From Haloarculaceae archaeon (GTDB lineage Archaea; Halobacteriota; Halobacteria; Halobacteriales; Haloarculaceae): DNA of 52,577 nt. How positions within the stretch are numbered: position 1 is the first letter of the stretch; each line of letters starts with the position of its first letter. A model generated the notes under the pieces. That model worked only from the letters and a program-made list of their open reading frames with translations, had not been told where the DNA came from and did not search any database. The stretch lies in contig JBDGSW010000154.1 in the NCBI GenBank assembly GCA_042217345.1, positions 1-52,577 of the forward strand. The letters run 5' to 3'. This document shows positions 1-52,577 of this stretch, piece after piece. The position numbers and the translations under genes are program-made.

Positions 1-2
1 TC

Positions 3-503
3 CGCGCCGAGGACTACTGGATCGACCGCGTCCAGGAGAAGGTCGAGGCCGGCGACATCGAGATCATGCGAAACACCGAGGCCACCGAGATCCACGGCAC
101 GCCCGAGGACGGCGTCGACCACGTCGACCTCGTGCGCAACCCGGCGGGTCACCCGACCGACAAGCCCGACGACCCCGACACCGAGACCTTCGAGCTCGAC
201 GTCGGTGCAGTCTTCCTCGCCATCGGTCACACCCCCAACACGGACTTCCTCGAGGGGACGGGCGTCGAGATGGACGAGGACGGGTACCTCCGGACCGCAG
301 GCGGCCGCGGCGGCGGCCAGACCGAGACGGACGTCGAGGGCATCTTCGGCGCCGGCGACGTCGTCGACTACTACTACCAGCAGGCGATCACCGCCGGCGG
401 AATGGGCTCGAAGGCCGCCATCGACGCCGACGAGTACCTCGAGTCCCACGTCACGGCGTCGGCCGGCGAGACCGAGGCGACGAGCGCCGAAGCCGACGAC
501 TGA
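3..503 (+). CDS. trxB: Thioredoxin reductase (NAD(P)/FAD-dependent oxidoreductase), 5'-truncated by window edge
   Basis: Frame is open from base 3 (RAEDYWIDRV...). C-terminal motifs VFLAIGHTPNT, T.VEGIFGAGDV and QAITAGGMG..AA are typical of TrxB. Confidence 0.9.
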   Translation, partial: RAEDYWIDRVQEKVEAGDIEIMRNTEATEIHGTPEDGVDHVDLVRNPAGHPTDKPDDPDTETFELDVGAVFLAIGHTPNTDFLEGTGVEMDEDGYLRTAGGRGGGQTETDVEGIFGAGDVVDYYYQQAITAGGMGSKAAIDADEYLESHVTASAGETEATSAEADD

Positions 504-584
504 CGCGAGGCGCTCCCGGCGACGCTTCTCTCGGCCCGGGAATCGGGGCTAATTTACAAGCGACTGGCAGGTGAACCCTCGGCC

Positions 585-1490
585 GTGACCGCAATCGAGG
601 CCGAGGGCCTGACCAAGTACTACGGCGACGTCCGCGGCATCGAGGACCTCAGCTTCGCCGTCGAGGACGGCGAGATCTTCGGCTACCTCGGCCCGAACGG
701 CGCCGGTAAGACTACGACGATCCGGACGCTGCTGGGATTTCTGCACCCGACGGGCGGCCGGGCGCGCGTCCTCGGCGTCGACGTGACCGACGAGGCGGCG
801 CTGGGCGACGCCAAGCGCCGGATCGGGTACCTCCCGAGCGATCCCGCGCTCGACGAGGGCGCACGCGGCCGGGAGGTGATCGCCCTCCACGCCGACCTGA
901 AGGGCGACGCCCGCAGCCAGGAGCTGCTCGAGACCTTCGACGCGCCGGTCGACCGCCGCATCGGCGAGTACTCGCGGGGCAACCGCCAGAAGCTCGCGAT
1001 CGTGCTGGCGTTCATGCACGACCCGGAGCTGGTGATCATGGGCGAGCCAACCAGCGGGCTGGACCCGCTGCTCCAGGAGCGCTTCTACGAGTTCCTCGCC
1101 GCCGAGCAGGACCGCGGAACGACGGTGTTTTTCTCCAGTCACGTCCTCAGCGAGGTCCGGCGGGTCTGCGACCGGGTGGGCATCGTCCGCGACGGCCGCT
1201 TCGTGACCGTCGAGTCCGTCGCGGACCTGCTGGCGCGCAGCGGCAAACACGTCCGCGTGGTGGTCGACGAGGACGTCGCTCCCGACGACTTCGACCTGCC
1301 CGGGGTCCACGACGTCACCGTCGACGGCACCGTCTCGTTCACGTTCACCGGCGAGTACGACCAGTTGCTCGACCGCCTGCAGTCGTTCCACGTCCAGGAT
1401 TTCGAGATCGAGGAGGCGCCCCTGGAGGACGTGTTCATGCGCTTTTACGGCGAGGACGGATCGCGGGGCGCGGAGGCCGCCGATGCTTGA
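585..1490 (+). CDS. ABC-2 type transporter ATP-binding protein
   Basis: Walker A GPNGAGKTT, signature YSRGNRQK, H-loop SSH. Walker B reads LVIMGEP instead of ...DEP. Confidence 0.9.
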   Translation: MTAIEAEGLTKYYGDVRGIEDLSFAVEDGEIFGYLGPNGAGKTTTIRTLLGFLHPTGGRARVLGVDVTDEAALGDAKRRIGYLPSDPALDEGARGREVIALHADLKGDARSQELLETFDAPVDRRIGEYSRGNRQKLAIVLAFMHDPELVIMGEPTSGLDPLLQERFYEFLAAEQDRGTTVFFSSHVLSEVRRVCDRVGIVRDGRFVTVESVADLLARSGKHVRVVVDEDVAPDDFDLPGVHDVTVDGTVSFTFTGEYDQLLDRLQSFHVQDFEIEEAPLEDVFMRFYGEDGSRGAEAADA

Positions 1491-2274
1491 ACTGGCGAGC
1501 TACGAGACGCGGCGGCGTTGGCGCGGGACGGCCGCCCTCGCCGTCATGCTCGCCGCGCTCGCGGCGCTGATGGTCGCGTTCTTCCCGAGCGTGCAGGCCT
1601 CCGGCGTCGACTTCGAGACGTACGTCGCGTCGATGCCGCCGGCCTTCCGGGCGGCCTTCGGCGTCGAGGCCATGACGACGATCGGCGGCTTCCTCGCCAC
1701 CGAGCTGTACCAGTTCGCTTGGGTGTTGCTGCTCGGGCTGTACTTCGCGTACCTCGCTGGCGGGGTCGTGGCGAGCGACGTCGAGCGCGGCCGGATGGAC
1801 CTGCTGCTCTCGACGCCGATCTCGCGGCGGCGCGTGGTCGCCGAGAAGTTCCTCTCCCTGCTTGCGCCGATGGTCGCCGTCAACGTCGTCGGCGCCGTCG
1901 TCGTCTACGCCGGCACGGTCGCCGTCGGCGATCCCATCGACGTCATCGACCTGACGATGGTGCATGTGCTGTCGCTGCCGTACCTGCTGGCCTGCGCTGC
2001 GATCGGGCTCGTGTTCTCGGTGGCGCTGCACCGCGCGGACACGGCCCAGCGCGGGGCTCTCGGGCTGCTCTTCGCGCTCTTTCTCGTCGATTCGGTGTCG
2101 GTCAGCTCCGACTACGACTGGGCGGGCGCGCTCTCGCCGACCCGGTACTACGACCCGACGGCGATCCTCGTCCGCGGCGAGTACGACTGGACGGGCGCGG
2201 CGATTCTGCTGCTCGCCGCGGTGGCCCTCGTACTCTTCGCCCGCGAGTACTTCCAGCGAGTCGACGTGGAGTGA
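1483..2274 (+). CDS. ABC-2 type transporter permease
   Basis: About 6 hydrophobic segments, motif E.GRMDLLLSTPISR; overlaps the ATPase stop. Confidence 0.88.
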   Translation: MLELASYETRRRWRGTAALAVMLAALAALMVAFFPSVQASGVDFETYVASMPPAFRAAFGVEAMTTIGGFLATELYQFAWVLLLGLYFAYLAGGVVASDVERGRMDLLLSTPISRRRVVAEKFLSLLAPMVAVNVVGAVVVYAGTVAVGDPIDVIDLTMVHVLSLPYLLACAAIGLVFSVALHRADTAQRGALGLLFALFLVDSVSVSSDYDWAGALSPTRYYDPTAILVRGEYDWTGAAILLLAAVALVLFAREYFQRVDVE

Positions 2275-2354
2275 GTCGCCCGGGCGACCGTGCCGGCCCC
2301 GGCGCCGGATCGCGGACCCAACAGATGCTTTAGGGCCCTTCTCGAAGGGAGCCC

Positions 2355-2642
2355 ATGGCAGACGAGACTGTGACACTCGAGATCGCGAGCGAGGGCGGCG
2401 AGAGCGACGAGCTGACCGTGCCGGCCGTGGTCCTGGACATGCTCCGCGAGGAGGGCGACAGCGACCCGGAGATCATCGGCGACATCGCGATGCTCGGGCT
2501 GGCCCAGCGGATCCACGGCGCGATCCACCACGCCCAGGGCGAGCCCAGCCAGCAGATCAAAGACGCCGAGGACGTCACAAACGAGCTGTTCGAGGAGCGC
2601 TTCGGCCAGAGCTTCGGCGAGATGACCGGCCACCAGCACTGA
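2355..2642 (+). CDS. Small acidic hypothetical protein (haloarchaeal type)
   Basis: 95 aa, acidic, host-like codon usage, TTTAGG TATA-like element about 25 bp upstream, C-terminal FEERFGQSFGEMTGHQH. Confidence 0.75.
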   Translation: MADETVTLEIASEGGESDELTVPAVVLDMLREEGDSDPEIIGDIAMLGLAQRIHGAIHHAQGEPSQQIKDAEDVTNELFEERFGQSFGEMTGHQH

Positions 2643-2654
2643 GCCGGTACCTTC

Positions 2655-3317
2655 TCAGGGGACGTCCCACCGCAGGAGGACCCCCTCGTCCAGCCGCTCG
2701 ACGTCGCGCAGCGACAGCTGGGGGAAGTCCTCGGTGAAGCCGTCGCCGTCGGCCAGCGTCGGCGCGTCGCGGCCCCCGATGATCCTCGGGCCGACGAACA
2801 CGGACAGCTCGTCGACCAGGTCCGCCTCGAACAGCGAGAAGATGAGCTCGCCGCCGCCCTCGACCATCAGCTGGTCGATCCCCTCGCCTTCGAGCTTGGC
2901 GAGGGCGGTCGTCGGCTCGACGCGCTCCTCGCCGGTGGCGATGACGGTCGCGCCGGCGGCCTCCATCTGCTCGACGAAGTCCGTCGGCGCGGCCTGGCTG
3001 ACGAGCAGGTAGGTCAGCGCCTCGTCGTCGAGGACGCGGGCGTCCGGCGGCGTGCGGACGCGCGAATCAGCGACGACCCGGGCGGGATTGGCGGGCTCGC
3101 CCGCGGCTTCGCGCTCGGCGCGGCGGTCGGGGTCGTCCACCGTCAGCGAGGGGTCGTCGGCCAGCACGGTGCCGACGCCGACCATCACGGCGTCGCTCTC
3201 GGCGCGCAGGCGGTCGACCCGCTCGAAGTCGGCCGGCCCGCTGATCTCGATCTGCGTGCGTTCGCGTGACGACAGCTTCCCGTCGGCGCTCATGGCGGCG
3301 TTGACGACGACCCGCAT
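2655..3317 (-). CDS. 2,5-diamino-6-(ribosylamino)-4(3H)-pyrimidinone 5'-phosphate reductase (RibD_C family, riboflavin/F420 precursor pathway)
   Basis: MRVVVNAAMSADGK, DAVMVGVGTVLADDPSL, LMVEGGG and IIGG.DAPT motifs; start moved to ATG 3317. Confidence 0.9.
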   Translation of the reverse strand: MRVVVNAAMSADGKLSSRERTQIEISGPADFERVDRLRAESDAVMVGVGTVLADDPSLTVDDPDRRAEREAAGEPANPARVVADSRVRTPPDARVLDDEALTYLLVSQAAPTDFVEQMEAAGATVIATGEERVEPTTALAKLEGEGIDQLMVEGGGELIFSLFEADLVDELSVFVGPRIIGGRDAPTLADGDGFTEDFPQLSLRDVERLDEGVLLRWDVP

Positions 3318-3422
3318 GGCCGCTCGTTCCCACCCGTCGCCCAACCGTGTTTCGGTGCGCGGGCGGGGTCTGGACCCACGCGTAGGTATATCCGGGCGGC
3401 CGTGGACGTTGCGGGCAGAGCA

Positions 3423-4454
3423 ATGCGCGAACGCATTCGGTCGGCGGGCAGGCCGCTCCTGCTCGTCCTGGTGGTGGCGCTGGTGGTCGTGCCTGGGGTG
3501 GCGGCGGCCGAGGATCGGACGGGCAACACGGTCGTCGTCGAGCGCGGCGAGACCGTCACCGGCGACCTGAACGCCTTCGGCGGGAGCGTGATCGTCCGCG
3601 GGACGGTCACCGGCGACCTCAACGCCGCCGGCGGGAACGTCCGCATCGACGGCCGGGTCGACGGCAACGTCAACGCCGCGGGCGGCGACGTGACGCTCGG
3701 TCCGGACGGCCGCGTCGGCGGCAACTTCAACGCCGGCGCCAGCAGCGTGCTCGTGGCCGGGCGGATCGGCGGTAACGCCGAGATCGGCGCCGACCGCATC
3801 ACCCTGGCCGACACCGCGCGCGTCGACGGCAACCTGCGCTACGACGGGACGCTGGTCCGCCGCGACGGCGCCGTCGTCGGCGGGACGGTCTCGCAGGGCG
3901 CGTCCGTCCAGGGCCCCGTCGCCGGCCCGTTCGTCCCGGGGTGGGTCTTCGACGTCTACGGGTTCCTGGCGAACGCCGTGCTAGGGATCGTCCTCCTGGG
4001 GCTGCTGCCGGCGTTCTCGGGGCGGGTGACCGAGCGGGCGCTCGACGAGCCGCTGTACAGCGGCGGGGTCAGTCTGCTGGCCATGATCGGGATCCCGATC
4101 GTGCTCGCGTTGATCGCGATCACGATCATCGGCATCCCCGTCGCGCTGCTTGGCTTCGGCCTGTTCGCGCTGTTCGTCTGGGTCGGTGCGGTCTACGGCC
4201 GCATCGCGGTCGGCACCTGGCTGCTCGAACAGGTCGACGCCGAGAACAAGTGGCTGGCGCTGCTGGTCGGGCTGCTCGCGCTGGCCGTCCTCACGCGGGT
4301 CCCGTTCGTCGGCTGGCTGTTCGAGTTGGGTGCCTTCCTGCTGGGCTTCGGCGCGCTCGCCTGGACGGTCTACCACCGGTACCGCGGTCGTCCCGGCGAG
4401 CCCGCTACGCCCGACCGCGACTTCGCTGACGACTCGGACGTGTCGGCGACCTAA
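3423..4454 (+). CDS. Membrane protein with polymer-forming (bactofilin-like) beta-helix repeats
   Basis: Signal peptide, repeated G.V.G(D/N)(L/V).A.GG.V.I.G units, then about 5 TM helices. Confidence 0.8.
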   Translation: MRERIRSAGRPLLLVLVVALVVVPGVAAAEDRTGNTVVVERGETVTGDLNAFGGSVIVRGTVTGDLNAAGGNVRIDGRVDGNVNAAGGDVTLGPDGRVGGNFNAGASSVLVAGRIGGNAEIGADRITLADTARVDGNLRYDGTLVRRDGAVVGGTVSQGASVQGPVAGPFVPGWVFDVYGFLANAVLGIVLLGLLPAFSGRVTERALDEPLYSGGVSLLAMIGIPIVLALIAITIIGIPVALLGFGLFALFVWVGAVYGRIAVGTWLLEQVDAENKWLALLVGLLALAVLTRVPFVGWLFELGAFLLGFGALAWTVYHRYRGRPGEPATPDRDFADDSDVSAT

Positions 4455-4523
4455 GCCCGCGATCGACTCGAGGGTCGGCCCGACGGCAACGATTTTTGTA
4501 CCGTCCCTCCCAACCCACGCCCG

Positions 4524-5795
4524 ATGGAACTCGACGATCATGCCGAGGAACTCGCCTCCGACCTCGGCGTCGACAAAGAGGAGGTCAAAGCCGACCTGCA
4601 GAACCTGGTGAACTACAGCGTCCCGATGGACGAGGCCAAACAGAGCCTCCGCCGGAAGTACGGTGACGGCTCTGCGGGTGGCGGCGCGCCCAGCGCCGTC
4701 GACGTCGCCGACGTCTCGACCGAGGACTCCTCGGTCACGGTCACTGCGACCGTCCTCACCGTCGGGAAGCGCCCGATCAACTACCGCGGGGAGGACCACG
4801 TCATCTTCGAGGGCGAACTCGCAGACGAGACGGGCAAGCTCTCCTACACCGCCTGGGAGGACTTCGCCCTCGAGCCCGGCGAGACCATCCGCGCCGGCAA
4901 CGCCGGCGTCCGCGAGTGGGAGGGCGAACCCGAGCTCAACCTCGGCGAGAGCACGGACGTCGAGCGCGTCGACGAGGACCTCGCCATCGAGTACCCGATC
5001 GGCGGGGACGCCGCCCTCGCCGACCTCTCGCCGGGCGACCGCGGCGTCACCCTCGACGTGCTGGTCCTGGAGTGCGAGTCGAAGGTGATCGACGGCCGCG
5101 ACGGCGAGACCGAGATCCTCAGCGGCACGCTCGCCGACGAGTCCGCACGGCTCCCGTTCACCGACTGGGAGCCCCGCCCCGGCGTCGAGGAGGGGGCCTC
5201 GATCCGCGTCGAGAACGCCTACGTTCGGGAGTTCCGTGGCGTCCCTTCAGTGAACTTCTCGGAGTTCTCGACGGTCGAGGCGCTCGACGCGCCGGTCGAG
5301 GCCCGCGACGAGCCCGAGCGCATGGCCGTCCGCGACGCCGTCGAGCGCGGCGGCGCCTACGACGTCGAGCTCGCCGGCAACGTCATCGCCATCCGCGACG
5401 GGTCGGGGCTCATCCAGCGCTGCCCCGAGTGCGGGCGCGTCATCCAGAAGGGCCAGTGCCGCAGCCACGGCGCGGTCGAGGGCCAGGACGACCTCCGGAC
5501 GAAGGCCATCCTCGACGACGGCACGGGCACCGTGACGGTCGTCCTCGACGACGAGCTAACCGCCAAGGTGTACGGCGGTGACCTCGAGGACGCCAGGGAA
5601 CACGCCCGCGACGCGATGGACCAGGCCGTCGTCGCCGAGACGATCGGCGAGCGCATCGTCGGCCACGAGTACCGCGTACGCGGGTCGCTGTCGGTCGACG
5701 AGTACGGTGCGAACCTCGACGCCAGCGAGTTCGCCCGCAGCGACGACGACCCGGCGACCCGCGCCCGCGACCTGCTCGCGGAGGTCGCCCGATGA
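4524..5795 (+). CDS. rpa1: Replication protein A (ssDNA-binding protein, three OB folds plus Zn finger; Rpa1/RpaA1 type)
   Basis: Three OB-fold repeats (LADETG, LADESA, LDDGTG) and a CPEC...CRSH Zn finger; followed by rpap and phosphoesterase as in the known haloarchaeal rpa1 operon. Confidence 0.88.
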   Translation: MELDDHAEELASDLGVDKEEVKADLQNLVNYSVPMDEAKQSLRRKYGDGSAGGGAPSAVDVADVSTEDSSVTVTATVLTVGKRPINYRGEDHVIFEGELADETGKLSYTAWEDFALEPGETIRAGNAGVREWEGEPELNLGESTDVERVDEDLAIEYPIGGDAALADLSPGDRGVTLDVLVLECESKVIDGRDGETEILSGTLADESARLPFTDWEPRPGVEEGASIRVENAYVREFRGVPSVNFSEFSTVEALDAPVEARDEPERMAVRDAVERGGAYDVELAGNVIAIRDGSGLIQRCPECGRVIQKGQCRSHGAVEGQDDLRTKAILDDGTGTVTVVLDDELTAKVYGGDLEDAREHARDAMDQAVVAETIGERIVGHEYRVRGSLSVDEYGANLDASEFARSDDDPATRARDLLAEVAR

Positions 5796-7417
5796 GCGCC
5801 GGCGACGACGAACAGGGCGGTGCGGGCCGCCGCGAGGTCGCCTGGCGCGTGTTCGCCGCCGAGTACGACGACGCCGACTTCTCCTATTCGGAGAGCGACG
5901 AGGAGCGCGCGCCGAACTACGTCGTCACACCGACCGGTGCACGGGTCAACCGCCTGTTCGTCGTCGGCGTGCTCACGGAGGTCGAGGAAGTCAACGAGGA
6001 AGTGCTGCGCGCCCGCGTGGTCGACCCCACGGGCGCGTTCGTCATCTACGCCGGCCAGTACCAGCCCGACGAACTCGCCTTCCTCGAGCGCGCCGAGCCG
6101 CCGGCGTTCGTCGCCGTCACCGGGAAGGCCCGCACCTTCCAGCCCGACGATTCGGAGGTCGTCTACACCTCGATCCGCCCGGAGAGCATCAACGAGGTCG
6201 ACGCCGAGACGCGCGACCGCTGGGTCGTCCAGACCACCCAACAGACCGTCGACCGCGTGACCACGTTCGCGACCGCGCTCGGTCGCGAGGAGCGCGGCGA
6301 CGAACTACGCGCCCTGCTCGCCGAGAACGGCGTCGACGAGGGCCTGGCATCGGGGATCGCCATGGCGATCGAGCACTACGGCTCGACCCCGACGTACCTG
6401 GGCGCCCTGCGCGAGACTGCGCTGGACGCCGCCCGGGTCGTCGCTGGCGACCGCGACGAGGTCGAATCCCTGTCCGTCGGCCCCGACGCCGAGGGCTCGA
6501 CCACGCTCGCGGACCTGCCGCAGCTGGACCTCGACGACGCGGGCCCGCGCCCGACGGCGACCGCGAGCGCCGGGGACGCCGCGACTGGGACCGACGCGAC
6601 GACCGAACCCGAAAGCGCGCCCACGGAGTCGACCGGGGAGACCCAGTCCGCCGAAACTGCCGATATCGAGTCCACCGAGACCGAATCCACCGGGACCGAG
6701 TCCACCGATATCGGGGCAACCGAGGCGGTCGAGGCGTCCGAGCCGGAACCGGCGGTCGTACCAGAACCCGAACCGGCGGCCGAGAACCCCGAACCGGTCG
6801 CGGACGCCGAATCAGAGCCCGCGACCGAGTCCGAACCCGAGCCAGAGCCCGAACCAGAGCCTGAACCGACGACCGCCGAGAGCGCAGAGCCCGAACCGGC
6901 AGCAGGCGGGGCGAGCTCGGCCGCGGACGGGGCCGATGACGACGACATCGGCGACTTCGAGCCCGGGGAGTTCGATCTGGACGACGACGAACGCGAGCGC
7001 ATCGAGGACGAGTTCGGCACCGAGTTCTCCACGGGGACCGAGGTCGAAGAGCCCGGCGAGGCCGGCATCGAGACCCCCGACCCCGAATCGGAACCCGCGA
7101 CCGAGGCCGAACCCGAGCCGGAACCGGAAGCAGACGCCGACGCGCAAGCGGAGCCCGAACCGGAAGCGGAGTCCGACCCTGAATCCGAAGACGACGAGGC
7201 GGCCGAGGCGGACGCGGCGGACGTCGACCTCGTGGAGGCGGTGATGGACGCGATGCGCGATCTGGACGACGGCGACGGGGCCGATCGCGACGGCGTGATC
7301 GCGACCGTCGTCGAGACCACGGGCGCGGACCCGGGCGACGTCGAGGACGCCGTCCAGGACGCGCTGATGGACGGCCGGTGTTACGAGCCCGACGAGGAGA
7401 CGCTCAAGCCCATCTGA
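5792..7417 (+). CDS. rpap1: RPA-associated protein (OB fold, long acidic linker, C-terminal winged-helix-like domain)
   Basis: RREVAWRVFAAE, NRLFVVGVLTEV, RARVVDPTGAF..YAGQYQP; C-terminal ALMDGRCYEP; ATGA overlap with rpa. Confidence 0.85.
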   Translation: MSAGDDEQGGAGRREVAWRVFAAEYDDADFSYSESDEERAPNYVVTPTGARVNRLFVVGVLTEVEEVNEEVLRARVVDPTGAFVIYAGQYQPDELAFLERAEPPAFVAVTGKARTFQPDDSEVVYTSIRPESINEVDAETRDRWVVQTTQQTVDRVTTFATALGREERGDELRALLAENGVDEGLASGIAMAIEHYGSTPTYLGALRETALDAARVVAGDRDEVESLSVGPDAEGSTTLADLPQLDLDDAGPRPTATASAGDAATGTDATTEPESAPTESTGETQSAETADIESTETESTGTESTDIGATEAVEASEPEPAVVPEPEPAAENPEPVADAESEPATESEPEPEPEPEPEPTTAESAEPEPAAGGASSAADGADDDDIGDFEPGEFDLDDDERERIEDEFGTEFSTGTEVEEPGEAGIETPDPESEPATEAEPEPEPEADADAQAEPEPEAESDPESEDDEAAEADAADVDLVEAVMDAMRDLDDGDGADRDGVIATVVETTGADPGDVEDAVQDALMDGRCYEPDEETLKPI

Positions 7418-8172
7418 TGGCCGTCGAACCGGTTCCCGGCGAGCCCGCCGCCGTCGCCGACCTCCCCGGCGAGCGCGCGCTCGTGATCGCCGACTACCAC
7501 GCGGGCATCGAGTTCGGCTTCCGCAAGGACGGCGTGGAGGTTCGCAGTCACTCCGGCGAGCGCCGCAACGCGGTGCTGGACCTGCTGGATCGCACCGGCG
7601 CCGACAGGCTGGTGGTCCTCGGCGACCTGGGTCACGACATCGGCGACCCCGGGCCGACCGAGCGCGAGGAGATCGACCGCCTGCTCGCCGACGTCACCGA
7701 CCGCGCGGCGGTCACGCTCGTGAAGGGCAACCACGACGGCGCCTTCGAGGACGTGGTGGCCGCAGCCGACGGGGACGTCGAGATCACGCCGAGTTTCGGG
7801 ACGCGGATCGGCGACGTCGGCTTCGCGCACGGCCACACCTGGCCCGCCCCGGACGTGCTCGCGGCGGACGTCCTCTGCGTCGGCCACGAGCACCCGATGG
7901 TCCGCCTCGAAGACGAAGTCGGCGGCGCTCGCGTCGAGCGCGCGTGGCTCCGCGGCGACCTCGCTGCCGAGCCCTTCGAGCAGTTTCACGACGCGGACCT
8001 CGCCGTCGAGGGCGAACTGGTCGTCTTTCCGGCGTTCAACGACCTCACCGGCGGGACGTGGATCAACGTCCCGGGCCAGTCCTTCCTCGCTCCCTTCCTC
8101 CCCGCGGGGCTGGCCGACGGGCAGGCGTACCTGCTGGACGGCACGCGGCTGGGCCCCTACGAGCAGGTGTGA
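7417..8172 (+). CDS. Calcineurin-like metallophosphoesterase (RPA-operon phosphoesterase)
   Basis: DYH, GDLGH, GNHD, HGH and GHEHP motifs; TGATG coupling to the rpap stop. Confidence 0.88.
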   Translation: MAVEPVPGEPAAVADLPGERALVIADYHAGIEFGFRKDGVEVRSHSGERRNAVLDLLDRTGADRLVVLGDLGHDIGDPGPTEREEIDRLLADVTDRAAVTLVKGNHDGAFEDVVAAADGDVEITPSFGTRIGDVGFAHGHTWPAPDVLAADVLCVGHEHPMVRLEDEVGGARVERAWLRGDLAAEPFEQFHDADLAVEGELVVFPAFNDLTGGTWINVPGQSFLAPFLPAGLADGQAYLLDGTRLGPYEQV

Positions 8173-8238
8173 GCGGCCGGCTCGGGGTCGAACGGCGAAA
8201 GCGGTGTCCTTAATCGGCTCGCTCCCCTGGTACCGTCG

Positions 8239-11064
8239 ATGGCTGACGCGGGGACGGCTGCGGCGTTCGCGGAACTCGGCGACCCCGTGCGGACGGCGCT
8301 GTCCGAACGCGGCTTCCAGACGCCCACCGAGCCCCAGCGCCGCGCGATCTCGCCGCTGCTCGCGGGCGAACACGGACTCATCGTCGCGCCCACCGGGACG
8401 GGCAAGACCGAGACCGCCATGCTGCCGGTGTTCGATGCCCTCGAAGGTACCGACCGGTTCGGCATCGGCGCGCTCTACATCACGCCGCTGCGGGCGCTGA
8501 ACCGGGACATGCGCGACCGACTGGAGTGGTGGGGCGAGACCCTGGACGTCGAGGTGGACGTCCGCCACGGCGACACGACCCAGTACCAGCGGAGCAAGCA
8601 GGCCGACGACCCGCCGGACGTGCTGGTGACCACGCCCGAGTCGCTGCAGGCGATGCTCACCGGCGAGAAGCTGCGGCGGGCGCTGGCGGACGTCGAACAC
8701 GTCGTGATCGACGAGGTCCACGAACTCGCGGCCTCCAAACGCGGCGCCCAATTGACCGTCGGTCTGGAGCGCCTGGTCGAGGTCTCGGGTCCCTTCCAGC
8801 GCATCGGGCTGTCGGCAACCGTCGGCGACCCCGCGGAGGTCGGGAAATTCCTCACGGGCGATCGCGGCTGCGAGATCGTCGAGGTCGACGTCGGCAGTCG
8901 ACTGGACGTCCGCGTCCTCGAACCCGAGATCACCGACGCCGACGAGCGGCTTGCCTCCGAACTGATGACCAACGCCGACGTCGCCAGCCACGTCCGCGCG
9001 ATCGACGAGATCGTCGACGACCACGACTCGACGCTCGTGTTCGTCAACACGCGCCAGACCGCCGAGGCGCTTGGCTCGCGATTCAAGGAACTGGGCACCG
9101 ACATCGAGGTCCACCACGGCTCGCTGGCCAAGGAGGCGCGCATCCGCGTCGAGGACCGCTTCAAGGCCGGCGAGCTGTCGGCGCTTTTGTGTACGTCATC
9201 GATGGAACTGGGTATCGACGTCGGGAGCATCGACCACGTCGTCCAGTATCAGAGCCCGCGGCAGGTCTCGCGCCTGCTCCAGCGGATCGGCCGCGCGGGC
9301 CACCGCCGCGACGAGGTGTCGGCTGGCACGATAATCACCACCCGCCCGGACGACACCTTCGAGGCGCTGGCGATCGCCCGCCAGGCCGTCGACGGGCAGG
9401 TCGAGCCGGCGAACATCCACCACGGCAGCTTAGACACCGTCGCCAACCAGATCGCCGGCCTCGTGATGGACTTCGGCGAGGTGTCGGCGATGCGGGCCTA
9501 CAGCGTGGTGACGCGCGCCTACCCGTTCCGCGACCTCGACGAAGAGACGTTCAAGGGCGTGGTCCGCCAGCTCGCGGAGAACCGCGTCGTCTGGCTGGAG
9601 GAAGGCGCCGACAGCGTTCAGAAACGCCGGGGTACCTGGCAGTACTTCTACCACAACCTCTCGATGATCCCCGACGAGGCCACCTACCGGGTGAAGGACA
9701 TGGCCAGCGGGCGCCAGGTCGGCACCCTCGACGAGAAGTTCGTCGTCAACTTCGCGGCGCCCGGCGAGGTGTTCATCCAGGGCGGGGAAATGTGGCGCAT
9801 CACCGAGGTCGACGACGACGAGGAGGAAGTGCTGGTCTCGCCCGTCGAGGACCCGGCCGGCGAGGTCCCCTCCTGGGTCGGCCAGGAGATCCCCGTCCCC
9901 TACGACGTCGCCCAGGAGGTGGGCGAAATCCGCGGCGTCGCCGGGTCCCAACTCGCCGACGGTGCCGACGTCGACGCGGTCGCGCGAGACCTCTGCCGGC
10001 GCTACCCCGCCGACGAGCACACCGTCGCGGAAGCGCTCGACCAGCTCGCGCGCCACGAGGCGACGATGCCGACCGGCGACCGCGTCCTCGTCGAGTCCTA
10101 CGGCCGCGAGGTGGTGCTCAACGCCTGTTTCGGCCACACCGTCAACGAGACGCTCGGCCGGCTGCTCTCGGCGCTGATCGGCCAGCGGACGGGGTCGTCG
10201 GTGGGGCTGGAGGTCGACCCCTACCGGATCGGACTCGAGGTCCCAAGCGGCGTGACCGTCTCGGACGTCCTCGACGTGATCGAGGAGACCGACCCCGCAC
10301 ACGTCGGCGCGCTGATCGAGCTCAGCCTGAAACACGCCGACGCGCTGAAGTTCAAGCTGGCGCAGGTCGCCGCGAAGTTCGGCGCGCTCAAGACATACAA
10401 GCAGGGCAGCGCCCGCCGGTTCGGCCGAGGGCGCCTGCTCGACGCCATGGAGGACACGCCGATGTACGACGAGGCCGTCCGCGAGCTCCTCCACGAGGAC
10501 CTGGCCGTCGACGCCGCCAGCGACGTCCTCGAACGGTTGCAGTCCGGCGAGCTGGAACTCGCGACCGTCCCGGAGCGAACCCCGATCGGCCGCGGCGGGC
10601 GCTCCTCGGGCCGGGAGCTGCTGGCGCCCGAGAACGCCGACGCCAGCGTCATCCAGACGGTGCGCGAGCGAATCCAGGACGACCGGGTGTTGCTCTTCTG
10701 TCTGCACTGCCAGGACTGGGAGACGAAACGCCAGGTCAAGCGGGTCTCGGACCAGCCGACGTGTCCGAACTGCGGCTCGACGCGCGTCGCGGCGCTGAAT
10801 CCCTGGGCCGACGAGGTCGTCAAAGCCGTCAGGGCCGGAGAGAAGGACGACGAGCAGGACAAGCAGACCCGGCGAGCCTATCAGGCGGCCAATCTGGTCC
10901 AGAGCCACGGCAAACAGGCGGTGATCGCGCTGGCGGCCCGTGGCGTCGGCCCCCACAACGCCGCGCGGATCATCGGCAAGCTCCGGGAGGACGAAGACGA
11001 GTTCTACCGGGACATTTTGGCCCAGGAGCGCCAATACGCCCGGACGCAGTCGTTCTGGGACTAG
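8239..11064 (+). CDS. lhr: Lhr-family SF2 DEAD/DEAH-box helicase with C-terminal Cys-rich domain
   Basis: APTGTGKT, PLRAL, DEVH, SAT, HHGS, SSMELGIDVG, QRIGRAGH, SMIPD; C-terminal CLHC...CPNC. Confidence 0.92.
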   Translation: MADAGTAAAFAELGDPVRTALSERGFQTPTEPQRRAISPLLAGEHGLIVAPTGTGKTETAMLPVFDALEGTDRFGIGALYITPLRALNRDMRDRLEWWGETLDVEVDVRHGDTTQYQRSKQADDPPDVLVTTPESLQAMLTGEKLRRALADVEHVVIDEVHELAASKRGAQLTVGLERLVEVSGPFQRIGLSATVGDPAEVGKFLTGDRGCEIVEVDVGSRLDVRVLEPEITDADERLASELMTNADVASHVRAIDEIVDDHDSTLVFVNTRQTAEALGSRFKELGTDIEVHHGSLAKEARIRVEDRFKAGELSALLCTSSMELGIDVGSIDHVVQYQSPRQVSRLLQRIGRAGHRRDEVSAGTIITTRPDDTFEALAIARQAVDGQVEPANIHHGSLDTVANQIAGLVMDFGEVSAMRAYSVVTRAYPFRDLDEETFKGVVRQLAENRVVWLEEGADSVQKRRGTWQYFYHNLSMIPDEATYRVKDMASGRQVGTLDEKFVVNFAAPGEVFIQGGEMWRITEVDDDEEEVLVSPVEDPAGEVPSWVGQEIPVPYDVAQEVGEIRGVAGSQLADGADVDAVARDLCRRYPADEHTVAEALDQLARHEATMPTGDRVLVESYGREVVLNACFGHTVNETLGRLLSALIGQRTGSSVGLEVDPYRIGLEVPSGVTVSDVLDVIEETDPAHVGALIELSLKHADALKFKLAQVAAKFGALKTYKQGSARRFGRGRLLDAMEDTPMYDEAVRELLHEDLAVDAASDVLERLQSGELELATVPERTPIGRGGRSSGRELLAPENADASVIQTVRERIQDDRVLLFCLHCQDWETKRQVKRVSDQPTCPNCGSTRVAALNPWADEVVKAVRAGEKDDEQDKQTRRAYQAANLVQSHGKQAVIALAARGVGPHNAARIIGKLREDEDEFYRDILAQERQYARTQSFWD

Positions 11065-11873
11065 AACCGCCGGCTCCAGAGCGCGTAGCGGTTCTGGCGC
11101 TGGCCGTCGTAGCGGAAGACGAGCGCGTCGGGCTCGGCCTCGGTCGGTACCTCGAACGGCAGCGTGCACGTGAAGCTGTCGCCGCGGTCGAGGATCTTCT
11201 GGTCGTAAGCGACGCTCGTCAGCGCCTCGTTTCGGCCCCCGTCGGCAACGACCGTGAAGCCCCGGACGTTGGGCATCCAGCGGGCGTCGCCTCTGGAATT
11301 GGCCAGCTCGACGGTCGCCACGGCCAGCGTCTTGCCGTCGGAGGGGCGGTAGGTCGCGCCGTGGTAGGTGTAGACGTCGCGCAGCCGGACGTCGGTGTAC
11401 GCGATGCGCATGCTGTCGACGCGGAAGGGGGTCCCCAACGGCAGGTGCGGGCCGACGACGTCGACCGACCACGTGTTGTTCGGGTTGGCGACCCGGACGT
11501 CGACGGTGCTGATGGTCTGGAACGCCGAGAGCGTGACCGTCGCCCGCTGGGTCTCGCCGGCCTCGGCGTAGATCAGCGCGGTCGTAACGGTCTGGAACCC
11601 CTTCCCGTCGCTCTTCCGGACCTGCACCGGCGCGCGGAAGACGCCGGCGTGCTCGCCGGTGTTCTCGACGGTGAGCGTGACGTCGTAGGGGATGCCCAGC
11701 CCTATCTTCGGGCTCGCGTCGATCGACTTGAGGGTGAACGACGTCGCCGGTGCCGGTTCCGGCGTGCTCGTGGCCGTCCCCTTCGTCTTTCCGGACCCGG
11801 AGTTCCCGCCCAGACAGCCCGCGAGCCCCGCCGCGCCCGCGCCCACCGACGCCAGCAGCGATCGCCGCCTCAT
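11061..11873 (-). CDS. Tat-exported lipoprotein, hypothetical
   Basis: MRRRSLL twin-arginine motif plus LAGC lipobox; beta-rich mature part; start moved to ATG 11873. Confidence 0.75.
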   Translation of the reverse strand: MRRRSLLASVGAGAAGLAGCLGGNSGSGKTKGTATSTPEPAPATSFTLKSIDASPKIGLGIPYDVTLTVENTGEHAGVFRAPVQVRKSDGKGFQTVTTALIYAEAGETQRATVTLSAFQTISTVDVRVANPNNTWSVDVVGPHLPLGTPFRVDSMRIAYTDVRLRDVYTYHGATYRPSDGKTLAVATVELANSRGDARWMPNVRGFTVVADGGRNEALTSVAYDQKILDRGDSFTCTLPFEVPTEAEPDALVFRYDGQRQNRYALWSRRF

Positions 11874-12031
11874 CGAACGCAACCACCACGCCGGCAAGTA
11901 TAGGCCTTGCGTGTAGTGATCGGCGCCAGGGCGCAACTATCGGGGACTCGGTCGGCGGGCGCGACCGTTCCCACCGCGTAGGAACCGGGTCGCCGGTTGA
12001 AGCCGCTTGCGCGCCTCTCCTCAGGTGTACT

Positions 12032-12343
12032 ATGACCGAGCACGTCCTCGACCACGAGATCGAACTGTTCCGCGAGCCCGACGCCTACGTCGTCCTGATC
12101 GAACTCCGCGAGTACGACGCCGCGGACCTGGACGTGACCTGGCACAACAACCGCCTGCACGTCGAGGCAGAACGCGTCGACGACGACGGCCGCACGCGCG
12201 TCTACCAGCGCTCGCTTTCGTTCCCGCGGTCGATCGACCCCGACGGCATCGACGCCGCGGTGACCGGGGAGACCCTCGAAGTCCGGTTGCCCGTCCTGGC
12301 CGGCGACGACGACGAGGCCGTCCAGATCGCGATCGAGGGCTGA
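12032..12343 (+). CDS. Hsp20/alpha-crystallin family small protein
   Basis: Pattern ..YVVLIEL...DLDVTW....LHVEAE...YQRSLSFP..ID.DGIDA....LEVRLP fits the alpha-crystallin fold. Confidence 0.8.
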   Translation: MTEHVLDHEIELFREPDAYVVLIELREYDAADLDVTWHNNRLHVEAERVDDDGRTRVYQRSLSFPRSIDPDGIDAAVTGETLEVRLPVLAGDDDEAVQIAIEG

Positions 12344-12405
12344 GGCGCCGCGCTCGTGGTCGGTCGCGGTGGGCTTTTTTCCCGCTGGCCCGCGACCCCT
12401 TGGGC

Positions 12406-12909
12406 ATGGAGTTCGAGGTGATCCAGGGCGACATCGCCGCCCAGCGAGCGGACGCGCTGGTCAACGCCGCGAACACGAGCCTGCGCATGGGCTCCGGGGT
12501 AGCGGGCGCGCTCAAGCGGACGGCCGGCGACGCACTGAACAAGGAAGCGGTCGCGAAGGGCCCCGTCGACCTCGGCGCGGTCGCGGTGACCGACGCCTAC
12601 GACCTCGACGCCAGATACGTGATCCACGCCGCCGCGATGCCCGCCGGCGGACAGGCGACGGCCGAGAGCATCCGCGACGCCACGCGGAACACGCTGGCCC
12701 GCGCCGACGAACTCGACTGCGAGTCGCTCGTCCTGCCCGCGCTGGGGACCGGCGTCGCCGGGTTCAGTCTGACCGAGGGCGCGGCCATCATCTGCGAGGA
12801 GATCGACGCCTTCGAGCCCGACTCGCTGACGGACGTGGCCGTGGTCGCCTACAGCGACGAGGACTACGAAACGATCGGCGCGGTCGCCGCCGACGTCCGC
12901 GGCGGGTGA
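12406..12909 (+). CDS. Macro domain (ADP-ribose binding / Appr-1-p processing) protein
   Basis: QGDIA, DALVNAAN..L.MGSGVAGAL, YVIHAA, PALGTGVAG. Confidence 0.92.
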   Translation: MEFEVIQGDIAAQRADALVNAANTSLRMGSGVAGALKRTAGDALNKEAVAKGPVDLGAVAVTDAYDLDARYVIHAAAMPAGGQATAESIRDATRNTLARADELDCESLVLPALGTGVAGFSLTEGAAIICEEIDAFEPDSLTDVAVVAYSDEDYETIGAVAADVRGG

Positions 12910-12945
12910 GCCCGAGCGGTCGGGGTGGCCGGCCGGCGCGATCGA

Positions 12946-14061
12946 TCAGATCCCGGCGACGTCGCGGATCGCCGCGGCGACGGCGCCCGGCTGCTCCTCC
13001 TCGACGAAGTGACCGACGTCGTCGAACGCGGTGACGTGCCTACCGAGCTGCGGGAGCGCCTCCCGCCAGCGCGCCACGGTCGAGGCCTTCCCGCAGGGGT
13101 CCCACCGGCCGACGACGGCGCGCACGCCGATCTCGCGTCCGTCGGGTCCCCACTGGGCCGGGAGGTCGGACTGCATCCCCTCGTAGAACGGCGCGGTGTC
13201 CCGCGGGCCGAGGTCCGGTTCCTCGTAGGTGTTGCCCTCGGCCCAGGAGCGGGTCTGGCGGACGAATCGCTTTGAGCTGCGAGCGTTGACCGGGTGGCGG
13301 AACTGCTCGGCGAACACGCGTCTGGCGAGCGGGTCGCGGTCGGGGACCCACCCGAGCTGCTGGAGGGCGGTGTGGCCCGCGAACCCGCCCAGCAGCCGAA
13401 CCGGGCCGCAGGGCGACCGGAAGACGGCGTAGGAGGCCAGGTCGCCCCAGAAGGCGTCCGGGACGACGTCGGGCATGCGCGACCACGGCAGGATTCGCGT
13501 CGGGTAGGTTCCCGGGTAGGTGTAGCCGTCGTCCGGGATCGGGAAGACCGTGCTGTTGGTGACCACGAGGTTCGCGACCCGGTCGGGGTGCTCGAGGAAC
13601 GCTCCGACGCCGATCGGGCCGCCCCAGTCGTGGATCACCAGCGTCACGTCACGCAGGTCCATCGCCGCGATCAGCTGGCGGAGGTTGCGCGCGTGGTCCA
13701 TGCAGACCATCTCGTAGCTCGCGGGGTCCGAGAGCCCGAAGCCGACGTGGTCCATCGCGACCACGCGCACCGGCTCGTCGGCGCGGGCGTCCAGGTGGTC
13801 GATCGCGCCGCGCCACGTGTAGGAGTTCTCCGGGTTGCCGTGGACGAATACGACGGTGTGCTCGGGGCTCGCGTCGCTGTCTGCCGTCGGCTCGCCGTCC
13901 GCGTCCCCGCCGTGGACGCTGTCGCGGACGAACAGCCGCTTGCCGGCGTCCCGTCCGTCCGGAATCTCGAACCACGCGGCGCTGCCCGCGGGGTAGTAGT
14001 CCGGGGGCACGTACTCGAGAGGCGTCGCGCCGGGCTGGTCGTGCCAGGTGGCGTCAGTCAT
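12946..14061 (-). CDS. Alpha/beta hydrolase, haloalkane dehalogenase/OleB-like
   Basis: VHGNP, DHVGFGLS, nucleophile motif IHDWGG, C-terminal GHFVEE. Confidence 0.85.
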   Translation of the reverse strand: MTDATWHDQPGATPLEYVPPDYYPAGSAAWFEIPDGRDAGKRLFVRDSVHGGDADGEPTADSDASPEHTVVFVHGNPENSYTWRGAIDHLDARADEPVRVVAMDHVGFGLSDPASYEMVCMDHARNLRQLIAAMDLRDVTLVIHDWGGPIGVGAFLEHPDRVANLVVTNSTVFPIPDDGYTYPGTYPTRILPWSRMPDVVPDAFWGDLASYAVFRSPCGPVRLLGGFAGHTALQQLGWVPDRDPLARRVFAEQFRHPVNARSSKRFVRQTRSWAEGNTYEEPDLGPRDTAPFYEGMQSDLPAQWGPDGREIGVRAVVGRWDPCGKASTVARWREALPQLGRHVTAFDDVGHFVEEEQPGAVAAAIRDVAGI

Positions 14062-14079
14062 CCCAACACCCCCACCCGT

Positions 14080-15054
14080 TTACTCGTGACCGGAGACCGG
14101 CAGCGGTTCGTAGGGCTCCTCGAGCCACTCGACGTCCGATTCGGTCAGGTCGATGTCGAGCGCTTCGACGGCGTCCTCGAGGTGCTGGACGCTCGTCGTG
14201 CCGACGATCGGCGCGTCGACCCACTCCTTGTCCAGCACCCACGCCAGGGCGATCTGGGCCATCGTGGCGTCGTACTCGTCGGCCAGTTCCTGCACCCGGC
14301 GGTTGATCTCCGGCCCGCCCCCCTCCATGTAGGGGTGCTCGTAGAGGTGCTCCTCGGTCTCTCCGCGCGTGGTCGCGTCGACCTCGTCGTGCGGGCGCGT
14401 GAGGTAGCCCCGGGCCAGCGGGCTCCACGGAATGACGCCGACGCCCTCCGTCTGGCAGAACGGCAGCATCTCGCGTTCCTCCTCGCGGTAGACGAGGTTG
14501 TAGTGGTTCTGCATGGTGGCGAAGCGCTCGAGGCCGAGCGCGTCGCTCGTCGCGAGCGCGTCGGCGAACTGGTGGACCCACATCGACGAACCGCCGATGT
14601 AGCGGACCTTCTCGCGGCGCACCGCGTCGTCCAGTGCCCGCAGCGTCTGCTCGATCGGGGTCTTGTAGTCCCAGCGGTGGATCTGGTAGAGGTCGATGGT
14701 GTCCATGCCCAGGCGCTGCCGGGAGGCGTCGAGTTCCTGCTCGATGGCCTTCCGCGAGAGCCCGCCGGAGTTGGGATCGTCGTCGTCCATCTGGAAGTAG
14801 CCCTTCGTGGCGACGACGCTCTCCTCGCGGCGGCCCTCGAGCGCGTTGCCCAGCACGCGCTCGGACTCGCCCGTCGAGTACATGTTGGCGGTGTCGAAGA
14901 AGTTGATCCCCAGGTCGATCGCCCGGTCGATGATCGGCTGGGCCTCCTCCTCGTCGAGCACCCACTCGCGCCACTCGGGCGTGCCGAAGCTCATGCAGCC
15001 GAGACAGAGCCGACTGACTTCCACGCCGGTCGAACCGAGGGTCGTGTACTCCAT
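14080..15054 (-). CDS. Aldo/keto reductase
   Basis: LCLGCMSFG, FFDTANMY, VATK, IDLYQIHRWD, IPWSPLARG; start ATG 15054. Confidence 0.93.
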   Translation of the reverse strand: MEYTTLGSTGVEVSRLCLGCMSFGTPEWREWVLDEEEAQPIIDRAIDLGINFFDTANMYSTGESERVLGNALEGRREESVVATKGYFQMDDDDPNSGGLSRKAIEQELDASRQRLGMDTIDLYQIHRWDYKTPIEQTLRALDDAVRREKVRYIGGSSMWVHQFADALATSDALGLERFATMQNHYNLVYREEEREMLPFCQTEGVGVIPWSPLARGYLTRPHDEVDATTRGETEEHLYEHPYMEGGGPEINRRVQELADEYDATMAQIALAWVLDKEWVDAPIVGTTSVQHLEDAVEALDIDLTESDVEWLEEPYEPLPVSGHE

Positions 15055-15098
15055 GCCCGTGGTGGCGGCCGGCGCGATGAAAAAACTACCTCGTTCCC

Positions 15099-16169
15099 TC
15101 AGAGCGACTCGGCGTCGACTCCGCCGACGTAGCGCCGAACGGCCGCGTACAGCCCCACGGCGAGCACCGCGTACAGCGCCACGAGGCCGTACGTCGTCGC
15201 CGTCGGGCTGTCGATCGCCAGCTTGGCGACCGTCGTCGCCGGGTGTTCCGGCAACAGGACGGCCGCGCCGAACAGCGCCAGCACCCCGACGGAGTAGATC
15301 AGCTGGGCCGTCCGGCGCTCGCCGACGGCCAGTCCGAGCCCGACGCCGACGGCGACGACCGTGACGGCCATCGCCGTCACCGTCAGCACCAGCAGCGGGA
15401 CGTGGGCGACGCTGATCCCGTTGAACGCCAGCAGGGCGATCCACAGCACCGCCTGGAGCGGCGCGAGCACGATCATGGCAGCGGCCTTCCCGTCGACGAT
15501 GTCCCCGAGCGTGACCGGCGCCACCCGCAATAGCTCCATGGTCCCGCGCTCGATCTCCTCGGTGACGGCGTCGACGGCCACCGAGCCGCTGATGAACGGG
15601 GGCAAAAAGAGCAACAGCGGCACCAGGATGGTGTAGGTGAACCCGAAGTACGGGCTGGCCGGCACCGACGGCGGCATCGGTACCACCGGCGCGTCCAGGT
15701 GAGGCGCCCGCGCCACGCGCTGCTGGCGTTCGAGCACGTCCAGCAGCCGCCGGACCTGCACGACCAGCAGCGTCGTCCGCAGGCTCCCCTCGGGGACGGT
15801 CGCGGTCACCCCGACTCGCGTGTCCGGCAGCCGCTGGGCGACCAGAACCACGTCGACCCGCCCGTTCCGGAACGCCGCCGTCGCCGACGCGTTGTCGGGG
15901 TAGGTCCTCAGCGCAACGCCGTCGACCTCCGTAGCGGCCTGCTGGACCGAGTCGGCCGCCTCGCCCGTCACGCCCACCTGCACGCCGCCCGAGGCGACCG
16001 ACTGCGGGTCGTACATCGAGGTCAGACCCACCACCAGGAACGACGAGAACGCCGCGACGAACAGCTGGATCAACAGCGCCAGGACGATCGTCTTCTCGCG
16101 CGACAGCGACGACAGCTCTCGCCGGGCGATCACCGCACGCGGGTCCGTCAGCAGCTCACTGAAGGCCAC
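15099..16169 (-). CDS. ABC transporter permease
   Basis: IARREL N-terminus, EEIERGTMELLRVAP motif, multiple TM segments; overlaps the upstream gene. Confidence 0.85.
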   Translation of the reverse strand: MAFSELLTDPRAVIARRELSSLSREKTIVLALLIQLFVAAFSSFLVVGLTSMYDPQSVASGGVQVGVTGEAADSVQQAATEVDGVALRTYPDNASATAAFRNGRVDVVLVAQRLPDTRVGVTATVPEGSLRTTLLVVQVRRLLDVLERQQRVARAPHLDAPVVPMPPSVPASPYFGFTYTILVPLLLFLPPFISGSVAVDAVTEEIERGTMELLRVAPVTLGDIVDGKAAAMIVLAPLQAVLWIALLAFNGISVAHVPLLVLTVTAMAVTVVAVGVGLGLAVGERRTAQLIYSVGVLALFGAAVLLPEHPATTVAKLAIDSPTATTYGLVALYAVLAVGLYAAVRRYVGGVDAESL

Positions 16170-18027
16170 TGGCGATCACCACCGTGTAGTTGTACGCGAA
16201 GTGGATCGTCATCGCGACCACCAACGCGAGGACGTACGACCGCCGGCTCCGACTCGCCCCGACGGCCGAGATGCTCGCCGTCACGACGTGCAGGACGAGC
16301 GGCGCCAACAGCAGCGCGACGGCGACGGGGATCGACGGCGTGCCGATGCCGGTCAGCAGCGCGGTCCGCCCGATCGGCAGCTCGGGCAGGCCGATGAGCT
16401 GGGCCAGCAGCGTCAGCTTCTCGCCGACGAAAAAGCCCAGCCCGCTGGCGGCGCCGACGACCAGCGCCGGTCGCAGGCCGGCGTCGAACCGCGAGTGGGC
16501 GTAGCCGGCGTAGACGTGCAGGCTCTTTGCGATCTCCTCGACGACGACGACCACGAGCAGTATGGCGGGCACCCACAGCGCCGACGGCAGCGCGAACAGC
16601 ACCGCGACGCCGATCAGCTCGGCGACGAACACGAACGGGATCACCACGGCGCTGGTGACGGCGACGCTCGCGGGGCCGTGGATGCGCGCCGCAAGCGCGT
16701 CGAGCAGCTTCAGCGGGATGGCCCGCTGGGTGAACAGGTCCTCCTCGCGGTAGATGCCGGCGCCCATCGCGAACAGCACGCCCGCCAACAGCGTCGGCGG
16801 CAGCGTCGCGAACGCGAACGCGCCGGGGTCGATCGCCTTGTCCTGGAGGTTCCGGACGACGATGGTCAGCGGCGAGATGAGCGCGACGGCGTTGACGTTC
16901 GTGAAGATTGCCGGCACGAACGCGTAGCTCGACAGCGTGACCGTCACCGTCACCGTCACGAATGTCAGCTCCTTGAACGAGCGGGCGAACATCGCGCCGA
17001 CGAACGTCGCCCCCAGAAACAGCAGGGCGATGGGCGCCACCGCCAGCAACGACACCGCGACCGACGCCGGATCGACGGCGGGGAACTCCAGGGCCGCGGC
17101 GATGAGGCCCGCGACTCCGAGCGAGGCCGCCAGGTACGGCAGGGTCTTCCCGCCGATCACGTCGTAGCGCGTCACCGGCGCAACCAGCAGCAGTTCCCCC
17201 CGGCGGTTCAGCCGCTCACCGAGCATCGTACTCCCGTAGGCCTGGATGACGAAGTTCAGCGGCAGCACGAACACGAACGCCAGCACCAGCGACTGGAAGG
17301 GGAACGGCGGCGCGATGTCCCCGGGCGTGCCCGAGGCGTTGGCCCCCGCCAGTCCGCCGGCGATCCCCCCGCCGCCCGCCGGGATCTTACCACTCCCGCT
17401 CGCGCCACTCCCCGCCTGCGTCCCGGACCCGCCCGCGGTCCCGCCCGACTGGCCGCCGCCGGCCGTGCCCGATCCGTTCGACCCGCCCGTGCCGGCGTTC
17501 GCGTCGCCGCCGTTCGCATCGCCGCCGTTCCGCCCGGCGCTGGCGTTCCCGCCGCCGGTCCCGGTCGCCAGCCGATCGCGCACGCCCGCGCGCTCGACGT
17601 ACTGCAGACTGACCAGAACGGGGAACGCCGCCGACTGGTTGGCCTCGGTGGCCATCCGGCGGTCGTTGGCGCGTTTCACCGACGAGCGGAGTTCGGAGAC
17701 CGCCGCTCGCCCCTTCGGCGTGTCGGCGGGGATCACGGCCGTTCCCCGGATCAGCACGTCCACGCTCGTCCCGAGCGCGTCCGGATCGGGGTCGCGGGCG
17801 ACGAACGTCGGGTCCGACGCGACGACCGGGTAGTAGGGGTCGTCGGCGGCGACGCCGACCCGGTAGATGCCCTGGTCGACGGCGACGCCCTGGCCGGCGG
17901 CGTACGGGCCGACGAGGCCGGCGACCAGGAGGGCGAACGCCGCCACGGCGACCGTCCGGCGGTCCACGCCGCCGGCGTTCTTTGTGACCTCCCAGCGGGC
18001 GATGCGCAGGACGTGCCGCAGCTTCAC
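16156..18027 (-). CDS. ABC-2 permease fused to PrsW-family intramembrane metalloprotease domain
   Basis: Permease motif ERLNRRGELLLVAP; C-terminal EEIAK, GFFVGE, LH and HFAYN motifs match the PrsW/CPBP pattern EExxK, FxxxE, H, HxxxN. Confidence 0.8.
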   Translation of the reverse strand: MKLRHVLRIARWEVTKNAGGVDRRTVAVAAFALLVAGLVGPYAAGQGVAVDQGIYRVGVAADDPYYPVVASDPTFVARDPDPDALGTSVDVLIRGTAVIPADTPKGRAAVSELRSSVKRANDRRMATEANQSAAFPVLVSLQYVERAGVRDRLATGTGGGNASAGRNGGDANGGDANAGTGGSNGSGTAGGGQSGGTAGGSGTQAGSGASGSGKIPAGGGGIAGGLAGANASGTPGDIAPPFPFQSLVLAFVFVLPLNFVIQAYGSTMLGERLNRRGELLLVAPVTRYDVIGGKTLPYLAASLGVAGLIAAALEFPAVDPASVAVSLLAVAPIALLFLGATFVGAMFARSFKELTFVTVTVTVTLSSYAFVPAIFTNVNAVALISPLTIVVRNLQDKAIDPGAFAFATLPPTLLAGVLFAMGAGIYREEDLFTQRAIPLKLLDALAARIHGPASVAVTSAVVIPFVFVAELIGVAVLFALPSALWVPAILLVVVVVEEIAKSLHVYAGYAHSRFDAGLRPALVVGAASGLGFFVGEKLTLLAQLIGLPELPIGRTALLTGIGTPSIPVAVALLLAPLVLHVVTASISAVGASRSRRSYVLALVVAMTIHFAYNYTVVIASGLQ

Positions 18028-18899
18028 GCCCGCCCCTCCGACTCGGCGATGTCGAGGAACACGGCCTCGAGGCTGGACTCCTCGGTGCGGATGTCGAGCA
18101 GGCGTCCGCCGGCCTCTTCGGCGGCGGTTCGGGTCGCTTCGACTTTCTCCATGGACTCGACGACGCGGTGGTGGCGGCCGTCCTCACGGACGCTCTGGGG
18201 GACGGGCACCGACGTGTAGACGTGGTACTCGCGCTCGCCGTACTCCTCGCGGAGCGCGTCGAGGTCACCCTGGGCGACGATGCGCCCCTCGTTCATGATG
18301 GCGACCCGGTCGCAGATGCTCTCGACGTGATAGAGGTTGTGCGCGCTGAAGACGATGGTCTTGCCCTGCTCGCCGAGGTCGCTAGTGAAGTCGATGACGT
18401 AGTTGGTCGTCAGCGGGTCCAGCCCGCTGGCCGGCTCGTCGTAGACCAGCACGTCGGGGTCGTTGATCAGCGAGCGCGCGATGGCGACCTTCCGCTTCAT
18501 TCCCTTGGACATGTCGCCCAGGCGGCGCTCGCGGTGGTCCAGGTCGAGCCGGTCGAGCGTGTCGTGCATGCGCTCGTCGGCGACGTCGGCGGGCACGTCG
18601 TAGAGGTCGGCGAAGAAGGACAGGTACGACAGCGGCGTCATCTCCTCGTACAGCGGCGACTCCTCGGGGAGAAAGCCCAGCCGGCGGCGCATCTCGGTGT
18701 CGTCGGCGGCCAGCCCGGCGACGGACACGTCGCCGCCTGTCGGTTCGAGCAGCCCGGCGAGCATCTTCAGCGTCGTCGTCTTCCCGGCGCCGTTGGGCCC
18801 GATGATACCGAACACCTCGCCGGAATCCACCGAGAACGTGCTCCCCTCGACGGCGGTGAACCCGCCGTACTCCTTGCGCAGGTCCCGGACCTCGATCAT
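18024..18899 (-). CDS. ABC transporter ATP-binding protein
   Basis: GPNGAGKTT, MSKGMKRK, VLVYDEPASGLD, SAH. Confidence 0.93.
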   Translation of the reverse strand: MIEVRDLRKEYGGFTAVEGSTFSVDSGEVFGIIGPNGAGKTTTLKMLAGLLEPTGGDVSVAGLAADDTEMRRRLGFLPEESPLYEEMTPLSYLSFFADLYDVPADVADERMHDTLDRLDLDHRERRLGDMSKGMKRKVAIARSLINDPDVLVYDEPASGLDPLTTNYVIDFTSDLGEQGKTIVFSAHNLYHVESICDRVAIMNEGRIVAQGDLDALREEYGEREYHVYTSVPVPQSVREDGRHHRVVESMEKVEATRTAAEEAGGRLLDIRTEESSLEAVFLDIAESEGRA

Positions 18900-19194
18900 T
18901 CGCGCGAGGGTTCCCCCGCCCCGGCCCTATACCTTGGCACCCCATTATCAGCGTCTGAAAACCGATCGCTGGAGACTCGGCCGATCGCCAGTATCGCCCA
19001 CGGGTCGATGTGCGAGCGGCGGGCTCCGGGTAAGGCGTCCTTACGCCGGCGATGCGGCGCGCGCGGAAAACGCGGGTCGGCTCCGAATAGGGCCGGCCCC
19101 GACCGGGCGGGTCGGCGCGACAGGCCGGTGGAGTCTGGCGGGACTGCGGTGCCCCTCGCGGGGCGACTCGGCTGGAGAACCGCGACGCTGTGGG

Positions 19195-19431
19195 TTACTG
19201 TTTTGCGACGCGTACGTTCGCTACCTGGTAGATGTCCTCGCCGATGCCTTCGCCGTCACAGTCCTCGTTCGGGCAGCGATAGTGCCACCCGTCCGTCGTG
19301 GCCGTTCGCTCCGCGAATCGCTCGCCACACTTATCGCAGAACAGCTGGCCGTCGGCGCACGTGTCCTGGTGGAGTTCCAGTTCGAGTTCCGTGGCGAACG
19401 TGCGCTTGCAGTCCCGGCAGGTATGCGCCAT
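19195..19431 (-). CDS. Small double zinc-finger protein (CxxC type)
   Basis: 78 aa: CRDC...H...C and CDKC...CPNEDC; ATATAAG TATA box 24-30 bp upstream of ATG 19431. Confidence 0.8.
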   Translation of the reverse strand: MAHTCRDCKRTFATELELELHQDTCADGQLFCDKCGERFAERTATTDGWHYRCPNEDCDGEGIGEDIYQVANVRVAKQ

Positions 19432-19454
19432 AGTAGGCACAATTCGAATCAATC

Positions 19455-19461
19455 CTTATAT
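19455..19461 (-). promoter_or_regulatory. TATA box of the Zn-finger gene (likely leaderless transcript)
   Basis: ATATAAG on the minus strand at canonical archaeal spacing from the start codon. Confidence 0.6.
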
Positions 19462-19672
19462 CTGCACCGGAACGTTCACGCCCCCCGTTCGGCCGCCTCG
19501 CCCCCGACGCCATCCGGCGGCGGCCGGCGATTCCCCCCCGTCCGATCCCCTCGGGGCCACCGACGGTCGCATCGTCGTTCGGCGACGCCACCGGCGGCCG
19601 GCCGGTGCAGCGGCCGCGCGAACTCACCGGACAGCAGACACTTACCTGGGGCGTATGGTCCCGTTATCGCCG

Positions 19673-21973
19673 TCAGGTCGCGGGATCGACGCCGGTGATC
19701 TCGAAGCGCGCGCCCGGAGTGGACCCGTCGTGGCGCTCGCTCTCGGTCGCCCGGATCTCCCAGCCGTGGGCCTCGACGATCCCCTGGACGATCACCAGCC
19801 CCAGACCCGTGCCGTCGGACTCGCTGGAGTAGCCGTGCTCGAAGATCCGCTCGCGCTCCTCGGGCGGGATGCCGGTGCCGTCGTCCTCGACGTAGAAGCC
19901 CTCGACGGTGCCGTCCGGGCCAGTGACGGGCCCGACGTGCACCGTCAGCGCCGGGTCGGCCCCGCCGGCGCCGACCGGACGGTCGCCGTCGGCGCGCCGC
20001 GGCGGGTCCGCGTCGGCCGCGCTGCCGACAGCCGCGGCCTCCTCGGCGGTCGTCTCGTCGGCCCCGGCGGGCGCGCCGTGCTCGATCGAGTTGCGGAACA
20101 GGTTCTCCAGCAGCGACGCGAGCCGGTCGCCGTCGGCGGCGACGGGCGGGGCGGCCTCGACGGCGAGTTCGGCGCGCCCGGTCTCGACGTGTCGCCAGGC
20201 GTCGCGGGCGGCCGACCCGAGGTCGACGGCGTCGAGCTCGCCGACGGTCTGGCCCTCCCGGGCCAGCGTAAGCAGGTCGTCGATCAGCCGCTCCATGCGG
20301 CGGGCCGAGCGCTCGATCGCCTCGAAGTGCTCGTCGTCGCCGGTCTCGCGCGCCAGGTCCAGCCGGGCGGTGATGACGTTCAGCGGGTTGCGCAGGTCGT
20401 GGGAGACGACGCTGGCGAACTGGTCGAGTTGCTCGTTCTGGCGGCGCAACCGCCGGATGCGCTCGGTCCGCTCGCTGATGTCCCGGACGACGCCGGCGGT
20501 GCCGCGGAACCCGCTGTCGGTCGGCAACAGGGCCATGTGGTCCTCGCAGGGGATGTGCTCGCCGTCGGCGGTGACGGCCTCCATCTCGAAGGTCGACTGG
20601 GTCGCCGCCTCGGCGGTCAGCAGCTCGCGGATGGTCTCGCGGGCGGTCTCGACGTCCCGGTCGCGCATCAGCTTCGCGACGTGCTCACCGATCAGCTCGT
20701 CCTGGTCGTAGCCGGTGATCTCGGCGAGCGCCTCGTTGACCAGCGTGAACCGTCCCTCGGCGTCGATCGTGTAGACGGCGTCGCCGACGGCCTCGACGAT
20801 CGTCCGGTACTGGGCGAGCTCGGCCTCGCGGTCGAGGCGCTGGCTGATGTCGCGGGCGACGCCGGCGATGCCCATCACCTCGCCGTCGCTGTCGGTCAGC
20901 GGCGACCCGCGGAACTCGAAGGGGACGCGCTCGCCGTCTGCGGTCACGATCTCGGCCTCGATGGCGACCGCCCCCTGCAGGATCGTCTCCCGGATGGCGT
21001 CGACGGCGTCCTCGTAGTACTCGCCGGCCAGCAGGTCGAACACCGTCAGGTCGGCCAGCTCGTCGTCGTCGTAGCCGGTCACCTTCGGGAGCTGCTGGTT
21101 CCAGCGCAGCAGCTCACCCTGGGGCGTGAACACGAAGAACACGTCCGCCAGGGTGTCCAGGACCGTCTCGATGAACTCCTGTTCGTTGCGCAGTTCGCGC
21201 TCGCGCTCGCGGCGCTCGGTGACGTCGCGGGTCGACCCCAGGGCCGCCCACTCGCCGTCGACGGTGATCTGCTGGACGCTGAACTCCAGGTAGCGCGTCT
21301 CGCCGTCCTTGGTCACGACCCGCGCGTCGTAGGTGTCAGGCGTGGGCTCGCCGCGCCGGCGGCGTTCGCCGAACGCCCGTACGCGGTCGCGGTCGGCGGG
21401 GTGGACCAGCTGCCAGATCTCCATGTCTGCGAGCTCGGCCTCGGAGTAGCCCGTGATCTCGCAGACCCGGTCGTTGACGAAGACGAACTCGTCGTCCCGG
21501 TAGATGTAGATCCCGTCGTGGCTCCCCTCGACGAGCGTCCGGTAGTGCTCCTCGCTCTCCTCGAGGGCTCGTGCCGTCCGGTAGTCCGCGACGCCGGCCT
21601 CGACGGCGTCGGCCAGCGCGGCCAGCCCGTGGGTCGGCCCGTCGGCGAGCACGTAGTCGGTCACGCCCGCGGAGACGGCCGCGGCCGCCCGGGCCTCGTC
21701 GCCGTCGACGGCGTGGATCACGAACGGGAACTCGGGGTGGCCGTCGCGGAGCGCCTCGAGGAGGGCGACGGCGTCGCCGTCGGGCAGCGCGGCTGTACAG
21801 ACCAGACAGTCCGCGTCGCCGTCGGCGACCGCTGTGCGAGCCGCTCCGGGGTCGGGTTCCGGGGAGACCGAGAGGGCGTCGCGCTCGGTGTCGAGCGCGC
21901 CCGCGGCGGCGCGCGCTCGGTCCGGGGCGCCGACGTACCGCACTTCGATCGGCGCGGCCGACGAGCGAGTCAT
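19673..21973 (-). CDS. Sensor histidine kinase: degenerate receiver, three PAS domains, HisKA and HATPase
   Basis: H-box SHDLRNPL, N-box ENLFRNSIEHG, DDGTGI, GTGLGL; three PAS repeats (N....ITGY...EL, ending RDVTER/RDISQR/RDISER). Confidence 0.92.
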   Translation of the reverse strand: MTRSSAAPIEVRYVGAPDRARAAAGALDTERDALSVSPEPDPGAARTAVADGDADCLVCTAALPDGDAVALLEALRDGHPEFPFVIHAVDGDEARAAAAVSAGVTDYVLADGPTHGLAALADAVEAGVADYRTARALEESEEHYRTLVEGSHDGIYIYRDDEFVFVNDRVCEITGYSEAELADMEIWQLVHPADRDRVRAFGERRRRGEPTPDTYDARVVTKDGETRYLEFSVQQITVDGEWAALGSTRDVTERRERERELRNEQEFIETVLDTLADVFFVFTPQGELLRWNQQLPKVTGYDDDELADLTVFDLLAGEYYEDAVDAIRETILQGAVAIEAEIVTADGERVPFEFRGSPLTDSDGEVMGIAGVARDISQRLDREAELAQYRTIVEAVGDAVYTIDAEGRFTLVNEALAEITGYDQDELIGEHVAKLMRDRDVETARETIRELLTAEAATQSTFEMEAVTADGEHIPCEDHMALLPTDSGFRGTAGVVRDISERTERIRRLRRQNEQLDQFASVVSHDLRNPLNVITARLDLARETGDDEHFEAIERSARRMERLIDDLLTLAREGQTVGELDAVDLGSAARDAWRHVETGRAELAVEAAPPVAADGDRLASLLENLFRNSIEHGAPAGADETTAEEAAAVGSAADADPPRRADGDRPVGAGGADPALTVHVGPVTGPDGTVEGFYVEDDGTGIPPEERERIFEHGYSSESDGTGLGLVIVQGIVEAHGWEIRATESERHDGSTPGARFEITGVDPAT

Positions 21974-22069
21974 TACACCCGCCTGTACCAGCAGGTTGTT
22001 TAATCTTTCCCGTAGACAGTCGCACTAAAAATTACCGCGATCGCCGCTGAAGGGTGGGGCCGAGCGCGC

Positions 22070-22939
22070 CTACAGGATGTCCTCGACGTGGTCGGCGACT
22101 TCCTCGGGGGTGTCGCCGACCGGGACGCCCGCGTTCTCCAGGGCGGTGATCTTCGACTCGGCGGTGCCGGTGCCCGAGCCGGAGACGATGGCGCCGGCGT
22201 GGCCCATGCGCTTGCCCGGCGGGGCCGTTCGGCCGGCGATGAAGCCCGCCACGGGCGTGTCCATGTACTCGCCGATGTAGCGGGCGGCCTCCTCCTCGTC
22301 CTCACCGCCGATCTCGCCGCACATGACGACGGCGTGGGTGTCGGGGTCCTCCTCGAACAGCTCGAGGGCGCCGATGAAGTCGGTGCCGATGATGGGGTCG
22401 CCGCCGATGCCGATGGCGGTGGTCTGGCCCAGCCCGCGGTCGGTCAGGTTGTCGACGACCTGGTAGGTGAGCGTCCCCGACCGCGAGACCAGCCCGACGT
22501 TGCCCTCCGAGAAGATGTTCCCGGGGAGGATGCCGAGCTTGGCGACGCCCGGCGTGATGACGCCGGGGCAGTTCGGCCCGACCAGGTGCGTGTCGGTCTC
22601 GCCGAGGCGGCGGTAGACCCGCGCCATGTCCTGAGTCGGGATGCCCTCGGTGATCGCGACGACGAGGTCGAGCGGGGCGTCCAGCGCCTCGAACAGCGCG
22701 TCGGCGGCGAACGCCGGCGGGACGAACACGACGGAGGCGTTGGCGTCCTCCTCGCGGGCGGCCTGCTCGACGGTGTCGTAGACGGGCACGCCGGCGACCT
22801 TCTGGCCGCCTTTGCCGGGGACTGCGCCGGCGACGACGTTCGTGCCGTACTCCAGCATCTGCTGGGTGTGGAACTTCCCTTCGCCGCCCGTGATCCCCTG
22901 GACGACGACGCGGGTGTCCTCGTCGACGAGGACGCTCAT
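22070..22939 (-). CDS. sucD: Succinyl-CoA ligase alpha subunit
   Basis: [33 protein letters not shown] (phospho-His). Confidence 0.97.
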
Positions 22940-24081
22940 GCGTCCACCTCCTCGGCGTACTCGACGGCACGCTGGACGGCGTCTTCGAGCGTTCCCTCGA
23001 CGGTCACCAGGTCGGTGTTGAGGATCTCCATGCCTTCCTCCGCGTTGGTCCCGGCCAGCCGCACGACGACCGGCTTGGGGATCTCGTCGAACTGTTCGAG
23101 CGCCTCGTTGATCCCCTGGGCGACCTCGTCGCCGCGGGTGATCCCGCCGAAGATGTTGAACACGACCGCGTCGACGTTCTCGTCGGAGAACACCATGTCC
23201 AGGGCGTTCGTGACGCGTTCTGCCTTCGCGCCCCCGCCGATATCCAGGAAGTTCGCGGGCGCGCCGCCGTAGTAGTCCACCAGGTCGAGCGTCGTCATGA
23301 CGAGGCCCGCACCGTTACCGATGATGCCGACGTTACCGTCGAGGCGGACGTAGTCGAAGCCGTACTCGTTGGCTTTCGCCTCGAGTTCGTCGTCCGCGGC
23401 CTCCTCCTGCATCTCGGCGAGCTCGGGCTGGCGGAACAGCGCGTCGTCGTCGATGTTCATGACGGCGTCCGCCGCGATCACCTCGTCGTCGCTGGTGATC
23501 ATCAGCGGGTTGACCTCGACGTCGCTGCCGTCGCGGTCGTCCCACAGCTGGTACAGCGTCGTCAGCACGGAGGCGACGTCGGTGGCGACGTCGCGGTCGA
23601 CGCCGGCGTCGAAGACGGCTTTCCGGGCCTGGAAGGGGTGCATGCCGAACGCGGGGTCGACGTGCTCGCGGGCGATGGCCTCGGGGGTCTCGGCGGCGAC
23701 CTCCTCGATGTCGACGCCGCCCTCCGTCGAGACCATCGCGACCGGCTTGCCCTCGCCGCGGTCCATGGTCACGCCGACGTACAGCTCGTTCGTGAAGTCG
23801 ACGGCTTCCTCGACGAGCACGCGGTCGACGTGGTAGCCCTTCAGATCCATGCCCAGGATGTCGTCGGCCGCCGAGCGCGCCTCGTCGGCGTCCTCGGCGA
23901 GCTTGATGCCACCGGCCTTCCCGCGGCCGCCGACGTGGACCTGCGCCTTGATCGCGACCGGGTACCCGATCTCCTCGGCCGCGTCGACCGCCTCGTCGAC
24001 GGTCTCGGCGAGCTCGGACGCGGGCACCGGCACGCCGGCGTCCGCGAAGACCTGCTTGGCCTGATACTCGTGTAACCTCAT
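22936..24081 (-). CDS. sucC: Succinyl-CoA ligase (ADP-forming) beta subunit
   Basis: [55 protein letters not shown]. Confidence 0.97.
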
Positions 24082-24267
24082 ACGGCGTAGGAGGCGGCCG
24101 GAAAGCGCATAAACCCTGCCTTCTGGTGACGAACGCCACCGCCCGATCGCCGTTCGTCCGCCTGGTCCGCCAGGAGCGCCGGCGCGCGGTATCGTTCGCC
24201 GCGCCAGCGGCTAATTCGACGCCGATCACGTCAGCAAAGAAACCGACGGGCCTCCGGTGGCTCCCGT

Positions 24268-25392
24268 TCAGGCGTCGGCCAACTGCCGCGCGCTGGGAAG
24301 GTCCGCGACCCGCCCGTCGCCGTTGAACTCGTTGCGGGCCTCGACCAGGCTCTGCTCGCGCGCGCGATCCTCGCCGTTGCGTCCGTGCCGACAGCTCTCG
24401 AGGAGCTTCGCCGCGCCGCTCTCCAGGGCGGCGGTCGCGTCGGTCAGGCCCCTGACGGCCGTCGCCAGCGACGGCGCGACGTCGACGTCACCGAGGCGGT
24501 TGTGCAGGTCCTCGAACGCGCTCTGGGCGTCGAAGACGTCGATCTGCGCGCCGTCGTAGTTGCCCGTCACGTAGCTGTCGACGCCGTTCGCGAGGGTCCG
24601 CAAGGCGTCGCGTTCGTCGCCGTACAGCTCCCGCACCGTGCGGAAGCCCTCGATCTCAGCGCCGAACTGATCCACCTTCAGCGCGTACGCGTCCGTCGAG
24701 ATCGCGCCGATCGCTTCGGCGTCGTCGGGGTCGGTCTCGGACTCGAGCGCGTCGCGGCGATCCGCTGCGTCGCGGGCGCTCGACTCGACGGCCGCCAGCG
24801 CGCTGAAGGCGGCGCCGAACTCCTCGGCGTAGAGGTGCGTGCGCGCGACCTGGAGGTGGTCGTAGGCCGCCCGGACGGCGACCTGGCAGGCGACCAGGTC
24901 CTCGAGGACGGTGGCGAAGCGCCGACAAGCGTCGATCGCATCCCCGTCCGCGTCGGGGGCACCCGCCGCCGCGTCGAGGTGGTCGCGGGCGGCGGCGACG
25001 TGCTCGTCGACCGGCTCGGGGTCGAATCCGGTCGTTGCGGCCGTGACGTCGACGACCGATCCGACGCCGCGCGGGCTCGTGTAGGCGTCCACTGCGGCGC
25101 GCAGGTCCCGCTTGGCCGCCGAGAGCGCCCGCTCGGCGCCGCGCGTGGTCGACTCGCCCCCCCGGTCCTCGGTCGCCGTCCGGTCGGTCCGCTCCCAGGC
25201 GGTCTCGTTACCCTCGATGTGCAACTCGGCGCTGCCACCGACGGGCGGGGCCGTGGTCGGGGCCGTCGTCGACGGGGTCGACTCGCCGCCGTCGCCGTTG
25301 TTGACGCTACACCCGGCGGACAGCACCGCGGCGGCGACCGCGAGGAAGCGTCGCCGGGACGCGGCGTCGCCGGCTTGGTCCGCGTCGACCAC
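24268..25392 (-). CDS. Tat lipoprotein, alpha-helical hypothetical
   Basis: SRRRFL twin-arginine motif, LSAGC lipobox, Thr/Pro linker, Ala-rich helical body. Confidence 0.7.
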   Translation of the reverse strand: MVDADQAGDAASRRRFLAVAAAVLSAGCSVNNGDGGESTPSTTAPTTAPPVGGSAELHIEGNETAWERTDRTATEDRGGESTTRGAERALSAAKRDLRAAVDAYTSPRGVGSVVDVTAATTGFDPEPVDEHVAAARDHLDAAAGAPDADGDAIDACRRFATVLEDLVACQVAVRAAYDHLQVARTHLYAEEFGAAFSALAAVESSARDAADRRDALESETDPDDAEAIGAISTDAYALKVDQFGAEIEGFRTVRELYGDERDALRTLANGVDSYVTGNYDGAQIDVFDAQSAFEDLHNRLGDVDVAPSLATAVRGLTDATAALESGAAKLLESCRHGRNGEDRAREQSLVEARNEFNGDGRVADLPSARQLADA

Positions 25393-25396
25393 CGAC

Positions 25397-26068
25397 TCAC
25401 CACCCCTCCGTCACTTCGCGTTCGTGCATGGCTCTGAACAGCAGGTAGCCGGCGCCGATCACCGCGGCCACGATCCCCAGCAGGACGAACACCGAGGAGG
25501 CCAGCGCCGCGAAGCCGCCGACGGCGTCGCCCGCGTAGCGGGCGGCCAGGTGGACGACAAGGAACGCGGCGCCGATCGCACCCAGCCCGAACCCGATGTC
25601 CGGGGGCTGGGGCCGCCAGAGGTACAGGCCCGCGACCAGCGCGAGGATCAGTCCGTACCCGATGAGCATCTTCGAGCGGCGGGCCTCGTCGTTGAGCATC
25701 GCCGGCTCCTCGAACGTCTCGACGGTGTAGTTGCGCCCCTGGTACTCGACGCGGTAGACCGCGCCGGCGCCGACCAGCGACCCGCCGGCCTCCTCGCCGC
25801 CGGTCCGAGAGAACTCGAAGTCGGGCGGGCGTCGGTCGTTGCCGTGAAACGTCGTCGCGTTCGATGGCGAGTCGATCGCCGCCCGGACCAGCTCCCGGGC
25901 GCGCGGCGACAGCTCGTCGTAGGTGTAGTTGGCCGCGATGGGCCGGTCGTAGTAGTTACCAAGCTGCACGACGTTCACCTGGTTCGGGTGCTGGTAGATG
26001 AAAAGCGGGTTGGCCGCCAGTACCACCGCTACCAGGAGCAACCCGACCCCCAGCACCCGGTGGTTCAT
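25397..26068 (-). CDS. Hypothetical membrane protein
   Basis: From ATG 26068: N-terminal TM segment, soluble loop (YDELSPRARELV..AI), three C-terminal TM segments. Confidence 0.7.
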   Translation of the reverse strand: MNHRVLGVGLLLVAVVLAANPLFIYQHPNQVNVVQLGNYYDRPIAANYTYDELSPRARELVRAAIDSPSNATTFHGNDRRPPDFEFSRTGGEEAGGSLVGAGAVYRVEYQGRNYTVETFEEPAMLNDEARRSKMLIGYGLILALVAGLYLWRPQPPDIGFGLGAIGAAFLVVHLAARYAGDAVGGFAALASSVFVLLGIVAAVIGAGYLLFRAMHEREVTEGW

Positions 26069-26254
26069 CTCGTCCCGTGAAACGTGGTGGGACCGACGTA
26101 AACCTTTCGCGCCGCTAGTACGATGCAGCAATATCGGCAGACGGCGCGGCGACGAACCGGGCTCGGATTCGTCGGTTCGAATCCCAGTCGCCTGCGACGT
26201 CGCGCCACTCGCCTGCGAGGTACGTATCCCTTCCGGCCGTCTGCGCTGTCGATG

Positions 26255-26268
26255 CGAAGGGTATAAGT
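26255..26268 (+). promoter_or_regulatory. BRE/TATA promoter of tfb
   Basis: CGAAGGG-TATAAG about 30-35 bp upstream of ATG 26297. Confidence 0.65.
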
Positions 26269-26296
26269 ACAGGCGAACTTTTTCTATATAAGAACG

Positions 26297-27265
26297 ATGG
26301 TTCGTCCGAGTCGCCAGCGGGAGCGCGAGCAGGAGACAGCCCAGGAAACCGAGCACGGCGACGATCAGGAGGTGCGCAACTGTCCCGAGTGCGAGTCAGA
26401 GAACCTGGTGTCGAGCGCGGACGGTGGCGAGATCGTCTGCGACGACTGCGGGCTGGTGATCGAGGAGGAGAACATCGACCGCGGGCCCGAGTGGCGCGCG
26501 TTCAACCACAGCGAGCGCCAGAGCAAATCCCGCGTGGGCGCCCCGACCACGCAGACGATGCACGACAAGGGCCTGACCACCCAGATCGACTGGAAGGACA
26601 AGGACGCCTACGGGCGGTCGCTCTCCTCGGAGAAACGGTCCCAGATGCACCGTCTCCGGAAGTGGCAGGAGCGCATCCGCACCAAGGACGCCGGCGAGCG
26701 CAACCTCCAGTTCGCCCTCTCGGAGATCGACCGCATGGCTTCGGCCCTGGGCGTGCCGCGCTCGGTGCGCGAGGTCGCCTCCGTCATCTATCGGCGCGCG
26801 CTCAACGAGGACCTGATCCGCGGGCGCTCGATCGAGGGCGTCGCCACCAGTTGTCTGTACGCCGCGTGTCGCCAGGAGGGGATCCCGCGCTCGCTGGAGG
26901 AGGTCTCGGACGTCTCTCGCGTCGAACAAAAGGAGATCGGCCGCACCTATCGGTACGTCGCCCAGGAGCTGTCGCTGAAGATGGAGCCGGTCGATCCGAA
27001 ACAGTACGTCCCGCGCTTCGCCTCCGACCTCGGCCTCTCCGAGGAGGTCCAGTCCAAGGCCAACGAGATCATCGACGAGACCGCCGAGAAGGGCCTGCTG
27101 TCGGGCAAGTCGCCGACGGGCTACGCCGCCGCCGCGATCTACGCCGCCTCGCTCCTGTGCAACGAGAAGAAGACCCAGCGCGAGGTCGCCGACGTCGCCC
27201 AGGTGACCGAAGTCACCATCCGCAACCGCTACCAGGAGCAGATCGAAGCCATCGGCGTCCGCTGA
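26297..27265 (+). CDS. tfb: Transcription initiation factor IIB
   Basis: Zn ribbon CPEC...[22 protein letters not shown], two cyclin repeats, [10 protein letters not shown]. Confidence 0.97.
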
Positions 27266-27451
27266 GGCGCTCGGTCTCGCCGCGTCACGTTCCACGTTCT
27301 TTCCTGAGCACCGCTCGGCTCCCCAGCCACGGCTCGCGTCCGGCCGTCACGCCTCGCCCGAGCCCGACGGCCGCCGGGCGGTCACGCCCGGAAACCGGCA
27401 CAACAGTCATGGTACCCGGTGTCCAATCGTCGAACCTGTCGAGTGAATCGC

Positions 27452-29011
27452 ATGTCATCCGAGGGACCGGACGACGCGTGGGCGCCGCCGCCGGCGGTCA
27501 GCGCCGCGGTGGACGCGCCAGCGGCCGCCGTCGGACGGGTCCCCGAACTGCTCTCCCTGCTCGACGCCGAGGCGGCGGCGACGCGTCTGGCGGCGGGCTG
27601 GGCGCTCGCGCTGGTCGCGATCGAAGCGCCCGACGCTTTCGAGCCGATCGCTCACCGGCTGGCCGATCGCGCGGCGGGCGAGTCCGCGTCGCCCGAGGCC
27701 CGCCTGGCGTTCTCGTACCTCGCCGAGCGCCGCCCCGAGGACGTCGAGAGCGTCCTCGACCGGCTCGAGGCCGAGGCCGAGGACCGGGCCGAGCGCCGCC
27801 GCTACCGGCGGGCGTCCCGCGGGTTCGCGCGCAGCGACTACTTCGCCCCGCCGTCGTTCGAGCGGGACGTCGGTCGGACGCGCCTCCCTTCTGAGGCGAG
27901 CGCGGGCAACCCCCGGCGCAGCTACCAGGGAGACGGCAACGTCGGCAGTGGCGCGTCCGGGGACGCGACGACTGCGGGGGCGAGTTCGTCCGGCGCTGCC
28001 GAGAGGGACGCCGACGCGGCACAAACCGACACGGCTGACGCCGACGCGGAACCGGCGGACGAGCCGGACGACGCCGGCGAATCCGGGCCCGCCGAGGGGG
28101 GGACGGAGATCGGAACAGGGTCGTCGGCGCGGCGGCGGAGCCGCCGGCGCGAGGCGCTGTCGGCGGCCGCCGCGGCCGTCGATGTCGAGTCGATCGCGGC
28201 GGCCAGCCGGTTCGACGAACTGACCGTCGTGGCGCCGCCGACGGCCGGTCGGTACGCCGACGTCTACCGGACGCGCGCGGTCCGCGACGGCGAGGAGTAC
28301 GCCGTCACGCTACAGCGGTTCGACCCGCCCGAGGACGGCGCCGAGGCGTTCACGACCGCGCTCGCGGAGGCGTTCGAGAACTGGCGGGCGGTGAGCGACC
28401 ACGAGGCCGTCGTCACCGTCTACGACTGGGGGCGCGAGCCGGCGCCGTGGCTGGCGACCGAGTACGCCGACCGGACGCTCGCCGACCGGATCGACCTCGG
28501 GCTCGAGGAGGCGATCTGGAACGCGCGGGTGATCGCCGAGGCGCTGGCGGCCGCCCACGAGCGCGGCGTCCTGCATACCGGACTGGATCCCGCCTGCGTG
28601 GTCTACGCCGACGACGTCACGGACTCGCGCCCGCGGCCGCAGGTCCGGAACCTCGGGCTGCTGGGCGCGCTCCGGGGACACGTCGCCGTCGGGTCGGCGC
28701 TGGACCCGCGGTACGCCGCCCCGGAGTACTTCGACGACAAGTTCGGCCAGATCGACCGGGCCACCGACGTCTACCACCTGGGCGCGGTGCTGTACGCGCT
28801 GCTGACCGGTCGGCCGCCGTTCCAGGGCGAGTACGAGACCGTCCGCCAGGGGGTCCTGTCGGCCCAGCCGACGCCGCCGTCGGCGATCAACCCCGAGATT
28901 CCCGGGTGGCTGGACGGGATCGTCCGCAAGGCGACGGCCAAGGGGAAGCTGACCAGGTACGAGACGACGATCCAGCTGGCCCGCGAACTCCGGCGCGGGG
29001 CGGAGGACTGA
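27452..29011 (+). CDS. Ser/Thr protein kinase-like protein (probable pseudokinase) with N-terminal helical domain
   Basis: C-lobe motifs YAAPE, TDVYHLG..LY.LLTGRPPF are present; catalytic motifs are degenerate (HTGLDP, NLG). Confidence 0.8.
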   Translation: MSSEGPDDAWAPPPAVSAAVDAPAAAVGRVPELLSLLDAEAAATRLAAGWALALVAIEAPDAFEPIAHRLADRAAGESASPEARLAFSYLAERRPEDVESVLDRLEAEAEDRAERRRYRRASRGFARSDYFAPPSFERDVGRTRLPSEASAGNPRRSYQGDGNVGSGASGDATTAGASSSGAAERDADAAQTDTADADAEPADEPDDAGESGPAEGGTEIGTGSSARRRSRRREALSAAAAAVDVESIAAASRFDELTVVAPPTAGRYADVYRTRAVRDGEEYAVTLQRFDPPEDGAEAFTTALAEAFENWRAVSDHEAVVTVYDWGREPAPWLATEYADRTLADRIDLGLEEAIWNARVIAEALAAAHERGVLHTGLDPACVVYADDVTDSRPRPQVRNLGLLGALRGHVAVGSALDPRYAAPEYFDDKFGQIDRATDVYHLGAVLYALLTGRPPFQGEYETVRQGVLSAQPTPPSAINPEIPGWLDGIVRKATAKGKLTRYETTIQLARELRRGAED

Positions 29012-29015
29012 TCCC

Positions 29016-29756
29016 GTGGCGCCGCTCCCCGCCACGACGGTGTTCGCGGACCAGCCCAGTCTCGCGTTCGTCGCGTTCATCGCCTTCAGCCTCATGTTCG
29101 CCCTCGGCGTGCGTTTCGCGCTGTACGCCTACTGGAACCTCCGCGCGACCGAACTCGCCGCCCAGGCGGTGCTGTGGGAGTACCTGGTCGTCGTCGGGTT
29201 GACCGCCGCGCTGTACGGCCTGCTCGGTGGCATCGAGGCCGCGACGTCCGTCACGCCCGGGGCGCGGCCGGTCGCCACGCCCTATCGCACCGGCGTGTTG
29301 CTGGCGACGCTGCTCATGCTCTCGCTGACGATGCGCGAGATCGCCGCCAACGGGGCGCTCTCCAACGCCGACGGCGACGCCGCCGGCTCGGGTCGGCGCC
29401 AGCTCGTCGAGATGGGGTTCGTACTCCTCGTCGCGGCGGCGTTCGCCGCCACCGGGCTGGCCCCACGCGCGCCGGGGACGATCGTCATCGTCGCCGTCAG
29501 CGCCCTCGCCATCGCCGCCTACGGGCGGCGCCAGCTGACGGCCTCGTCCGTCCGCGGGACGATGATCGACTCCCTGCTGCGCCACCTCCTGCCGGTCGTC
29601 GCCTTCGCGCTGCTCGTGCTCACGCTCGACGTCGGCGTCCTGGCCGGCCTCGCGCTGGTGATCGTCCGCCACATCCAGGTCGTGTTCGTCATCATGACCG
29701 CGACTACGCTCATGACCGCCACCATCAAGCTCCGCCAGAACGTCGCCGGCTTCTGA
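29016..29756 (+). CDS. Hypothetical integral membrane protein (about 7 TM)
   Basis: Seven hydrophobic segments; starts 4 bp after the kinase-like gene stop. Confidence 0.75.
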   Translation: MAPLPATTVFADQPSLAFVAFIAFSLMFALGVRFALYAYWNLRATELAAQAVLWEYLVVVGLTAALYGLLGGIEAATSVTPGARPVATPYRTGVLLATLLMLSLTMREIAANGALSNADGDAAGSGRRQLVEMGFVLLVAAAFAATGLAPRAPGTIVIVAVSALAIAAYGRRQLTASSVRGTMIDSLLRHLLPVVAFALLVLTLDVGVLAGLALVIVRHIQVVFVIMTATTLMTATIKLRQNVAGF

Positions 29757-29832
29757 CCGCGGACTCCATCCGATATTCATCCCTGATAATCTGGGCGGTG
29801 GGTTTATTACCATCGGTCGCAGAATTCCATTC

Positions 29833-29887
29833 ACTGGCACAGATCGCTGTGCCACCCCACCCACCCCCACCCCCCACACTTTCCTTT
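29833..29887 (+). ncRNA. Candidate small RNA (hairpin, C-rich tract, U-rich end)
   Basis: TTTATTA at 29803-29809; perfect stem TGGCACAG-atcg-CTGTGCCA at 29835-29854; C-runs at 29855-29875; TTTCCTTT at 29880-29887; lies between convergent genes. Confidence 0.5.
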
Positions 29888-29908
29888 CGACGCTCACTCG
29901 GTGAGCGA

Positions 29909-30571
29909 TCAGTCTAGGCAGACAGCGGGACGGTCGGCGATGACGCCGTCGACGCCGACGTGGTCGAGCGCCTCGGCGTCGTGTCGCGAGGGGACCGTCC
30001 AGGCGTTGACGGTCAGGCCCGCCTCGTGGGCGCGGTCGACGAAGTCGTCGACGCAGAGCTGCCAGTGCGGGTGGACCGCGGTGCAGCCCTCCGTGCGGGC
30101 GACGTTGAGGATGCCGTCCCTGCCGTCCTCCTCGGTGAGGTACGCCAGGCGGTCGGCGCCGGCGTCGGCGGCCTCGCGCAGGGCCTCGACCAGGAACGAG
30201 GAGACCAGCACGTCGACGCCCGCGTCGTCGGCCGCGTCCAGCGCCTCGGCGGCGAGCCCCCGCTCTTTGAGTTCGACGTTGAGTTCGACGTCTCCGGGGA
30301 TGGCTTCACAGACTGCTGCGAGCGTGGGTACGCCTTCGCCCGAGCCAAGCACGTCCAGATCGGCGAGCTCGTCGGCGGTGAAGTCGGCGACGCGGCCGGT
30401 GGCGTCGGTCACGCGGTCGACGGAGGCGTCGTGGATCACCACGAGGTCGCCCGAGCCACAGCGCCGGACGTCGACCTCGACGCCGTCGGCCACGCCGCTA
30501 GCGTCGCGGACGGCTGCGAGCGTGTTCTCCGGGTTCGTCTCGGCGAAGCCCCGGTGAGCGATACAGCGCAC
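29909..30571 (-). CDS. Glycerophosphodiester phosphodiesterase
   Basis: IAHRG, PENTLAA, EVDV, IHD..VDRVT, NVELK, WTV, GVDGVIAD. Confidence 0.93.
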   Translation of the reverse strand: MRCIAHRGFAETNPENTLAAVRDASGVADGVEVDVRRCGSGDLVVIHDASVDRVTDATGRVADFTADELADLDVLGSGEGVPTLAAVCEAIPGDVELNVELKERGLAAEALDAADDAGVDVLVSSFLVEALREAADAGADRLAYLTEEDGRDGILNVARTEGCTAVHPHWQLCVDDFVDRAHEAGLTVNAWTVPSRHDAEALDHVGVDGVIADRPAVCLD

Positions 30572-30694
30572 GTGGGCACCTCCGCAGCGGGGCGAGATAG
30601 GGTTTTTGCCGTGACCTGACAGCCCCGCGGGGCGAACGCGGGCGTTCGGCCGATCGAACGTAGTTTTTTGCGTCCGCGGTCAGTACGAACCGCC

Positions 30695-31402
30695 ATGCCA
30701 GTCGAGTTCGACTTCGCGGACGACGTCGTACTGGTCACGGGCGCGGGGGGTGCCCTGGGGAGCGCGGTCGTCGACGCCTTCGGCGCCGCCGGCGCCACCG
30801 TCTGCGGCGCCGACCTGGTCGGCCCGGAGAGCGAAGACTTCCTCGGCGACCCCGACGCCATGTGTATTCACGAGGCCGACTTCACCGACGAGGGGGACGT
30901 CGAGCGCGTGATCGACGAGGTGATCGACGAGCACGGGCGCCTGGACTACCTCTGTAACGTCGCGGGATCCTGGCGCGGCGACACTCCCGTCGAGGACACC
31001 GACGTCGAGACCTTCGAGTTCATGTTCGACGTCAACCTCAAGACGATGTTCCTGGCCTCGAAACACGCCCTGCCGCACCTCCAGGAGTCCGAGGGCGCCA
31101 TCGTCTCGGTCTCCGCGCGGTCCTCGCTGGAGGGCGGCGAGGGGGACGGCCCCTACCGGGCGAGCAAGGCCGGCGTCCGCCGGCTGACCGAGACCATCGC
31201 CGAGGAGAATCGGGGGTCCGTTCGCGCGAACGCGATCATGCCCAGCGTCATCGACACGCCGATGAACCGCGAGCTGATGCCCGACGCCGACCAGGCGCAG
31301 TGGGTCGCGCCCGCGGACATCGCCGAGACCGTGCTGGCGCTGTGTTCGGAGGCCACCAGCGTGACGAGCGGGGCCGCAGTGCCCGTGTACGGTGAGGCGT
31401 GA
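30695..31402 (+). CDS. Short-chain dehydrogenase/reductase
   Basis: TGAGGALG, NVAG, YRASK catalytic motif, RANAIMPSVIDT. Confidence 0.92.
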   Translation: MPVEFDFADDVVLVTGAGGALGSAVVDAFGAAGATVCGADLVGPESEDFLGDPDAMCIHEADFTDEGDVERVIDEVIDEHGRLDYLCNVAGSWRGDTPVEDTDVETFEFMFDVNLKTMFLASKHALPHLQESEGAIVSVSARSSLEGGEGDGPYRASKAGVRRLTETIAEENRGSVRANAIMPSVIDTPMNRELMPDADQAQWVAPADIAETVLALCSEATSVTSGAAVPVYGEA

Positions 31403-31519
31403 GCCTCGCTGGGGCGAGGCCAGGTCGCCACGGCGGTGAGCCGACTGAGCCGGCGGTGACTCCGGCGGCGGCGCGCCTGCCACGGGTGGGGCGACCGCGA
31501 TTGTCCGACATATGTCACA

Positions 31520-31526
31520 TTTTTTT
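31520..31526 (+). terminator. Oligo-T tract, possible terminator of the SDR gene
   Basis: T7 run in the intergenic region. Confidence 0.35.
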
Positions 31527-31663
31527 CCTGACGTGACGGGCGGTCTGGCGCACCGAAATCGCCCGCGTGTGCCGCGAACTGAGACGTGCGGTCGTATCGC
31601 TCCGTTGTCGTTACTGTACGACCACAGGTATTATCATCTCCAGCGTACAACCCGGGGGTGGAT

Positions 31664-33013
31664 ATGGCACAACGTGAAACCTGGGCGACCCGGGTCGGGT
31701 TCCTGGTCGCGGCGATCGGCAGCGCGGTCGGGCTGGGCAACATCTGGCAGTTCCCGTTCAAGACCGCGACGAACGGCGGGGCGGTGTTCCTCGTGTTCTA
31801 CCTGATCGCCGTGTTCCTGATCGGGTTCCCGGCGATGCTGGCCGAGTTCGTCCTCGGGCGGCGCACCCACCTGAACGTGATCGACGCCTTCGAGCAACTC
31901 GGCAAGCGCCAGTGGCGGTTCGTCGGCGCCATCGGGCTGGTAACTGGCTTTTGGATCCTGTCGTACTACAACGTGGTCGGCGGCTGGGTGCTGCGGTACA
32001 TCCTCGGCAGCGCGACGGGCGCGTACTTCGGCCACCCGGGCCAGTACTTCGGGGGCATCGCCTCCGGTCCCGAGGCGATCGCCGCGCAGTTCGTGTTCCT
32101 GGCGATCACCGTCGGCATCGTCGCCTTCGGCGTCGAGGACGGCATCGAGCGGGCGACGAAGGTGATGGTGCCGTCGATCGCGATCCTGATGATCGCGCTG
32201 GCGCTGTGGGCGTTCACGCTCGGCGGCGCCACGGAGGGCCTGCGGTACTTCCTCTCGCCGAACGTCGACTCGCTGGTCTCGAACGCCGGGACCGTCATCC
32301 CCAGCGCCGTGGGGCAGGCGTTCTTCACGCTCTCGCTGGGTATGGGTATCATGATCACCTACTCGTCGTACATCGGCCGCGACGACAACCTCCCGATCGA
32401 CGGCGGCATCGTCGTCGTCTCGAACACGCTCATCGGCGTGCTGGCGGGCCTGGTCGTGTTCCCGATCCTGTTCGCCAACGGCATCAGCGCCGACACCAGC
32501 GGGCCGTCGGCGGTCTTCGTCGCGATGGCGAAGGCGTTCGGCCAGCTCCCGGCCGGGAACCTGCTGGGCGTCGTCTTCTTCGGCGTCGTCGCGCTGGCGG
32601 CGCTGTCCTCGGCGATCAGCCTGCTCGAGGTGACGGTCTCGTGGGCCGTCGACAACTACGACGTCTCGCGGCCGTTCCTCGCGATCGGCGCCGGGGTCGT
32701 CCTGTTCCTACTCGGGCTGCCCTCGGCGTGGGGCAGCGGCGGCGTCTCGCCGTGGTTCATCTGGTTCGACGCGCTGGCGTACAAGCTGTTCCTGCCGCTG
32801 TCGGTGCTCGCCGTCCTCGTGTTCGTCGGCTGGGTCATCGCCGGCGACGCGCTGTCGGAACTGCGCCAGGGCGCCGGCGGTCTGCCGACGTTCGGCCCGG
32901 CCTGGCTGTGGCTCATCCGGATCCCCGTCCTGGTCGGTATGATCGTCACGCTGGCGCTGGGCATCCAGGCGCTGTTCCTCGCTCCGGACGCCGCCTTCTT
33001 CGCACCGTTCTGA
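31664..33013 (+). CDS. Sodium-dependent transporter, SNF/NSS family
   Basis: RETW..R.GF..AAIGSAVGLGNIWQFP, NGGAVF, QAFFTLSLGMG, SSAISLLE. Confidence 0.95.
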   Translation: MAQRETWATRVGFLVAAIGSAVGLGNIWQFPFKTATNGGAVFLVFYLIAVFLIGFPAMLAEFVLGRRTHLNVIDAFEQLGKRQWRFVGAIGLVTGFWILSYYNVVGGWVLRYILGSATGAYFGHPGQYFGGIASGPEAIAAQFVFLAITVGIVAFGVEDGIERATKVMVPSIAILMIALALWAFTLGGATEGLRYFLSPNVDSLVSNAGTVIPSAVGQAFFTLSLGMGIMITYSSYIGRDDNLPIDGGIVVVSNTLIGVLAGLVVFPILFANGISADTSGPSAVFVAMAKAFGQLPAGNLLGVVFFGVVALAALSSAISLLEVTVSWAVDNYDVSRPFLAIGAGVVLFLLGLPSAWGSGGVSPWFIWFDALAYKLFLPLSVLAVLVFVGWVIAGDALSELRQGAGGLPTFGPAWLWLIRIPVLVGMIVTLALGIQALFLAPDAAFFAPF

Positions 33014-33027
33014 GTGACACCACCTCG

Positions 33028-33033
33028 TTTTTT
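33028..33033 (+). terminator. Oligo-T terminator of the SNF transporter gene
   Basis: T6 run 15 bp after the stop, between convergent genes. Confidence 0.5.
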
Positions 33034-33060
33034 CGCGCCCGCGCCGCGGAGCTGCGGCGC

Positions 33061-33687
33061 TCAGCGGACGAGGTACGGGTCGGCGTCCGCGACGAACCGT
33101 CCGAGGTCGGCCTCCCGGCGGTAGTCCGTCTCCCGCAACTCGCGCAGGGCCGCTACCAGCGCGCGTTCGTCGTCGTCGGTCCACTCGCCGGGATCTTTGA
33201 TCGGGTAGACGAGGAAGCCGCCGCCGGGGACCTCCGCGGCGTGGGCGGCCGCGAGGTCGTCGGGCGGGGAGCGCGCGGTGTAGTTTCTGAGGACGTACGC
33301 CGTCGCGCGCTCGCCGACGGGCAGGAGGACGTGGGCGGTGATCGCCCGCAGCTCGGCGTCGAAGATCGGTTCGAGGGCGGCGTAGTCGGCGTCGGTCGGT
33401 TCGCCGTCGTCGGGGGGACAGGGGTACAGATACGAGAGGAAGGTTCGGTCGACAGTCGGGGGCGTACCGGGCGTCTCCAGGAGGCCGGCGGCGACGAGCG
33501 CGCACTGGAGGCGTTCCGCGGTTGCAGTACCCGTGAAAGGGACACCCGAGTCGGCGCCGCCGTGGACGCCGGGATGGTCGCCGATCACCTGGAAGTGGGC
33601 GTTGGCGTCGCCGTAGCCGGGGACGAAGGGGTCGCAGGGCGCGGACATGCCGAAGGGGTTCGACAGCCGGTCGGTGACGTTCTCCAC
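33061..33687 (-). CDS. Uracil-DNA glycosylase superfamily protein
   Basis: VPGYGDANA.F.VIGDHPG..GG..SGVPFT and ELR......LLPVGERA resemble the UDG family 4/5 scaffold. Confidence 0.75.
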   Translation of the reverse strand: MENVTDRLSNPFGMSAPCDPFVPGYGDANAHFQVIGDHPGVHGGADSGVPFTGTATAERLQCALVAAGLLETPGTPPTVDRTFLSYLYPCPPDDGEPTDADYAALEPIFDAELRAITAHVLLPVGERATAYVLRNYTARSPPDDLAAAHAAEVPGGGFLVYPIKDPGEWTDDDERALVAALRELRETDYRREADLGRFVADADPYLVR

Positions 33688-33803
33688 GGCGGTCCCAGGG
33701 CGGTGGCGACGAAAAGCGCGGGGGTCCCGGCGGGGCGGACCGCCGGCCGACGCCGTGATGGAGTGCGAACGTTTATTCGCGCCAGCACGTAGTTTCCCCC
33801 GAC

Positions 33804-35765
<1,962 letters not shown>

Positions 35766-35901
35766 GCGGCCGCCGTCCGTTTCGGAAATCGATGAAATAG
35801 CGAAGCGAGGCCGGACACCTATCAGCACCTATGGGGTATCCTCCCGCGACGTGGGGACCGCCGGTACGCTTTTCCTTCGGACCGCAGTAGACACGCGAAA
35901 C

Positions 35902-38067
35902 ATGACCACACCGCCGGCGACCGAGGGGGCGACGGTCGAACTGACCGAACGCACGTACCGGGCGCTCAGGCGGGCGACCGAGTCCTATCGGGAGGACCTC
36001 GTCCTCCGACTGGGCGCCGAGGCGGGCCTGCGACCGGCCGAGATGGCGCGGCTCCGGCTGAGCGACGTCGAGTCGTTCGTCGCCCGCGGCCGCGAGCACT
36101 ACTTCGCTATCGTCGATTCCGACGAAGCCGACGCCGAGCGCCGGACCGCGTACCTGCCGCCGGCCGTCGAACACGACCTCCGGCGGTACGCGACGACGGC
36201 CGGCGTCGCGGACGGCGAGCGGTTCTTCTCGGTCACGCCGCGGCGCCTGCAGATGCTCGTCTCGGAGGTCGCCGACCGGGCCGCCGACCGGACGGGGATC
36301 GACGAGTTGGGGTCGGTCTCCTCGCGGACGCTCCGGCGGTACTTCGCCCGGCGGCTGCTGGTCGAGGAGGGCGTCGATCCGGCGGTCGTCCGCGCCGTCG
36401 GCGGCTGGCGCCGCCTGGCCAGCCTCGAGCCGTACGTCCTCGAACCGGACCGGGACGTCATCGCCGACGCCTTCGCGGACACGTCGCTGTGGGCGGGCTT
36501 GGGCGACCGCCTTGACGCCGAGGCGGTCGCGCGGGTCGTCGACGAGGCGGCCCTGCCGCTGGTCGTCACGGACGCCGACGACGTGATCGCGTACGCCAAC
36601 GAGCGTTTCGGTAGCGTGACTGGAACCGAAGCCGGGGAGGCCGTCGGCCGCCCGCTCGACCGGTTCGTCGCCGACGGCGAGTGGCGGTCGCCGCGCGGGC
36701 GCGCCGGCGACGATCCGACGGTCGCGGCCGTCACGCTGGTCGGAGCCGACGGCGACGGGTGGCCCGCGCGCTGTCGGGTGGCCCGGGTCGACGGGGCGGA
36801 CGGACGCGGTCGGTCGCTGGTGGTGTTCGACGGTGCGGGCGACGCCACGGCCCCACTCCGCGACGGCACGACCCGGCTCGACGGCGTGCTCGACCGGATC
36901 GCGGCCGTGCGGGACGCGCTGGCGACGGCGTCCACCCGCGAGGAGATCTGCCGAGTCGTGGCCCGGGAACTGACCGACGCCGACGCCTACCGTGCCGCCT
37001 GGGTCGCCGAGGTGACCGGCGACGGCCTGGACGTCCTCGCCGCCGCCGACGGCGACGCCGACGCGTCCCCCCCGACGGCAGTCGGCGGTGCGGTGGCGAC
37101 GGTCGTCGAGACGGGCGCGACGCGTTCGACGCGCGACGTGTCGAGCGGCGGTGAGTTCGCCGACTGGCGCGCGCACGCCGACGCGGCAGGCTACCGGGCG
37201 GCCGCCGTCGTCCCGATCGGCGACGACGGGGCCGTCGAAGCGGTCCTCGGCGTCGGCGCGGCGACCGTCGGCGAGCGCGAGCCGGCGCTGCTCGCCGAAC
37301 TCGGCGCGCACGTCGGGCAGGCGCTGACCGCCGCCGAGCAGCGCAAGCTACTCCTGGCCGACACCACCCTCGAGCTTACCTTCGAGAGCGACGACGAGAC
37401 GGCCGTGTTCGCGGCCGCCTCGCGCGCCCACGACTGCCGCGTCGCGCTCGACGGCGTCGTCCCCGGCGAGCGGGGGACGCTGCTGTACTTCGTCAGGGTC
37501 GCCGACGCCCGCCCCGAGCCGGTCATCGAGTGGGCGACCGACTGCGAGGCCGTCGCCGACGCCCGGCTGTTGCGCGACCGCGGCGAGGAGGCGTTGCTCG
37601 AACTCGGGATCACCGGCCCCGATCCCTCCCACTGCCTGGCACACAGCGGGGCGACGATCCGCGACCTCGTCGCCGCCGACGGGACCGAGCGGATCGTCTG
37701 CGACGTGTCGGCCGACGCCGACGTCCGCGCGCTGGTCGACGACCTCAAGACGTCGTTCCCGGACACCGAACTGCGGACCAAACGCGAGCGCGAGCGCCCG
37801 CCCGAACCGGAGCCGTCGGTCCGGGACGCCCTCCGCGAGTCGCTGACGGACAAGCAGGCAGCCGTCCTGCAGGCGGCGTTCCACGCCGGCTACTTCGAGT
37901 GGCCGCGCGGCAGCACCGCCGAGGAACTGGCCGACTCGATGGGCGTCACCTCCCCCACGTTGCACAACCACCTCCGGCGCGCCCAGCAGAAGCTGCTCTC
38001 GGCGTTCTACGGCGACGGCGAGTCGCGCCGCACGGCCGACGCCTGGCCCGGCGACGACGGTCGCTAA
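35902..38067 (+). CDS. Tyrosine-recombinase-domain / PAS / GAF / Bat / HTH-10 fusion regulator
   Basis: N-terminal GLR..E, SRTLRR, GGW-x8-Y; PAS (YANERF..VTG....EAVG); GAF (YRAAWV, GYRAAAVVPI); C-terminal LTDKQ..VLQAAFHAGYFEWPR.STAEELA..MGVTSPTLHNHLRRAQ. Confidence 0.88.
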   Translation: MTTPPATEGATVELTERTYRALRRATESYREDLVLRLGAEAGLRPAEMARLRLSDVESFVARGREHYFAIVDSDEADAERRTAYLPPAVEHDLRRYATTAGVADGERFFSVTPRRLQMLVSEVADRAADRTGIDELGSVSSRTLRRYFARRLLVEEGVDPAVVRAVGGWRRLASLEPYVLEPDRDVIADAFADTSLWAGLGDRLDAEAVARVVDEAALPLVVTDADDVIAYANERFGSVTGTEAGEAVGRPLDRFVADGEWRSPRGRAGDDPTVAAVTLVGADGDGWPARCRVARVDGADGRGRSLVVFDGAGDATAPLRDGTTRLDGVLDRIAAVRDALATASTREEICRVVARELTDADAYRAAWVAEVTGDGLDVLAAADGDADASPPTAVGGAVATVVETGATRSTRDVSSGGEFADWRAHADAAGYRAAAVVPIGDDGAVEAVLGVGAATVGEREPALLAELGAHVGQALTAAEQRKLLLADTTLELTFESDDETAVFAAASRAHDCRVALDGVVPGERGTLLYFVRVADARPEPVIEWATDCEAVADARLLRDRGEEALLELGITGPDPSHCLAHSGATIRDLVAADGTERIVCDVSADADVRALVDDLKTSFPDTELRTKRERERPPEPEPSVRDALRESLTDKQAAVLQAAFHAGYFEWPRGSTAEELADSMGVTSPTLHNHLRRAQQKLLSAFYGDGESRRTADAWPGDDGR

Positions 38068-38263
38068 CTGTTTAGTGACGCCCGTCTCTCCGGGCGAGAC
38101 GCCCTCTATCCGGACAGTGGGTGTGGTTCCCACACGAACTGGAACGGCGAGTGGGTTGTCGAGCGTGTACGCCGGGCGGATATCTCGGGCGAGGCCGGCT
38201 TTCGCTCTTGTAATAATTAGCTTCGAGACTTAACCGGACGGTGGTGGACGTTCGTGATGGACT

Positions 38264-40246
<1,983 letters not shown>

Positions 40247-40293
40247 CCCCCGGACTCATCGACTGAGACCACCAAACCACCCACCCACGAACT

Positions 40294-40920
40294 ATGCCCG
40301 CAGACACTGACACCGGAAATCCCGCACCGCTCGGCCTCGTCGGCTTCGGCCTGACGACGGTCGTACTGAGCACGATCAACGCCGGCTTGCTCCCCTCGGA
40401 GGGCGAGGCCGTCGTCCTGCCGCTGGCGCTGGCGTTCGGCGGCACGATGCAGATCGTCGCCGGCATCCTCGAGTACAAGGAGGGCAACACCTTCGGAACG
40501 GTCGCGTTCAACAGCTACGGCGCTTTCTGGTGGTGGTTCGGCCTGATGTTGATCTTCTCCGGCAACGGGTGGATCAGCCTCGCAGGCGCCGGCACCACCA
40601 TCGGCTTCGCGCTGATCATGTGGGGCGTGTTCACGACCTACATGTGGATCAGCACGTTCCGTCTCAACTGGGCGCTGTGGTCCGTGTTCCTGACGCTGGC
40701 CATCACGTTCTTCCTGCTCGGCTTCGGCGACTACCTCGGCATCGAGTCGCTGGCGCTGGCCGGCGGCTACGTCGGTATCCTGACCGGCCTGCTGGCGATG
40801 TACACCAGCTTCGCCGAAGTCACCAACTGGTCGTTCGACCGCGACGTCCTGCCGATCGGCGGCGCGCCAATCGGCGGCGACGGCGCCGGCGACGACGCCC
40901 GCGTCGAACCCGCGGACTGA
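40294..40920 (+). CDS. satP: Acetate uptake transporter, SatP/GPR1/FUN34/YaaH family
   Basis: Signature NPAPLGL.GF, GG..Q...G, NTFG...F.SYG.FW, six TM segments. Confidence 0.92.
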
Positions 40921-41030
40921 TCGACGGACGGCGGCCGACCGCCGGCCGTTCCGAGGTCGGAAAACCTTTTTCGCGCGACTGCGTGTTTCACGTCCATGGA
41001 CCGCGATTCCGTGGACAGGAGTGGTACGTC

Positions 41031-42581
41031 GTGACGATGGAAGAGCGCGTCGCGGAACTCCGCGAGCGCAAGCGGGAGGCGGAACTGGGCGGCGGCGAGG
41101 ACCGCATCGAGGCCCAGCACGACCGGGGGAAGCTCACCGCCCGCGAGCGCATCGAGTACTTCCTCGACGACGACACGTTCCGCGAGATCGACACCCTCCG
41201 CGAGCACCGCTCGACCAACTTCGACATGGCCGACCGCGAGCTGCCGGGCGACGGCGTCGTCACCGGCTACGGCGAGGTCGACGGCCGGAAGGTGTTCGTC
41301 TTCGCCCACGATTTCACCGTCATGGGTGGCTCGCTCGGCGAGGCGTTCGCCCAGAAGGTCTGTAAGGTGATGGACAAGGCCGTCGAGACCGGCTGTCCGA
41401 TCATCGGCCTCAACGACTCGGCGGGCGCGCGCATCCAGGAGGGCATCGACTCGCTGGCCGGCTACGCCGACATCTTCCACCGCAACCAGCTGGCCTCCGG
41501 CGTCGTCCCGCAGATCTCGGCCATCATGGGGCCGTGCGCCGGCGGCGCCGTTTACTCGCCGGCGATCACCGACTTCGTCATGATGGTCCAGGACACCAGC
41601 CACATGTTCATCACCGGCCCGGACGTCATCGAGACCGTCACCGGCGAGGAAGTCGGCTTCGAGGAACTGGGCGGCGCCCAGACCCACGCCGCGACCTCGG
41701 GCGTCTCGCACTTCACGGCCGCCGCCGAGGAGGAGGCCCTGGACGACATCAAGTACCTCCTCTCCTTTCTCCCGCAGAACAACGTCGAGAACCCCCCGCG
41801 GGTCGAGCCCTGGGACGACCCCGAGCGCGAGCCCGACGACCTCCTGGACGTCGTCCCCGACGAGCCCCAGAAGCCCTACGACATGCGCCAGGTGATCGAG
41901 CGCGTCGCCGACGAGAACTCCTTCTTCGAGGTGATGGAGGAGTACGCGCGCAACATCACGATCGGGTTCGCCCGCATGGACGGCCACTCCGTCGGCGTCG
42001 TGGGCAACAACCCCCACGTCAACGCCGGCACGCTCGACATCGACGCCTCGATGAAGGGCGCGCGCTTCGTCCGCTTTTGCGACGCGTTCAACATCCCGAT
42101 CCTCACCTTCGTGGACGTCCCCGGGTTCATGCCCGGCACCGACCAGGAGCACAACGGGATCATCAAGCACGGCGCGAAGCTGCTGTACGCCTACTCCGAG
42201 GCGACGGTGCCGCTGCTGACGGTCATCACCCGGAAGGCCTACGGCGGCGCCTACGACGTCATGGCCTCGAAACACGTCGGCGCGGACATGAACTACGCCT
42301 GGCCCACCGCCGAGATCGCCGTCATGGGGCCGAAGGGCGCGGTGAACGTCCTCTACGACGACGAGCTCGCCGACGCCGAGGACGTCGAGGCCCGGCGCCA
42401 GCAGCTCATCGACGAGTACCGAGACGCCTTCGCCAACCCCTACATCGCCGCCGAGCGCGGGTTCGTCGACGACGTGCTCGAACCCCAGGAAACGCGCGCG
42501 CGGCTCATCTCCGACCTGGAGATGGTCCGCAGCAAGCGCAAGGACCACCCCGACCGCAAACACGGCAACATCCCGCTCTGA
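41031..42581 (+). CDS. pccB: Propionyl/acyl-CoA carboxylase carboxyltransferase subunit
   Basis: [64 protein letters not shown]; start is GTG 41031 or ATG 41037. Confidence 0.95.
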
Positions 42582-42582
42582 G

Positions 42583-42885
42583 ATGACCGAGCCCGCACCC
42601 GCCCCGACCGTCGACCCCGACCTGCTCGCCGCCGTCGCCGAGGCGCTGCCCGACGCGGCCGCAGACGAGGCGGCCGCCATCGCGGTGGCGGTCGGCGCGC
42701 ACCTCCGGGATCGCGAACTCGCCGCCGCGGCCGCCGCGGCCGGCGACGGGGATCGCCCGAACTGGCGGGGCGAGCGCTGGGCGTTCGCCGCGCGCCTCAA
42801 GCGCAAGCGCCGCCGGTCGGTGCGCGTCCCCGAGGACGCCCCCGACGACCCCTGGACGACCGCCGGTCGCACCGACTGGATGTAA
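42583..42885 (+). CDS. pccX: Acyl-CoA carboxylase small (epsilon-like) subunit
   Basis: [28 protein letters not shown]; immediately follows pccB. Confidence 0.75.
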
Positions 42886-43038
42886 CCCCCGCGGCGGTCG
42901 AGTGCCCTCGCGACGGCGGTCCGGGCCGATGCGGCCTGCCGACGAAGGTAGCGGAGAGCGCCGCGGCGGGCGGCGCGCCCAGGGCCCGAACTGCCGCGGT
43001 CGGATACTTTTATGGGGCGACTCGCGGTAAACGCGGGT

Positions 43039-44907
<1,869 letters not shown>

Positions 44908-44986
44908 GCGCGCTGGCGGTCTCGACACTGCCCCCGGATAACGGTCGCTTCGATAACATTATTTCTCCACGCGGCGAGCGCCGTCT

Positions 44987-45796
44987 GTGTCCCCGAAGCC
45001 ACCCTCCCTCACTCGACGTTCGGTGCTGCGAACTGGGACCGGCGTCGCCGTTACCGGCGGCGCCGTCTGGTACGCGACGCGTGACGCCGTCAGGACCCGA
45101 TACGGAGCGAGCGGCACCGACTCGCTGTCGCGGACGACCGCGCTCACTGCGACAGCGTTTCGCGAGTACGCGGCTGCGACGCGCGACATACACGGGCCGT
45201 ACGGCGTGTTCGGCCGGTCAGATCCGCCCGCCCTCGATCCGGTCGAGGCGTGGCGGGAGCGCGACCGCCGGCCGCTGGCTGACAGCACCTACGACGGGCG
45301 CGTGCACGCCGACTTCGCCGTCGCGACGTACCAGACCGGTGACGATCGGTTCGTGCACCTGACGTGGGGCGCTCTCGGCCTGGACGACGTGACGGCCACG
45401 GACGATCTGTGGGGGCTGGTCGAGACGCCCATGCACCTGACGCGGGTCGGCGTCGGGGTCGACCTCGACCGCGGGTGGGTGCGGACCGCGTCGCTCCCGG
45501 AGCGCGACGGCGACGCGGCGGTCGTCTCGCTACCGGGCGGTGCGTCGATCCGCTATCCGCTGGCGCCGCCGAGTCGGGAGGGGTCCGCGAGCGATTCGCA
45601 CCTCTCCGACCGTGCCGAGTTCATGGCGAGAGCCCGAACGAGCGAAACGGAGGGCGGGAGCGCGTACGCGAGCTGGATCGGCTTCGGGCCGGACCGGCTG
45701 GCGGTCGCGGGCTCGTTCGTCACCGACCGCCGGCTGCCGGCACTGACCGACGGCTGGGAGTGGGGGTACGGCATCGGAACGAAGGGGCTGCTCTAA
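44987..45796 (+). CDS. Hypothetical Tat-signal protein
   Basis: LTRRSVL twin-arginine motif followed by a hydrophobic stretch; fills the pccA-birA gap. Confidence 0.55.
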   Translation: MSPKPPSLTRRSVLRTGTGVAVTGGAVWYATRDAVRTRYGASGTDSLSRTTALTATAFREYAAATRDIHGPYGVFGRSDPPALDPVEAWRERDRRPLADSTYDGRVHADFAVATYQTGDDRFVHLTWGALGLDDVTATDDLWGLVETPMHLTRVGVGVDLDRGWVRTASLPERDGDAAVVSLPGGASIRYPLAPPSREGSASDSHLSDRAEFMARARTSETEGGSAYASWIGFGPDRLAVAGSFVTDRRLPALTDGWEWGYGIGTKGLL

Positions 45797-46012
45797 GCGC
45801 CGGTCGGGGCCGCGACACCGGCCGCTCACGCGCGGCGTTCGACCACCCGGCCGCTGACGATTGTCGCGAACCTCGCCGACGTCGGTCTCGCTGCCTTCCG
45901 GTCGATCCTCGAGGTAGCGCCTGGACCCGATCCACCCGCAGGCGGCGGGAGCGTCGGTGCTCGTCCGGGAGATGGCGCACGACTTACGGCCCCACCCGTC
46001 GAAACCGATGGC

Positions 46013-46933
46013 ATGCAGGAGACGCGACGGCGGGTCCTCGCGGCGATCCGTGAGGGCCCCGTCCCCGGGCCGCGGCTGGCCGACGACCTCGGCGTCTCGC
46101 GGGCGGCCGTCTGGAAGCACGTCGAGGCGCTGCGCGAGGCCGGCTTCGGGATCGACAGCACCGACGGCGGGTACGCGCTGGTCGCCGTCCCGGAGTTCGG
46201 CGGCGCCGCGGTCGAGTTCGGCCTGGACGCGCCGTTCGAGGTGGAGTACCACGACTCGATCCCGAGCACGAACACGCGAGCGCGGGAGCTCGCCGCTGGG
46301 GGCGCGACCGACGTCGTCGTCCTCGCCGACGAGCAGACCGGCGGGCGGGGCCGACTGAATCGGGAGTGGGTCGCCCCGAGCGGCGGCGTCTGGCTGTCGA
46401 TCGTCCTCCGGCCCGACCGCCCGCCGGCCCAGGCGCCGATCTACACGCTCGCAGCCGCCGTCGCGACGACTCGCGCCGCGCGGGAGGCGGGCGTCGACGC
46501 GTCGATCAAGTGGCCCAACGACGTCCTCGTGGGCGACCGCAAGCTCGCCGGCATCCTCACGGAGATGGAGGGCGAGGCCGACCGCGTCGCGTGGCTCGTC
46601 GTCGGCATCGGCGTCAACGCGAACGTCGATCCCGGGCAGCTGGTCGACGGCGCCACCAGCATTCGCGCCGAGGCCGGCGACGTCGACCGCCGGGCGTTCA
46701 CCCAGCGCCTACTCGAGGAGTTCAACGCCCTCCGGGCCGACCCAGAAGCGGTCCTGCCGGCCTGGCGCGAGTACGCCGCGACGCTCGGCCGGCGCGTGCG
46801 CGTGGACACCGCTCGTAGGGAGGTCGTCGGCGAGGCCGTCGACGTCGAGTTCCCGGGGACGCTCGTCGTCGAGACCGACGACGGACCGGTCCGCGTGAGC
46901 GCCGGCGACTGCGAGCACCTGCGGCCGGCCTGA
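46013..46933 (+). CDS. birA: Bifunctional biotin-protein ligase / HTH repressor
   Basis: HTH LGVSRAAVWKHVE.LR, STN, QTGGRGR, KWPND, KLAGIL, GIGVN. Confidence 0.95.
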   Translation: MQETRRRVLAAIREGPVPGPRLADDLGVSRAAVWKHVEALREAGFGIDSTDGGYALVAVPEFGGAAVEFGLDAPFEVEYHDSIPSTNTRARELAAGGATDVVVLADEQTGGRGRLNREWVAPSGGVWLSIVLRPDRPPAQAPIYTLAAAVATTRAAREAGVDASIKWPNDVLVGDRKLAGILTEMEGEADRVAWLVVGIGVNANVDPGQLVDGATSIRAEAGDVDRRAFTQRLLEEFNALRADPEAVLPAWREYAATLGRRVRVDTARREVVGEAVDVEFPGTLVVETDDGPVRVSAGDCEHLRPA

Positions 46934-46934
46934 C

Positions 46935-47441
46935 TCACTCGGCGCCGGGTTCGGGCGTCGCCTCCGGGCCGGTCGCGTCTTCGGCGGGATCGCGAACGCC
47001 GTCGCCGTCACCGGGATGCACGCGCACGGTCATGACCGGGACGTCCGAGGTCCGGACGACCCGCTCGGCCACGCTGCCGATGAGCAGGCGATCGATGCCG
47101 CCCCGGCCGTGCGTGCCCATCACGACGAGGTCACAGTCCTGTTCTCGGGCGTAGCTGACGATGTCGCGGCTGGGCGAGCCGTCGACGGTGGCCGTCTCGA
47201 CGGGCGCGCGTTCGCCGACGACTCGTTCGACCGCAGCGAGCGCGGTCTCGCCCTCCTCGCGGAGCATCCCCGCGATGCCGTCCCAGGCCGTCTCCATCGG
47301 GAGGCTGGCGTAGCTCCCCGAATCGACGACGTACAGCGCGTGGATGAGCGCGTCGTGTGCCGCCGCCAGATCGGCCGCGTGGTCGATCACGCGTCGCATG
47401 CCGGCCGAGCCGTCCGTCGGCAGCAGTATGCGCTCGTACAT
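46935..47441 (-). CDS. Universal stress protein
   Basis: ILLPTDGS, LVVMGTHGRGG...LIGSVAERVVR. Confidence 0.93.
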   Translation of the reverse strand: MYERILLPTDGSAGMRRVIDHAADLAAAHDALIHALYVVDSGSYASLPMETAWDGIAGMLREEGETALAAVERVVGERAPVETATVDGSPSRDIVSYAREQDCDLVVMGTHGRGGIDRLLIGSVAERVVRTSDVPVMTVRVHPGDGDGVRDPAEDATGPEATPEPGAE

Positions 47442-47516
47442 CGGTATCACCTAGCACGGTTGTGGCGGGCGCGCTTAAACTTTGCCCGCCGTCGCGGGCC
47501 GCGTCGCACCCGCCCG

Positions 47517-48542
47517 TCAGTCCGCGGTTTCGAGGTGGACCGACGCGACGTCGGCGACGCCTGCGCGGCGCACGACGGCGCGGACGAGGTTCTTCGCGCC
47601 GGCCAGATTGTCGGAGTCGCCGTCGAGGACGAGCAGTCGGGCGTCCCGGCCGGGCTCGATCACGCCGCAGTTCAGGTCGGCGATCTCGGCGCCGTTGTAG
47701 GTCGCCATCGCCAGCACGTCGCGGGCCGGCACGTCGGCGAGCTTGGCGGTGAACTCCATCTCGCGGAACATCGACGGGCTGTTGAGCATGACGTTGTCCG
47801 TCCCCAGCGCGACCGTCGTGTGCGCGGCGAGCTCGGCGACGTCGGGGACACCCACGTTCGTCACGAGGTTCGAGCGCGGGCAGACGACGATCGGGACGTC
47901 CTTGTCGGCGACGCGTTCGAGGTGCAGCGGCTCGGTGTGGACCATGTGGACCAGGAAGTCCGGGTCCAGGTCCAGCGCGGGGTTGACGTCTGCGGCGTCG
48001 CGCTCGCCGGCGTGGATGCCGAACAGCTTCTCGGCCTTCCGGGTGGCGGTGCGCTCGGCGCCGAACTCGCCGTCGCGGGCGCCGCTGGCGCCGAAGCCGT
48101 CGGCCGCGTGCATCGCGTCGATCGTCTCCCGGCCCAGCACCACCGGGTCGATCTCGAGGTCGGCGGCCGCCTCGCGGATGGCCGCCACGCCGGGGACGCC
48201 GCCCTCGCGGAACTCGATGCAGGCTGCGGTGCCGCTCTCCTGCATAAACCGCAGCGAGCGGTGCATGGCGGCAATCTTCTCCTCGTCGCTGGCCTGGCGG
48301 AGCAGGCGGTGTTTCAGCCCGTCCGGCGGCGCGACGAGTTCGTCCAGCGAGAGCCCCTCGCCGGCCTCCTTGGCGATGGAGTCGCCGATGTGGGTGTGAG
48401 CGTTGACGAACGCCGGGACGATCACGTCGTCGCTGTCGACCGATTCCTCCTCGATGGCCTGGATCTCGCCGTCCTCGACCACGACGCGGCCTTCGACGGG
48501 CTCGAAGTCCCGCCCCGCGAGGATCGTGCCTTCGAGGGTCAT
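47517..48542 (-). CDS. Amidohydrolase family protein (nucleoside deaminase-like)
   Basis: PAFVNAHTHIGD, IHAGE, VHMVH, CPRSN, LGTDN; start overlaps the HD gene stop. Confidence 0.88.
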   Translation of the reverse strand: MTLEGTILAGRDFEPVEGRVVVEDGEIQAIEEESVDSDDVIVPAFVNAHTHIGDSIAKEAGEGLSLDELVAPPDGLKHRLLRQASDEEKIAAMHRSLRFMQESGTAACIEFREGGVPGVAAIREAAADLEIDPVVLGRETIDAMHAADGFGASGARDGEFGAERTATRKAEKLFGIHAGERDAADVNPALDLDPDFLVHMVHTEPLHLERVADKDVPIVVCPRSNLVTNVGVPDVAELAAHTTVALGTDNVMLNSPSMFREMEFTAKLADVPARDVLAMATYNGAEIADLNCGVIEPGRDARLLVLDGDSDNLAGAKNLVRAVVRRAGVADVASVHLETAD

Positions 48543-49771
48543 GGTTCCTCCCGGAAGTCGTCGAGCGTGGCGTGGACGCCGGGGCGGGCGTCGCTGACGA
48601 GCGTGCCGCCCAGATCGAGCCCGAGGACGCGCGTTGCGGCGTGACCGACGCGCTCGGCCACGGCTTCGGGCGCGTAGACGCCGATCCGCCACTGGTCGCG
48701 CTGGACCGCCCGCAGCGCGCTGACGAGCGTCGACTGATCACCCAGCGGGCGGACCTCGCCGTTGACGACGACGCGACTGGTCGACTCGGCCATCGTCGGC
48801 TTGCTGGGTACGTCGAGGATGACCGCGCTTGGGTCGACCTCGGCCTCGTCGGCGATGGCGCGCTCGTCGGCCCGGACCTCGTCGTGGCTGCGCTCGAACA
48901 GCGCGTCGGGGACGTCGGGCATCTCCGCCCAGACGCCGCGCTTGTAGAGATCGCGCGCGGAGAGGCGCCGGGCCGTCTCGGCCGTGGCGTCGCAGTCGCG
49001 CAACGCGACCACCAGATCGTGGTCGTCCATCCGGCGCAGTTGCTGGCCGGTCACGGACGACTCCTCGAGCAGGCGTTCGGCCGCCCGCCGGAGCATGGAC
49101 TTCGAGATGCGCGCCGTGTGGTGGTTGTAGACCGTCGGCGTCATCAGCGCGCGGGCGACCAGCAGGCTTTCGGCGGTCTGGACGTTGCCTTCCGCGAGGA
49201 CGAGTTCGTCGTCGACGAACGACAGCTCGCGGACGAGGCGCTCGGTGTCGATGGTCCCGTAGGGAACGCCCGTGTGGTGGGCGTCGCGGACGAGGTAGTC
49301 CATCCGGTCGACGTCGAGCTCGCCGGAGACGAGCTGGCCGAGCTTGCCGTCGCCGGCGACGAGGTCCGCGACGGCGTGGGCGTTCAGGCCGTGATCGGTC
49401 AGTACGCGCGCGACCTCGCCCGTCTCGAGCAGGCCGTGGACGTCGTCGTGCCACTTGCCCGTGCGGCGGTGGATCAGGTCCTCGAGGTTGTGGCTGAACG
49501 GGCCGTGACCGACGTCGTGCAGCAGCGCCGCGGCGCGGACGCGCTCGGCCTGCTGGCCCTCGATCCCCAGGTGGGCGAGCGCCTCGGTTGCCAGGTGATA
49601 GACGCCGAGGCTGTGCTCGAATCGCGTGTGGTTCGCGGAGGGATAGACGAGCGTGACGGTCCCCAGCTGGCGGACGTGCCGGAGCCGCTGGACAGTCGGG
49701 GTGTCGAGTAAGTCCCTGGCGACGCCCGACACCTCGATGTAGTCGTGCACACTGTCCTTGATGCTCTTCAT
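48539..49771 (-). CDS. HD-domain phosphohydrolase (dNTPase/SAMHD1-like)
   Basis: QRLR...QLG, HTRFEHSLG, LLHDVGHGPFSH, LDVDRMDYLVRD. Confidence 0.92.
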   Translation of the reverse strand: MKSIKDSVHDYIEVSGVARDLLDTPTVQRLRHVRQLGTVTLVYPSANHTRFEHSLGVYHLATEALAHLGIEGQQAERVRAAALLHDVGHGPFSHNLEDLIHRRTGKWHDDVHGLLETGEVARVLTDHGLNAHAVADLVAGDGKLGQLVSGELDVDRMDYLVRDAHHTGVPYGTIDTERLVRELSFVDDELVLAEGNVQTAESLLVARALMTPTVYNHHTARISKSMLRRAAERLLEESSVTGQQLRRMDDHDLVVALRDCDATAETARRLSARDLYKRGVWAEMPDVPDALFERSHDEVRADERAIADEAEVDPSAVILDVPSKPTMAESTSRVVVNGEVRPLGDQSTLVSALRAVQRDQWRIGVYAPEAVAERVGHAATRVLGLDLGGTLVSDARPGVHATLDDFREEP

Positions 49772-49860
49772 CGATCCGGGGTACACAGCCCTGGGATAAA
49801 AGGGCCCGCACCTGGGCCGGAAGTCAGTCGATTCAAGGGCCCCCGTCGCCAGCCGACCGC

Positions 49861-50661
49861 ATGCGCAACCGCATGCTGTTCGGGATCGCGCTGGTCGCCC
49901 TCGTCGGGCTGGCGGGCTGTAACGGCCTGCTCGGCGGGAGCGGCCAGAGCGCGAGCGACGGCGGCCCCGCCGTCGGCCCGGACAACGCGACGGCGATGAT
50001 GGACGCCCACCAGGCCGCCCTCGAGGACGCCGGCCGGTTCCACTACGTCCGGAACTCGACGCTCACGCCGCTGGACGGCGGCCAGCTCCGCAACTACGCC
50101 AACGTCTCCGCTACCGTCGACCTCGGTTCCGGGGCCTATCGCAACCACCAGTCCGTGTCGCTGCAGCCCCAGGTCGACGTCTACGCGACGGGCAACGGCT
50201 CGGCCTACGCGCGGCTGGCCGTCGGCAACGGCTCCCGATTCGCCGAGCTCGGCCCCGAGAGCGTCAACGCCACCCGGTACGCGCGCCCCCCGATCGCCAG
50301 TTTCGTGCGCGCGATGAACTTCACCGACGAGGGAACCAGCACCGTCGACGGCCGGACAGTCCACACCTACTCGGTGGACGGCGCCGACCAGCTCGACCCG
50401 GCCGTGGGGAACCTCACCGGGGTCGCCCCCGAGAACGCCTCCGCGGTCAGCGGCTGCCTGCGACTCGCAGACGGCGGCGTCGTTCGGTCGTTCGACTACC
50501 ACGTCACCGGAGACAGTTCCCGCGGCCAGCGGATCCGGTACGACCTGTCGATCCGCTACAGCGAGGTCGGCGCTGCGCAGGTGTCGCCGCCGTCCTGGCT
50601 GCCGGCCGCCCGCCAATCCACCGCCGCACGGGGGAACGCCACCGCGTCGGGCGGGGCCTGA
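49861..50661 (+). CDS. Secreted lipoprotein/glycoprotein, hypothetical
   Basis: Signal peptide with LAGC lipobox; many N-x-S/T sequons. Confidence 0.75.
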
Positions 50662-50726
50662 CCGGGCTCGCGGCGTCGACTGCCAGCGACGAAAGCGTTT
50701 ACCCCTGGGCTTCCCCACGGCTGGGT

Positions 50727-51719
50727 ATGGTCACTTTCCTCTCCGGCGGGACGGGCACGCCCAAGCTCCTCCGGGGCGCCGACGCCGCCTTCGACCCGGC
50801 CGACGTGACGGTCGTCGGCAACACCGGCGACGACGTCGAGCTCGGGGGCTTTCTCGTCTGCCCGGACGTCGACACCGTGCTCTTTCTCGGCGGCGACGTC
50901 CTCGATCGCGACACCTGGTGGGGCATCGCCGACGACTCGACGGCCACCCACGAGGAACTGCTGCGCCTGGCCGACGCCGCTGGCCTCGATGACGGGCCGC
51001 GCTACCTCCCGCCCGAGCGCCAGACCGAGGGCCGACGCCTGGCACGGTGGCGCCGCTTCTCCGGCGTCGCCGAGTTCATGCTGATCGGCGACCGCGACCG
51101 CGCCGTCCACCTCACCCGGACGGGCCTGCTCGACGAGGGTCACACGCTCACCGAGGTCACCCGGATCCTCGCCGACGCCTTCGACCTGCCGTGGGACCTC
51201 GTGCCGATGAGCGACGACCCGGTGGCGAGCATCGTCCACACCCCCGACGGCCAGATGCACTTCCAGGAGTTCTGGGTGGGCCGGGGCGGCGAGCCGGCCG
51301 TCGAGGACGTCGAATTCCGCGGCGCCGCGGACGCGACCGCCACCGACGCCGTCCTCACGGCGCTGTCGGATCCGGTCGTGATCGGCCCCTCGAACCCCGT
51401 CACGAGCATCGGTCCGCTGCTGGCCGTCGACGGCATCGAGGACGCCCTCGCCGAGACGCCCGTCGTTGCCGTCTCGCCGTTCGTCGAGGACGAGGTGTTC
51501 TCCGGGCCGGCTGCCGACCTGATGGCAGCGGTCGGGTACGAGCCCTCGACCGCGGGCGTGGCCGACGCCTACGAGTTCGCCGACGCGTTCGTCCTCGATT
51601 CGGCCGACGGGACCGACCTCGACCGGCCGGTCGTCCGCACCGACACGACGCTCGACACGACCGCCGACGCCGAGCGGGTCGCCCGCGCGACCGCCGAGGC
51701 CCTGGAGGCCGTCCGATGA
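50727..51719 (+). CDS. cofD: 2-phospho-L-lactate transferase (F420 biosynthesis)
   Basis: [44 protein letters not shown]. Confidence 0.95.
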
Positions 51720-52474
51720 GCCTGGACTTTCGCCCCCGCGTCGCCCTCTCGAGTCTCAGCGGCGAGTCCGACGCCGAGTGGGCCCGCCAGGGGAGTGCGT
51801 ACGCTGGCGCCGCGTTCCTCGGCGGGATCGCGATCGACGGGCCGACCCGCGAGGCCGCCCGCGCGATCGTCGAACGGGATCGCACCGAGTTCCTCCCCGG
51901 CGATCCCGTGGCGTTCGTCGACGACCAGCTCGCCTCCCTGGCAGACGCGCCGCTGCTCCCGGGCGTCAACGTCCGGACGACGAGCGTCGCGCCCCTCAGA
52001 GAGGTCGCCGCCGTCTGTCGCGACCGGGGTGCCGTCCTGGAGGTCAACGCGCACTGCCGCCAGGACGAGCTGTGCGCCGCGGGCGCCGGCGAGACGCTCC
52101 TGGCCGACGGCGACCGCCTCTGTGAGTACGTCCGAGCGGCGTCGGCGACCGGCGCGACCGTTAGCGTGAAGGTGCGGGCGGCGGTCGGCGGCGTCGACCT
52201 GCCGTCGCTAGCCGAGCGACTGGCCGACGCCGGTGCGGACGCGATCCACGTCGATGCGATGGACAGCGAACCGGTCGTGGCCGACGTCGTCGATTCCGCG
52301 CCCGAACTGTTCGTGATCGCCAACAACGAGGTGCGCGACCGCGAGTCAGTCCGGGAGTATCTGGGGTACGGTGCCGACGCGGTGAGCGTCGGCCGGCCGA
52401 GCACGGATCCGCGCGTTCTCGAACGAGTTCGCGACGCGACCCGTGAGTGGTTTGGTGCGGAGGTCGGACCGTGA
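51716..52474 (+). CDS. tRNA-dihydrouridine synthase-like TIM-barrel flavoprotein (archaeal NifR3-related)
   Basis: [35 protein letters not shown]; ATGA overlap with cofD. Confidence 0.85.
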
Positions 52475-52577
52475 GCAGCGAGGACGACCGCAGGGAGTCC
52501 TCGGAGAAGGCGAGCGGGGAGGGACGACCCGCGAGCAGCGAGGACGACCGCAGGGAGTCCTCGGAGAAGGCGAGCGG
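52471..52577 (+). CDS. Possible start of the next gene, 3'-truncated ([35 protein letters not shown]...)
   Basis: GTGA overlap with the Dus-like stop, GGAGGT Shine-Dalgarno upstream, frame open to the window end. Confidence 0.45.
   Translation, partial: MSSEDDRRESSEKASGEGRPASSEDDRRESSEKAS
52473..52577. repeat. Tandem repeat, 60-bp period, built from palindromic (REP-like) units
   Basis: 52473-52517 is identical to 52533-52577; internal stems CGAGGAC/GTCCTCG and GCGGG/CCCGC; truncated by the window end. Confidence 0.85.

Follow-up and report, generated by a model that had tools for sequence, protein, structure and literature searches.

A tyrosine-recombinase fold at the head of a haloarchaeal Bat/HTH-10 regulator: a predicted two-headed controller of an acs cluster

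Why would a regulator gene that stands between two acs paralogues begin with the catalytic fold of a tyrosine recombinase? The question is raised by a 52,577-nucleotide stretch of DNA from a Haloarculaceae archaeon (contig JBDGSW010000154.1), analysed here as a whole and referred to below as the window, in which positions 35902-38067 of the forward strand form an open frame without stops that encodes 721 amino acids. Pfam matches above their cut-offs assign a Phage_integrase domain to residues 17-179 (32.8 bits; cut-off 27.1), a GAF domain, the presumed sensor, to residues 344-475 (36931-37326), a BAT domain to residues 487-640 (37360-37821) and an HTH_10 DNA-binding domain, which is the best conserved part of the protein, to residues 648-699 (37843-37998). 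A preliminary description of this DNA had read the series behind the recombinase domain as PAS-GAF-Bat-HTH10; the last three domains stand, while the PAS-like region (residues ~210-309, 36529-36828) stays below its Pfam cut-off (23.1 against 27, E 9e-5) and is otherwise visible as a PAS-like sheet in the structure model. Our homologue search gave 128 full-length matches, 120 of which were listed and provide the residue counts given below; because PAS was found in only 70 of these 120 homologues, we regard it as optional. With BAT and HTH_10 joined to GAF/PAS sensors, the protein has the domain make-up of the Bat/HTH-10 activators, and its composition (PF00589, PF15915 and PF04967, with or without GAF_2) assigns it, by domain list, to fam30-04. 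This family, defined as Phage_integrase, BAT and HTH_10 with GAF_2 in some members, was catalogued by Badel, Da Cunha and Oberto in 2021, as given in the consulted part of that paper (PMC8371274), and the architecture is thus already known.

The fusion is genuine and widespread in Halobacteria. A frameshift or assembly artefact joining two genes, which the preliminary description had named as a possible undoing of its reading, is ruled out by the 128 full-length homologues together with one contig of sequencing run X1, which covers 36254-37920 with 0 differences, though X1 is possibly the source sample and so not independent. All homologues that bear organism names are haloarchaeal, and one source annotation (P0074) reads 'integrase family protein / sensor/bat box HTH-10 family transcription regulator'. 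A tally of 300 of 401 genomes overestimates the fused family because standalone recombinases were counted in; in a check on this tally, the long fused frame was present in 20 of 30 weaker-scoring genomes.

The N-terminal domain has the tyrosine recombinase superfamily fold, as first proposed from the arrangement of its motifs. A fold search with the whole protein gave PAS/GAF proteins only, and the N-terminal domain (residues 10-195, 35929-36486) was therefore folded alone, yielding a model with a pLDDT of 95.8. Its best match among solved structures is XerA (5hxy; Z 18.4, rmsd 3.8, 168 residues aligned), and it also matches IntI4, Cre and other tyrosine recombinase catalytic domains. The structural match begins at XerA residue ~101, in agreement with the earlier statement that the core-binding domain is absent. 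The translation likewise places R44, R142, R145, W169 and Y178 as first described and contains E47, and since residues 1-200 hold no Lys at all, the beta-hairpin Lys is missing. R142 occupies the position of the box-II His.

Across the family, the catalytic residues have fared very unequally. The preliminary description had called for the conservation of R44, R145, W169 and Y178, and of synteny with acs, to be scored: R145 and W169 are each present in 119 of the 120 listed homologues and the acs synteny is constant, but R44 is found in 102 and the nucleophile Tyr in only 70. In a second set of 61 genomic loci, E47 and W169 are retained in all 61 and the Tyr in 37, with at least 9 switches between Tyr and other residues on the tree. 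The box-II His occurs in 4/120 listed homologues and 3/61 loci, and a GK[DN] Lys motif in 1/120 and 0/61. Four of the 120 listed homologues retain R-H-R-W-Y, although the displayed hairpin segment has no Lys in any of them. In the H. volcanii orthologue, R44 is replaced by Thr, the box-II His by Arg and Y178 by Leu, and the Lys is missing as well. Loss of the box-II His would not by itself be decisive against activity, because some active archaeal families replace that residue. Judged by the residue pattern as a whole, however, the recombinase domain is almost certainly catalytically dead, and the retained Arg and Trp would be compatible with phosphate binding and with maintenance of the fold. 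One of the two functions first envisaged, a ligand-gated switch for DNA cleavage or recombination, was said at the time to fall if Y178 proved not to be conserved and its change to Phe had no effect; the conservation counts go against it.

A different part of the domain is strictly conserved. R114, R115, Q117 and M118 of the segment RRLQM (residues 114-118, 36241-36255) are invariant in all 120 listed homologues and variable in standalone relatives. This segment starts a long helix equivalent to helix J of Xer and Cre, the helix that recognises DNA in the major groove.

The standalone relatives were seen by profile search, a single-sequence search for short relatives having given only 6 matches and missed the family. 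They are GGW recombinases of ~200 residues without a core-binding domain, ~40% identical to the fused domain; R-H-R-W-Y is present in 51/64 and the hairpin Lys in 49/64. Many lie on haloarchaeal plasmids such as pHS1 and pNG200, annotated as 'site-specific integrase' (matches in 76 plasmid records, some of them to fused genes). In a quick tree of 83 rows, the 31 sampled fused domains form one clade (SH-aLRT 98) among the standalone GGW recombinases. Ahead of 43 of 54 standalone genes, from three clades, a core-like site of the form TT-N7/8-AA with at least 7 of 10 complementary arm bases is located at -99 to -154, and most of the genes also carry a degenerate copy, judged by eye, between TATA and ATG. 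The arms of the core-like sites are clade-specific and the recognition helix also varies by clade, a covariation drawn from 3-4 related clades. The standalone proteins are likely self-regulated plasmid resolvases; our literature search found no study of them. In these relatives (L092-L098 and L122-L168), the predicted core site is at about -100 to -130, with arms of 10-11 bp and a spacer of 7-8 bp, and the promoter copy at about -25 from the ATG. Some standalone proteins (P0181, P0185, P0186, P0192, P0204, P0222 and P0232) likewise lack some catalytic residues, four of them adjoining the fused clade with weak support, and these are possibly further recombinase-derived repressors.

Both neighbours of the regulator gene exceed the acetate--CoA ligase cut-offs and are thus acs paralogues, as had been noted. 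The upstream copy (33804-35765, forward strand) is of the acs8 type, is co-inherited with the regulator and has diverged motifs, including the P-loop Lys; the downstream copy (38264-40246, forward strand), of the acs7/acs1 type, is the predicted target of the regulator. It is followed by a gene for an AceTr/SatP acetate uptake transporter (40294-40920, forward strand; NF038013, 175 bits against a cut-off of 50). The stretch 40294-44907 contains, after the AceTr gene, genes resembling a carboxyltransferase and a biotin carboxylase, presumably of an acyl-CoA carboxylase, and carboxylase-like genes are near the cluster in a few loci of the same genus. Of 60 top-scoring loci picked from different genera, every one has an acs gene downstream of the regulator and 58 have one upstream, always on the same strand; in a more divergent set of additional fused loci, acs is on both sides in 20 of 20. 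Among 22 genomes that lack the fused gene, 20 gave an acs match, one each. In six loci (L055, L058, L060, L061, L068 and L069), a second cluster type was observed, whose downstream acs is ~58% identical to that of the window, with a 17-bp O2 spacer (see below) in three and site B absent in two.

H. volcanii pHV4 has the same order, with acs8, the regulator and acs7, then the actP transporter operon. In the consulted part of the published work on this organism, cells growing on acetate transcribe the acs7-actP operon, and of the two ligases ACS7 is active whereas ACS8 is unable to sustain growth on acetate (PMC7746861), and the excerpted account of H. mediterranei does not have the upstream paralogue HFX_5129 among the functional enzymes (PMC11784441). 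The P-loop Lys is kept in 36/59 upstream acs copies versus 60/60 downstream copies; the upstream copies retain the C-terminal PKTxSGK motif and have lost many other conserved positions. Some positions are conserved in the upstream copies only, e.g. K202, D206, A208, D632, G643 and E644. This pattern suggests a non-enzymatic or partner role for the upstream paralogue. Upstream of this gene, at 33767-33777, many loci share the promoter word GAACGTTTATT, probably a BRE/TATA element, and no operator was seen there.

The promoter of the regulator gene itself contains two copies of an inverted repeat, TTCG-N16-CGAA in the window. The first, predicted operator O1 (35781-35804), lies just 3' of the upstream acs stop codon, at the position taken by the core-like site in the standalone plasmid relatives; the second, predicted operator O2 (35876-35899), lies 3' of a T-rich, TATA-like box at 35869-35875 and 5' of the ATG, where it would overlie the point at which a leaderless transcript starts. 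Across the promoter regions of the 61 loci, TTCG-N15/16-CGAA has 116 matches, against a shuffle mean of 5.0 and a maximum of 13. Two copies are present in 53/61 loci, with equal spacers in 44 of the 53, and in the more divergent set 16/20 loci have two copies and 20/20 at least one. In one lineage (L051-L082, mostly family f5) both copies have a 15-bp spacer, against 16 bp elsewhere, which suggests co-evolution with the geometry of a dimer. The pair is kept irrespective of the nucleophile, in 21/24 loci without Tyr versus 32/37 with it. Helical phasing between O1 and O2 is weak (p about 0.02, with related loci not independent). The inner TT..AA of the core-like sites occurs in 0/53 fused O1 copies, and the complementarity of the inner bases is near chance (0.23-0.42). 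The central 7-8 bp of O1 and O2 are identical in 0/44 loci in direct and 1/44 in inverted orientation, so the two are not recombination partners, and we reject an invertible promoter between them, given this non-homology of the spacers and the constant gene order.

A second pair of sites precedes the downstream acs. Site A (38064-38075) is a CTAR-N4-YTAG palindrome over the regulator's stop codon, and site B (38208-38220, forward strand) is a degenerate copy of it and a predicted activator site; 9 bp separate its end from the TATA-like box of acs (38230-38233), and activators usually bind on this side of TATA. Site B is found at this 9-bp spacing in 58/61 loci (shuffle mean 3.3) and in 20/20 of the more divergent set; a perfect site A further upstream is found in 36/61 (shuffle mean 0.5) and 3/20, respectively. 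Before the acs genes of the 20 genomes that have such a gene without the regulator, each site was found in 0/20, 7 of these genes being close acs orthologues of 73-79% identity. In 31/36 loci the distance between A and B deviates by no more than 2 bp from a multiple of 11; over the 21 distinct values p is about 0.0006, related loci not being independent. In the genome G000, a perfect palindrome lies 3' of 6/12 Bat-type genes versus 0/30 other HTH_10 genes, and at 6 of 11 CTAR-N4-YTAG palindromes a TATA-like word stands at a distance of exactly 9 bp, versus 0.27% per position by chance. This presence at other Bat-type loci, and at a fixed distance from TATA-like words, connects the motif with HTH_10 and not with the recombinase domain, and makes CTAR-N4-YTAG a candidate for a site through which Bat/HTH-10 paralogues activate in general. 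The six TATA-linked palindromes are C4:11377, C4:22902, C35:14086, C40:8636, C43:561 and C139:4843, and three of them precede DUF7344 genes.

These observations are, in our judgement, probably best explained by a two-headed regulator, in which the dead recombinase domain would repress the regulator's own gene while the GAF-Bat-HTH10 part would activate the downstream acs. We infer from co-occurrence and position which domain reads which site. In an ancestor, a plasmid resolvase gene may have become fused to a Bat-type regulator, bringing along its core site for recombination and the copy that overlaps the promoter; since the standalone genes carry sites at the same positions with intact inner arms, gene and sites would have been taken up together. 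Catalysis would then have been lost and the inner arm bases beside the cut site would have decayed, leaving only the outer TTCG/CGAA bases to be read by the RRxQM helix. In the present protein, the N-terminal domain would bind both inherited repeats, a dimer on O2 blocking initiation, and pairing of O1 with O2 could form a loop of ~96 bp. GAF would sense a signal of acetate metabolism, upon which HTH_10 dimers at site B would recruit TBP/TFB, with the distal site A, a whole number of helical turns away, assisting in some lineages. Of the two functions first envisaged for the integrase, domestication as a DNA-binding module within a regulator of acs is the one supported here. A bolder version, which we offer as possible if doubtful, is that a whole plasmid resolution module (resolvase gene, site and operator) was captured once in early Halobacteria as a ready feedback loop; the dead resolvase would pair both sites as in a synapse, looping the promoter without cutting, and the degenerate upstream ACS would be a partner that senses acetate or acetyl-adenylate and switches between self-repression and acs activation.

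The two-headed model has to be weighed against readings that allot the same sites differently. The recombinase-fold domain might be an oligomerisation or structural module only, with another transcription factor binding the TTCG-N15/16-CGAA pair. The repeat has only 8 informative bases, and single matches with N16 are frequent across a genome (134 in G000); the pair, however, occupies the same two positions as the sites of the standalone relatives, is found among the 42 HTH_10 genes of G000 at the fused gene only (with one single match elsewhere), and accompanies a putative recognition helix that is invariant in the fused family alone, and we therefore consider this reading unlikely. That the assignments are swapped or shared, with HTH_10 reading the TTCG pair and the recombinase domain CTAR-N4-YTAG, or that the protein represses acs, would fit the co-occurrence of the two site sets with the protein as a whole. 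Against it, the palindrome lies 3' of 5 other Bat-type genes in G000, all without a recombinase domain, and sits upstream of TATA, the usual place for an activator, whereas O2 is downstream of TATA; this reading appears improbable.

It is very improbable, in our view, that the protein is a signal-gated active recombinase which inverts or excises the promoter segment between O1 and O2, or nicks DNA, even if only in the lineages that keep both His and Tyr. R145 and W169 are nearly invariant, the Tyr persists in many homologues and R-H-R-W-Y in a few, and the promoter is flanked by two core-like sites. Nevertheless, the Lys is absent and the Tyr has been lost repeatedly, the spacers of O1 and O2 are non-homologous and their inner arms decayed, and gene order is constant in 80 loci. 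The H. volcanii locus retains O1, O2, A and B and everything else intact although its protein is without all four of the first Arg, Lys, His and Tyr.

The two site sets O1/O2 and A/B are new here, and neither the sites nor the plasmid ancestry were found in our literature searches, which also returned no regulator of the acetate-induced acs-transporter cluster. The analysis thus provides for this cluster a candidate regulator, its sites defined exactly and open to mutation in H. volcanii (pHV4), a genetically tractable host. It also offers an unusually traceable exaptation, in which the path from plasmid recombinase to host regulator can be retraced for the enzyme and for its DNA sites alike. 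Beyond this locus, it proposes how Bat/HTH-10 paralogues may activate, with a candidate motif and its geometry, and it predicts core sites for a widespread haloarchaeal recombinase family without a core-binding domain.

Comparison with known systems helps to place the protein. The consulted portion of the fam30-04 description gives a domain list only, with no catalysis, synteny, sites, origin or function (PMC8371274); the earlier remark that no functional characterisation of the architecture is known holds to the extent that none was found in searches of the openly accessible literature, although the architecture itself was already catalogued. The label 'SNJ2-like' had to be abandoned and SNJ2-type membership is ruled out: those integrases have Gly or Ala at the Glu-I position and Ala or Val at the His/Trp-III position, according to the excerpted source (PMC5861418), whereas E47 and W169 are universal in the fused loci. 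XerA provides the nearest solved structure but possesses a core-binding domain, and membership in that family is excluded by this difference and by a NF040815 score of 37.1 against a cut-off of 220 bits. The standalone plasmid recombinases are alike in lacking a core-binding domain and in having two sites in their own promoter at the same positions; they differ in that most keep R-K-H-R-W-Y and that their inner arms are conserved.

The closest functional parallel is found in MrpR/SroF, the master repressors of SPbeta-like phages, which in the consulted part of the source have a tyrosine-recombinase fold, have lost recombination and act as site-specific repressors, MrpR retaining its Tyr for stability (PMC10516654). 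Structures of this type match the N-domain model with Z 13.1 (8a0a) and 14.9 (9rd5). MrpR/SroF, however, are free-standing phage proteins that have retained the core-binding domain, whereas the window protein has no core-binding domain, is fused to GAF-Bat-HTH10 and belongs to a host metabolic cluster. The missing domain and the host acs cluster rule out membership in the MrpR/SroF family, which therefore only works alike, and we infer that the fused domain arose independently. With the Bat (bacterio-opsin activator) family, which acts through an upstream activator sequence, the protein shares GAF/PAS sensors and a C-terminal HTH, as described in the consulted parts of the Bat literature (PMC1447603, PMC1502140), and the conserved site B stands where an activator would bind; it differs in its predicted acs target and in its additional recombinase-derived, predicted DNA-binding head.
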